NCBI GenBank assembly: GCA_951406725.2
Contig: OX597822.1
Span: 107,942,001-108,006,000, forward strand
Reading direction: 5' to 3'
Length of the DNA stretch: 64,000 nucleotides
Source: Octopus vulgaris
Taxonomy: Eukaryota
Shown here: piece by piece, positions 1 to 64,000 of the stretch
How the letters are laid out: each line of letters starts with the position of its first letter
Numbering within the stretch: the stretch's first letter is position 1
The notes under the pieces: model-generated
Seen by the model: only the letters and a program-made list of their open reading frames with translations
What the model was told of the DNA's origin: nothing
Databases searched by the model: none
Translations under genes and position numbers: made by a program

Positions 1-38
1 GTAAACAAGCTACTTACCACACAGCCACTCCTGCGCCT
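1..38 (-). mobile_element. tRNA-like head fragment of the microsatellite-containing SINE family
   Basis: aacaagctacttaccacacagccactcctgcgcct matches the ends of copies at ~43500-43530 and ~54320-54352. Confidence 0.7.
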
Positions 39-136
39 ATATTATTTTTAAGGCATTGAACACCGACGGGTAAAATGCAAATTTGAATGGGAGGGAATTA
101 AATTCAGTTAAAATTGAATTGGAAGGAATTAAATTA

Positions 137-370
137 AAGAAGTTTGCCAATGTTCAGGGACGTGAGAATCAAAGAACTGAAGTATTTCGGATTACAAAAC
201 AATGTGTGAGAGAAAACCGTGATGTTAAAGGAGAGAAATATGTCCGCATAGATGATGGTGCCTTTGCGCTTAATGATTATGCAAAGAAAGAGGCTTGGAG
301 AAGCCATTATGAAAGACTTCTGAATGTGGAGAATGAATGGGAGGAGGATACTCTGCCAAAGTTTGACCCG
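137..370 (+). mobile_element. RTE-clade LINE fragment (endonuclease-RT linker)
   Basis: Closely matches 3261-3493; translates KFANVQGRENQRTEVFRITKQCVRENRDVKGEKYVR...EAWRSHYERLLNVENEW. Confidence 0.85.
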
Positions 371-1410
371 CTTAGAGATGGGAATGTTCTGTTCGATACA
401 CAAAATTGCTGTTTTAGTCATGAGTATTTTTGTAATATCCTTATTGTATTGACGAGAAGTCTACTTAGATGCTTATGTAAAGGATGTACAGAAATTACCG
501 CAAAATGTCACATGTAGAACGACAGACTGCAAAACGTAAATCAATTTATAGCCTTTACGATAAATCAGCAAATATTGTCCATGAACATTTGCTAAATCAA
601 ACGCACATTTAGAATTTCAATAAAAGAAGTGAAAATAAAGCATAAACATTAATAGTTTATAGGTTTAAAATATGACTAACGTTTCTGCACAACTGAATGA
701 AAGTAATGGCTTCCTAGAAACGTCGTTGTCGTTTAGTCCCAGGTCAAGATGATCTACAATAAAAAGAACTACAGCCTTTTACAACTACGAACATCCAGTA
801 TTTTATTAGATATATTGTATATAAAACTATATTATGTAACGAGTCCTTCAGTTTTATGTAGGGTGAACGTAAATTGGCTGTTCTGCTAGCAGTTAATCTA
901 CTTCAAGGAAATATTCTTTTTGGCTTATATTTGCACGAACGTTGCCGATAGCAGAAATACAACTCAGCTCGAAACTTCTCGTTAACGTTCCTATGGAGAG
1001 CTCCCCAGAAGTACTAAGAATATAAAATATAATACACATGTTTAAAGTTTAGCAGAGAAATTAGACATCCTTCAGAGTCTGTCTACAACTCGACTTCATA
1101 TGCGAATGTTTAGATTTTGCAAAGCTATATAAAAAGCATTCTGTAATGATTGCCATAATCGAGCCACCATGTATACACATTTTAGTGTAACGTTCAGACT
1201 TTTTGCTAGCCAAACACTCGAAGGTCATTATTGATCATTTGGCGAACCTGTTGAGTGGACTAAAGATATACACATTTTACCGACAGGAAGTGGATAGAAA
1301 CCCTTCCTGATTCATAAAACTTTATAAATATTTCAGTAGAAAAATACGTTGCGCACATATTCATAATATGGTAACAAGAGACAAAAAAAAACAAAAAAAA
1401 ATGTTAGACA

Positions 1411-1471
1411 CGGGCCGAACAATGTCTTGTGAGTGGATTTGGTAGACGGAAACTGAAAGAAGCCCGTCGTA

Positions 1472-1547
<76 letters not shown>

Positions 1548-1580
1548 CGTGCGTGTGTTTGTGTGTCTGTATTAGCTCCT
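1411..1580 (+). mobile_element. Partial SINE (microsatellite-containing family)
   Basis: ttgtgagtggatttggtagacggaaactgaaagaagcccgtcg then (TA)n(TG)n; reverse complement of the core at 54190-54245. Confidence 0.75.
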
Positions 1581-1888
1581 GACCAACTTCAATAACATTA
1601 CACTAATAGCAGTAAATATTTCTATTTTCAAATGTCAAATGTAACTTAAATGCACTGGAGCAAATAGTAATAATAGGTGACATAAACACTAAGGCGATTC
1701 AACTTGTGGGTGAAGAAGAATTCAGGGTGCTTGTCAAACGTGTGAGAAGATCTAAGATCGCTATGCATGTTAGCAAGTACAGAATGGGAGGATGTTGGAA
1801 TATAAACAACAATTACACTGTCTTCGGTGTCTATGTATATATGAAAATATATACGTAGACAGATATGCAGACATCATGTACCCCACCC

Positions 1889-1933
<45 letters not shown>

Positions 1934-2099
1934 AATATAAGCGATATATATACATATACATAAAGCTTATATTTACAACGCCCCAAACACTTTCATACTC
2001 CCACCTCCCAGCAGAGGTAACAACCTTAACAATTCTAACGTTTGAATGTCGGTAGGGTAAAAGCAAGAACAACTATTATGATCATCTGTTACCAAACGA

Positions 2100-4165
2100 T
2101 CAACAGAAACCTTCTTATCAGGTGTTGAATAACATCTCTCCTTCCTGTGTTACCTCCCATATCTCTTCCCCAGTTTTCAGGGTTGGCACTGTAAATATAG
2201 GCACATTGAAATGTAGGTCTAGCGAGATTGTAGAGATGCTTCAACGGAGACATATTGATGTATGTTGCGTACAAGTGTTGAGGTGGAGAGGTGCTTTAGT
2301 TTGAGTCCTCACAGGCAAAGTACATAGGTATAAACACTTCTGGGAAGGTAATAATGTTGGAAGAGGAGGTGTGGGCATACTTCTTGCAGGGAAATGGGTG
2401 TGCAATAGAGTACTTAAACTCAGGCTAGTCTTGCAGAATGATATATCTAAAAATAGTTCTGCCTACGTCCCACATGGTGGGCCTACCAAATGAACAGAAG
2501 GTTCGATATTATGATATTCTTCTGCAGGCTACCTCCAAGACAAATGACAATGATCTCATCTTTGTGACTGGAGAATTTAATGTGTATGTCGGACAGCAAC
2601 CTAGTATCTTCCGTGGTGTATATGAGGGCCATGGAGTCTGTACCAGAAACGATGGAAATTGACTCTTGGAATTCTGCGATGCAAGTAGCCTATTGATCTG
2701 CATTCCCAACTTCAGGAAGCCAGCTAGCGACCTGATAACCTATCAGTCAGGTGACTCTGCTAGCCAGATTGATTTCATTCTCACCAGAGAGCGTGATGCA
2801 TGGGTTGCTCTCAAATACAAAGACCCTCCCTGGAGAAGAATGTACCCTCCAGCATAGAATAGTTATTAGTGACTCGAGGCTAGAAGGTTGCCAAAGAGGA
2901 AACCAATCTGGAAGTGGACTCGGAAGCTTAAGAAACCTTCACATGGTCAGAGATATAGGGATATCCTTACCGAGATATTTGATGATAGGGAGGAGGAGCT
3001 GCAGTCATGTAACTTAGCAGGCAAGTGGGAATTCCTGCTAAACAGCTTGCTGAGTGACACAGACTAAATCTGTGGCTGGTGCAAAGTTCCTTCCAGAACT
3101 AGGGTAATGTGGTGGTGGAACAGTACTATAGACAGTGCCATCAGAGCAGAGAAACAGGCTCGGAAGGCCTGGAAGAATGTGATGGGGGTAGCAGGAGTAT
3201 TATCAGATAACCAAAAGGGACGCTAGCAGACAGGTATATATAGCCAAGAGAGTAGCAGAAAAGAAGTTTGCCAATGTTCAGGGACGTGAGAATCGAAGAA
3301 CTGAAGTATTTCGGATTAAAAAACAATGTGTGAGAGAACACTGTGATGTTAAAAGAAAGAAATATGTCCGCATAGATGAAGGTGCCTTTGCGTTTAATGA
3401 TTCTGCAAAGAAAAAGGCTTAGAGATGCCATTATGGAAGACTGCTGAATGTGAAGAATTAATCGGAGGAGGACACTCTGCCAAAGGTTGACCCAATTGAA
3501 GGACGAGTACACGAATTTATAGTACCCTGCTAGATAAAGCAATTAAGGATATGGAGACGGAAAGCACCTCGCTTATCAAGTATCACCGCTGAGATGCTTA
3601 AAATATCAGGCGGTGTGGGTTATGGTCTCGTCACCCGCATCGTAAATCAGGTACCTCATGAAGGAGTTATACCCAATGACTGGTCTGGCAGCACCATAGT
3701 CCACTGCTACAAGGGTAAAGGTGATGCTTTAGATAGAAATGACTACAAGCGTATCAAATTATTGAATCAGGTGATGAAAGTTACAGAGAGACGCATAGCC
3801 AACTAATTAAGGAGAAAGTTAGCCTAGATGAGATTCAGTTTTGTTTTGTGCCATGCAGACGCACCACTGATGCTATATTTCTGGTAAGGCAACTGCAGGA
3901 GAAATACCTAGCCAAAGATAGAACTCTCTACTTGGCTTTTGTTGACTTGGAGAAAGCATTTGACAGGATTTCCCGAATCCTTATATGGTGGTCAATACAG
4001 AAACGAGTGATTGGTAATAGCTGTACAAGCCCTGTACAGTAAGGTGAGAGATGGTAACAAGTATAGTGAAGAATTCCTAATAGAAGTAGGGTTCACCAAG
4101 GATCAGATCTTAGCCCCTTTTTATTCGTTATAGTCCTCCCGGCTAAAACCGAGGAATTCAGGGTG
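2100..4165 (+). mobile_element. Degenerate RTE-clade non-LTR retrotransposon (APE endonuclease + N-terminal RT), 3'-truncated
   Basis: APE motifs RVGTVNIGTL...IDVCCVQ..RWRG, GEFNVYVG, SQIDFIL; RT motifs IPNDWSGSTIVHCYKGKGD, TTDAIFLVRQLQEKYL, LAFVDLEKAFDRI, HQGSDLSPFLF; many stops and frameshifts. Confidence 0.92.
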
Positions 4166-4441
4166 CGGTACAGTCCTTTTGGGGACTACTGCTTTATAAG
4201 AATATACACTCGACTGCAAAAATTGTTGTACTTTTATTTATCTGATGGCAGGAAACGATGACCTTGTCAGGACTTGGTATCACAATATGAAATGACAGTG
4301 AAATACTCAAGTATTTTCTCGGATGCTCTAACGAATCTACAAAAATAGATTTATGATCATTGTATTGCAGGTAGCTATTTTATTTCATACAAGTAATATG
4401 ACAGGTTTATCATTTGTTGCCCTGTCCCTGTGCCACCATGT

Positions 4442-4876
<435 letters not shown>

Positions 4877-5862
4877 CGATCGGCCTGACTTTTTCTATGC
4901 AAAAGTTTGTATAGTATTCTTTATAGCCTTGTTTTGCTTTGAGATCCAGTCAAGCACCACTTATTTCACGTTGTAAAACCTCATGAAGATAACCATATAT
5001 CATATCAAGATATAATACAATGTCGTGTATTTGAGATAATATGTACGCGATTTCCTGATAATCGCACGACTGTATAAGCACTCGAAGAAGGTTGGATAAA
5101 AGAGAAATTCAACGTAAAAACAGGCTATGATATCATGAAAGTGAACACTTTTCAAAGAGTACTCATTAATTTCATCGAAAAATTGATTGCTCCTCTGACT
5201 GTACAGATGATTATATTTAGTTGCCTTCAATATTTGATGAAGCGTTGTCAACGTCTTGGCATAACAGTAGATTATATATACTTGATTTTTTACGTATGGA
5301 TATGTATGGAAACTTTGAGAATATAAGCAAGGTAAGCACCAAATTATATTAGTGTTCAACTGAATATACAAACAAATGACTCCATATACAGTAATAGATT
5401 ATGTCGTAACTATATTCACAAAGAACTTTGTATTTGTATTTCATGTTCTTGGTAAAGTAATTCAATTTTATTCCATAATAACCTTAAACGTGATTCATAT
5501 CGCGAAATCCCATTTCTACAAGAGAATAGAGCTGTCTAGTCGGAGAAAAATAAAACGCACATATTGTACAAAAAAACATATACTTTCCGATATGAAATAT
5601 TACTGAGATACATAAATTATATTAAAAGCGAGGAGACGACACACCGAGACAGAAGCATGTAATATGCGAAATATATCATTGGAAACTTTCCTCTTAGCTG
5701 TCATATATGTTTCCAGTGGTAGTTAGAGTAGGTTGTCACAAAAGTAACTCATCTGCAAATATATATCACCGTATGTAGGTAACTCTCTCACAATGTCTAT
5801 ATGTGCACACACGGTTGTGTATGTACATACGCATATCATACAAATGTGTGTTTGTGTGTTCC

Positions 5863-5902
<40 letters not shown>

Positions 5903-6109
5903 ATATATGCATATATATATATATGTGTGTGTGTGTGCGTATGTGTGTGTATAAAGAGAAACACAGACTATATAATCAGTATTTTTGCTTCATATAATGT
6001 ACATGTACTACCAAAGCCGACTGGCTTTAACTAAGCAACACAATATGGCGATTCCTATCATTAGCATTAGTGGTAAAAATTCGAGACACAACGATTGGTG
6101 CCTCTATAT

Positions 6110-6110
<1 letters not shown>

Positions 6111-6206
<96 letters not shown>

Positions 6207-6207
6207 C

Positions 6208-6260
<53 letters not shown>

Positions 6261-6299
6261 TATGTGTGTGTGTATGTACCTGTGTATATGTATGTACGT

Positions 6300-6389
<90 letters not shown>

Positions 6390-6407
6390 ATATATAATAT
6401 ATATATG

Positions 6408-6470
<63 letters not shown>

Positions 6471-6492
6471 TGTATGTATGTATGTATGTATA
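6111..6492. repeat. Compound (TA)n/(TG)n/(TATG)n microsatellite
   Basis: Direct reading. Confidence 0.95.
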
Positions 6493-6570
6493 TCAGTATG
6501 CAATTCAGTACAGACATTTTAAAGCCTTTAGGCTCAAGAAATTAATAGCGACAAATTTTTCGGAAATAAG

Positions 6571-7016
6571 AGAGTGGGCTGAAAAATTCGTAGGCTGATT
6601 ATAGAGGAGTGGTGTTAGAGGTGTGGACTCCTGTATGCATTTGATTCCTGTTTTCTTATTAATAATTGCGTTCTTTCTTTCCAGGTAAACTGAGCATTGA
6701 CTGTTTAAAGATTTGAAAAGTAATTAATTGCTACGTCTTTTAAAATTTGAGAATATTTGAGATTGTGGCGTTATCAATTACCTGCCGAAGATCATTTAGT
6801 CCCTAAGGAATTCATGCTGTAGGGTTACTGCATTAGAGGATGATGATCTAGCTTTAACAACAGGGAAAATGTGGACAGCTGAATTTAGGAGGGAAAATGC
6901 GAGTTTAAGATGACGTTAGGTTTGAAAGTCCTGCAACTGCCACTATCGAGGAAATGATTGATCATATTCAACAGGTGATGGATGACATGCGATTGACTAT
7001 TAATCAAATAGCCAAC
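6571..7016 (+). mobile_element. Mariner-like transposon 5' relic (N-terminal HTH of transposase)
   Basis: Frameshifted WTAEFRRG...DD...PATATIEEMIDHIQQVMDDMRLTINQIA resembles the mariner EF..GR.S.EDDPRSGRP.T motif; TIR-like gagtgggctgaaaaattcgtaggct at ~6572. Confidence 0.7.
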
Positions 7017-7231
7017 GGATATAATTTTTGATGTATTAATTGATTAATATTTTACAAATAATTATTTACCGTGAATATTTAGGCTTTGTCCTTCTTTATA
7101 AGCTATGAGGTATGAAGGTATATTTCATCTGATACCGTAAAAAAGAATTACGAGGACGCATAGTATGATTACCAGTTTAAACGCCCGTCATTCTCAACAT
7201 GCATTGTAATACTCTTATAAAGCCATAGGCA

Positions 7232-7610
7232 TAACTGCACATTTAAGCAGTTTGATATTGTCGACTTTTACCCGTCAGTAGCTTGGTCTTTACTTTTAAA
7301 AACATTAGACTTCGCCAAGCAGTATGTCACCATCGATAACTCGGAAATAGATATTTTCCTGCATGCAAGGAAATCCCTCCTTTTATTACGAGGATTCTAT
7401 TTGGATAAAAAAAGAGTGAGGATTCTTTTTTAGATGTACCGATGGGGGTATATGACGGGTCGGATGTATGCTTATATGTGTGCTTATAGGAGCTTATATT
7501 GTGCATAATCTGCATCTCGAATTCCCTTTAATAGATGCAGGGATGACGGTCTTATAGTCATCCTTAAGTTAAACGGCCACGAGTTAGATAAGCGTAGGAA
7601 GAATCTGTAC
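7232..7610 (+). mobile_element. Penelope-like element RT core fragment
   Basis: CTFKQFDIVDFYPSV...LDFAKQY...IFLHARKSLL, DVPMGVYDGSDVC, RDDGLIVI..LNGHELDKRRKNL are PLE RT palm motifs; frameshifted. Confidence 0.85.
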
Positions 7611-9991
7611 TAGTAAAAGGGATATTGTATAGTATTTTGTACAATTGATTAATTTCAATCCATCTAAATAATAATACTTCTTTCTTTTATGAAGTAGATG
7701 ACTAATATATTATTTCCTAATAAATGGCAGCCATTTCATAATATCCAACTACAGAGTATTATGTCACATAAAATGTTCCTACGTATGCCTTTTGTTTGCT
7801 AAATTTAATATTCCTATATTTCAAAGTCTTCTGAACTTCGGCAAAGTGATAATCAGAGATATGAATATTAACATTTTACGTTCAAATGCATCCTTTTCCC
7901 TGCATATTTAGTTTTAAAGTTTCCTTTTTCTTGTTTACACACATACATGCAGTTGTGCACGCACATAGACACACAAACTCACACATAGACACACAGCCAC
8001 ACAGCCACACAGCCACACACACATACACACATAGACACACAGGCACACAGCCACAAACATATACACACATAGACACAGAGACACACACAATGCTGTTGAA
8101 AAAGCGATAGAGGATAGATACTGAAGGTATATGTCGTCTGATACCGTAAAAAAGAATTACGGGTATACATAGCGTGATTATCAGTTTAACCGTCCGTCAT
8201 TCTCTACATACATTGTAATAGTCTTACAAAGCAATTTTACTTCTTCTAATTTTCAACCACATCACAAGAATATCCTTTGCAGAAAAAAAAAAGGCTTTGT
8301 TTATCTGATTACCCCCTAAGGTACGTAGAACAATACGTATTTAAGTTGAACATTCAAAAGAAGATCACTGCTGGAATCTCGTTAGACAGAACATAACGGT
8401 GTGATTATGTAGCAACCACTGTAGGAATCGTAGGACTGAGATGTATACTTTAGCCCGAGGAAATATGCCAATATACTACAAATTATTTCAGGAGGTGTTA
8501 AATGCAGACGAGACGATACGTATATAGTATGAATGATATATTCTTAAATAAATATACTATTTTTAGAAGAAAGATAGTAATATGAACACATATTATATAG
8601 ACTCAACTGCAATTATTGGCAATTCATTTGTATTTAATTTGAATAACTTCGGGTGATTTTATTAGTATATGTCTGGCTTTGTAATGAATATTGAAGGTTA
8701 TAAGTCCTCGATATAATACTTAACCGTTTGTTGATTATCAGACATTCATATAAACATCTAGTTCAGTGAACTTGGTTGTCTATATGACGTCGTTCAGACT
8801 GCCACTCAAAGCCAAGCAATTTGCCTCAAACTCCAAAATTATGTACTCGTTGATGTGCAACCTCATAAAGGAAAGCAATTTTATCACGACCTGAACACCG
8901 TTCATTAAATATATTCTGGACACAGGCTACAACAAATATTTTTATTCTCTTGGAAGTATTTATTTTTTTTAAGAAGCAAGAAATAAGTCTACGGATGGCA
9001 ACAATTTTCCTAAGTTGTTCAAATTGTTATTTTGACTTCATGTACTTGAGAAAACTGATTTGTGGATGCATTAGACTTTTACTACTCAAAAATACAGATT
9101 ACTTGCAACAACAGACACAGCCAGCAATGGCATCAGATTTCCCAAATATCTCTCATAGGGTGAAGAATATCGATTCAGAATTTCCTGTAGATTGAAAGCA
9201 TGGTATTGAATTGCAATCTCAGCTGCAGGATATAACTGTCTCTTATAATCCCTAATGAGAAATTAAACAATATTATTTATCATCGCGTAAGATTATTGTC
9301 TGTCACTGAATGTTTGATCCTACTTAGCAGTGTAATGTCCCAAGTATTTAAAATCTTCCGCTCTATTGCTTCTCATTTATCATCCCAATGATTAAGAATG
9401 CTTTAATATGATTCTCTATTCTAACGTTAAAAAATTATACATCCTGACGAGCGATGACTGTCAGTATTGAAGCAGCAGTAATTGATTTAATATAAAAAGA
9501 ACACCGAATCTATCTCTCCAAACAATACCGCATGCTTAGAAAAATACACGCTTAAATAGGTGGAAATATTTATGGTACCGGCATAGATGTATGTGATCAT
9601 TTATTCAAAGGGCGTAAGAAATATGATAGATGATCATCAGCAATCATTTATTTATTCTTAAATCACGGAAGGTAACATTTGAAATGCCACCAGAACTGAA
9701 ACCACTCAATTAATGATTAAGCGCGTGACTATAATTTCAGAGAACATATGTATGGTGGTTATTTAGTCCTCATGTATAGTCGGACCACCTCTTGTACTTT
9801 TACATTAGATCCATCATGGTGTTTGATGTGGCTTTTTAAAACCAGACATTGTATTGAAAACACACCCATAGATTCAGACCAGCAAGAGCACCAAATAAGT
9901 TCTGATAGCTGTGGATCTTACTATTGTTGTCTTCGGAGGCCACCGTTAGATTTGCAGACTTTATGGCACTCACAGCTTGAAAGGTATGCAC

Positions 9992-10072
<81 letters not shown>

Positions 10073-10518
10073 CATATTTATACGTAAGCAATCATAAATA
10101 AGGGCAAAAGGAATCCAATTTCTATACCAATATGCTGAGAAATAGACTTTATATCGTCAATCACCACGTACAATATTTTCCACTATAAATAAGCAGCATG
10201 TTGAAAATGAGGAAAGCAAGCTAACAGAATTTTTTAAAAGTTTCGTTATCACCGAATCGGACCGATTTCTGGATTATACCAAAAGGACTTTTCCTTCGTC
10301 AGCGGAGAACACGGTAACAAAAAAATGGGATACTTACATATACCCATGGAAAAAAACAGATGCAAAGTCATGAATACGTTTACGTACCTGAATATATCCA
10401 AATAGAAATTCTGTAGCAAGCCCCAATCACCACATACAGTATTTTTCACTATAGATACACAGCGTCTTGAAAACGAAGAAAGCAAGGTAACAGAAATTTT
10501 GAAAAGTTTCGTTTATGG

Positions 10519-10988
10519 TGCTCGTTATTATTCGTGAGAGGGGAGGTAATTGTTCCTTTGGGTGGGGGTGGGGGATAAATAGATATAGAAAACGTAACAA
10601 CTAGTGTTGTGAGATGAAATATTTAGAATGATGTGTATGTGAACATGAATTGAAATATATACATAACCAAAGCTGGTTATGCGTTCATACTTAATCGTTT
10701 TCTGTATTTTTCGATGAATAAATGTTCTTTATTTAAACGTTGTTGTATAGAAATTGTTTCTTAGGACTGATAGATGGGGAAAACTGTTAAGTTTGGTTGG
10801 ATATTAACTGCACACCTCTCTATGAACGCATAACCGATTTTGATCTCAGTAGAGATTTTAATTCATGTTTGCATACACATCATTGTAAATATTTCATATT
10901 ACTACTTCGGTTTCTGAGTTTTTGTATATTTATTTACTCCTCCCCAAAAATGAACAATTACCTCCCCTGTCCCGAATAATAACGACCC
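10519..10988. mobile_element. MITE-like element with ~35 bp terminal inverted repeats
   Basis: tcgttattattcgtgagaggggaggtaattgttc (~10522-10555) is inverted relative to gaacaattacctcccctgtcccgaataataacga (~10952-10985); interior non-coding. Confidence 0.7.
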
Positions 10989-11200
10989 CAAATTACCTCC
11001 CTTTAAATTTTTCTACCTCTTGATCCATTTCACTTCCATATTGACTAATATCTTCTTAAAAAAAATACGAAAATACAATAGTATGAGTGTTATGATTAGT
11101 GAAAGGGAAACCAGTCGACAAACACAATACGCTTTCACTTGTAAAATATATTAAAAGATATATATTAAACCGTGTAAATTGTGTGCATTTTCGTTTCTGC

Positions 11201-11249
<49 letters not shown>

Positions 11250-11995
11250 TTAATTTGATTTACCTATCCTTTTTTCTCTTATATCGTTCTAAAATGCTTC
11301 TCTAAATTTTTCTAAGTTAGGAAAGATCTCAGTACCTCAGTATCTCATTGTGTCCTCTTTTGTTTCCCTGTTTATGCCCCTTTTATTTGATAGTCATATG
11401 TTTAGCTACCGCTGTACTTCCTCTTTCCTGTCATCACCTCTTGTCTATCTGTCATTATCTTAATATCAACTCAAAATTTTCCCTTTTTATGTAGATAAGG
11501 CTAGATGTATGGTCCCAGGAAAATAGGGGAGAGTATCTAACATTAATCAATTTATCACCACCATCGAAAACATAACTGTCAGTTCCCGGTGCACTTAATT
11601 CTAAGAAGTTGTAGACAACAGGCTTCATTAAGTCGTATGAATGTGATAAAGATAAATACAAATATAGCTATATCAACATTCCTCTTTCTTGAACCGCATT
11701 ATTTTCCTCTGCCACCATAAATTCTAGTAGGCTTTAGGTAAACATGTTTCCCTAAATTCATTCTGCCACAAAAGTTGCAAATAGAAACAATGTAATTATT
11801 TTAGTTTCTTTTACTGATGAAATTTCCTAAAAAATAATGGTTTATTCTTTGTGATAGAAATCTATATGGTCGTCTGCACAGAGGAGAGCGGTTTATTTCA
11901 AATCGACGGAATGTTTTCATTGATCGACTAAATAGGGCCGCTTGAAACGGTCTTAATGCACTAATAGCTGAATATCCTTGTTTCTTATTTGCCTC

Positions 11996-12098
<103 letters not shown>

Positions 12099-12190
12099 TA
12101 CATACACGCACACATACGCACAGACACACACACACACACACGCACGCAACACACGCACGCATACACGCACGCATATATATATATATATAT

Positions 12191-13782
12191 ATTGATCAAA
12201 ATAAAAACATGATGCGAAGGATTCAGCGGTACATATGTTTCTGGCCTTTATTAGACAGATTTATAACAATGCATAATGTATGTCTGTGGCCTTCTTCAGC
12301 CGCGCACAACAGCTTCCACAAAGACATGTGTTACATCAAAAATTCTTGGTTGGGGATGCAAATACTCTCATTCGCGTACGACATAATGCGGCAGCAGCAT
12401 AGAATTGAAGCGTCCATCTCTTTCTTCTCTCAATGTAGAATGAGGAAATTTGGATGTTGAAGTAATGTAAATAAATAAATACATATATAGACGTGAAGAT
12501 GGAGGGGCGAGAATTCAGGACGAGGGATAAAAAATGTATAAAAAGTGTAAGTATAGAAAAATATAAAAATGTAGAGTATAAAGATATAAAGGGATATAAG
12601 GAGATGTAAAGGGGGTATAAAGAATATAAAGAAATATAAAGAAATATAAATGAATGTAAAGGCATAAGGTTATAAAGTAAAAATAGAAATAGAAATAAAA
12701 GTAAAAAGTAAAAAAATAAAAATAGGAATAAACATGATAAAAATGTAAAAAAATATAAAGATAAGCGATGTATAGATGTTACGGACCAAACATGGTGGTC
12801 AGGAGATTGATAAAATTTAGTTGTAGAAGTTTTGGGTGTCAATAAATCAACAGTGTCGTCTGGGGACCTAGTGTGTTGTAAATCAGAGCTGTTGAGCGTT
12901 TAATCTAGTTCTTTGAATTAATTGGTCATCTTGTACTTACATACCATCATGGATACATACACCCATATACACGCGTACATATACGCGCGCATACACGGCT
13001 CCAAGCCTATAAGCATACACGCGCACTCACGTGTAAACATGTACATAAACACACATACACCCACACGCACGCGCACTCACGTGTAAACATGTACATAAAC
13101 ACACATACACCCACACGCACGCGCGTACATATACATACATACAACAGAATATCCGCATGTACACACGGACATTATACGTGTACACACCCATATATACATA
13201 CGTGCGCCGATCCTTACATACACATACACATATGCCCACGCTTCCAGGTTTAGATATAAGATATTAAAGGATGTATATAAGAACGTATGTAAAGAATCAC
13301 GCACTCACGTCTACACGTGCACGCACACACGGCTGTGTGTCCATATGTGCGTGCACATATACACTTACATACACACACAGAAACATACGCGCATATGGGT
13401 ATAGCTATAAGATATTAAAAGATGTATACAAATAGGTGTAAACATATGAATATAAGAAAACATGTAAAACAATGTAAGGAAATACGGGGTATGTACATCC
13501 AGGCGTAGATGTTTACTCGTACATATGTACACATATGTATACGTATACATACGTACACGGACGCTCGTATAATCATAAAGCCGATCCATAGGTAAGTAAA
13601 TAAGGGATAAGCAAAAAAAAAAATAGACATATATAGAGATATAAAGCGATAAGTTAGGGGTAAGAATGAGGGTAAGGGTAAAAATTAGAAATAAAAGTAA
13701 GAAATACAATATAAAATAAGAAATACAATGTAAAAGTTAGAAATGAAATATAAAAATTATAAAAATTATAAGAATTAAGATA
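12191..13782 (-). repeat. Left inverted arm (inverted pLTR copy) with an internal 50 bp tandem duplication at 13021-13120
   Basis: Reverse complement of 15804-17357; mirrored ORF translations (12336..12842- vs 16696..17118+). Confidence 0.95.
12226..12303 (-). ncRNA. Type I hammerhead ribozyme (PLE pLTR, left arm)
   Basis: Minus strand gcgg-CTGAAGA-a-ggcc...ggcc-a-GAAA-catatg-TA-ccgc: stem I gcgg/ccgc, stem II ggcc/ggcc, palindromic stem III, GUA site. Confidence 0.75.
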
Positions 13783-13783
13783 C

Positions 13784-15199
13784 CCCACCAACAATAGGAG
13801 TAAACTAGAAAGAATTAGGAAAAAGATCAGGCTTTTTTTCAAATCCTTCAATCTTAAACTAGAATTTATGACCAATACTAAAATAGTAAACTTCTTAGAT
13901 GTTACGTTAGACTTGAATAAGCACCTTCACCACCCGTATAGGAAACCCGAAGAAACTACCAAATACATCCATACCTCTTCCAACCATCCACCCTGTATAA
14001 TTAGCACCACGGTCCAAGCCATCTCAGACAGACTTACAAAACTATCCTCTAACAGAGAAATTTTCAATAATCACGCACAACACTACAACCAGGCTCTCTA
14101 TAGTGCCGGGTATAACCAGAGAATATCATATGTAGACCACCCGGGAACGTCCGTCGGCCATAAAACTCCCAATTATAATCGAACTCCGCACTCAACTCAC
14201 ACTAGCGATAATTCTAATTTAAACTCCAAACAACGTATAGGAAATAGGCGAACTAATTGAATAGCACACAATAGTAACCCTCCCGACGAGAGCAATATAG
14301 ATCCTATTAGAAGAAATAGAAGGGATAATAGTAGATTACGCAAATATATATCGTTCAACATACCTTACAACTTAGAAGTTAGGGGTAAGTTATGTAAGAA
14401 AATATTCTCTATCATTTCCAACAACTTCCCACCCACCCATAAGTATAGAAGTATCTTCTCCAACAAAACCATTAGGATTTCCTACTCTATCCTGCCCAAC
14501 ATGAGCTGCCTCATAGCTAAACATAACTATATTAATATTAGAACAGCTAGATCAAGAGCAAGCTATAGCGACCAACAGAACCTCCCTCATCCAGATAGTA
14601 GACAATATAATCAGACTGGCAGCCATACTACCCAAACAGTTAGTAATAACACCCGCCAACACAACAGAGGAAATACTACACCCATCAACAACCAGGAGGA
14701 TATCAACGCCCCCACTCGTATTGCAACAACTCCGCCTGGGATTAGCAGCACACGACCGAATAATGCAATGTAATGCAACTGCAGATGTGCATCAGAGTAC
14801 CCGCTACAGGGCGCATGTAGGGCGAAAAACGTAATATATTCATGTGAGGTGAGTACCCAGTTTAACACACTCACCTACATAGGTTGCTCAACCTCCTGGA
14901 AATCCAGATACTACAACCACCGGTCCTCGCTGAAACACAGACATAAGGCTAACAGCACCTCCCTTTCTAAAAAGATTTGGGAATTAAAAGACAAATGCAT
15001 AGGCTTCAAACTCAGGTGGTCCATCATCGGATCAGCTGCACCTTATTTAAATAATAGAGCAGGATGCCAACTATGTTGTGTAGAACTCCTGAACATCTTG
15101 AAATTCAAAGACAAACACAATCTTATTAACAAAAGGTCAGAGTTCAAATCATCCTGTATACACAAACTTATTAACACTTTCAAATACTACAAAGCTTAG
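13784..15199 (+). pseudogene. PLE polyprotein C-terminal half (RT thumb, linker, Cys motif, GIY-YIG endonuclease)
   Basis: Single frame with two stops (14258 TGA, 14771 TAA): VNFLDVTLDL..PYRKP..YIHTSSNHPP; ISYSILPNM..IAKHN; CNCR..YPLQGAC; NVIYSC..TYIG..WKSRYYNH..STSLSKKIWELK..CQLC..NKRSE. Confidence 0.92.
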
Positions 15200-15336
15200 G
15201 TTATTATACCAACTCCCTCATGCAATTTCCTCCCACCAGGTGCAACCTGTCGGCTCCAGCACATCCCGCTTTCCTATATGTGCGTGTATATGTGTATGTG
15301 TGTGCGTATATATATGTATGTGCACATATGTGTACG

Positions 15337-15378
<42 letters not shown>

Positions 15379-15803
15379 GGGATGTGGGGGGTGTGTATGT
15401 GCATATATGTTTCCCTGCATTTTCCTCCTATATATACACATTTTGTCTCCCATATATATCTTTTTTTCCCTACATATTTCTTCTCCTACACCCATATTCT
15501 TCCTATATAGTCTCTTTATTTCCCTATATCTATACCCTTTCACATTTCTAACTCGGATGTTGAACGCACACCGCCAAACTCCACTTCCCACCCTTCCAAA
15601 TTTTCAGTTCCCCCCGCCCGCCCCTACGTGGGCACCTTTACCACACACCTCTAACTTTCAACCACCTTCATCTCATGTTAAAATTTACCAAATTATATTT
15701 TTATTTTATTTTTATTTTTATTTTTACTTTTATTTTTACTTTTATTTTGCTTTATCCTATTCTACTTCGCTTTACCTTTATTCTCATTTTTATTTTCATC
15801 CCT

Positions 15804-17357
15804 TATCTTAATTCTTATAATTTTTATAATTTTTATATTTCATTTCTAACTTTTACATTGTATTTCTTATTTTATATTGTATTTATTACTTTTATTTCTA
15901 ATTTTTACCCTTACCCTCATTCTTACCCCTAACTTATCGCTTTATATCTCTATATATGTCTATTTTTGTTTTTTTGCTTATCCCTTATTTACTTACCTAT
16001 GGATCGGCTTTATGATTATACGAGCGTCCGTGTACGTATGTATACGTATACATATGTGTACATATGTACGAGTAAACATCTACGTCTGGATGTACATACC
16101 CCGTATTTCTTTACATTGTTTTACATGTTTTCTTATATTCATATGTTTACACCTATTTGTATACATCTTTTAATATATTATAGCTATACCCATATGCGCG
16201 TATGTTTCTGTGTGTGTATGTAAGTGTATGTGTGCACGCACATATGGACACACAGCCGTGTGTGCGTGCACGTGTAGACGTGAGTGCGTGATTCTTTACA
16301 TACGTTCTTATATACATCCTTTAATATCTTATATCTAAACCTGGAAGCATGGGCAAATGTGTATGTGTATGTAAGGATGGGCGCACGTATGTATATATGG
16401 GTGTGTACACGTATAATGTCCGTGTGTACATGCGGATATTCTGTTGTATGTATGTATATGTACGCGCGTGCGTGTGAGTGTATGTGTGTTTATGTACATC
16501 TTTAAACGTGAGTGCGCGTGTATGCTTATAGGCTTGGAGCCGTGTATGCGCGCGTATATGTACGCGTGTATATGGGTGTATGTATCCATGATGGTATGTA
16601 TGTACAAGATGACCAATTAATTCAAAGAACTAGATTAAACGCTCAACAGCTCTGATTTACAACACACTAGGTCCCCAGACGACACTGTTGATTTATTGAC
16701 ACCCAAAACTTCTACAACTAAATTTTATCAATCTCCTGACCACCATGTTTGGTCCGTAACCTCTATACATCCCTTATCTTTATATTTTTTTACATTTTTA
16801 TCATGTTTATTCCTACTTTTATTTTTTTACTTTTTACTTTTATTTCTATTTCTATTTTTACTTTATAACCTTATGCCTTTACATTCATTTATATTTCTTT
16901 ATATTTCTTTATATTTCTTTATATTCTTTATACCCCCTTTACATCTCCTTATATCCCTTTATATCTTTATACTCTACATTTTTATATTTTTCTATACTTA
17001 CACTTTTTATACATTTTTTATCCCTCGTCCTGAATTCTCGCCCCTCCATCTTCACGTCTATATATGTATTTATTTATTTACATTACTTCAACATCCAAAT
17101 TTCCTCATTCTACATTGAGAGAAGAAAGAGATGGACGCTTCAATTCTATGCTGCTGCCGCATTATGTCGTACGCGAATGAGAGTATTTGCATCCCCAACC
17201 AAGAATTTTTGATGTAACACATGTCCTTGTGGAAGCTGTTGTGCGCGGCTGAAGAAGGCCACAGACATACATTATGCATTGTTATAAATCTGTCTAATAA
17301 AGGCCCGAAACATATGTACCACTGAATCCTTCGCATCATGTTTTTATTTTGATCAAT
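15804..17357 (+). repeat. Right arm (sense 3' UTR/pLTR)
   Basis: Inverted partner of 12191-13782. Confidence 0.95.
17245..17322 (+). ncRNA. Type I hammerhead ribozyme (PLE pLTR, right arm)
   Basis: gcgg-CTGAAGA-aggcc...ggccc-GAAA-catatg-TA-ccac; one stem I mismatch relative to the left-arm copy. Confidence 0.7.
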
Positions 17358-17427
17358 TTACTCCACCACCTACACCACCAAACGGTATACACAGGTGCTT
17401 ATAATTATCAAGTACTCACCCCGAATT

Positions 17428-17461
<34 letters not shown>

Positions 17462-17463
<2 letters not shown>

Positions 17464-17620
17464 CCAGAATAAGCACGTAAATGTGAAACAAGGTGGGAAA
17501 AATAGTACTCGAATACTGGAGGTTATATAATTAAGATGCAAAAACATCACAAAAAACTGTTGCTCAGAGTTTCACGTTCCGTTTATCGGACAAGGGAAAC
17601 GTGAAACGCTGAGTATCAAG
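17462..17620 (-). mobile_element. Foldback mini-element, family A (degenerate hammerhead)
   Basis: Reverse complement of the 53600-53727 end; internal inversion ctcagagtttcacgttcc / ggaaacgtgaaacgctgag. Confidence 0.7.
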
Positions 17621-17830
17621 TGGGGAAAATGCTGCGAATAATAACACAAACAAGTAACAATGCAGCCTGTATATATTTTAGTTATACTGTTTAATGTATC
17701 GATAGTTTCATTTTCATGCGTATATTTACCATGCGTTTCCTTTGTGGAATTATACACGCTTTGTGTTTGTTCGTTTTATATTTGCATTTGCAGCTTTTTG
17801 TGAAATTCCATCCTCGTATAACTTCTGTGT

Positions 17831-18211
17831 GGAGGCGCAATGGCCCAGTGGTTTGGGCAGCGGACTCGCGGTCGTAGGATCGCGATTTCGATTCCCAGAC
17901 CGGGCGTTGTGAGTGTTTATTGAGCGAAAACACCTAAAGCTCCACGAGGCTCCGGCAGGGGGTGGTGGCGATCCCTGCTGTACTCTTTCACCACAACTTT
18001 CTCTCACTCTTACTTCCTGTTTCTGTTGTACATGTATTTCAAAGGACCGGCCTTGTCACTCTCTGTGTCACGCTGAATATCCCCGAGAACTACGTCAACG
18101 GTAAACGTGTCTGTGGAGTGCTCAGCCACTTACACGTTAATTTCACGAGCAGGCTGTTCCGCTGATCGGATCAACCGGAACCCTCATCGTCGTAACCGAC
18201 GGAGTGCTTCC
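17831..18211 (+). mobile_element. Full-length tRNA-derived SINE with 13 bp TSD
   Basis: A box tggcccagtgg, B-box-like gatttcgattccc; TSD ataacttctgtgt at 17818-17830 and 18212-18224. Confidence 0.9.
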
Positions 18212-18247
18212 ATAACTTCTGTGTATTTTATACATATATTTTTTAAC

Positions 18248-18400
18248 TTCTACTTGTTTCTTTCATTAGACTGTGGACATACTGGAATACTGCATTCAAT
18301 GGTTTCGGTCGAACGAATGCAAACCTGTGTTTTTGGAAGCTTGGTAGTCGTTCTATTGGACTCTCCTGCCGAACCACTCTGTTATGCGTACGGAAACATG
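18248..18400 (-). mobile_element. Partial SINE tail (microsatellite-containing family)
   Basis: Similar to 42995-43140 (gactgtgg.catactgga ... gccgaacc). Confidence 0.6.
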
Positions 18401-18884
18401 TCAGGACCAATTGACCGGAGCAGTGTAATGGACCTGAGAACGGAAACATGTCACTGGGGAGTAAACTTCTCACTACACGAACACGTCAGATATTCTTTCA
18501 TCTCCGCTCAGTAAACGACATGCATATTCGGGATTAACCACATAAATAGCAGATTGTATTCACATACTCACAGAGACATCCAAATACATGCATGTATGCG
18601 AGTGAGTGTGCGTGTGTTAGAGAGAGAGTGTGTTTGTGTATGTGTGTGAGGTGGGGGTTGTTCATGTATGTTTTAGCATAATATTAAAGGCCTAATGTTT
18701 CATCCTCAAAAGTATTTACATTAACAAAAGTATCAATGACAGGGTGTGGTCAGGTTGAAAACATAAATTTTACCAATATAACACGCAACACAAACACACA
18801 CAAACATCCGCAATATATACCTATGTGTCTGCCGGTCTGCATGCCTGCTTATCTGTCCTCTCACTCTCCGTCTATATATCTCTC

Positions 18885-18963
<79 letters not shown>

Positions 18964-19019
18964 ATATACATATATATACATGTATATATATATATGTATA
19001 TATATATATGTATATATAC

Positions 19020-19112
<93 letters not shown>

Positions 19113-19227
19113 GAGAGAGAGAGAGAGAATATATAGAGGGTGAGTGAGAGGACAGATAAGCAGGACAGATATATATACATGTATATATATATATGTATAT
19201 ATATATGTATATATACAATATATATAT

Positions 19228-19359
<132 letters not shown>

Positions 19360-19398
19360 ATATATATATGTATATATATGTATGTATCCGTCTATCGG

Positions 19399-19452
<54 letters not shown>

Positions 19453-20237
19453 CGTCTGTCTGTCTGCCTGACTGTCTATCCCTCTGTTTATACCTCTGTC
19501 TGTCTGACTTCATCGCTGACTCTCGCTTTCATTCGCTCTTTCTCTCTCCCCCTCTCTCTGCCTCTATCGATCTAGCTCTTTGTCTATCTCTCTATATATA
19601 TCTACCTATCTATCTATCTATCTATCTATCTATCGTTTGCTCTATCTATCTAAATGCTTAGATTAATCAATAAATTAAAGTTAGAGCAACAATTGTATGG
19701 AAGCATGGATTTCTTAGTTGTTTTCTATCAATTTAATCCTGTATATGATACAACTATTTGAAGGAGATATATTCCTCGATATATATATTATTCGCACTTC
19801 TAAAGAGAAAATACGACAGTTACCTGCTTTTACTGACGCCAATCATTCAGCCAGCGAGCTATTTGATCATGGCTGTCATTTTTCTATCTCCGATAATTAT
19901 GACTTACCGTTTGTCAGGTAAGATAGAATTGGAAATAATTGATATACACAGCATGTCCTTGAGGGGAAGACTCTACAATTGTGTCTGCTAAAACTGGAAA
20001 TATGCCAATTTCTTTTCAGGTTGCTTGGAAAGGAAATTTCTGGTACATTCATTAATTGGGAAATCCATTAATTCTGCTTGATGCCTGAATATGGACTTCC
20101 GAGAGAAGATTTTCTCCTTTATATTGAGAGAGAAAGCATAAATAGATCTGCTTACAACAATTACAAACATACGCATATATCCACGAAAACACACATACAC
20201 ACACACTAACACACAAACAGACGAATATGTAGTGTGT

Positions 20238-20279
<42 letters not shown>

Positions 20280-20329
20280 ACACACATATATATATATATA
20301 TATATATGTATACACACACATACACACAT

Positions 20330-20410
<81 letters not shown>

Positions 20411-20413
<3 letters not shown>

Positions 20414-20708
20414 TTTAAATATTTGTTGTGCAAGAATTTTTATGTGAAGTCGTGTGTTGAGACAGATATTGTTATATTTCGGAATGGTCATATTGCCAGT
20501 TTAGCCAATAAAAACACACGCACTATATATTTGGTGTTATTTTGATTCAGTGTTATTTATTTTTTACATTAATCTTAATCTTATAACTCTGGCCGAAATA
20601 AGATTAAGATTAATGTAAAAAATAAATAACACTGAAGCAAAATAACACCAAATATATAGTGCGTGTGTTTTTATTGGCTAAACTGGTAATATGACCATTC
20701 CGAAATAT

Positions 20709-20716
<8 letters not shown>
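20411..20716. mobile_element. Asymmetric foldback insert between (TA)n tracts (~118 bp arms)
   Basis: 20466-20584 is inverted relative to 20598-20716 with few mismatches and a ~13 nt loop; 55 bp unpaired extension on the left. Confidence 0.85.
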
Positions 20717-20758
<42 letters not shown>

Positions 20759-23700
20759 GTGTGTGTATTTATATATACACATTACACACACACATATATA
20801 GGTATATAGATGCATGTATATATGTATATACACAGCTATATGCATACACAAAAAATGTACACATACACACACACATAAACTGCACGTACACACTGCTATT
20901 GCTATACATTCATACGATTTTAAGGAAAAATCTACAAGTGATTGCAATTAATGTACATATATGTATGGGCAAATATTAGCATATATACATGCATACATAC
21001 ATTCATACGCTCATACTTATATACATCCACCCATCTATACCACTATACATACATACATACATACATACATACATACATACATACATACATACATACATAC
21101 ATACATACATACATACATGCGTACGTACGCACATACACTGCAGTAGAGGTCAGCTGCCCAACGGTTGAGAATGTACCATCAAAATTATAGGCAAAAGAGA
21201 ACATTCTTGGTGAATGTACCCCGATGATACATTTTAATTCATTTTATTTTCATGGGTGCATTTTGTCGCGCATCTTAATATTTGCACAAAATCCAAGAAA
21301 TACCATATTTTTCGAAGAAATAGGAAAGAAACTGACTGACGTGCATTCTCTAAATGCAATCCATATGTGACCGAGTGGAAATCTGTATGGCCTGCTAAAG
21401 ATTCCCTCTCTGAAATATTTTAAATGAATTAATAAACACATTTAGCCCTTGGTTTGAATGCATCCTCAGTTCAACCAATACCCTAACTCAACCAGATATT
21501 TACAAACATCAGGAACTTTATTAGCTCAAAATGTCTTATCGCACTGTTATCAACTGGCTTGTGCCTTATATTCGCATTATAACAGTAATGTGACAAGCTA
21601 AACGATAACAATTTAGAAAACGTAGAAATAATATCTCAAATTATAACAAACTTATCTTAATGTTAGAAGTGAACCTAAGAAACTCTATACTCCAAGAGTA
21701 GCAAATAAAAAAAAAGCAATTAATAAATAACAAGAAAGCGGAGAGTATCACCCAGGAAAGTTCCCCCAACAGTTTCCTAATGTATACCAATATAAGTTCA
21801 ACACCGTAATCTAAATGACACCCCTTTTGTGGAAAAATGTCTCTCAAAAAGAAAAACAAATCGGTGACTCAAATCAGAGACGCACATATTCCAAGTTTAA
21901 TACATACGAAAAACAAAAACTAAATATATTATCAATCATAATTCATCATAAAGTGGTTAGACTGTTTCGTTTTGAAGTATAATCTCGTGTGTACGTTCTC
22001 ACTGCGTAACATCTTATGATATATAAGTGGTAAAAACGGTTAATCATTCAAATGGAAAGTCTAAGTTCCACGTAATTAAACCAGAATCTATCCTTTCCAG
22101 CGGCAGTATTGCATGCATCAGTGTACTCATTAAAGTTCTAACACGTTTAATAATATAGCTCAGGTACATTACTATAACTTTCGCAAGAAAAAGATATAAA
22201 CGCCTTAAAGAAACATAAAACCAACAAATAATAATTTCTAAAGCAGCAATGCAATAATAATAAACAGGACTTGCTTAAATGATCCGCTTCATGTACAACT
22301 AACCGGAAAAATCTTGGATTCCGCCTCTCTGAATATGTTACGATCTGTGTAATAGCAATTACTTTTACGTCCATCATTAGGAATGCTAAAGCAAAAAAAG
22401 CTGTAACTGACAGAGCCTGCGATACATTCGTTTCTACGCAGATATAATTGAAGAAAACGGGAAAGTCGAAATATCTACATGCCTCACTCTGATTGTAGGT
22501 GTTGCTGTCTCTTTATGTTAATAGGCACAAGAATGTATATAATATAAGTTTTCTGTTAATGTCTAACCATTCAGGAATTTTAAGATAGAAATTCATAGAG
22601 ATTATCGTTTGTCAGTTTCTTCTGATGAGAGAACATGGTACCATGAAACAACGAATCTCTGGTCTGTTGCATTTGGTTTGGAAATTTTGCGAGTCGGCGT
22701 ACCGGGCTGAAAAGGAGTGAGCATTTTAGTCATCGTAAGATGTGGAATACTAGAGATCAGTAGCAAGAAGAGATAGAATGATAGATAGATAAATAGGGAG
22801 AGAGAAAGAGATAGAGGGAGAAAGAGAGAGATGTGAGAGGTTGCATGCCTGCTTGTAGGCAGCACGAGACGAAGTAGGTGTGTGGAGTAGATGCCACTCG
22901 AGTAGATTAGAAAAAGGTAGAAAGTCAGAATCCATGCGAACCACAGTTTTCGGTAGGAAATCTGGATTTACAACCAATAAATTGAAATAGACTAAGTGTG
23001 AGCCAAGGAGTGACTCATCATAGCATCCAGTGATTCAAGAGAGCAGAGACAAATATATATCAAGAAGTGTATGATTTCAGAGAGATTGTGACAAAGGTAT
23101 ATATCTTCAGCTGGTAGTAGGGGAAAAGGATTAGAAGATTAAGAGTGATTTAAGCTGTAGATTAGAAAAGAAATTAAGTGAAAAAGTAATGAGGAAGATG
23201 AGTGTCGGTGACAGAAGAGTTTATAACAGTGCTGACGCAATTATTCGGAGAGAAGTATGAGTATATATTGTTGCCATCATATCGGATGCAGTTTATAGAT
23301 ATTGGTAGCTAGCTGTTGTTCTCTGATAAAGAAATGGGAAGCGTGGTTCGCATGTAATAAGTAATTTCTAAGGCTGAGTTACACTTGAAACTAAAGGGAT
23401 CTAAACTTCCTACGACTGTTGTGATTACTGATTTTTCTAACCTATTAGTAATGCAATCCGTCATGGAAGTTTGAACAAATTTTCTTATGTTTTAGTATAT
23501 GATATTTTGACAATGTTTTAATGTCTCTTTCCAATATCATTCTTATATAAATTTACGACTTTTGAGTTTTAGTAAGTAATTGAAAACAACAAAAGAGAAT
23601 AGCTGTTTTATAAATATCCTCATAGCAATTAAAACTTATATGCAACTTTTTTTCAATTTAAATTTGGAGAAAAAAAATGACTTTTAGTATTATTTACGAT

Positions 23701-25500
23701 TATGGTATAATGTTATTGTTCACTTCACAGATAGGTATCTTTTGAAATATATAATTTTTTTCAAGCTAAAAGTTATAATGTTCATATGATTTACACTTAA
23801 GCTCTCTGCAGCAAACTAACAGACATAAAATAAGGTTGACAAGTGTATTTCGAGGCATCTGCTTTATATAAACAAGTTTTATTTAACATAATTCAAATCA
23901 ATGCAAACTATTATAATATGATATGAGTATTATCAATATTCTGAGCTATTCATACAGTTTTAGCATCTACATACTGTTTCGTGTTTATTCCCAATTCCAT
24001 ATTTTATTTTCGCATATATAAATTTGATTCTCAATAGTATGAAATTCGAATTAAAATAATGCTAAATTTAAACTAAAATATATTTAAAACTTAGGTTTCT
24101 AAGAGAATATTTCTTATTTTTCATATTATTATATTTAATATATTACAATCCTAGACAAACAAATATGCAAAAAGTCATCGGAAAGAATTTTCACCACAAA
24201 CTGAATATCATTTTTTTCCGCTGGTTTCCTTTACTTATGTTTTACTATTTTATGAGGGTGAAGCTATCGTTAAAAGCAGCTGCCCAACAAGGGTACCTCT
24301 GGAGGTTACACGAATTACTAGGAACAGAATCTCCTTCACACTACACCCTTCGTTATTAAAAAGAAGGATTTGTAGTCCTTGTTATACTGTCTGAATATAG
24401 AATAGACGTAATAGAGGTAGCTAGAGCAGCAATATTATATATAAGCAATATGGTATGTGGTATTGGTGCACCAGTAAATATATGTGTCGCTTAATAGATT
24501 TTTGATGAAATGATTTCAATTAAACCTTAGCAACTGAGTATTTGCCGGTAATATTGCTGCATGGTCTTTCATTTTTTCCCTTCGGAACAAATATTGCCTT
24601 GCAACTAAATTTGTATTCTGACCACACTTTAAAAGTTATGCTGTACTATATTATACTTACTGGCACTAACATTTTCAATGTTATAGAGACGATAAAATAA
24701 TTGATCCTGGCAAATCTTGAACTCAAACGCTAAATATCGTTGACCTAAAATCTATAATTAAAATCTAATTAATCGGACTATTCAATATAATTTACTCGTG
24801 CCGGTTCACTTAACACAATGGAGTTAATACGGTTCTCTTGAACCGTTATATTTTGGTCAGACACTACACTACATTTAAGTCAACAAACACCAATTAAAAT
24901 ATAAAATAAAACACTAGCTAAACTAAATGATCGTTGTTCGTGCTGAAAGCATAATACATACATACACACTCACACAAACGCACTCTGAGAAAAGCTTATT
25001 TGCTTGCCTTTCTATCTATATCTATATATGCATATATTCCTACAGACACAGACACACAGCTACATGTATATGCTCATATATTATACATGGATTTATATTC
25101 ACACACACACGCACGTGTATAATAACGTTAAAGTTTACTACGAACACCACATTTACTCAAGTAAGTTTAGAGATTAGATTTTAAAACTTTAACAGCTGCA
25201 GAAAATATAACATTTATGAGATATTCTTCTATTGTGCAATATATATTGGACCATTATCATAACTAGTCCTGGAGAATATCACCTTTATACTACGTAATAC
25301 CTCAAAACAGTCTTGATCTTTGGAACAAGGTAACTCTGTTAATTCCGACATTAACTACGAAATGGAATGTACATTTTGATAATCTGCTCTAACAATCTCC
25401 CAAACTGGAAAGCATTTGTTTCTGCGGCTAATCGGTGATTTATCCTCACTTTAAGTAACAAAAATATTGCTTACACGCACGCACCCCCCACACACACACA

Positions 25501-25576
<76 letters not shown>

Positions 25577-26554
25577 AGGGAAATGAGCATAGAGTTGCTA
25601 CTTCTACACATGAAATATGGTGTTAAAAACGTCTCTTCGGCGAACGTGTAAAAGTGTACCCGGGCTTTAGAAGGTTTTTTCTGTTGCATGTAAATCAGTG
25701 GTTCTGATCCATTTTTTTTTTTTTGCCTATTGACCCTATATGACTTTGATTCGTATTATACTCAGATATACAGATGCACCCACCAATCCATTCGAATTTT
25801 AAAAACATAATTTTTAAAATGAAAGTACAACCAACTTATTGGCAATAGATTTTAACAAAATCTTACTTGTGAACCACTGATACAGATGAATGAATACGAA
25901 AATTAAAACAAGTTTTGATCCATGATAAATGACGTTAATTTTTTAACGTAGTTTTAAAGACTATACTGAGTATATAATACAGATAAAAGTGTAGAGTAAC
26001 AAAAAAATATACGACCATTTTAAGTACCAACACTGATACAACCATATGTAGTCTTTCTGGGGATCAGGTGTTCATTCCTGTATTACATTCTATTTCTCTG
26101 GTAACTGTCGTCTTAATTCTTACCGATATGATAACAGCATCAACGAAGGGGAACGTAGATCGAAACTGTTACAAATGCAAGGTGTTGAAAACATAACTTG
26201 ACAAAATCTAATCAACGTTTCCTAGAACCATACGTGCAAGTGTCCATGTTATTACAAAAATACACCTCGACATATAAACAACAGTAATTACAACACCTTG
26301 TATTCTCAATATATCTGTAACATCTTTAATTTGAAGTGATGCTCTGCACAATATTTAAAAATCAGTTATTTATTATAGGTTGAAGACTGTTTTAAATTTT
26401 GGTTATAATTCGTTGCGGCCATGGAAACTACTAAATGTTTAGAATAAAATAGAACGAAACAAATTTGTTGTAACCAAGTATCACCGATGTAGCTATACAA
26501 AATTTGGCGTTTAGAGTTTCAGAAGATGTGAAACATTTAAAAGAAGATATTCTT

Positions 26555-26921
26555 TTCTACTTTAGACACACGACCCGAAAAGTTTTGGGAGGGAGCCAGT
26601 CGATTAGATCGACCCCACAACGCAATTGGTACTCAATTTATCGACCCAAAAAGGATGAAAGGCAAAAATCAACCTCGTGGGAATTTGATGTCAGAACATA
26701 AAGACAGACAAAATACCTATTTCTTTACTACCCACAAGGGGCTAAACACAGAGATTTCTAACAAGATCAGACAGAAGTGCGTAACTGGTACTTATTTAAT
26801 CGACCCCGAAAGGATGAAAGGTAAAGTCGACCTCGGCGGAATTTGAGCTCAGAACGTAACGACAGACGAAATACCGCTGAGCATTTCGCCTGGCGCGCTA
26901 ACGTTTCTGCCAGCTCGCCGC
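26555..26921 (-). mobile_element. Two tandem Nin/Deu-domain-type tRNA SINE copies
   Basis: Minus strand gcggcgagctggcagaaacgttagc...gaggtcgactttacctttcatcctttcggggtcgat..aagtaccag; domain present twice; matches 57522-57748. Confidence 0.8.
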
Positions 26922-27874
26922 TTTATTTAGAGAAATATATTATAGAAGCATATAATTCACCGTGGTAGACATAGGCTGGAGGTTACGGAAATCGGAGAGA
27001 AATGCTAATATTAGATATGCTTCAAACTATTTTACAAAGCCTGAGGCATAGTCAGTTTCCAGTATAGATAATTTGTTCTCGGCTACAACCAAAGTTTATA
27101 ACAGTATTCATATAAACAGCGCTTATCAAATTGATAAAAGAGTTGGAGAAAGATCACGCAGAGCTATGCTAGCAGTTAGGCTCTGTACCACTTGTCATTT
27201 GTCTATCCGCTTACGTGAAGGTTCGAATCCTAGTGAATATGGTATTGGCGCACATTCATTTATGCGATCATTGATTGGTATGTATGAGGATAAACAAATA
27301 ATTGGCTTGGTGGTTGACTGCTTTGGTAGAATAAAATGTCTGAACATGTGTGTATTTTGTTATTTTCTGCATTACTTTCATAATCAACGATATCTGACTT
27401 CGCATCTTTGCCATTGAGAACGACATGTTAAATTTTAGATGTATTACTTGGCAACGAAAGGTTGTTTGAATCAATGTCCCAATCGAGACAATTTATGCTA
27501 CTTTTATATTAACTAAACTTTCTATACAGACATCCAATTCTCACTGTATAAATATATACTTCGTGTTCAAGAATGGTTATTGGTTACAACTATATATTGG
27601 CAGGTGGGGTGGGAATATTGTCGTTGGCAAATATTTTATGTCGAATTCCACAAAAGGGTAAACAAGATCATAAGTATTTCATAAATTAGGAATGAACTGT
27701 TGGATGGATGTATTTAATATTGTATGTTGTTCTTATCTATAACGTATGGATAGTTGCCTTCATAAATCTATGCCTGCTCGTTTGCTTGCGTGCGCGCATG
27801 TGTGTTCATATGTTTTAAGTTTGTTTATGGTAACGTTTTGAATGTGCAAATAAAGATCCTATTCCATTATGCCG

Positions 27875-28583
27875 GCCACTGCTCACTTGTTCAAATTGAA
27901 TTATTTGTTTTGGCCCACTGAAGACATTTTTTTCCATATTCGCTTCAGAAACCCATAGATTCTTCCTGGCTTTACAGCCTTTCAGACTGTACTCTACAAG
28001 CCTTCTTCTAACAGTTTTCGTTGATATTTGTTGAAGTACTTGCCTCGTTGAAGACTGCACATAGCTCCGACGATGGTTTTCTCCTGTTTCTCAGTGACTG
28101 ATGATGGATCTGTCATCACAAGGTGATGTAACCTTTTTCTACCTGTTATTTGTATAGTCTTCACATTTTTGTCTCTCTGAAGCGCTTTAGAGTCATTTGC
28201 ACCGCTCATCGAGAACATTTCATCTTCTGAGCAATTTGCCTTTGAGGCATTCCATCTTCATGATGAGCTGCGATTTGACCTCGCTCACACTCACTCAACT
28301 CCCTTCATTTAGGCATTTTACTCTTTATTACTGTATCTACAACGTATTTTAGCATAAAGCTCTGAAATAATCACGGAAACATAAGCTAATTTTGGACGTT
28401 GGTCTTACTCATAATTAGTTCCACATATGCAGTACAGTATAAAAGTGGTAATTGATGGTTAAGGAGGGTCAACCAGAAATTAAAACTAATGTATAATGTG
28501 AAACATGCCATAATCTACCATAGTCTAACATTGAGATAGCAGAATCCGAAAACATTGGGGTGACCTAATACTTTTGGGCAAGG

Positions 28584-28585
<2 letters not shown>
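27875..28585 (-). mobile_element. Tc1-like transposon 5' relic
   Basis: ISTKTVRRRLVEYSLKGCKARKNLWVSEANMEK (Tc1 HTH region); TIR-like gcccaaaagtattaggtcacccc on the minus strand at ~28557-28579. Confidence 0.75.
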
Positions 28586-28621
<36 letters not shown>

Positions 28622-28624
<3 letters not shown>

Positions 28625-28866
28625 CACGAAGCCGTAAGGATGCAGTGAGCCTCAGCCTATCTAGAAATGAGCGCTAAATAGACTAATGCTCACTGCATCC
28701 TTAAGGCTTCGTCCTAATTTTATATTTTATAGCTTATAATGCTATTAAACTGGTGAACGGCCCATGTTACTGCTGTTAATAGTATCAAATTCAAAATATT
28801 TCCACAGATGGTATTGATAATAGTAGCATCCTATTTAGAATGTAAACATCCAAATGAATTTGCTCA
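28622..28866. mobile_element. Asymmetric foldback insert between (TA)n tracts (25 bp arms)
   Basis: acgaagccgtaaggatgcagtgagc / gctcactgcatccttaaggcttcgt, plus ~150 bp extension on the right. Confidence 0.7.
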
Positions 28867-28891
28867 TATATATATATATATATATATATAA

Positions 28892-29808
28892 ACGTCCTCG
28901 CCGAACCAAAACTCCGGAAGAAAATCAAAATTTTCCGATAGGGACAGTCGGACTCTTAGGCGAATTGTTAGAAAGGATCACAAAATTACATCTCCCAAAA
29001 TTACTGCACAGTTTATGGACCACTTCGAGAACCCAGTTTTTTTTTCCCAAAATCTGCTCGCCGAGGGCTGCTATCAGAAAATCACTACTTTCAAAACCAA
29101 ACGCTGAAAAGCTTTTAGAATGGAGTAAAAACCTACGGAACTAGTCCCTAGAGTAGTGGAAGAATGTTATTTACTCACAGGAGTCATCCGCTACCTTATT
29201 TCCGATCACCGGACGAGTATACGTGTGGATACAGCCAAAAGAAGCATTTGACCCAGACTGCCTTCTTCTAACTGTTAAATATGGAGGAGGATCTCTGATG
29301 ATCTGGGGGAGGGGAGCTATATCTTGGAAATCTGCCGGCCCAGTCGCTTCCCTTCATGGCAAAATTAATAGTCAAGTCTATTTAAGCGTTTTATCTGATC
29401 AAATTCAGTTGTTGAACTGTTTCCAGAGGGAAACGCAATCTTTCAGGGTAATAATACACCAATTCACACAGCTAAAGTTGTTAATGAATAGCATGAGGAA
29501 CATTCTAGTGAAGTTAAACAACTTATCTGGCCACCACTGCCCCCAGACATCAATATTATTAAACATTTGTGGTGCATTTTAGAAAAACATGCAAAGAGTC
29601 CATATCCTCCACCATTATTACAACAAGAACTAGAGACTGTATTAGCTGAAGAATAGAGAAAAATTACTTTGGAAACAATTCAAACTTTGTAGGAGCCCAT
29701 GCTTCGTAGAATTCAAGCTTTAATTACTGCCAAAGGTGCCCTACCCCATATTAAAATAAATTTGTTTGAAGTTTTATGGTGTTTCCATTATTTTGTCCAA
29801 TCCCTTTA
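28892..29808 (+). mobile_element. Tc1-like transposase relic (DDE region) with 3' TIR
   Basis: DCLLLTVKYGGGSLMIWG, IFQGNNTPIHTAK, WPPLPPDINIIKHLW; ends gtttccattattttgtccaatccct. Confidence 0.88.
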
Positions 29809-31767
29809 TAAATATATATATCGCACCTCAAGATATATTAGGCGTCCTAGAATACAAAAGCGAGAAACAAGTGGAAGCAAGTAAAAGTATATCAAGTAAA
29901 AATGTCAGCAAGGAAATCTCTTCAAATATTCCGTGAATCTCTTATTATCGACATCAACGACAGCCATTGAAAACCTCGGGTAAACTCGCTCTTTCCGTCA
30001 GCTCTTTCCGTATTTAGTGAATATAGTTTACGCCTAGCTGTATACTCCGCTTGATATTTACATATATCTTCACGATAGCGAATTCATCATATTAATTAAG
30101 TGTATTTTGCTTAATGATATTATCATGTACTCTGATATCGATTAATATATTGCTTCACAACGATGTCAGCCGTTATTTGCATTAGATGTAAGTATTTGTT
30201 TTATTACTAATTAAGGTTAGTTTGCTAGACTTTAGTCTGGTATTTGATGTAGTATGATGATAAACATCAGTATATCCCCTGACATCGGAAACATCTACTT
30301 TCGATGGTATATAGTGTCATTCCTCACTCTGAAATAACCTAGAATTTCTATACAACATTTTGCTTTATAAAAAGTGACAGCAACAGACAAATATTGAATT
30401 CATTAATAGTATAGCTAAGCAAAACTTATATTGGTGAAATATATTGCTCTGTTAAATTTTGAAACATTTACACCACACACACACACACACACACATACAA
30501 ACACACACACATACACACACATACACACATACACATACACATACACAAATATTTTCCTGTGTCTGTGTGATAGATGACGTCCCCCAACATGTTCTACACG
30601 GAGCTGATAAATTCACCTATCTTTAGTAGTTGTTGGAATGGATAAGGGAAGTCTCAAAATTTGGAGGTCATAAATTAGTTGTAAATTTAAACTTGGCAGG
30701 TTCTGATCTAACTCTAAAGTTTGAACCGACCTTTCATTCTATTTCTGTCATAGAATATTTTGCTAACTCTTATTTAAAAGTGATATTCATTGGCATACAA
30801 TGTTTTCTGAGGGAAGAAAAACTTATTTGGTCAATATTCCGATCGACCTCTTGCGATGACTGCCGAGCAAGCAGAAATAAAAGAGTAAGCACCTTGCTAT
30901 AAAGAGGAGGTGAACATGTTGGAAAATATATTGATGTAGTTTTGTTCCAAAGGATATGAATTTTGTCGAAAATCGCTGTATCACGGGAAACACTATCAGG
31001 AAAATTTGGGAATAATCCTTCATTGTGTTCAGTACAATTCAAGTTTAGTATTAGTTCCAGACGACTTAAATTTTAAGAATAGAGACATAGGAACGAATGT
31101 GTGTCACCAGATCGTGGTCCGCAGTGAGATATATGGAGTTTAAACCACGAAACGAAACGTAACTGGAAATATTTCTTGAGATTGTTAATTTCCAAGGAAG
31201 TTTTATTGATCATTATTCAGAACATATGACGTTAGTTGCATCCATTTGTAGACAAAGTATACTATTTCTATAAGTCCAAAAATAAACGGCATTTCAGTAT
31301 GTTAATTTATGTTAGTATCAAAGCGAGTAATGTAGATATATGATGCCACGAAACAGTCACGTCATAAAAATATGTATGGTAACACTTGCATGACATAATA
31401 CAATCTCAGGCAAATATTCGAATGATGGTCATCCCGTGTTTTTGCTTTCGTTAGAAAAATTTAGAATTGCTGGAATAATTAAAAGTATTAAAAGGGAAGC
31501 ATTTGTAAATTTTTACGCTATATTTTACTTTAAAGACACGCATTGCTAACTTGATTAATTTTAAGCAGCAAGGAATAATTTTTGCCAAATATTGTAATTT
31601 TTTTATGAGAAGTAACATCTGCAGATATTTTAATTTAGATATTACGAATGACACTATCTAATTAATTTATTTTAAAAAATTGGTTTGGATAAATGTGATA
31701 CTGATTACTGTTAATGCAACGTTGTTATTGTTAATTTACTTCTTTTTTATTATTTTTGTTATTATTA

Positions 31768-31932
31768 AGGTGTTGAGCTGGCAGAATATTTAAACACGCT
31801 TAGCGTCATTCCAGTATCCGCGGAGGTTGACTTTGCTTTTCATCCTTTCGAGATCGTTAAAATAAGTACCACCAGGACTCCGATGTAATCGACTTCCCAA
31901 AATTTCAGGACTTTTGCCTATAGTAGAAAGGA
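31768..31932 (+). mobile_element. Degenerate Nin/Deu-domain-type SINE
   Basis: gagctggcagaa...gaggttgactttgcttttcatcctttcgagatcg..aaataagtacc. Confidence 0.7.
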
Positions 31933-31984
31933 ATATCTTTATTATTTCCATTTTAATTCTTAGAGCTCTCGATTTCACTTACTC

Positions 31985-32163
31985 CAGTAATTCTGCAAGA
32001 GTAGGCAGTAACTCGTTGTGAAAGGTCTCACGAAGTCTGCTACTCTCAATTCCTCAGTGTCCTCAGTAGAGCAAATTTTGTGCCTGTTCTATCGGTAGGT
32101 CTATTCCAATTTCTGCAAAATATTTCTCAAACCTGGTTGCTATGGTTCTAAGTGCCCCCTGGC
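31985..32163 (-). mobile_element. 3' end fragment of an R4/Dong-like non-LTR element
   Basis: GALRTIATRFEKYFAEIGIDLPIEQAQ resembles the REL endonuclease C-terminus; abuts (ATC/ATT)n. Confidence 0.6.
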
Positions 32164-32291
32164 ATATCATCATCATTATCATAATCATTATTATTATTTT
32201 AGCTTGGCTCAAGTTCGGTCTTATTCCTGGTAGTATCGGGTTACTACTTGTAAACTTAGTTACCCACACAAGTCTTCAATTGCTACGAATC

Positions 32292-32368
<77 letters not shown>

Positions 32369-32389
32369 GTAGTTATTATTTTTATTTTT

Positions 32390-33058
32390 ATATGCTATTA
32401 CTTCACTACCGAGCGCATCTGTGTACTTGGGTATGTGCTGTGATTTGTTGTGATTATCTATGGTTATTATTATGGAAAGTGTTCTTATTATGTGGGCAGT
32501 GCCTAGTAGTGCAATTATTCTGTATGTTATATGTGTTATGTAAGTCCTGGTGTTTTTGTTATGTATTTGTCTGAATATTATTTTTATTATGCCTAATTAC
32601 TATGATAGGAATTGTTATTATTATTAGATTCCACATTCTAGTTACCTCTATTTCCATCTTTGTATTATTGAGAGTTATCTCCATTTCTTTTAGAGACACG
32701 TTGTCATCTGCCGGTTATTGATACATCAATTAAAATTATTTTTTATTTTTTCATGATCTCTGACAACTATATCTGGTCTATTATTATTATTATTATTATT
32801 GTGTATCGGCATATCCCAGAGTATGGTTATTTTCTCGTTTTCTGTGACCTTTTCTGGTGTGTGCCTATACCATCTTTTTTCTGTTGTTATTCCATAATGT
32901 TGGCATTAGCTTCCAATGTATGTAGGTTAACTCTGTCATGTCTGTGAATATATTCCTTATTAGCCAGGACTGGGCAGCTAGAGATAATATGATTTATTGT
33001 TTCTTGTCCATCTCCATATTCTGCAGTTACTTGTAATATTTCTTTTCATTATTATCTT
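32390..33058 (-). mobile_element. R4/Dong-clade non-LTR retrotransposon 3' fragment (CCHC knuckle + restriction-like endonuclease)
   Basis: Across frameshifts: NCRI..DGQETINHIISSCPVLA, YIHRHDRV, HYGITTEKRWYRHTPEKVTENEKITILWDMPIHT, IDVSI, EIEVTRMWNL, IALLGTAHIIRTLS; (TTA)n on both sides. Confidence 0.85.
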
Positions 33059-33062
33059 TTCT

Positions 33063-33074
33063 TTATTATTATTA

Positions 33075-33132
<58 letters not shown>

Positions 33133-33162
33133 TATTATTACTATTATTATTATTATTATTAC

Positions 33163-33235
<73 letters not shown>

Positions 33236-33290
33236 GTTATTGTTATTATTATTATTATTATTATTATCATCATCATTATTACTATCATCA
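33063..33290. repeat. (TTA)n microsatellite (second tract at 32293-32368)
   Basis: Direct reading; gives poly-L/I/Y ORFs. Confidence 0.97.
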
Positions 33291-33750
33291 TTATTACCTT
33301 CGCCTTACGAAGGCGGAGTTATTGCTTTTGGTCGTGTTTGTTTGTTTGTTCCTCCTTGGACAAGATACCTAAAAAACCACTGGATGGATTCAAATTGATC
33401 TTTCATGGATGTTTGGCCTCGTCACTGGCACGAATTAATTAGATTTTGGGATCGATCCGGTACCGGACAAAGAACCTGGTTATTATTATTTTCAAATTCC
33501 ACTTTAGAAATTTATGGAGTATTAGTGTCGGGAAGCGCGACGACATTCTCGGTGAGACTCTAGGCGCCGAAGAGAACGAACTGGCTAGTCTGTTCCAGAG
33601 GACTTTCCTTTCGGGAAATATCATGGATAATTTCTAGATGTCCTCTGGCCTGGCTGTGCTACCGGGGGGCGCTAAAGGTTCGAGATAAACTCTACAAGCA
33701 CGGATACGCTGTCAGACGGACTTGTCCGAGGTGCGCTTTGTTGTGTTAAA
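33291..33750 (+). mobile_element. Helentron-associated (HINE/DINE-1-like) non-autonomous element
   Basis: ttattaccttcgcc..aaggcggagttat start hairpin, (gttt)n, caagata..aaaaaccactggatggatt, attagattttggg..gatccgg; 3' boundary approximate. Confidence 0.6.
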
Positions 33751-33888
33751 TAATGGTCATCACAAAATTATTAAAATACATATATACATTCTTTGATAAT
33801 AATAAGAAAATGTTAAAAACAGTTTACAGGAAAGTATTTAATAAAGTAATCAGAATCGAGTCCCATATATATATATATATATAAATAA

Positions 33889-33984
<96 letters not shown>

Positions 33985-35185
33985 TTTTTCACACCAGCGC
34001 ACTTCTGACGCCAAACACTACTGACATCTTTGGTGACTACAGCATCAAAAATGCCTTCCACAAAATTATCCAGGTCAAAGAAAATATGTGTTGATGTGTC
34101 TGATGTTGCTGCTGTTGATGTTACTGGCAAAACCAGTGCCAGTCGTAATTGAACACCTCTGGTGAAAGACATTTCTTCTACAATGTCATCGACTTTTACC
34201 TTTGTTATTTATTAGAAAATTTTACAGTGATTATTTTCCTCTATTAAAGTAGTAGGGAGAATTGGCTTCTATTTGTAGTAGTTTCGCTAAATATAGATTG
34301 GTTCTTAGTTGGTCTGATGTAGGCAGAAGAAAGTTAAAGTTCTACAAACACCGTTCTATAGAAAATAAACAAATGTTCTTGGAGACAAAATCGAAATACT
34401 TAGAAATATTGCAAATAAATTTTACGTACACACATTTCTGAATACATACAATAAATGCAGAAAATATGAATCTTTCAATTTATTACTCTCTTTGCTTAAA
34501 ATAATTTAACGATATTCGCCATCTACAAAAGCATAATACATTTTATTTTGATAGACATGTTTTGCTTTCTATATATATATATATGTAATGAAATAACTTT
34601 ACTTAAATCCATTTGATATATATTCTTTTAAGAAAGTGACAGTGTGTTGTGTGCTTAGAAGAAATTTATATTTACTTAAATGCCTCCAGCAATAATTTTA
34701 ACTAGGTTTACGTCCCATGTTTCAATATTGATCACTTCATGTCTAAAGCGTACGAGGCTATTCTTTTCTTTTTTCTTTATAACGCTTGTTTTGTTTTTAA
34801 TACATCTAGAGTCTGTACGGATTATTTGTATTTATATATACTTTGTTTTCGGACAAATGTGATCGATATATGAGGAGAGATTTCCAAAGAAAATGTAATT
34901 CTTTACAATATAAGAAAACAGTTTCCAGTATTCTTAGGCTAATATTTATTTAGCATTGTGAATAAAATATCATTTGAAATTGTGAAAACAGTGTCTCATA
35001 AAAACTGTTTTGTATGGGTATATATACACATATATACGTATGTACATACAGCACAAACACGCACATGTATGTATACATGTACTTACGTATATATGGAATG
35101 TGCATATATATATATGTATATATATATATGTACATATATATATGTATATATGTATGTATGTGTGTGTGTTTGCATATGTATGTTC

Positions 35186-35221
<36 letters not shown>

Positions 35222-35249
35222 GTATGTGTGTGTGTGCATATTTATGTTG

Positions 35250-35288
<39 letters not shown>

Positions 35289-35760
35289 AACACACACAAT
35301 CGTCGCTAAATATGACAAAAGGTGCCAAGACGCCTACATCGCTAGACATAAGAGTTAAAATATTCTTAATGCTGTAGGGAGAGCGCAATCCTATAGGCAC
35401 ATGCTGACAGAGATGTAACTGCCCTATGACAGGTCCGTGAATCACACAAACTAACCGTTCAATTTCGCCTATTTCCGTAGGTTTCATCGATGAGGACGGC
35501 TCCCTCGACAGACGTCGGGCAATTCCGTCTGTCAGCATGAATATATTTACCATAGTAATATAAGGATGATTTAGTGGAATTTATATAAACAGCTGAGCGC
35601 AATAGCATAGAGGAAAACTTCAATAGCCACTAAATGTGACTAAGTGTACCAAGACACCAGCATTGTTAGAAACAGCTCAAGTCTTATGTCTATCACCTAT
35701 TATATTTCCCTTTTTCCCTCTCTCTTTCTCTTTCACTCTCCCCCATATATATGTATATAT

Positions 35761-36298
35761 ACTCGGTAGTCAAGATAAAACTCTGAGTTTCAGATGCCGA
35801 AGTGGAAATCCACAACACCATCTCTTCGGTTATCTGGCTATTTGAAAACGCTATGAAAAAATACCGTTAAATAAAGGGAAATTACTCTGTTATAACTCTG
35901 CTTGCCTGCGTACTTATACATCGCTCGCATTTTTCGTCATAAAAATTATATAAAAATACATAAAAAATATATAAAAATATATAAAAATATACAAATTCTT
36001 CTTGGGACATAACATAGAAAGCATGTTCTATCTGTTTTCTTTAGGGAACCAAAAACGTAACAGAAATTTAGTCACATGTGGGCATGATCCGAAAAGCTCT
36101 GTCCTTGTATTTAGACATGTAGTAGGGTCTAAGCTGCTTTTCCAGATAAGCCATCTCTCCATGTCGCATCGGCATCTGAAACTCAGAGTTTTATCTTGAC
36201 TACCGAGTAAAGTAACATATTATTGTATAGATAAATTTCCTCTATTTACATAATATTGAGGTCTCTTTCTTTCTTTTGTCATCTTACCGTTTTATCAA
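35761..36298 (+). mobile_element. Foldback mini-element, family C (40 bp perfect inverted repeats plus tail)
   Basis: 35761-35800 is the exact reverse complement of 36169-36208; ~90 bp tail ends in (TA)n. Confidence 0.8.
35773..35835 (-). ncRNA. Type I hammerhead ribozyme, CCGAAGA core variant
   Basis: agataa-CCGAAGA-gatg...catc-t-GAAA-ctcagag-TT-ttatct; 6 bp stem I, 4 bp stem II with internal hairpin. Confidence 0.7.
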
Positions 36299-36522
36299 TA
36301 TATATATATATATGTATAGCAATAAGAAAATGGAGGGGATCAATAGTTGGTTCATCAACTTTTAGATATTATATTATGTTAATTTATTTATTTACTTACT
36401 AAATTGACAATTAGAATAATATACATACATATATAACATATTAATATATAAGGATACCAGTAATTATTATTACAAAATAAAATATATCTATAATATAATA
36501 TAAATAATATATATATAAATAA

Positions 36523-36583
<61 letters not shown>

Positions 36584-37036
36584 GGGTACAGGACGTCACG
36601 AACTGTGAAAACAACATGAAATACGAAAACAACGAGAGAAAAAATGGAAAACAGGACAAGTAAACAGAGAGAACGACCCTTCATTAATTGTCGGCTGCTT
36701 ATCTACTCCGCATTTTGACTACAATATGAGTCTTAAAAGGCAGTTGCTTCCATAAAAGCCAAAAGAAAATGTAGGATTTATCGAGGGTCAAATTTGGGAA
36801 CACAAACAGGACAGTAGAGATAAACAAGGAAATCGAACGAAAACAAACATGGAGGGTCGTTAGACCAGGACAAGAGGAAAATAGTGAACTCTGGGCGAAA
36901 TGTTTTCTTTGAAACGAGAAAAGATAGAAGAGAGAAAGAAAACGTCCAGTTCTTTTAACGTCCATACAGGAAAAGAAAGATGGTCATCTGAGGAAAATGA
37001 CTCGTTTGCCATGTGTGAGCAACGAGGGGGAGGGAG

Positions 37037-37073
<37 letters not shown>

Positions 37074-37781
37074 AGAGTAAGATAGAGAGACAAACAGAAA
37101 ACGGTGAAGGGGGAAACAGGAATTAGAGAAGGGTGGAAGATGAAAACAGAAAAGAGGAGAGTCGCAACAAAAAGGTTAAGATAAACTTACTGGGAAATGA
37201 ATGTGTGCCGTTATATATATCTGTGTGTTCATGTGTGTGTGCGTGTGCATGTGTATGTTTTGTGTGTGCGTGTGGGTCTGTGTTAGTTTATATTATGTAC
37301 GAGATGTAACTGCAGATAATAAAAGACACACAAATACATATGCAGAATGTTTGTTAATCTCGGTACAGATTGAAAACTCCGAAACCAGATACATTCTCCA
37401 GTATTAAGTTACTACAATAAAATTGTCGGTTTTCATATAAACTCGAATTTCACTTAGATCCTATAAAGTTTTATAACTGTGCAAGATTAAATATTTTTCT
37501 CCGGCGTGGAATTAAAACGAATAATTAGGATTCACGTAGCACATTAAATGAAAATTTATCTATAGTTTATATTCTGAAGTGGTGCATGTTTTGATGGTTA
37601 GATTAATAAGAGAATTAATGTGTTAAATGAAAGAGCTAAAGTAGGAATCGTAAGTGGAACAAAATCATGAATAAACAAGCATTTAACATAGACGTTACTA
37701 ACTGTGATTATGTTATGACGACGAATGATATTCTCCTTCAACACGAGTAACAAACACTCCCTCTATAACTATATACATGCA

Positions 37782-37954
<173 letters not shown>

Positions 37955-38214
37955 GAATGTATATTATGTATATGAATGTATATTATATAGTCATTGACTA
38001 TCTTTTCTTTCTCGCTAGACCGCTGGTAGCGGAGAAATTTTTGCTACCCTTATATTTATTAATTAATGATTTTTTGGCTAATTTTGAAATTAAATCAGCA
38101 GTTTATATTTGCTGCTGAGAAGACAGCGCGATTGCGGTGGATTTTGAAAATTTAGAGCATATAGACTGGAGGCTTCCTTACCATAGACTCGTGGATATAT
38201 ACTCATCCTAGGCT

Positions 38215-38308
38215 TCTCTGCTGATGAGGCAAGCCAGTTGTAAATACATTTAATTTAATTTAATTAATTTGTTTACAAAGTTTGATGAAACTATGCATAG
38301 TCCAGAGA
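38215..38308 (+). ncRNA. Type I hammerhead ribozyme with canonical core
   Basis: tctctg-CTGATGA-[long stem II with caagc/gtttg and ttgtaaata/tgtttacaa]-GAAA-ctatgcatag-TC-cagaga; perfect 6 bp stem I, palindromic stem III, GUC site. Confidence 0.82.
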
Positions 38309-39130
38309 TGAAAGGGGTAAACGTTTTTATTTCTCTTTCAATTTCAGAATTACAACTATTAGCGGTTTGAGTTTGGCTGCTCAATCTAGTGAGTCGAATG
38401 TCCTATTATGGCCATTCCTTATATTGTTGTATATATATATATACGTACAATATATATATATTCTTTTATTCTTTTGCTTGATTCAGCACTTATACTCTTT
38501 AGCCAAACCGCTATTTCACGGAACGTGAACACACTAGCATCGATTCTCAAGCGATGTTGAAGGGACAAACACTGAAGCACAGACACACACACATATACAC
38601 AAGCGCGCGCGCACACACACACATATGCGTGTATGTATGTATGCACGTAACTTTTATCATTCAATATATATGTGTGTGTGTGTGTGTGTGACAAAAGAAA
38701 ATGACACCGTGCTTTATCGTTAAGCTAGCACGTCCAAATCATTCGCTTCATCATCCAATACACACACACACACATACATATACATGTATATATACACACA
38801 TATGCATCTACATATACACACAAATACATATATGTATAGAAAAGTCAATTAACATAGGAAGATTGAGACCTACCTATGCCAACACAAAACGGGATGGGTA
38901 TGTATATCTATATGTATACACAATTGATTACATACAGGTAATCGATGTGATTATAATTTGAAAGGTCGTCGGCCTGAGACCGGTTATTGGAAATTTGCTT
39001 TTGAACACAAATTAACCGAATTTTAAAGGTTTCATTCCGAAGCTACCATACATTCACCTCAAAAATTGTATTTGTAATAAACCTCAAAAAGCCATAAAAA
39101 AATGGGTATATATATAAATAAATACATATA

Positions 39131-39177
<47 letters not shown>

Positions 39178-39269
39178 ATATAATTTTATGTTCAAAGATG
39201 GATATATAATTATCACTATATGTGGGTGATGCATATTTACATAAATATGTGTATACACACATACACATA

Positions 39270-39322
<53 letters not shown>

Positions 39323-39811
39323 ATCTATCTATCCATCTACCTATCTATCTATCTATCTATCCTTTTATCTATCTATCTATCAATCTATCTATCTATCTAA
39401 TTGTCTATATATACATTTATATATATAGATATACATACATATATTATGTGTATAACGTTTACTATTTAAAAACAATGTATAGAACTTTTTAAAAATATTC
39501 ATCCGTGATCATTCTGCGTTCAACAGAGGAGAGCTTGTTAAACTAGATCACGTTATCGTAATGCAGTACAACGATACTAGACACACACAGGGACACGCCT
39601 AGATACAGCCACGGACAAATTTACACACATAGACGCATTCACAAACTTCTGTGCGCATTTAGTATTTATGTTATTGATGCTGTTTGAAGTAATACTATTA
39701 TACGTACACACACACACACACACATACACACACACATATATATATATTTGAATGTCTATGAGGATTACTTGATACCGTTTTTGAAGTAAAGAGGGTGATA
39801 TATATAATTAT

Positions 39812-39861
<50 letters not shown>

Positions 39862-40338
39862 CATATAAACATATTATTTACATCCATTACAATCTAATAT
39901 ATGTTTTATGTAACTTCCAATAGCTACAGAAGAAACGTACAGCTAAAGAAAGCTAAGAGAAATAAATTTTCATAAAGCTTCCCGTCCTATTCAACTAGTT
40001 TTTATATAACGATGCTTTCTAAGGATTTTGGCATGAAACTTATGCAATCGTAGCTAGTTTTGTATTACGTGTATCGATATTGTGTTTGTATTTGAATATT
40101 TTTATCAATTCCTGATTGTTCATTTTCTTTGCCAAATTGGCACATACTAAAGTTTGAATCTAAGCAGCTGGAACCAATTTCTTTCCTTTGGTCATTTCCA
40201 AATCATTGACTATCAGTATTTGAAGTTCTGCACTCATAAGGTTTACAACAATTACATCTTATGCTTTTGAACACACACACACACACATACACACACAACC
40301 AAACACACACACACACGCGAGCACACACACACACACAA

Positions 40339-40374
<36 letters not shown>

Positions 40375-40476
40375 CTATCTACCTATCTAAATATATATAT
40401 ATATGTATATATATATATGTATGTATATATATATATATATGTATGTATATATGCATATATGTATATATACATATCC

Positions 40477-40510
<34 letters not shown>

Positions 40511-40611
40511 GTCTATATATATATATAGAGAGAGATAGAGAGAGATAGAGAGATACATATATATATATATATATATTTGTGTGTTTATGTATGTATGTAT
40601 GCATGTATCTA

Positions 40612-40654
<43 letters not shown>

Positions 40655-40944
40655 CTATATATATATATATATATATTTATATACTCATATGTATACATAT
40701 ACATATACAGTCAGCAGCGATACGTAAGCTTCTATTGCACAAATGTTATATACGATGCAACATCTCAAATGCTAGCACTGTTCAAGATGTTTTTACACAC
40801 ACTCAGGACTTTACACGTATTTAAACCCACACGCTAAACACGCACTATCTTGCACACACAACCATAAATACATACATATAAAAGTGTATATATACACAGA
40901 TCTGTATTATGATCTAAGAACACGAGCATATATTCCATCCCGTC

Positions 40945-41222
40945 TTTTATTATCTCACTTACTTCAGTCATTTGACTGGAACTCCTCTTTGATAAGGTTT
41001 TCAGTCGAAGAATTGGCCCCAGAACTTATTTTTGGTAGCCTGGTACTTACACTATTTGCTGACCCGCTAAGTTACGGAGGCCTAAATTTATCAATCCCTG
41101 TTATTAAGCAGGTGACATAGACCCGCACACACACGTGCGCGCGCGCACGCACACACACACACACGCGCGCCCGCATGCGCGCACGGACACACACACACAC
41201 ATATATACGACGGGCTTCTTTG
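40945..41222 (-). mobile_element. Partial SINE (microsatellite-containing family)
   Basis: ttcagtcatttgactg...ccgctaagttacgg...atacgacgggcttcttt. Confidence 0.7.
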
Positions 41223-42989
41223 AAAAGTGTTGCGCCTTTGTTTTTTTTCCAATATTCTCTGTCAGAATGAGATGATGCGCTTGCATTAAACATTGCTCGA
41301 TGAACGGTTTGTTCCAACTAACAATTTATGAAGACTATCCTGTTTCAATAAACACGATTTTACTCTTTGCATTCGTGTGCTGTGTTGCCCACTTTGTTTT
41401 GCACATCTATGCTCCCATCTGCTTGTATATATGATTTAATGTACACAGTATAAATATACGATTTAGTAATAGTTTCTTGCTTGATGATGGGTGTCTCGGC
41501 AAACTTATATAACACACATTCTATCTCCAAACAATCTCCAGGCTCTGAGTATATAGTCTCTTCAATTTGCAAATCAGGACGCCAGTACAAGCAAGACCAC
41601 AAGAAAAAGCGTGATGCTAGATGCAAAAATTGGAAGGGAAAAAATCGAAAAAAGAAAATGAATAGAAAAGGAAGAAAAATTAAACTTATGTCCCTTTGAC
41701 TGTAAAACCATAATTAAGCTACCTGCTGTAGAATAATTCAATGGAGAAGGGTTCAAAGCATCGAGAGGGCAACTCAATTCGGAGAGGGTGCTATACTCAA
41801 GCTCGTCAAAGGAAATTGCCCACCTTCGAAAGTTTTAGCAAATGTAATATGGACATATTTTTTGGCTAACGGGAGGACTCACTCACTCCGGATTTAGCAG
41901 CTTCAGATCATTTTTTTTCAATGTGTGTATATGTTAAATATTATATAGATTTAGGACTATTCGTTAACAGTTCTTCCATAGTAACGTTAAATTTCTCTCA
42001 CGTTGTCTATGTTGCATATGAAATATGTTACTCGTGAATTCAGGAAAATGTATGAGAGAAAGATAAATTGCATCCACCATAGGGTTAGTATTTTTATGTC
42101 TTGAAATCAGTCACTTGTCTGCAGTTTTATTTAGTATGCGGCACGCATGCATGTAAAAATCTACTTTTCAGAATGTAATTATAACAAATTGTATTTTTAA
42201 AAACTTGTGTTTATCCCTGCTGGATTGTCATTGCTGGAATGTCATTGGTGGAAGAGGAAATGCCATTGCTGGAAGAGGATATAGTGATGTTCATAAACGT
42301 TTCCATTAGGCACATATAGAAGCTCGCTCATACACAAACATATCCACAATTAAAGAAACGCTCACACACACAAACACGACTTCACACTCACTCACATACA
42401 CGCACACATGCACACATGCGTGAGTGCAAACACTTATCTGTACACACACGTGTAGTAAAACCAGCGCAAAGTGTATTAATATAGTGTAGTTCAGGTGATT
42501 AGATGAAAACTTGTTAAAGCATAAGCAAGGCACAATGAAATACGCAGGTGAAAATTGAATAACAGAAGATTACAGTTTCAGCACAAAACTTGCCGAACCA
42601 AGGATATGGAACGCAATGCAGATGCAACCTCTGAGTCAAGTAGATTATCAGGTTATCCCAGTCAATAAGGTGAATACATCATTAAATAACAGCATCCATA
42701 ATTTCTTCAGGTGTCCTGATAAAGAGGTCATGAGCCTTTAATAGGGAGAGAAATACCAGGTAAATTCCAACTGATTTCAATTTTTTTTTTGTTTTAAATC
42801 TAACAGTTTATGTTGGAATATGTAGACATATTCAAACGAGTAATTAAGAAGTTTGTTTCCTCTCATGAGGAACTGGATTCGATCCAAAGGAGTGATGATT
42901 GGGACAAATGTCTTTTTCATTGACTCTAATAAACTTTTCTTTTTGTGTGCGCACGTAAAGAGTGTCAAGATTTATGTTCGTACATATGC

Positions 42990-43290
42990 ACTCTTTTACT
43001 CGTTTCAGTTATTTGACTGTGGCCATACTGGAGCACCGTCTTTAGTCGCGCAAATCGACACCAGGATTTATTCTTTGTGAGCCTAGTACTTTTTCTATTC
43101 TATCGGTCTTTTTTGCCGAACCTCGAATTTACGGGGACGTAAACACACCACCATCGGTTGTCAAGCGATGTTCGTGGTAGTGGATGGTGGTGGGGAAGAC
43201 ATAGACACACACAATATATATATATATAAAAAAATTTTTTAAAATGCGCAACTCCATTGTCTCCCGAGACAGAAAGGATGCCAATACAAT

Positions 43291-43366
<76 letters not shown>

Positions 43367-43530
43367 CATATAAGACGGGCTAGTTTCAGCTTCCGTCTGC
43401 CAAATATACTCAGAAGGCTTTGGTGGGCCCTAGGTTAAAGTAGAAGACACTTGCCCAAGGTGCCACGCAGTGGGACTGAACACAGAAACATGTTGTTGGA
43501 AACAAGCTGCTTACTACACAGCCACTCCTG
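42990..43530 (-). mobile_element. Near full-length tRNA-headed SINE with internal microsatellite
   Basis: Minus strand head caggagtggctgtgtagtaag...gttcagtcccactgcgtggcaccttgggcaagtgtcttctac; homologous copies at 52330-52790 and 53765-54352. Confidence 0.85.
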
Positions 43531-43682
43531 TATGTATTTATGTATATATGTATGTATGTATGTATGCATGTATTTATGTATGTAAGTATGTATATATGTA
43601 TATATATATAAATATAAATATAGCTGGGCAGCTAACTAGCTAGCTTGATAGATAGATAGGTAGATAGAGAGATATGGATATC

Positions 43683-46044
43683 ATATGGCGAGTATCATGA
43701 CACCCCCTGTGTGTCATGTATAGTAGTAGCTTGTTTGACTGAGAGCCGGGAGCGAGAAATCGCAGGAAGCTGAAAGGTGTCCTTCGTGAACTCGTGGATT
43801 CGCAGGAAATTGTTAAGAAGTTATTATAATTCGCTGAGAGTTGTTTTGGATGGGTTAAATCTGTTGGCGCAGTATTTGTGAATACACCAAGCAGAGAGAT
43901 TTGGCGTCTACCCCGTTCCGTGGTATTGTATATCACACTGTTATTAGTGCACGTCATTAATGTTACATACACAGAAACCAATTTATAAAAGTGGGGACGA
44001 GTGATTCGAATCTTACGTTGCTCATTAACAATTTTTTTATGACGCAAAAAAATCGTTAATTATGGAAGACCTATTAGGTGACATATTACAGTTGCAAAAG
44101 GACCAGCAACAGGAGTTACACCAATAACAAAAACACAGTCAGTTATTGGAACAGACTTGATGTTGGGAAACACCGCAAGATTGTTCTTGTCAGACAGCGT
44201 AGTGAATGGTATACCTAAATTTAGTTATAACCCAGAAGAGGTGCATAACTTTCTCGGCGTACTTCAGAAGATAGGAAGAAATCTTTAAAGACGAATGTAA
44301 GTGTTGGACAGGCGATGGAAAAGAGATTCTACTGTTATGGCAACTAGGTCCCTCAGAATATGAAAAATACTGCAATTCTATCTTGCCTAGAAAAAAAAAA
44401 ATGAAATTTGTTTTGAGGAAATAATTGAAATGTTCAGCGATTAGAGTTCCCTGTTTAACACAGGCTGGAACTGTTTGAATTGAATAATAAAAACAGGACC
44501 AAAATTTTGTCAGTTATGGCCGAATTGTAAATAGAATGTGCGAGAAATTTAGACTGAAGGGATTAAATGCCTCATCTATGTGCAAGGTTTCACGGCAACA
44601 AAGGTGCAGAGATACGTGCACGGTTCCTTACAAAACTAGAACAGGAGTACCAGGATTTAACCCTGCAGGCAGTAGCAGAGGAATATCAAAAAATTATCAG
44701 TTTACAACACGACGTAAAGAAAATTGAAGAAAACATTCCTCTCAAGTACAGACATGTTTGACTGGAATAAAGAAAAAAAGGCTGTTACGCCGAAATCCAT
44801 AGAATGGGTGTGGAAGTTCGCATACCCTTTAAACGGCGCGTATTATCTGCTTATAGTAGAGAGCTATACCAAGTGGTCGGAGATATGTAAATGAAGTCAA
44901 CCAGCCTAGAAGGTAACAATAAAGTTCCTTCACGAATGTTTTGCTCAATACACTGTCCCGGACAACATAGTATCGAATAACGGAACGCAGTTTTCGGTGT
45001 CCGAATTTTAAAACTTTTGTGAGAGGTATGCAATCAATCACAGCTCTACTCCGCCGTACCACCCAAGGTCAAATGTGCAAGAAGAAAGTTTCGTAGACAC
45101 ATTTAAGCGAACACTAAAATGACATTGATGCAGCACTAACTCAATTATTAAGGGTTTACAGGGTAACACGTATCTCGAACAACTGTTCAGGCAAGCCGCC
45201 CGCAGAGCTAATGTTTGCTCTGAAGATAAAACCAATTTTTGATAAATTGCTACCTATAATAACAAAATGTATACGGAAACCCAAGAAGCACAACAAAATA
45301 TTTTAATGGAGGAAGTTCCTTTCAAAATATATAAAAATGGAAGGCAAGGTTGTGAGGATTGAATAGTTACGAAAAGAATAGTCAGTGTGTGGTACATAAT
45401 ATGGGGTTAAATAGGATATCACAAACGAGATTTGAACCGGTTGGAGACTAGACATACCGAAGAAAGAGAAGCTATGCCGATGTAAATTTGTTATGACCTG
45501 TTCGATTTTCCAACGCAAAGAATTGTGAACCTAAGCAGATCAGCAATAGAAAACGTAAACAAACAGAACGCCTAGAATTTGTCACTAAGCGAAAGAAGCA
45601 TTAAACTTCTGAGGAAATTAAAATCTCAAAAAATAGAGAGGTGATGATGGAAAAATCTAGAAGATATTTGAAATGAAAAATTTGCCCACCTTACTTATGT
45701 CAAATTTGAAGAGGAGACATGTTACGGCAAGTATCATGACGCCCCCTGTTATAATGAACGAGCCTAACTCGTGTAAGTAGCAGTGTATTTGACTGAGAGC
45801 GAGAGATGAGAAATCGCAGGAAGGCGAAAGGTGTCCTTCGTGAGATCGTGGAGTTGCAGGAAACTGTTGAGAAGTTGTTATCGTTTGTTGAATGCTGTTT
45901 TGGATTGTGTACAATTGTTGGCAGAGTATTTGGGAATAAATCAACTGGAGACATTTGGTGTCTACACCGTTCCGTGGTATTGTATATCACACTGTTATTA
46001 GTGCACGACACGAAGGTTACATATACAGAATCTACGTTATAAAA
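43683..46044 (+). mobile_element. Internally deleted Gypsy-type LTR retrotransposon with both LTRs
   Basis: Diverged direct repeats ~43683-43990 and 45720-46044; PBS-like gtggggacgag after the 5' LTR; PPT gaagaggaga before TGTTACG; gag-like AEIRARFLTKLEQ; integrase FAQYTVPDNIVSNNGTQF..STPPYHPRSN..FVDTFKR at ~44900-45110. Confidence 0.88.
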
Positions 46045-46045
46045 G

Positions 46046-46076
<31 letters not shown>

Positions 46077-46180
46077 ATACATACAAACATATATACTTAC
46101 TTTGTATATATATAGGTTTCGGCCCATACATACAAACATATATATATCCATCCATCCATTTCTTGAAGGAATCTGTCCAA

Positions 46181-46241
<61 letters not shown>

Positions 46242-46274
46242 CATCATGCAGATGATGTATATTGGAGAGAAAGA

Positions 46275-46323
<49 letters not shown>

Positions 46324-46351
46324 TGTATATGTATATATATATATATATATG

Positions 46352-46400
<49 letters not shown>

Positions 46401-46433
46401 TATCTCTCTATTTATCTATGTATCTCTCTTTTA

Positions 46434-46488
<55 letters not shown>

Positions 46489-47446
46489 TTGTATGTACGT
46501 ATGTATTTATACAGCCACCCACATGCATGTATTCAATGGTCGCCAGCAAAGTTTGATGAACACTAAGAAACTTAACATCTAAAAATCTCAACATCTTAAA
46601 GGACACAGTTACTTCTGCAATGATATATGATATATGTAGGTATAATTTTCTTCGCCTAATCTTAATTTTTATGTTACCATGACAATGTTCACCAGACAAA
46701 TTTTCTGTAAGTTTATTGAAATTTTGGTCGACATCTTAATTATAGAGGTTATAGGTTCTCCTGAGATTTCTAATGACTGATGATTGTAATTATTTCTACC
46801 AACCAATATTGATGTATATAGAGCATGTCAACAATCAATCGATGATGAAGACGTTAATTGACGAGGTCACAGATGTACACAAGGAGATAGTTTGATGTGA
46901 CGTCACTCGAAGCGAAATATATGACAGGCGCAAAATGAAAACGAAGAGAAAATGAAGAAAATAACAAAAGTGAGTTAGAAAGAAACAAAGCTAAAAAGGA
47001 AATGAAGGAGGAAAGAAATGTCCCGCTGTTTTATTGATGATATGAAATTTTGATAACTGTTAAATACACTCTGGATATTTGTATCAGTATGGGTAATTTA
47101 AATAACAATAGACTAAATCGATTTCCATCACTTCAGTGTCTTAGCAAACGCTCCCAAGTTTATCTAATTTTCATTAAATTTGTAACGAGAGGCCTTATAT
47201 TCCTTTATTTTTATTTTATTTTATTTTTTATTTTTCCAGAGACATATTCTGTATTATTGCGGACGTTTGAAGTAAGAGCTGAAGTAAGAATGAAGAATAA
47301 AAGCTGATTAGTTTGTATTGTGATTGATGAGAGTAATCTCACGCTGTAAATTACTTATAACGAACCAGACATTTTGGAACATTTCAGAGGGAAAGGAAAT
47401 GGGTTTTCAAAATTTTGCGAACACATACACGCATGTATATAAATAA

Positions 47447-47594
<148 letters not shown>

Positions 47595-47680
47595 ATATAT
47601 ATGCTTATATATACATATATACATACATATATGTATATATATACATATATATATATATATTTACACTTACACACAGACAG

Positions 47681-47716
<36 letters not shown>

Positions 47717-47803
47717 GTAGATAGATAGAGAGGTGGTTAGATAGATAGAAAGAAAAGTAGGTAGAGAAATAAATATATATATATCAGAAATATGTAGATA
47801 GAT

Positions 47804-47867
<64 letters not shown>

Positions 47868-48734
47868 GATATATGAATATCTATTATTCATTGTTGGAAT
47901 CAAAATCTTCAGACATTATCACGAGTTTCACATTTCCGTCCTTAGTGCTTAAAGATTGATTAGAATTTATGATATGTGGTGACCACTTCTATATTCCTTT
48001 CTAAGCAGATGACTTTTGAACAAAGAACGCTCATAAGGAAGAATAGAAAAAGAAAAACACAGGGGAAATAAGCAACTTTACACAAACAAATATCAAAATG
48101 CGTGGTTTACGATGTATTCGTTAGCCCTTTTTTAATTTCCGCCAAGATGTATTTTTATTAAATACAAACAGAAAGAATGTTGTTCCTAGAACTTACGTAG
48201 TCGCTGGAGGCTCTCAAATCATTTAGAAATATTGTCTTTTAAGAGTACATATTGAACATATTTTTGACCTATTTACTATAGAGTTTGATTTTGAAAATGA
48301 TTTTCCATATAATGTTGTAGTTTGCATATGATGTAGTTTTCATACGGTGTTGAAGTGAGTCATTACCTCCTTAAGTTTCCAGATTAAGGTTGAAAATGTA
48401 GTTGAACGTATCACGGTGAGTAAAAGTCTAAAGATGATTGATATATTTTGGTCCAAATGTTCCTACAACGGCTGCAAATGTAAATCCGTATAATATATAA
48501 ACAACCATGACTGTCTCCTGTTTTATGATTAGAGTTAGGTTGGGACCATGTTATTTATTTAACTCATTGCTGGAGTGATAGACTACAGTAACGTAAATTT
48601 TCTACATGAACATTTCGTAATATATATGTTTGTGTGTGTTAGTTTATGTACACCTGTGTGTATGTGTGTGCATGTGTATATACACACATACATACATATA
48701 TATATATATACACACACACATATATATACATATA

Positions 48735-49017
48735 TCACCGACCAGACCATCAGATGTTGCTACACATCGCTAGTCACAATGCGTTCGCATTGTTTTAGCC
48801 TTCGAATGACGCCACCCCGCTGGCTAAGCGAGCAGGCCAACAGAAGAAAAAGAGTGGTGAAAGAGTACAACAGGGATCACCACCCCCTGCCGGAGCCTCG
48901 TGGAACTTTTAAGGTGTTTTCGCTCAATAAACACACACAACGCCCGGTCTGGGAATCGAAACCGCTATTCTACGACCGCGAGTTCGCTGCCCTAACCACT
49001 AGGCCATTGCGCCTCCA
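48735..49017 (-). mobile_element. tRNA-derived SINE sharing its head with 17831-18211 but with a different 3' tail
   Basis: Reverse complement ggaggcgcaatggcctagtggttagggcagcg...; sequences diverge after ctctttcaccac. Confidence 0.85.
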
Positions 49018-51028
49018 CATATACATATATATATAAATTATGTGTAATATATTGTACGCTTTATATAAAGTTGTTAAAGTTGTTGCCGTGATAACATATT
49101 GGATAATTATCAAAAAAGTTTTACAGTGTCTCCCTTCAAATCAAATCTCCGTTTTAAGCCAATACAAAAGGAATCAGTTGTTAAATGCTAAATTAACTTA
49201 GCTCGAAGGCACGAATTGTAAAACGTCCATTGCACATGATATATGAGTAAAGAGAAAGGAACAAAAACTGACAGATTTCCATGCATTTCCACGTTCGGTT
49301 TTATTCATGCGTATATCGGTCAACTTTAGCATTTCAGCCATTAATTTAAGTTTCGGAGAAATTAAATAGTGTTACATATTTGTATTTGTTTATGAGTATG
49401 ACCTATACAGGTAAGAGTGTGACCTGCCACATATTTTTGAAGTGAAGACAATTTCTTAAGTGTAGTTGAATTTAGCTATTCAGTTCTTCGACATAAAGGT
49501 TCGTTACAATAAATGAAATACATAATTTCCTCGGATACAACTGAACGAAACATTACTGTGTAAAAAGTGAAAAGCTTTAAACATTAAGAAAATATAGAGA
49601 TAACCATTTATTAAATGATTCTTGAAAATTTACAGCTCTGAGCTGAAGAGAACTTATAAATGTGAAAACAAACCATTCTGAAGAAAATCACAGCGCCACA
49701 CATGAAGTGGAAATTATAAAAAAAGGAAAATCACTCTCAGGGCCTCACTCATTCTTTATTTCAATGATGTGGAAATGTTGCAACGTTAAACAGTGTTGGA
49801 TATGAATTTCGAACGTAAATGCGCAGAAAGAAATAGTGAGTAATCCGATACTTTACTGGTCACTTTGATACTTCCTATCATTAGCACAAGATTAAGTCTG
49901 TTCCAAGTTGTTTGCTGAAAGAATATACGTTTGTATATTACTATAGATTACAAAGCGAACTTGAGAGGATGGAAGGTGGTATTGATACCAACATACTTCA
50001 AACCAGATTAGTTGAGATGAAAATACTTTTTGCGACGTTATTTATCATATAACAATATCTACAAAGATTTTCTTGCCAACTGAACCTAAGGATTAAGGAA
50101 TTCGAAGGAAGAGGATTATTTGTATAAAATCTATTCTCGAAAATTGAAAAAAAATAGCACTGGGTATTTATACTACTTGGGTATTTGAAAAACAAATTGG
50201 TTTTCTGACAGCGAATACAGCAGTCAATAAAACAAAAGATTAATCATTATCCATTCGGTAGTGTTTGACATTTCTTAAGTAAAGATCTTATTTACCCAAT
50301 ATTTTATATCTGTAGACTGTTTAAATTAATAGTTTTTGCTTATTTGTGTAGTTAGATATTACTGCATTAAATTTCCAACATGTGTTATCTATCTATAAAG
50401 GGACTGAATAAATCATCATAGACTCACACACGACTGTCTAGTTTTCTACGTATACATATAAGAATTATACAGAATCCAATGTATGCACACATATGTAAGC
50501 AACAGTCTGTGTATATATGTTTGTTTATGCGTGTGCATGTGGGGGAGGGGCACATGGGTGCGCGCTCCTATAAACATACTGTTATTTCACATTTCATAAA
50601 TATATCTCTATGTTTCTGCACTTATGATTTGTCATTAAATGTCCATTGAAATTATTTGCATTCATCATATAGTTGGAAGCGGAACACATAGCAATGTTTT
50701 CTAAAAGAATAAATGGAATAAAATAACGTTTGATCGGCAAGGATAGTTCAAGAGTTAAATTACAAATGAATATTTTCCACAATGTTACTGTTTTTACTGT
50801 TAAGGAAAAGGGAGTCCGGCATGCGGAAGACATGGGATTATATACACGATGTTGTTAAAGAATATACTTTCCATAGCCACCTAGATAATGTGAATTGTGA
50901 GGGCAATTGCAAAAATGTATAATTTTGCACACTGTTAGAGCAGTTACTATGTATTTCATGTACTACACGCATGCGCGCATGCACGCGCACGGACACACAT
51001 ATATGTATAAGTATATATATATATATAT

Positions 51029-51192
51029 CACCGAGATCACCGTGACCGACCAGCTATCAGACGTTGCTACACAACGCTGATCACAATGCGCTTCGCATTT
51101 TTTCAGCCTTCAAATGACGCCACCCCATGGGTAAGCGAGCAGGCCAACATAAGAAAGAGTGAGAGAAATTTGTGGTGAAAGGGTACAGCAGC
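51029..51192 (-). mobile_element. 5'-truncated copy of the 48735-type SINE
   Basis: gaccgacca..atcaga.gttgctacaca...gacgccacccc...gcgagcaggccaaca shared. Confidence 0.8.
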
Positions 51193-51701
51193 ATAGTAAA
51201 GACTATTCTCCAACATAATGTGGCAGTCCTGGTTGGGACGAGTGCTACTGTTGTTTAGCGCTAGCAAACAACCTTTCTAGCTGGCGATACAACACTATAT
51301 CCGTGTCCTTATATTTTTGAAGAGGGGAGTTCAGCACAAAACAATATCTGCGGACCGCCGCGGTTTCTGTGCTATTTCCTTTCTCCGCACCGAATAACTG
51401 CTGGACTAAGTTGCCGCTCCTAAATTCCCGTTAAAAAATACATAGAATTTTGAAAGTGACATACAAACACTGATGTCATAAACATAAATATTATTATTTC
51501 TAAATCTCTCAAAAGAGATATACAGTAGAAGTACTTCAAAGTAGATATTGCTTTGTGCAAAGTGGGAATGCTAAACTCCTCTGTTCGGAAATATGAGAAC
51601 ACAGATATTGTTTCGGTATTTCACTGGAGACCGTATTTCCTGGGGATCAAAAAAAAGCAGTATTCGTCCCAAATTGGACTACCATGATATGTTGCAAATT
51701 T

Positions 51702-52093
51702 TTATATATAAAAGTGAGGTTGTGTGCTGTCTGTCTCCTACGATTTAGATTCCTAACTACTCCCACATTTTGCGGTGCAGTTTAACCAACAGCGGGTATC
51801 TTATAGTCGTGATTCATATCGAGCCCTTCTGGGTATTAGCGCGCGTCTACGATGAGTCTACGATTAAAAAAAAATTACCATCAATTTTTCCCATTTTAAT
51901 GAATTTTTGGAATATATAAGGGAAGTAACTCTCTAAAAATTTATTATTAAATCTCAGAACGTAAAAGGTTACAGTAACACCCCCCTCCTTTGTATTTAGC
52001 CCTATTGAGATGGCTATTATACTTTACATCTCTAAAAATGCTTATATAGTTATTTCCCTTACAAATCCGAGCAACGCCGGGCGATACTGCTAG
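51702..52093 (+). mobile_element. Non-autonomous Helitron-like element
   Basis: 5' t.tatatataaaa start; subterminal imperfect hairpin ccgagcaacgccgg followed by terminal CTAG at 52090-52093. Confidence 0.7.
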
Positions 52094-52329
52094 AAGTCTT
52101 TAATTTAAAGTACTTCTCTTTTAGCGTCTTATCATTTAACACACTCACCGGTTCGATTTCTCCTCATTTACTTATTTCTGGTGAGTATGATAAAATAATA
52201 ATAATACCCTCCCCAAACACAATAATATATATTATTTAGAATAATATATGCTCCATTTAAATCGAGTAAACCTTCTATTTTTTTTTTTTTTGACAAATTT
52301 GTACATATATATCTCTTTAACGATTTTTA

Positions 52330-52790
52330 CACGTTTCAGTCATTTAACGGCGGCCATGCTATAGTACCACATTCAGTCGCAGAAATCGACCCCAGTACTT
52401 GTTTTTTGTAAGACTAGTACTTATTTCATCGGTAGCGTTTGCCGATCCGCTAGGTTATGTTGGAACATAAACACACCAACATCGCTTGTCAAGTGATGGT
52501 GGGGGACAAAGAAAGACACAGAGTCGTGCTCACACACACACACATTCACACACATACACACACTCACACACACAGACACACACACAAACACACACACACA
52601 CACAGACACACACACACACAGACACACACACACATATATATATTTATATACGACGGGCTTCTTTCTGTTTCCGTCTACCAAATTCCCTCAGAAGGCTTTA
52701 GTAAGCCCAAGGTGCTACATAGTGGTATCGAACTTGGGATCGTGTGGGTGGGAGAAACGGTTTTTGTCACACAGCTACACTTGCAGCTAT
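52330..52790 (-). mobile_element. SINE (microsatellite-containing family), degenerate
   Basis: Homologous to 42990-43530. Confidence 0.8.
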
Positions 52791-53393
52791 GTATATATAT
52801 ATGTGTGATATGTTGGCTCAAATTTTAATTGGGATATAATTATGCCTTATGATTGTACATAATTCTAAGAGAAAGTACTGATTAGCGAAATTAATGTTTA
52901 AGCTCGTTTTTAAACAATAACGATATATAACTTTATCTTCAGCAAGAAAAGGTAATTTTGATATTAGCTTAGCAACTACATTACCGGAGTCAAAAAATTT
53001 AATTGTTATTAAAGGATCATTCAATGAAAGGTGTATTTCTGCTATGTAGTACAGCAAAGATTTCAAATTTGTTACTCAACTTGGCCTAAATAACTTCATC
53101 CACGGTGTCTTAGTTTACAACCAGGTTTATACTTTACGAATTTAGCACGAAGGAAAGGTCTCGTAAATATTGTTTCGTTTTTAGACTATAAATATTGGCT
53201 TCAAGTTTTGGCACAAGGCTAGCAATTATGGCGTAGGGGGCAAGTATTTTTTGAGTTGTTTATGAGATGATGAAGATAATGAAAACCCATCGTTATCAGC
53301 TAATTCAAATATTTTTGAATTCCTAGAAATAAATGCATCGAGTATGATGCACACCAGCACAACAGTGCAAATATAAATGTTAACAATGCTGGA

Positions 53394-53473
<80 letters not shown>

Positions 53474-53489
53474 TAGATAGATATATATA

Positions 53490-53723
53490 CTTTATTTAAA
53501 GAAGCAGAAAATTCAACAAAACCTGTTACTCTGAGTTTCACGTTGCCGTTCGTTGGACAGTTTTTCCTAGAATCTAGCAAAAATTGTCCGACGAAGGGCA
53601 ACGTGAAACTCAGAGTAACAGGTTTTGTTAAATTTTCTGCTGCTTTAAATAAAGCATATTACTCTACCACTGGTATTTGAGTACTCTTTTTTCCACCTTG
53701 TTTCACATTTATGTGTTTACTCC

Positions 53724-53727
<4 letters not shown>
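53490..53727 (+). mobile_element. Foldback mini-element, family A, with a hammerhead in each arm
   Basis: 53490-53570 inverted relative to 53574-53654, then ~70 bp tail; (TA)n on both sides; + strand ttgt-CCGACGA-agggcaacgt-GAAA-ctcagag-TA-acag at 53584-53621. Confidence 0.85.
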
Positions 53728-54352
<625 letters not shown>

Positions 54353-54773
54353 GTTTTTTTTTTTTTCAGGATTAAATAAACAGACAAAAAACGGAAAATA
54401 TGATATAACTATATATATAATAAAAAAAAACGTATAGCAAATAAACGAACATATACTAAATACACAGGCGAATAGTAAACAGAAGGTCACCGATTCTTCA
54501 TCAGTTATCGGTCAGAGGGTCAAATGCTATGTCAGCCATTAACGATAATATTGGTTCCGCTCTGGAGGCGACAAGACACTTGCCGAGAATGGGAACAAAC
54601 ATAACACAGCGACTATAGACACAGGGGCAGTAAAGCTAAGAGCTCCGAAAATCGTATCCAGTGCGGTCGAAGGCAACGCGAAAAAGAATGACAACGCCTT
54701 AGATAGTCACCGCTCACCTGATAGTAGGAGGAGGGTAACAGAGAACGATAGATATAGACTGGTAGAGATAGAC

Positions 54774-54848
<75 letters not shown>

Positions 54849-54871
54849 CAGATAGATAGATAGAATGAGTA

Positions 54872-54936
<65 letters not shown>

Positions 54937-54937
54937 T

Positions 54938-54977
<40 letters not shown>

Positions 54978-55302
54978 TTAGATAGATAGATAGATTGATA
55001 GATAGATAGATAGATAGATAGATAGAGAAGGAGAGAGAGAGAGAAGGGAAATTAAGAATGGACGAAAATTTAACAAATTAAGACGGGCTCTTGACCAGAC
55101 CGTTAGTGGACGGACAAGAGACAAAAAATAAAGCGAATGAAGGCTTAGGGCCACAAGGAGACAACATTTAATACTGATAATACATATACCGCAAAAAGCC
55201 TTGGGGCTGCAAGACAAGACAAAAGTAGGTAACACGGCAGAGAAATGAAAACTATCCTAAAGGACTATAGACACGGGAGGGGTAGAGCAATACACACACA
55301 CG

Positions 55303-55429
<127 letters not shown>

Positions 55430-55603
55430 TTTATTTAAAGCAGCAGAAAATTCAACAAAACCTGTTACTCTGAGTTTCTCGTTGCCGTTCATCGGACAGT
55501 TTTTTGCTAGAATGGAACCGATATGTCAATTCTATCCAGACTATTACAAACGCTACACCTTTAAAAAATGGACTTGTTTGATTGGCCCTTTAGAAATTAC
55601 TCC

Positions 55604-55607
<4 letters not shown>
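55430..55607. mobile_element. Family A mini-element: inverted hammerhead segment plus terminal tactccggta
   Basis: Minus strand 55461-55505 aaactgt-CCGATGA-acggcaacga-GAAA-ctcagag-TA-acagg; same left breakpoint as 53490; (TA)n on both sides. Confidence 0.8.
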
Positions 55608-55681
<74 letters not shown>

Positions 55682-55729
55682 CGCATAACTTCAGCATATA
55701 AATATATGTAGATTATTTTATTAATTGGG

Positions 55730-56098
<369 letters not shown>

Positions 56099-56453
56099 CT
56101 GTGTAATGAATCTGTATACTCCTCCCTGGAAAAAGTGGTACAAATACTTTCCGGTATAAAGGGACCATAGCCGATACTTAAGAGAGGGTCAAGAGTCGAA
56201 GAGGTGAGAGCCGACATATCTACACGGTGTCTTGTTGACCTATCTGTGATAGTAAAACACAGGTTAGTGTATTACTAATCGGGTACGAAGAGATACAACG
56301 GTATCCGATGACTAGTAACTATTGTGGCTACTAACGTAACACACTAACTATAATACAACGCCAATCACACAACACACCAGTGGGAGGGAACCACTTTACA
56401 ACACATAAATATATCACTTCAGCATATATATATACAGATAGATAGATATGTAA

Positions 56454-56548
<95 letters not shown>

Positions 56549-56569
56549 GTATGTATGTATGTATATGTT

Positions 56570-56790
56570 TAATAGGGTTCAGCAAAGATTTGCTTTACCA
56601 CATACCGAAGTTTAGAAATAGCAGCCCAAAAACCTTAGCTCTAAACTTCGGTATGTGGTAAAGCAAATCTTTGCTGACCCCTATTATAAAGTATTACTTT
56701 AATTTACCGTGAAATGGTCCTTTTGCATGCCGAATTCTACTTGTTGAAATTATTGATTACTAGTTAATTAATCAATTTTACCCTTTGTTA

Positions 56791-56795
<5 letters not shown>
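56570..56795. mobile_element. Asymmetric foldback insert (~46 bp arms)
   Basis: taatagggttcagcaaagatttgctttaccacataccgaagtttaga / tctaaacttcggtatgtggtaaagcaaatctttgctgacccctatta; ~110 bp tail to (TA)n. Confidence 0.8.
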
Positions 56796-56842
<47 letters not shown>

Positions 56843-57521
56843 TCGAGTGCAACTCCTATTGCGTTTTGCATAACATTTTGAGATGATCGCCGTGTATAGG
56901 TTTAACATGTAAACAACATTCCGATACATAAGTGTCAATCGGATTTTATAAAGTGCACAAGTCACAGCTTAATTCTTAGAAAAAAGAAATTCAGCCGATG
57001 ATCACACACCAATCTTGAACTGTACTACTTTGCTTCAACTACTGATGAGAACATTATTTTCAGAATCTTTAATGTCTGGTTAAAAACTTTTATCTATGAA
57101 AATAAGCTAGGAAGATATAGTAGATTTACATACACTTGTAACACAATCCAAAGATCCTGGAATATAAATAGAGAGAATTAGTGATAAAATAGGTTAGGAT
57201 ATGAATTTGCGATTACCAATGTCGGTAACAATGATAAGAGCTAAAAAAATGTGAGAGTAAATATATTCTTTGAAGTATGTTATGCTTATTAATTCCTCAA
57301 CTTAACTTAAACAATGTTCCTATCTTTATCTAATTACACCATTAGGAAGACGTACAATCATTGGCAAGTTAACTAACGTAAAGGTGCAGCAAGTTGTTTT
57401 CAATATATGATAATCGAAGATCCCTTAATCAATAGAGCGCTGAATTCCGACTTACTATGACTGTATCACAAAGATGATTGAATAGTAAAAAAGTTCTAAC
57501 CTTATCAGGATTGAAATATAT

Positions 57522-57748
57522 ATTTCTTTACTACCCACAAGGGGCTAAACACAGAGGGAACAAACAAGGACAGACAAACCGATTAAGTCGATTCCATCGA
57601 CCCCAGTGCGTAACTGGTACTTAATTTATCGACCCCGAAAGGATGAAAGGCAAAGTTGACCTCGGCGGAATTTGAACTCACAACGTAACGGCAGACGAAA
57701 AACGGCTACGCATTTCGCCCGGGGTGCTACCGTTTCTGCCAGTTCGTC
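57522..57748 (-). mobile_element. Nin/Deu-domain-type tRNA SINE
   Basis: Homologous to 26718-26921. Confidence 0.82.
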
Positions 57749-60700
57749 AATATATCGCATTAGTTTCGTAACTGATTATATCATTTATAGCGCCCTATAT
57801 GCTGACCATGCACCACCAAGCTACATATTGTCATTAAGATACAGTTTATTCTAGGACTGTAGATGGAACCCATTCAAGCTGTGATGATCCCGTATTTTAC
57901 TGTTTTCATTATTTTAAGTGCAGCCGGTCCCATTCTATACATTCCAACTTGTTCTTAATTTTTGCTGTGAAAATGATGCGATCTCAAGCTGATATACTGG
58001 TTATTTTTACAAGGTCAGTTAACAATATTGATGGTTGTATGCAGGTTTAGAACCAGGTTGTGAGTTGTACGAGGTGAATGGAAATGTCGTAGCAGATGAC
58101 TGAACAGCCTTCATGAAACAGCCAATAAATGGGGTTAATTAATCTGTCAGTCACGTCACTATCTCTCTTTCTCTTCCCCTTACTTGTGTATTCCGTGTTA
58201 ATTCAGACGAATATACACATTCCAAATATTTTAACTAGATATTATATTGATTCATATTTAATATTGTTCAACAATTGTTGTATGAAAGAGAAAGAAAAGA
58301 GTGTCTTGTATATAAACAGTGAGTCTACGATCGAATAATACTTGCTAAACACGGCTAGAAACTTAAATCTGGCCAAAATAATTGGAATCTCTGCCAACGT
58401 ACATGCCAAAACAAGATAGATCCTTCTTAAGAGATACTTCAATTGTGTTATTACAGTAAATAAACATACGTGTCTAAAATATAGCAGACAAAATTGTACC
58501 AATTGTTATTGAATTTAAATTTATCAGAAACCAAATATTAAAGCATGCCTCGGCGAATAATTCATCAAGTTAGTTTAACCTCTGGATAAGTATTGTCTAC
58601 ATAATTCAAAGGCAAACTACATCATTGAATACGAGTTAGCATCCAATATTTTATACACTTCAACATCTTTTCTTGTACTCTCGTCTATCCTCAACTGTAT
58701 CTGAACAATAGACCATGATTACCCTGCAAACTTACAACGAATATGATTAGTTATAAAATAAACGTTTATAAGAATTGTGGTATATTTGTCTCTATATCAA
58801 CGAAAAGATGTGCTAGACAAGACAAATACGTCCGTCTATTATTGGTGCGTAAAAGGAGATAAATTTATGTATCAGCAAAAACCGTTAACAAAGATTTCTG
58901 CTTCCAGTTGTGAAAATAAAATAGTAATTACGTGTTGAGAAAGATAGATTTTTCTATCATCTATATAATCTTTTCATAGTGTGAATAACATTTACTGTTT
59001 GCTCACTAGTTTTCAGGAAGGGCGGAATAATTGCTTACGAAGTATATTTCACCATTTCGTTCATTCTCTTTATAATATCAAAATAGAACTCTCAACAAAC
59101 CGATAATAATGGAGTTGAAAAAGAAAATAAAGAGATAGTGATGATGATGACGGCGATGAAGAAGAGGGTGAGGGAGTTAAGAGAAATAAATATTGTTATT
59201 TATAACTTGAGTAGATATTTAGAGAATAAAATCCGTCAATACATTTGTGTCACCAGTTTTAAATAGAACCTAATTAATAACAAAGAAGATTTATTGCACC
59301 AACTCGTGTAGTATGAGAATATATATTCGGTCGATATAGATATTAAAAAGGAATATCTCATCATTGGCACTTTGCTATCACGTGACTTTTGCTATCCTTG
59401 GGTTTAATTAAATATAGCACAAATTAATTTTCGAAAATGTCAGTTTTAAATTGCCGCAGGATGAGAAATATTTAAAGTTAGTTACACTTCTAATAATACC
59501 AATTTTGTGAACAAACTAGAAAGCTGACAAACTTCCAATTTTCATTGATTAAAATATTTCCAACATATTTTCTAACGGCAGCGATGGTCCTGATGAGGCT
59601 TTGGTGTTGTTTGAATAATTATCTATCTTCATCACATTATATTTCAAGCAACACAATAAATTAGACCGTATATAATATTGGAATCTCTATCAATGAGATT
59701 TAATGACTAGAGGAGGCATATTATATAAATTACCTAAACATTACAGCAACATTACTACGATATAGCTGCGTCCTTTGCTGTCGATGCTCTTTTAAGTTTG
59801 TCGACACCACAACTGAATAAAAAAAAAAACATATAATCAAATGTGTTCAACAATGAGATGCAGTGATTTAGTTTTGTCAGTCTTTCTTTAACTAGACTCG
59901 TATTCCGGATGTCCTCTTCATCATTTAAGACAACAAGAAAACAAATGACAGTTTTTGTTTTAGCAGATTCATCCACCAGTAAAGCTAGTAACGCGTCTTG
60001 TGCTTGCATCTCTATTGTGTATAAAAAGTGTATAGCAAAGAAAATATGCATTTGTAATAGTGCTTTTCTTTTAATGCAGGCTTTATAAAAATAGCGCAGT
60101 TATTTAAAGCTATATTTCACTTATACCGTAAAACAATATTACATATTGCATAATATATTATGAAACTATAACAAAAGCTATGTTATATCAATATTATCAC
60201 TGAAAAACCTTTAAATACTTTTGAAAAACCTGTAAATATTTCTAACAATTTCTTCAATTTTATTTTTAATAGAATCTCGATCGATATAAGGCTATAATTT
60301 AAGAATCAGAAGATACAAAATCATGAAAAGAGGTTCACTCGATACATAATTGCAAAATAAGCTCGGACAAAGTGGATTTAGTTGGTGAAAACCTGTACTC
60401 AATAGATTCTTGAAAGAACGGGGAATTACTCACAATCATGGTAGGGACTAGTCGCATAGTATAAAAAGGAATCAGCTAAGTAACTTTGGCGAATCTAGTT
60501 TATGTATATATTTAATGATGTTTTGAATGAATGAGTGTAGATATGAATAAATATCTAAACAAGAAATAAATTTAATGGAACTTCAGTTAGGAAACAGATA
60601 GTTTATTAAGCTTTTGTCATTTGCGTGATTCGAAGCTTGTATAGCACTGCAACCTATTTTCATTTGGCTGATCTCGTGTCAAGATATTTCTTTAATAATA

Positions 60701-62453
60701 TCGCAAGAACATGAGCTGAAATATGTGATACACGTGATCCCAATGAAATCTCAACTCCACTTTTGTGAACTTTAGGCCTTTTCATAACCTATAAACCTCG
60801 TACTAATTTAGATTTTATAGATTGTAGCAAAGGTATATCAAAGTTGAATTTATCAACGCTGCCTCTCCCCTATATATTTCTGAATATAAGGTTGTGTAAA
60901 AACAAAATCAATATTTCAAAGTGCTGATCAATTAGATAGAAAGTTATGCCGATACATAATGTAAACGAAGCATTGAACAGTCATAATTTCCTATAAATAA
61001 ATTGTTTATTGCAGATTTAATCTATACGTTTCAAATTTGTTTCTCCACTACATCGATTGATATTTAGCAAGTTTTCGTTATTCCATTTATTGTAATTGTT
61101 TGTCCGATTTTATTAGTTATATCATTTTCGCAAATCCATTAAAAGTTCGATAAAGTATGCATGCATTCTAAATTATAAATTGAATTTATTTTATCGTGTA
61201 ATCTTTATGAAATTTTATTAATAACTTCTAAACGAAATGGATTAACTCCGTGAATATTTCAAAATTGTAATCACTTAATTGAAAGAGCTTCACTAAGTGA
61301 CATTTTACTTTTTTTTTCTAACAATGTGTTACGAATAAAATCAGCAGAGGGCAGAAGAACTGCAATAAATTTGAGATAGAAATTTGGTATAAAAATATAG
61401 AAAATATATTTCTAGAAAATTAAAATTGTGAAGGCATTTTTTTTTTCTTTTATAATGAAATTTTGGATAAATCAAGTCAATTGATTTCGGTTCGAATAGG
61501 GATTCAAAATAAAGCAACGGGTACATAAATCAGAGCATATATTTTATGTTAAATATCTAATTGTTAGTCCATGATGTTCTTAGTATCCTTTTGACATTTG
61601 TTCATATGCTATTAATCATATATGAAGCATGATTTGTGTTTCATAAGCCGCTTGAGATCACTGCTGAAAAATTACCAGCGTAAAATTTTGATAACTCATC
61701 AACATCGGTACATTCTCACAATTGAATAAGAAAGACTAGCAAATGGCTTTTACAATAATGGTTTTGTGGTTTTATTTTAGTGTGTCATAAATCTATGATG
61801 AGAAATTAAACCATTTCCAACGAGTTGCAAGGAGATACGCCCACTTTACAAACTTAATATCATAAACGCCTATTGTGTAACTAGTCAAAAGTATCAATAA
61901 AATACATGGATATAACGAAAGTCCTTATAAATATACATACAAACACACCGGAAATCTGACTCATCAAAATTCTTCCTGTCCTTCAGCCTCTGTATACTTC
62001 ATACTCTCACCCCCTATCTCTCTCTCCCTCTCTCTCTCTCTCTCTTTGCTTATCTCTCTACGTGCATATATGCATATTCACTGTAGCTCACTCACGCTTA
62101 AACGCACCAGCTTATGGGTGGCGGGAATCAAATCCTAATGGAATCGTATAGGCAGGATCCAGACATACAATGTATGTTGGGTAAAATTTCATTTGCTAGA
62201 GACAAGTTCCGCCCCAGATTCAACAACAGGTGGTTTCATTCCGAAGGAGAGATACCTAGCCGGAGAGGCAGGAACAAAGGGACGAAAAAGCGGATAATCG
62301 ATCTAAGTAAAGGACTAGTATCTTACCTAACCAACCGAAAGGTAACTTGACGTTTGTGTGATTTAAACACCTAGCATAGCTAACCAAGATGATTACTACA
62401 AAACCACTTATTGTATGCTTTATCCACACACAAAACACACACACGTATATATA

Positions 62454-62492
<39 letters not shown>

Positions 62493-62703
62493 TTCCAAGG
62501 AATCTAATGATCTTGGCTTAGATTTTCCTTTGGGGCTGGCCAAATCGGAGCACTCTCAAGATTAATCAGCCGAAATTGCTAGGATAATCCGGTTCTTGAC
62601 TGAAGATTGAAGGCTTCGAATGTCGCGTCCATGTTTTTTGTATCGTCTTCTAATGTTTTGCGTTCTTGTCCCAGTTTATATTTTTTTACATATACATACA
62701 TAC

Positions 62704-62776
<73 letters not shown>

Positions 62777-62779
<3 letters not shown>

Positions 62780-63510
62780 CGTGTCCGAATACACTGTATA
62801 CACACTTTAAATAATTGTAAAGTAGGTGTTTATTAAAATACATTTTATTTTCAAAATTTAATAGAATCTATAGGCATTCTCCTATTGTTTTGTCAGCGCC
62901 TGTTTTCAAACTGACGTCCGTTCTGGTCCAAGCACTGCTGACAACGCAAATCACTGGAATCGCAAACATCACGAAACAATTCGTTTGGTATTCGTGTACA
63001 TTGTCACTCAATGGCAGCTCTGAAATCAGTGACTGTTGCAGGTTTCATACCCTAGATGTTGTCTTTTAGATACCCCCATAAAAAAGTCTAGTGATGCGAG
63101 ATCTGGTGATCGCGGAGGGTACTCAACGAAACCCCTTCGTCCATTTCACCTGTTTGGCAACATCTCCTCAAGGAAGGATCATTCATCACGATGGTAGTGT
63201 GTGGGTACCCCATCTTGCTGAAAATAAAACTCCCCATCTTCAAAGTCTTCTCTAATGATAGGCAGGACAGACTGTTGCATCAAGTTCAAGTAAGCAGGAC
63301 CAGTCACAGTAGCGTTTCAAAAGAATGGTCCAATTTTTCCTCTTGATGATAAGCCACACCACACTGTAATTCCTGGTAAATTAACACGGTGTTCCGCCAT
63401 AACATTGCCATAGTTTCTGTGGTGTTTTGCGGAACTTCCAGCTCTTTTTACACCAAGTTCATGTAACTATTGCGATCATTCTGTGAATTGCAACGAGTAG
63501 TTTTTAAATA
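62777..63510 (-). mobile_element. Tc1/mariner-superfamily (Tc3-like) transposase relic with TIR
   Basis: Minus strand [35 protein letters not shown]; TA-cagcgtgtcc TIR-like end at 62775-62786. Confidence 0.85.
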
Positions 63511-63546
63511 CAGTTTTAAAAAATTACGTCGTTAATAATTTCAAAC

Positions 63547-63587
<41 letters not shown>

Positions 63588-63618
63588 ATATATATATATT
63601 CATATATAAACACACGAG

Positions 63619-63655
<37 letters not shown>

Positions 63656-63722
63656 CTGAGCTGAAACTAAATTAAAAAAATATATATATATATATCAAAT
63701 ATAATGTTGATATATATGAACA

Positions 63723-63786
<64 letters not shown>

Positions 63787-63790
<4 letters not shown>

Positions 63791-63985
63791 GGTCCCGGGT
63801 TGAGTCGGAGTTAACCACAGTAAATAAGGTACTCAATACATAGCAGAGTAAATTAATTTATTTTATAGAAGGAGTTTACAGGACTAGAACTGTTTCATTC
63901 AAACGAAATCATCAGGAAGCTTCCTGATGATTTCTTTGAATGAAACAGTTCTAGTCCTGTAAAGCTCCTTCTATAAAATAAAAGA
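63787..63985. mobile_element. Foldback mini-element, family B: loopless palindrome with mirrored hammerhead cores
   Basis: 63858-63982 is palindromic about aggaag|cttcct; CTGATGA-tttc.tttgaat-GAAA-cagttctag-TC on both strands; 70 bp extension on the left. Confidence 0.8.
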
Positions 63986-64000
63986 AAAAAAAATATATAT

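Follow-up and report, generated by a model that had tools for sequence, protein, structure and literature searches.

An inherited cytosine at core position 4 of hammerhead motifs in an abundant repeat subfamily, likely of Penelope type, in Octopus vulgaris

What are two opposed hammerhead-shaped motifs doing in one octopus foldback, and why does neither carry the uridine expected in the hammerhead core? U4 gives the hammerhead uridine turn its name, is near-universal and is built into search descriptors. In the 64-kb stretch of Octopus vulgaris DNA analysed here (the window), the initial annotation had singled out a pair of inverted arms in which both motifs, described as opposed, read C at this position, and had regarded C4 as ancestral rather than as decay.

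The arms are inverted copies of 82 nt each with a spacer of 1 nt, and lie between two (TA)n tracts (Table 1); as annotated, each holds a hammerhead-shaped motif, which reads outward. Counted with the TA flank, they extend to 87 nt (53485-53571 and 53573-53659) at 92% complementarity. An assembly artefact or duplicated read, considered as the origin of the foldback, is excluded because the arms are unlike at 6 of 81 positions. The 71-nt tail past the right arm is common to the family copy at 17.5 kb (87% over 55 nt). The foldback is ordinary architecture of Penelope-like retroelements (PLEs), a short inverted copy plus a tailed copy, and the locus is likely a single insertion of a PLE end, with head-to-head fusion inside (TA)n. 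Published PLE insertions (PMC8557442, PMC3846280, PMC11167929) are alike in having an inverted 5′-truncated copy beside a direct copy, a one-sided tail and AT-rich or (TA)n targets; they differ in tails of 30-40 nt, as opposed to ~71 and ~90 nt here, where no ORF is tied to the family of the foldback (family A).

Transcripts of the foldback are predicted to fold, from either strand, into one long hairpin (-126.1 and -123.6 kcal/mol) with about 82 bp of double-stranded RNA, and all eight hammerhead pairs checked on both strands received a predicted probability of 0.0. Because each transcript has just one motif in the sense orientation, the two are unable to form a double hammerhead together. 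Given the single hairpin and the private lesions of both motifs, the locus is probably inert, and the modelled folds suggest the same for either motif within it. Protein searches with the translated foldback returned nothing, or two tandem-repeat artefacts, and no true homologue, so that neither frame is supported as coding; the CCGAUGA form of the core includes an AUG.

Table 1. Positions within the window of the foldback, of the other family A copies and of a second family with C4.
Feature	Position	Strand	Details
Left arm, short inverted family A end	53490..53571	-	tail-less, adjoins (TA)n
Left hammerhead motif	53523..53560	-	core CCAACGA, C3 at 53556, C4, G5A at 53554
Right arm, family A end	53573..53654	+	hammerhead motif and AATAAA (53648-53653)
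Right hammerhead motif	53584..53621	+	core CCGACGA, C3 at 53588, C4 at 53589
One-sided tail	53655..53725	+	71 nt, past AATAAA, then (TA)n
Family A long copy	55429..55596	-	core CCGAUGA, C3 at 55495, ~92 nt native upstream sequence
Final 9 nt of tail	55597..55605	+	then (TA)n; direct half of inverted arrangement
Old tailed family A copy	17462..17593	-	core CCGAUAA
Diverged inverted piece	17594..17621	+	joined inside ribozyme motif
Second-family C4 hammerhead motif	35773..35835	-	core CCGAAGA, C3 at 35829, predicted site GUU
Second-family element	35762..36297		TA-rich flanks, inverted ends 52 nt, 92%

The 55.5-kb copy matches the plan of the foldback, a tail-less inverted piece being followed by 9 nt of tail; 55501-55596 is native upstream sequence of family A. 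For the 17.5-kb copy the motif had been placed at 17555-17603. It is present, but its real span runs from 17593 to 17553 on the minus strand, and 17594-17621 form a separate, diverged inverted piece. (TA)n borders the 53.5-kb and 55.5-kb copies at both ends and the 17.5-kb copy at its tail end. Family A is likely of Penelope type, an assignment that rests on architecture because no family A ORF was found; none with RT and GIY-YIG lies adjacent to it in the window. Inverted or partial-tandem pseudo-LTR arrangements with a one-sided tail occur at 53490-53725, 55429-55605 and 35762-36297, the insertion sites are AT-rich or (TA)n, and the family is dispersed and abundant in contigs from runs of four organisms. 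Non-LTR retrozymes are described in one report (10.64898/2026.07.22.740005) as tandem head-to-tail units with a hammerhead in each, whereas the copies in the window are dispersed or inverted.

The motifs support the PLE-type hammerhead fold that had been assigned to them. The three helices follow in type I order, with a stem I of 4 bp (6 bp in the second family), helix II and a palindromic stem III, and, as in PLE minimal hammerheads, this short palindrome is able to pair between two copies. Stem III, drawn in the annotation as a hairpin with a 1-nt loop, is unable to close in that form: it is the 9-nt palindrome ACUCAGAGU, whose predicted self-duplex has -7.4 kcal/mol and which forms no stable hairpin alone. 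Pairing between molecules, with no lone hairpin, is the dimer signature of PLE hammerheads (PMC4209133, PMC6765202). PLE hammerheads whose stem III is small and palindromic are credited with cleaving as dimers by way of that stem (Lunse et al., RNA Biol 14:1499, as summarised in PMC6765202), and family A is alike in the palindrome. The GNRA-capped stem II proposed earlier stands as to its GCAA loop and two steady C-G/G-C pairs, flanked by an A and a variable base, but its third pair is not kept, since U, A or G may precede GAAA. The first helix II pair G10.1-C11.1, present in the second family, is absent in family A, which starts A-U, A-A, A-G or C-G.

The canonical core CUGANGA...GAAA...UH is departed from by C4 in all family A copies of the window and by G5A as well in the left arm, whose motif otherwise has helix II CG-GCAA-CG, the palindrome ACUCAGAGU and a predicted GUA site. 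C4 is the sole core change in the 55495 copy, and the motifs at 53588 and 35829 have no core change besides it. Private lesions were correctly noted in the copies: next to G5A on the left, in the right arm helix II is broken by a C>G at 53596 and stem I carries a C>U at 53584, and the 17.5-kb copy has G8A, a loop II deletion, U16.1C and a U at the palindrome centre, with C4 kept.

A hammerhead descriptor permitting C or U at position 4 gave 4 matches in the window versus 0.025 per dinucleotide-shuffled window (200 shuffles), and none in 20,000 shuffles of the 55429-55504 unit. It matches the 55495 copy and misses both foldback arms, which are lesioned. Rfam yielded only hairpin-type matches and no hammerhead among the matches listed (150 of 284), and pattern scans of metagenome contigs, viral contigs and prokaryote genomes found nothing. 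Under unconstrained folding, single family A motifs were no better than shuffles (z -0.65 to 0.85), a test that says little because two copies of the canonical U4 motif behaved likewise (z 0.51 and 0.28).

Set against the PLE minimal type I hammerheads surveyed by Cervera and de la Pena 2014 (PMC4209133), the motifs are alike in type I topology, short stem I, palindromic stem III, AU-rich flanks, an unpaired A after A9 and the occurrence of opposite-strand pairs, and one listed example has an extra base before GAAA, as here. The published helix II is usually longer and starts with G10.1-C11.1, in contrast to 2-3 bp with a C-G or A-U start in family A; the second family, with its G-C start, resembles it. 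At position 4 they differ: 56 of 56 animal motifs in the alignment of that survey read CUGA or UUGA, with U4, and C4 is not among them. Not every one of the 56 is PLE-tied; 33 accessions or fewer are, Table S1 giving 31. The absence of C4 is partly by design, because the descriptor of the survey required the core.

C4 was read, as annotated, in all four family A copies of the window, with cores CCAACGA (53556, minus), CCGACGA (53588, plus), CCGATGA (55495, minus) and CCGATAA (17589, minus). Contigs from 4 of 24 listed runs, one each for organisms A-D, were placed on 55429-55607 (5751, 472, 1173 and 1252 contigs, of which the depth does not measure copy number). The ribozyme and poly(A) part is covered ~10x as deeply as the upstream part, and the divergence of loose ends sets in immediately past CTAG, from which we conclude that a short form dominates; depth also falls, with loose ends, at 55596-55597. 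The short form starts directly after CTAG at the foot of stem I. This CTAG could be a splice acceptor, given that the D. virilis Penelope intron terminates at helix I (PMC4209133).

U4, which would be G>A at 55494, has no row at 2% or above in the contigs of any of the four runs, in a variant table that is not a full census, the reference carrying C4 and rare variants being dropped by contigs, and that omits a T>A at 55479 present in three of the four window copies. N7, three bases from position 4, varies at 3-19%. Since no such U4 row appears in four organisms' contigs, C4 is inherited in the abundant short form. Loose ends at 55501, however, read CUGAUGA in three of the four runs (X1, 14 contigs; X2, 3; X4, 4; clipping favours such mismatched ends), and they share the same upstream sequence. 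The X1 end is linked to a GGAA loop (agreement 0.93, 14 contigs), and the X2 end to a changed helix II and a C at the palindrome centre (3 contigs), X2 being the only U4 variant readable to the palindrome. C4 therefore marks a subfamily and not the whole family. The claim of ancestry accordingly holds for inheritance, which the four window copies, the missing U4 row and a second family with the same base all favour, and is not supported for family A at large; judged from these sequences, C4 is an inherited allele of the abundant subfamily.

Four sites are variable in every run, namely N7, the centre of the palindrome, the mismatch in stem I and the base that precedes GAAA. Each is a tolerant position (post hoc P of 0.002-0.016 across the 49-nt ribozyme span, row 55502 with 2 contigs in one run being left out). 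That variation sits at tolerant positions hints that the fold is maintained and says nothing on cutting.

The second family carries C4 on the basis of a single copy. Its motif at 35829 has a long helix II with a G-C start, a 6-bp stem I and the palindrome ACUCAGAGU of family A; stems I and II differ between the two families, C4 and the palindrome are the same, and there is an identical stretch of 13 bases that starts one nucleotide ahead of GAAA and takes in the palindrome. The element bears a ~90-nt tail on its right end only, and the motif at that end is missing the core's 5′ half, in place of which stands a differing 5′ half with a short rearranged stretch. Over its 64 kb the window holds five or more hammerhead families, and Rfam has none of them among the matches listed. 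Three are U4 families (12299, 10302 and 38221) with palindromes unlike ACUCAGAGU, and other hammerhead families of the window also carry the extra base before GAAA. The motif with C3 at 12299 (minus) belongs to a PLE remnant at 12188-17360 with inverted flanks of 1.6 kb (95%), both of which hold a canonical U4 hammerhead with a long helix II and the palindrome ACAUAUGU, the second in decayed form near 17249 (plus). At 13772-15199 the remnant has ORF pieces of RT-thumb and GIY-YIG-like type with a cysteine-rich linker, and looks Neptune-like. Pfam and homologue searches gave no name to the ORF remnant near the 12299 hammerhead, for which an Atlas lead pointed to GIY-YIG (11% of one cluster). 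U4 motifs at 10250-10305 (minus) and 38215-38307 (plus) have palindromic stems III of 11 nt and 12 nt, and a 90-nt direct repeat at 10158/10424 lies beside the 10302 motif. At 51350-51390 and 7730-7785 (both minus), GAAA is followed by a long palindrome and preceded by a core that has decayed; these may be old hammerheads. The window also contains an inverted repeat pair at 10522-10689 and 10821-10985 (78% over 170 nt) and, at 28839-29582 (plus), broken ORFs with no Pfam match at E 0.01, presumably Tc1/mariner transposase-like.

Why would an abundant subfamily keep C4? When the 55495 and 35829 motifs are folded with U4, a helix is predicted between the core and the UCAG of the palindrome, and C4 breaks it. 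Compared with U4, C4 makes the predicted active monomer fold more accessible for 55495 in 18 of 20 choices of flank and for 35829 in 20 of 20. The predicted advantage depends on the palindrome centre, appearing in 18 of 18 combinations with A (mean 2.2 kcal/mol), in 4 of 18 with C and in 7 of 18 with U; gains span 0.1-2.7 kcal/mol. Family A has no steady gain of this kind in the dimer ensemble, where C4 does better for just 10 of 20 flank choices (55495) and for 5 of 18 combinations with a central A. For both foldback arms U4 is predicted to fold better than C4, as it is for the three U4 families of the window with other palindromes, and all motifs checked have a predicted active fold that is 4-8 kcal/mol less stable than the ensemble. 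The link of U4 with a central C is carried by the 3 contigs of X2.

On these grounds we give roughly even chances to the explanation that C4 is tolerated because it stops the core from pairing with the stem III palindrome, the locus itself being one PLE-end insertion whose motifs are inert here. As other PLEs do, the element would copy its RNA at TA repeats through target-primed reverse transcription accompanied by an inversion, and a single-orientation or tandem transcript could form a double hammerhead through the palindrome, which might cut weakly after GUA, probably aided by protein; in the 55.5-kb copy the predicted site falls between 55466 and 55465 on the minus strand. With U4 and a central A, CUGA is predicted to pair with UCAG and trap the monomer; with C4, some catalytic rate would be lost and the trap removed. 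A bolder version, which we advance tentatively and hold to be somewhat unlikely, is that a PLE hammerhead clade fixed U4C as a compensatory change, such that position 4 and the palindrome centre never pair (C4 with A or U, U4 with C) and rate is traded for escape from the trap; such hammerheads would be dimer-active, very abundant in these genomes and invisible to any CUGANGA descriptor.

C4 could instead mean lost function, fixed in the master copy behind a non-autonomous PLE derivative whose fold is carried along or kept for protein binding with no useful cutting, a reading that we find credible while inclining against it. In one study (PMC11167929), PLE insertion in vitro was unaffected by hammerhead mutants, making cleavage dispensable there, and cutting by that ribozyme depended on protein. 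A mutational scan found little activity when single bases of the CUGA turn were changed (PMC9901934). U4 members do occur, joined to the longer form; the ~10x depth belongs to the C4-rich short form, and helix II has two steady pairs only, without G10.1-C11.1. Against such a loss, two families with unrelated stems I and II keep all other core bases together with C4, the common variants avoid core and paired positions, and the folding gain from C4 varies with the palindrome centre in the direction seen.

It is unlikely, in our estimate, that C4 is old and common to a PLE clade comprising both families, with the U4 members reverting through CpG deamination, C4 standing in a CpG. Both families do share C4 and the 13 identical bases, some lesions are of CpG type (G5A in the left arm, C/U at N7), and CpG observed/expected in the window is 0.855 versus 1.04 for GpC. 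The U4 loose ends nevertheless come with linked differences, the GGAA loop of X1 and the helix II and centre changes of X2, which indicate subfamilies and not scattered decay. This alternative concerns the order of events and is compatible with tolerance of C4 through escape from core pairing.

That the element is a DNA-transposon MITE or foldback transposon with a TA target, resembling a hammerhead by chance, is very improbable: inverted ends, TA flanks, the lack of a found ORF and of an Rfam hammerhead among the matches listed agree with it, but there are no symmetric fixed ends, the tail is one-sided, the inner junctions and inversion point vary between copies, the descriptor failed to match any of the 20,000 shuffles, canonical CUGAUGA members occur in the same family, and the design recurs with U4 in other families of the window, one of which adjoins an ORF remnant that is RT/GIY-YIG-like. 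Least tenable is the opposed pair as a functional device, for example two ribozymes releasing or regulating a hairpin RNA, for although a transcript would yield the ~82-bp duplex, each strand has one sense motif fully paired with and buried by the other arm, the private changes in both motifs are disabling or destabilising, PLE insertion usually yields this arrangement, and opposite-strand hammerheads 100-700 bp apart are already described in Schistosoma and a bracovirus PLE (PMC4209133).

The same substitution occurs naturally in a viroid hammerhead (Ambros and Flores 1998, as cited in PMC3088659), with much reduced activity in vitro in a viroid that is still infectious; there it is one variant of a full viroid ribozyme, as against a fixed allele in abundant genomic families. 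No report of U4C in PLE hammerheads came from the literature searched, outside which Lunse et al. and its supplements lie and may bear on the point. The foldback, the hammerhead type and, from one viroid variant, U4C are already known; new, within that literature, is an inherited C4, as read from sequence, in PLE-type families.

If whole PLE families indeed run on C4, hammerheads would be undercounted in genome censuses. The C4 and U4 subfamilies of one family would offer a natural test of whether PLE hammerheads must cut at all, and if C4 is dead, a very successful PLE derivative would have spread without an active ribozyme.
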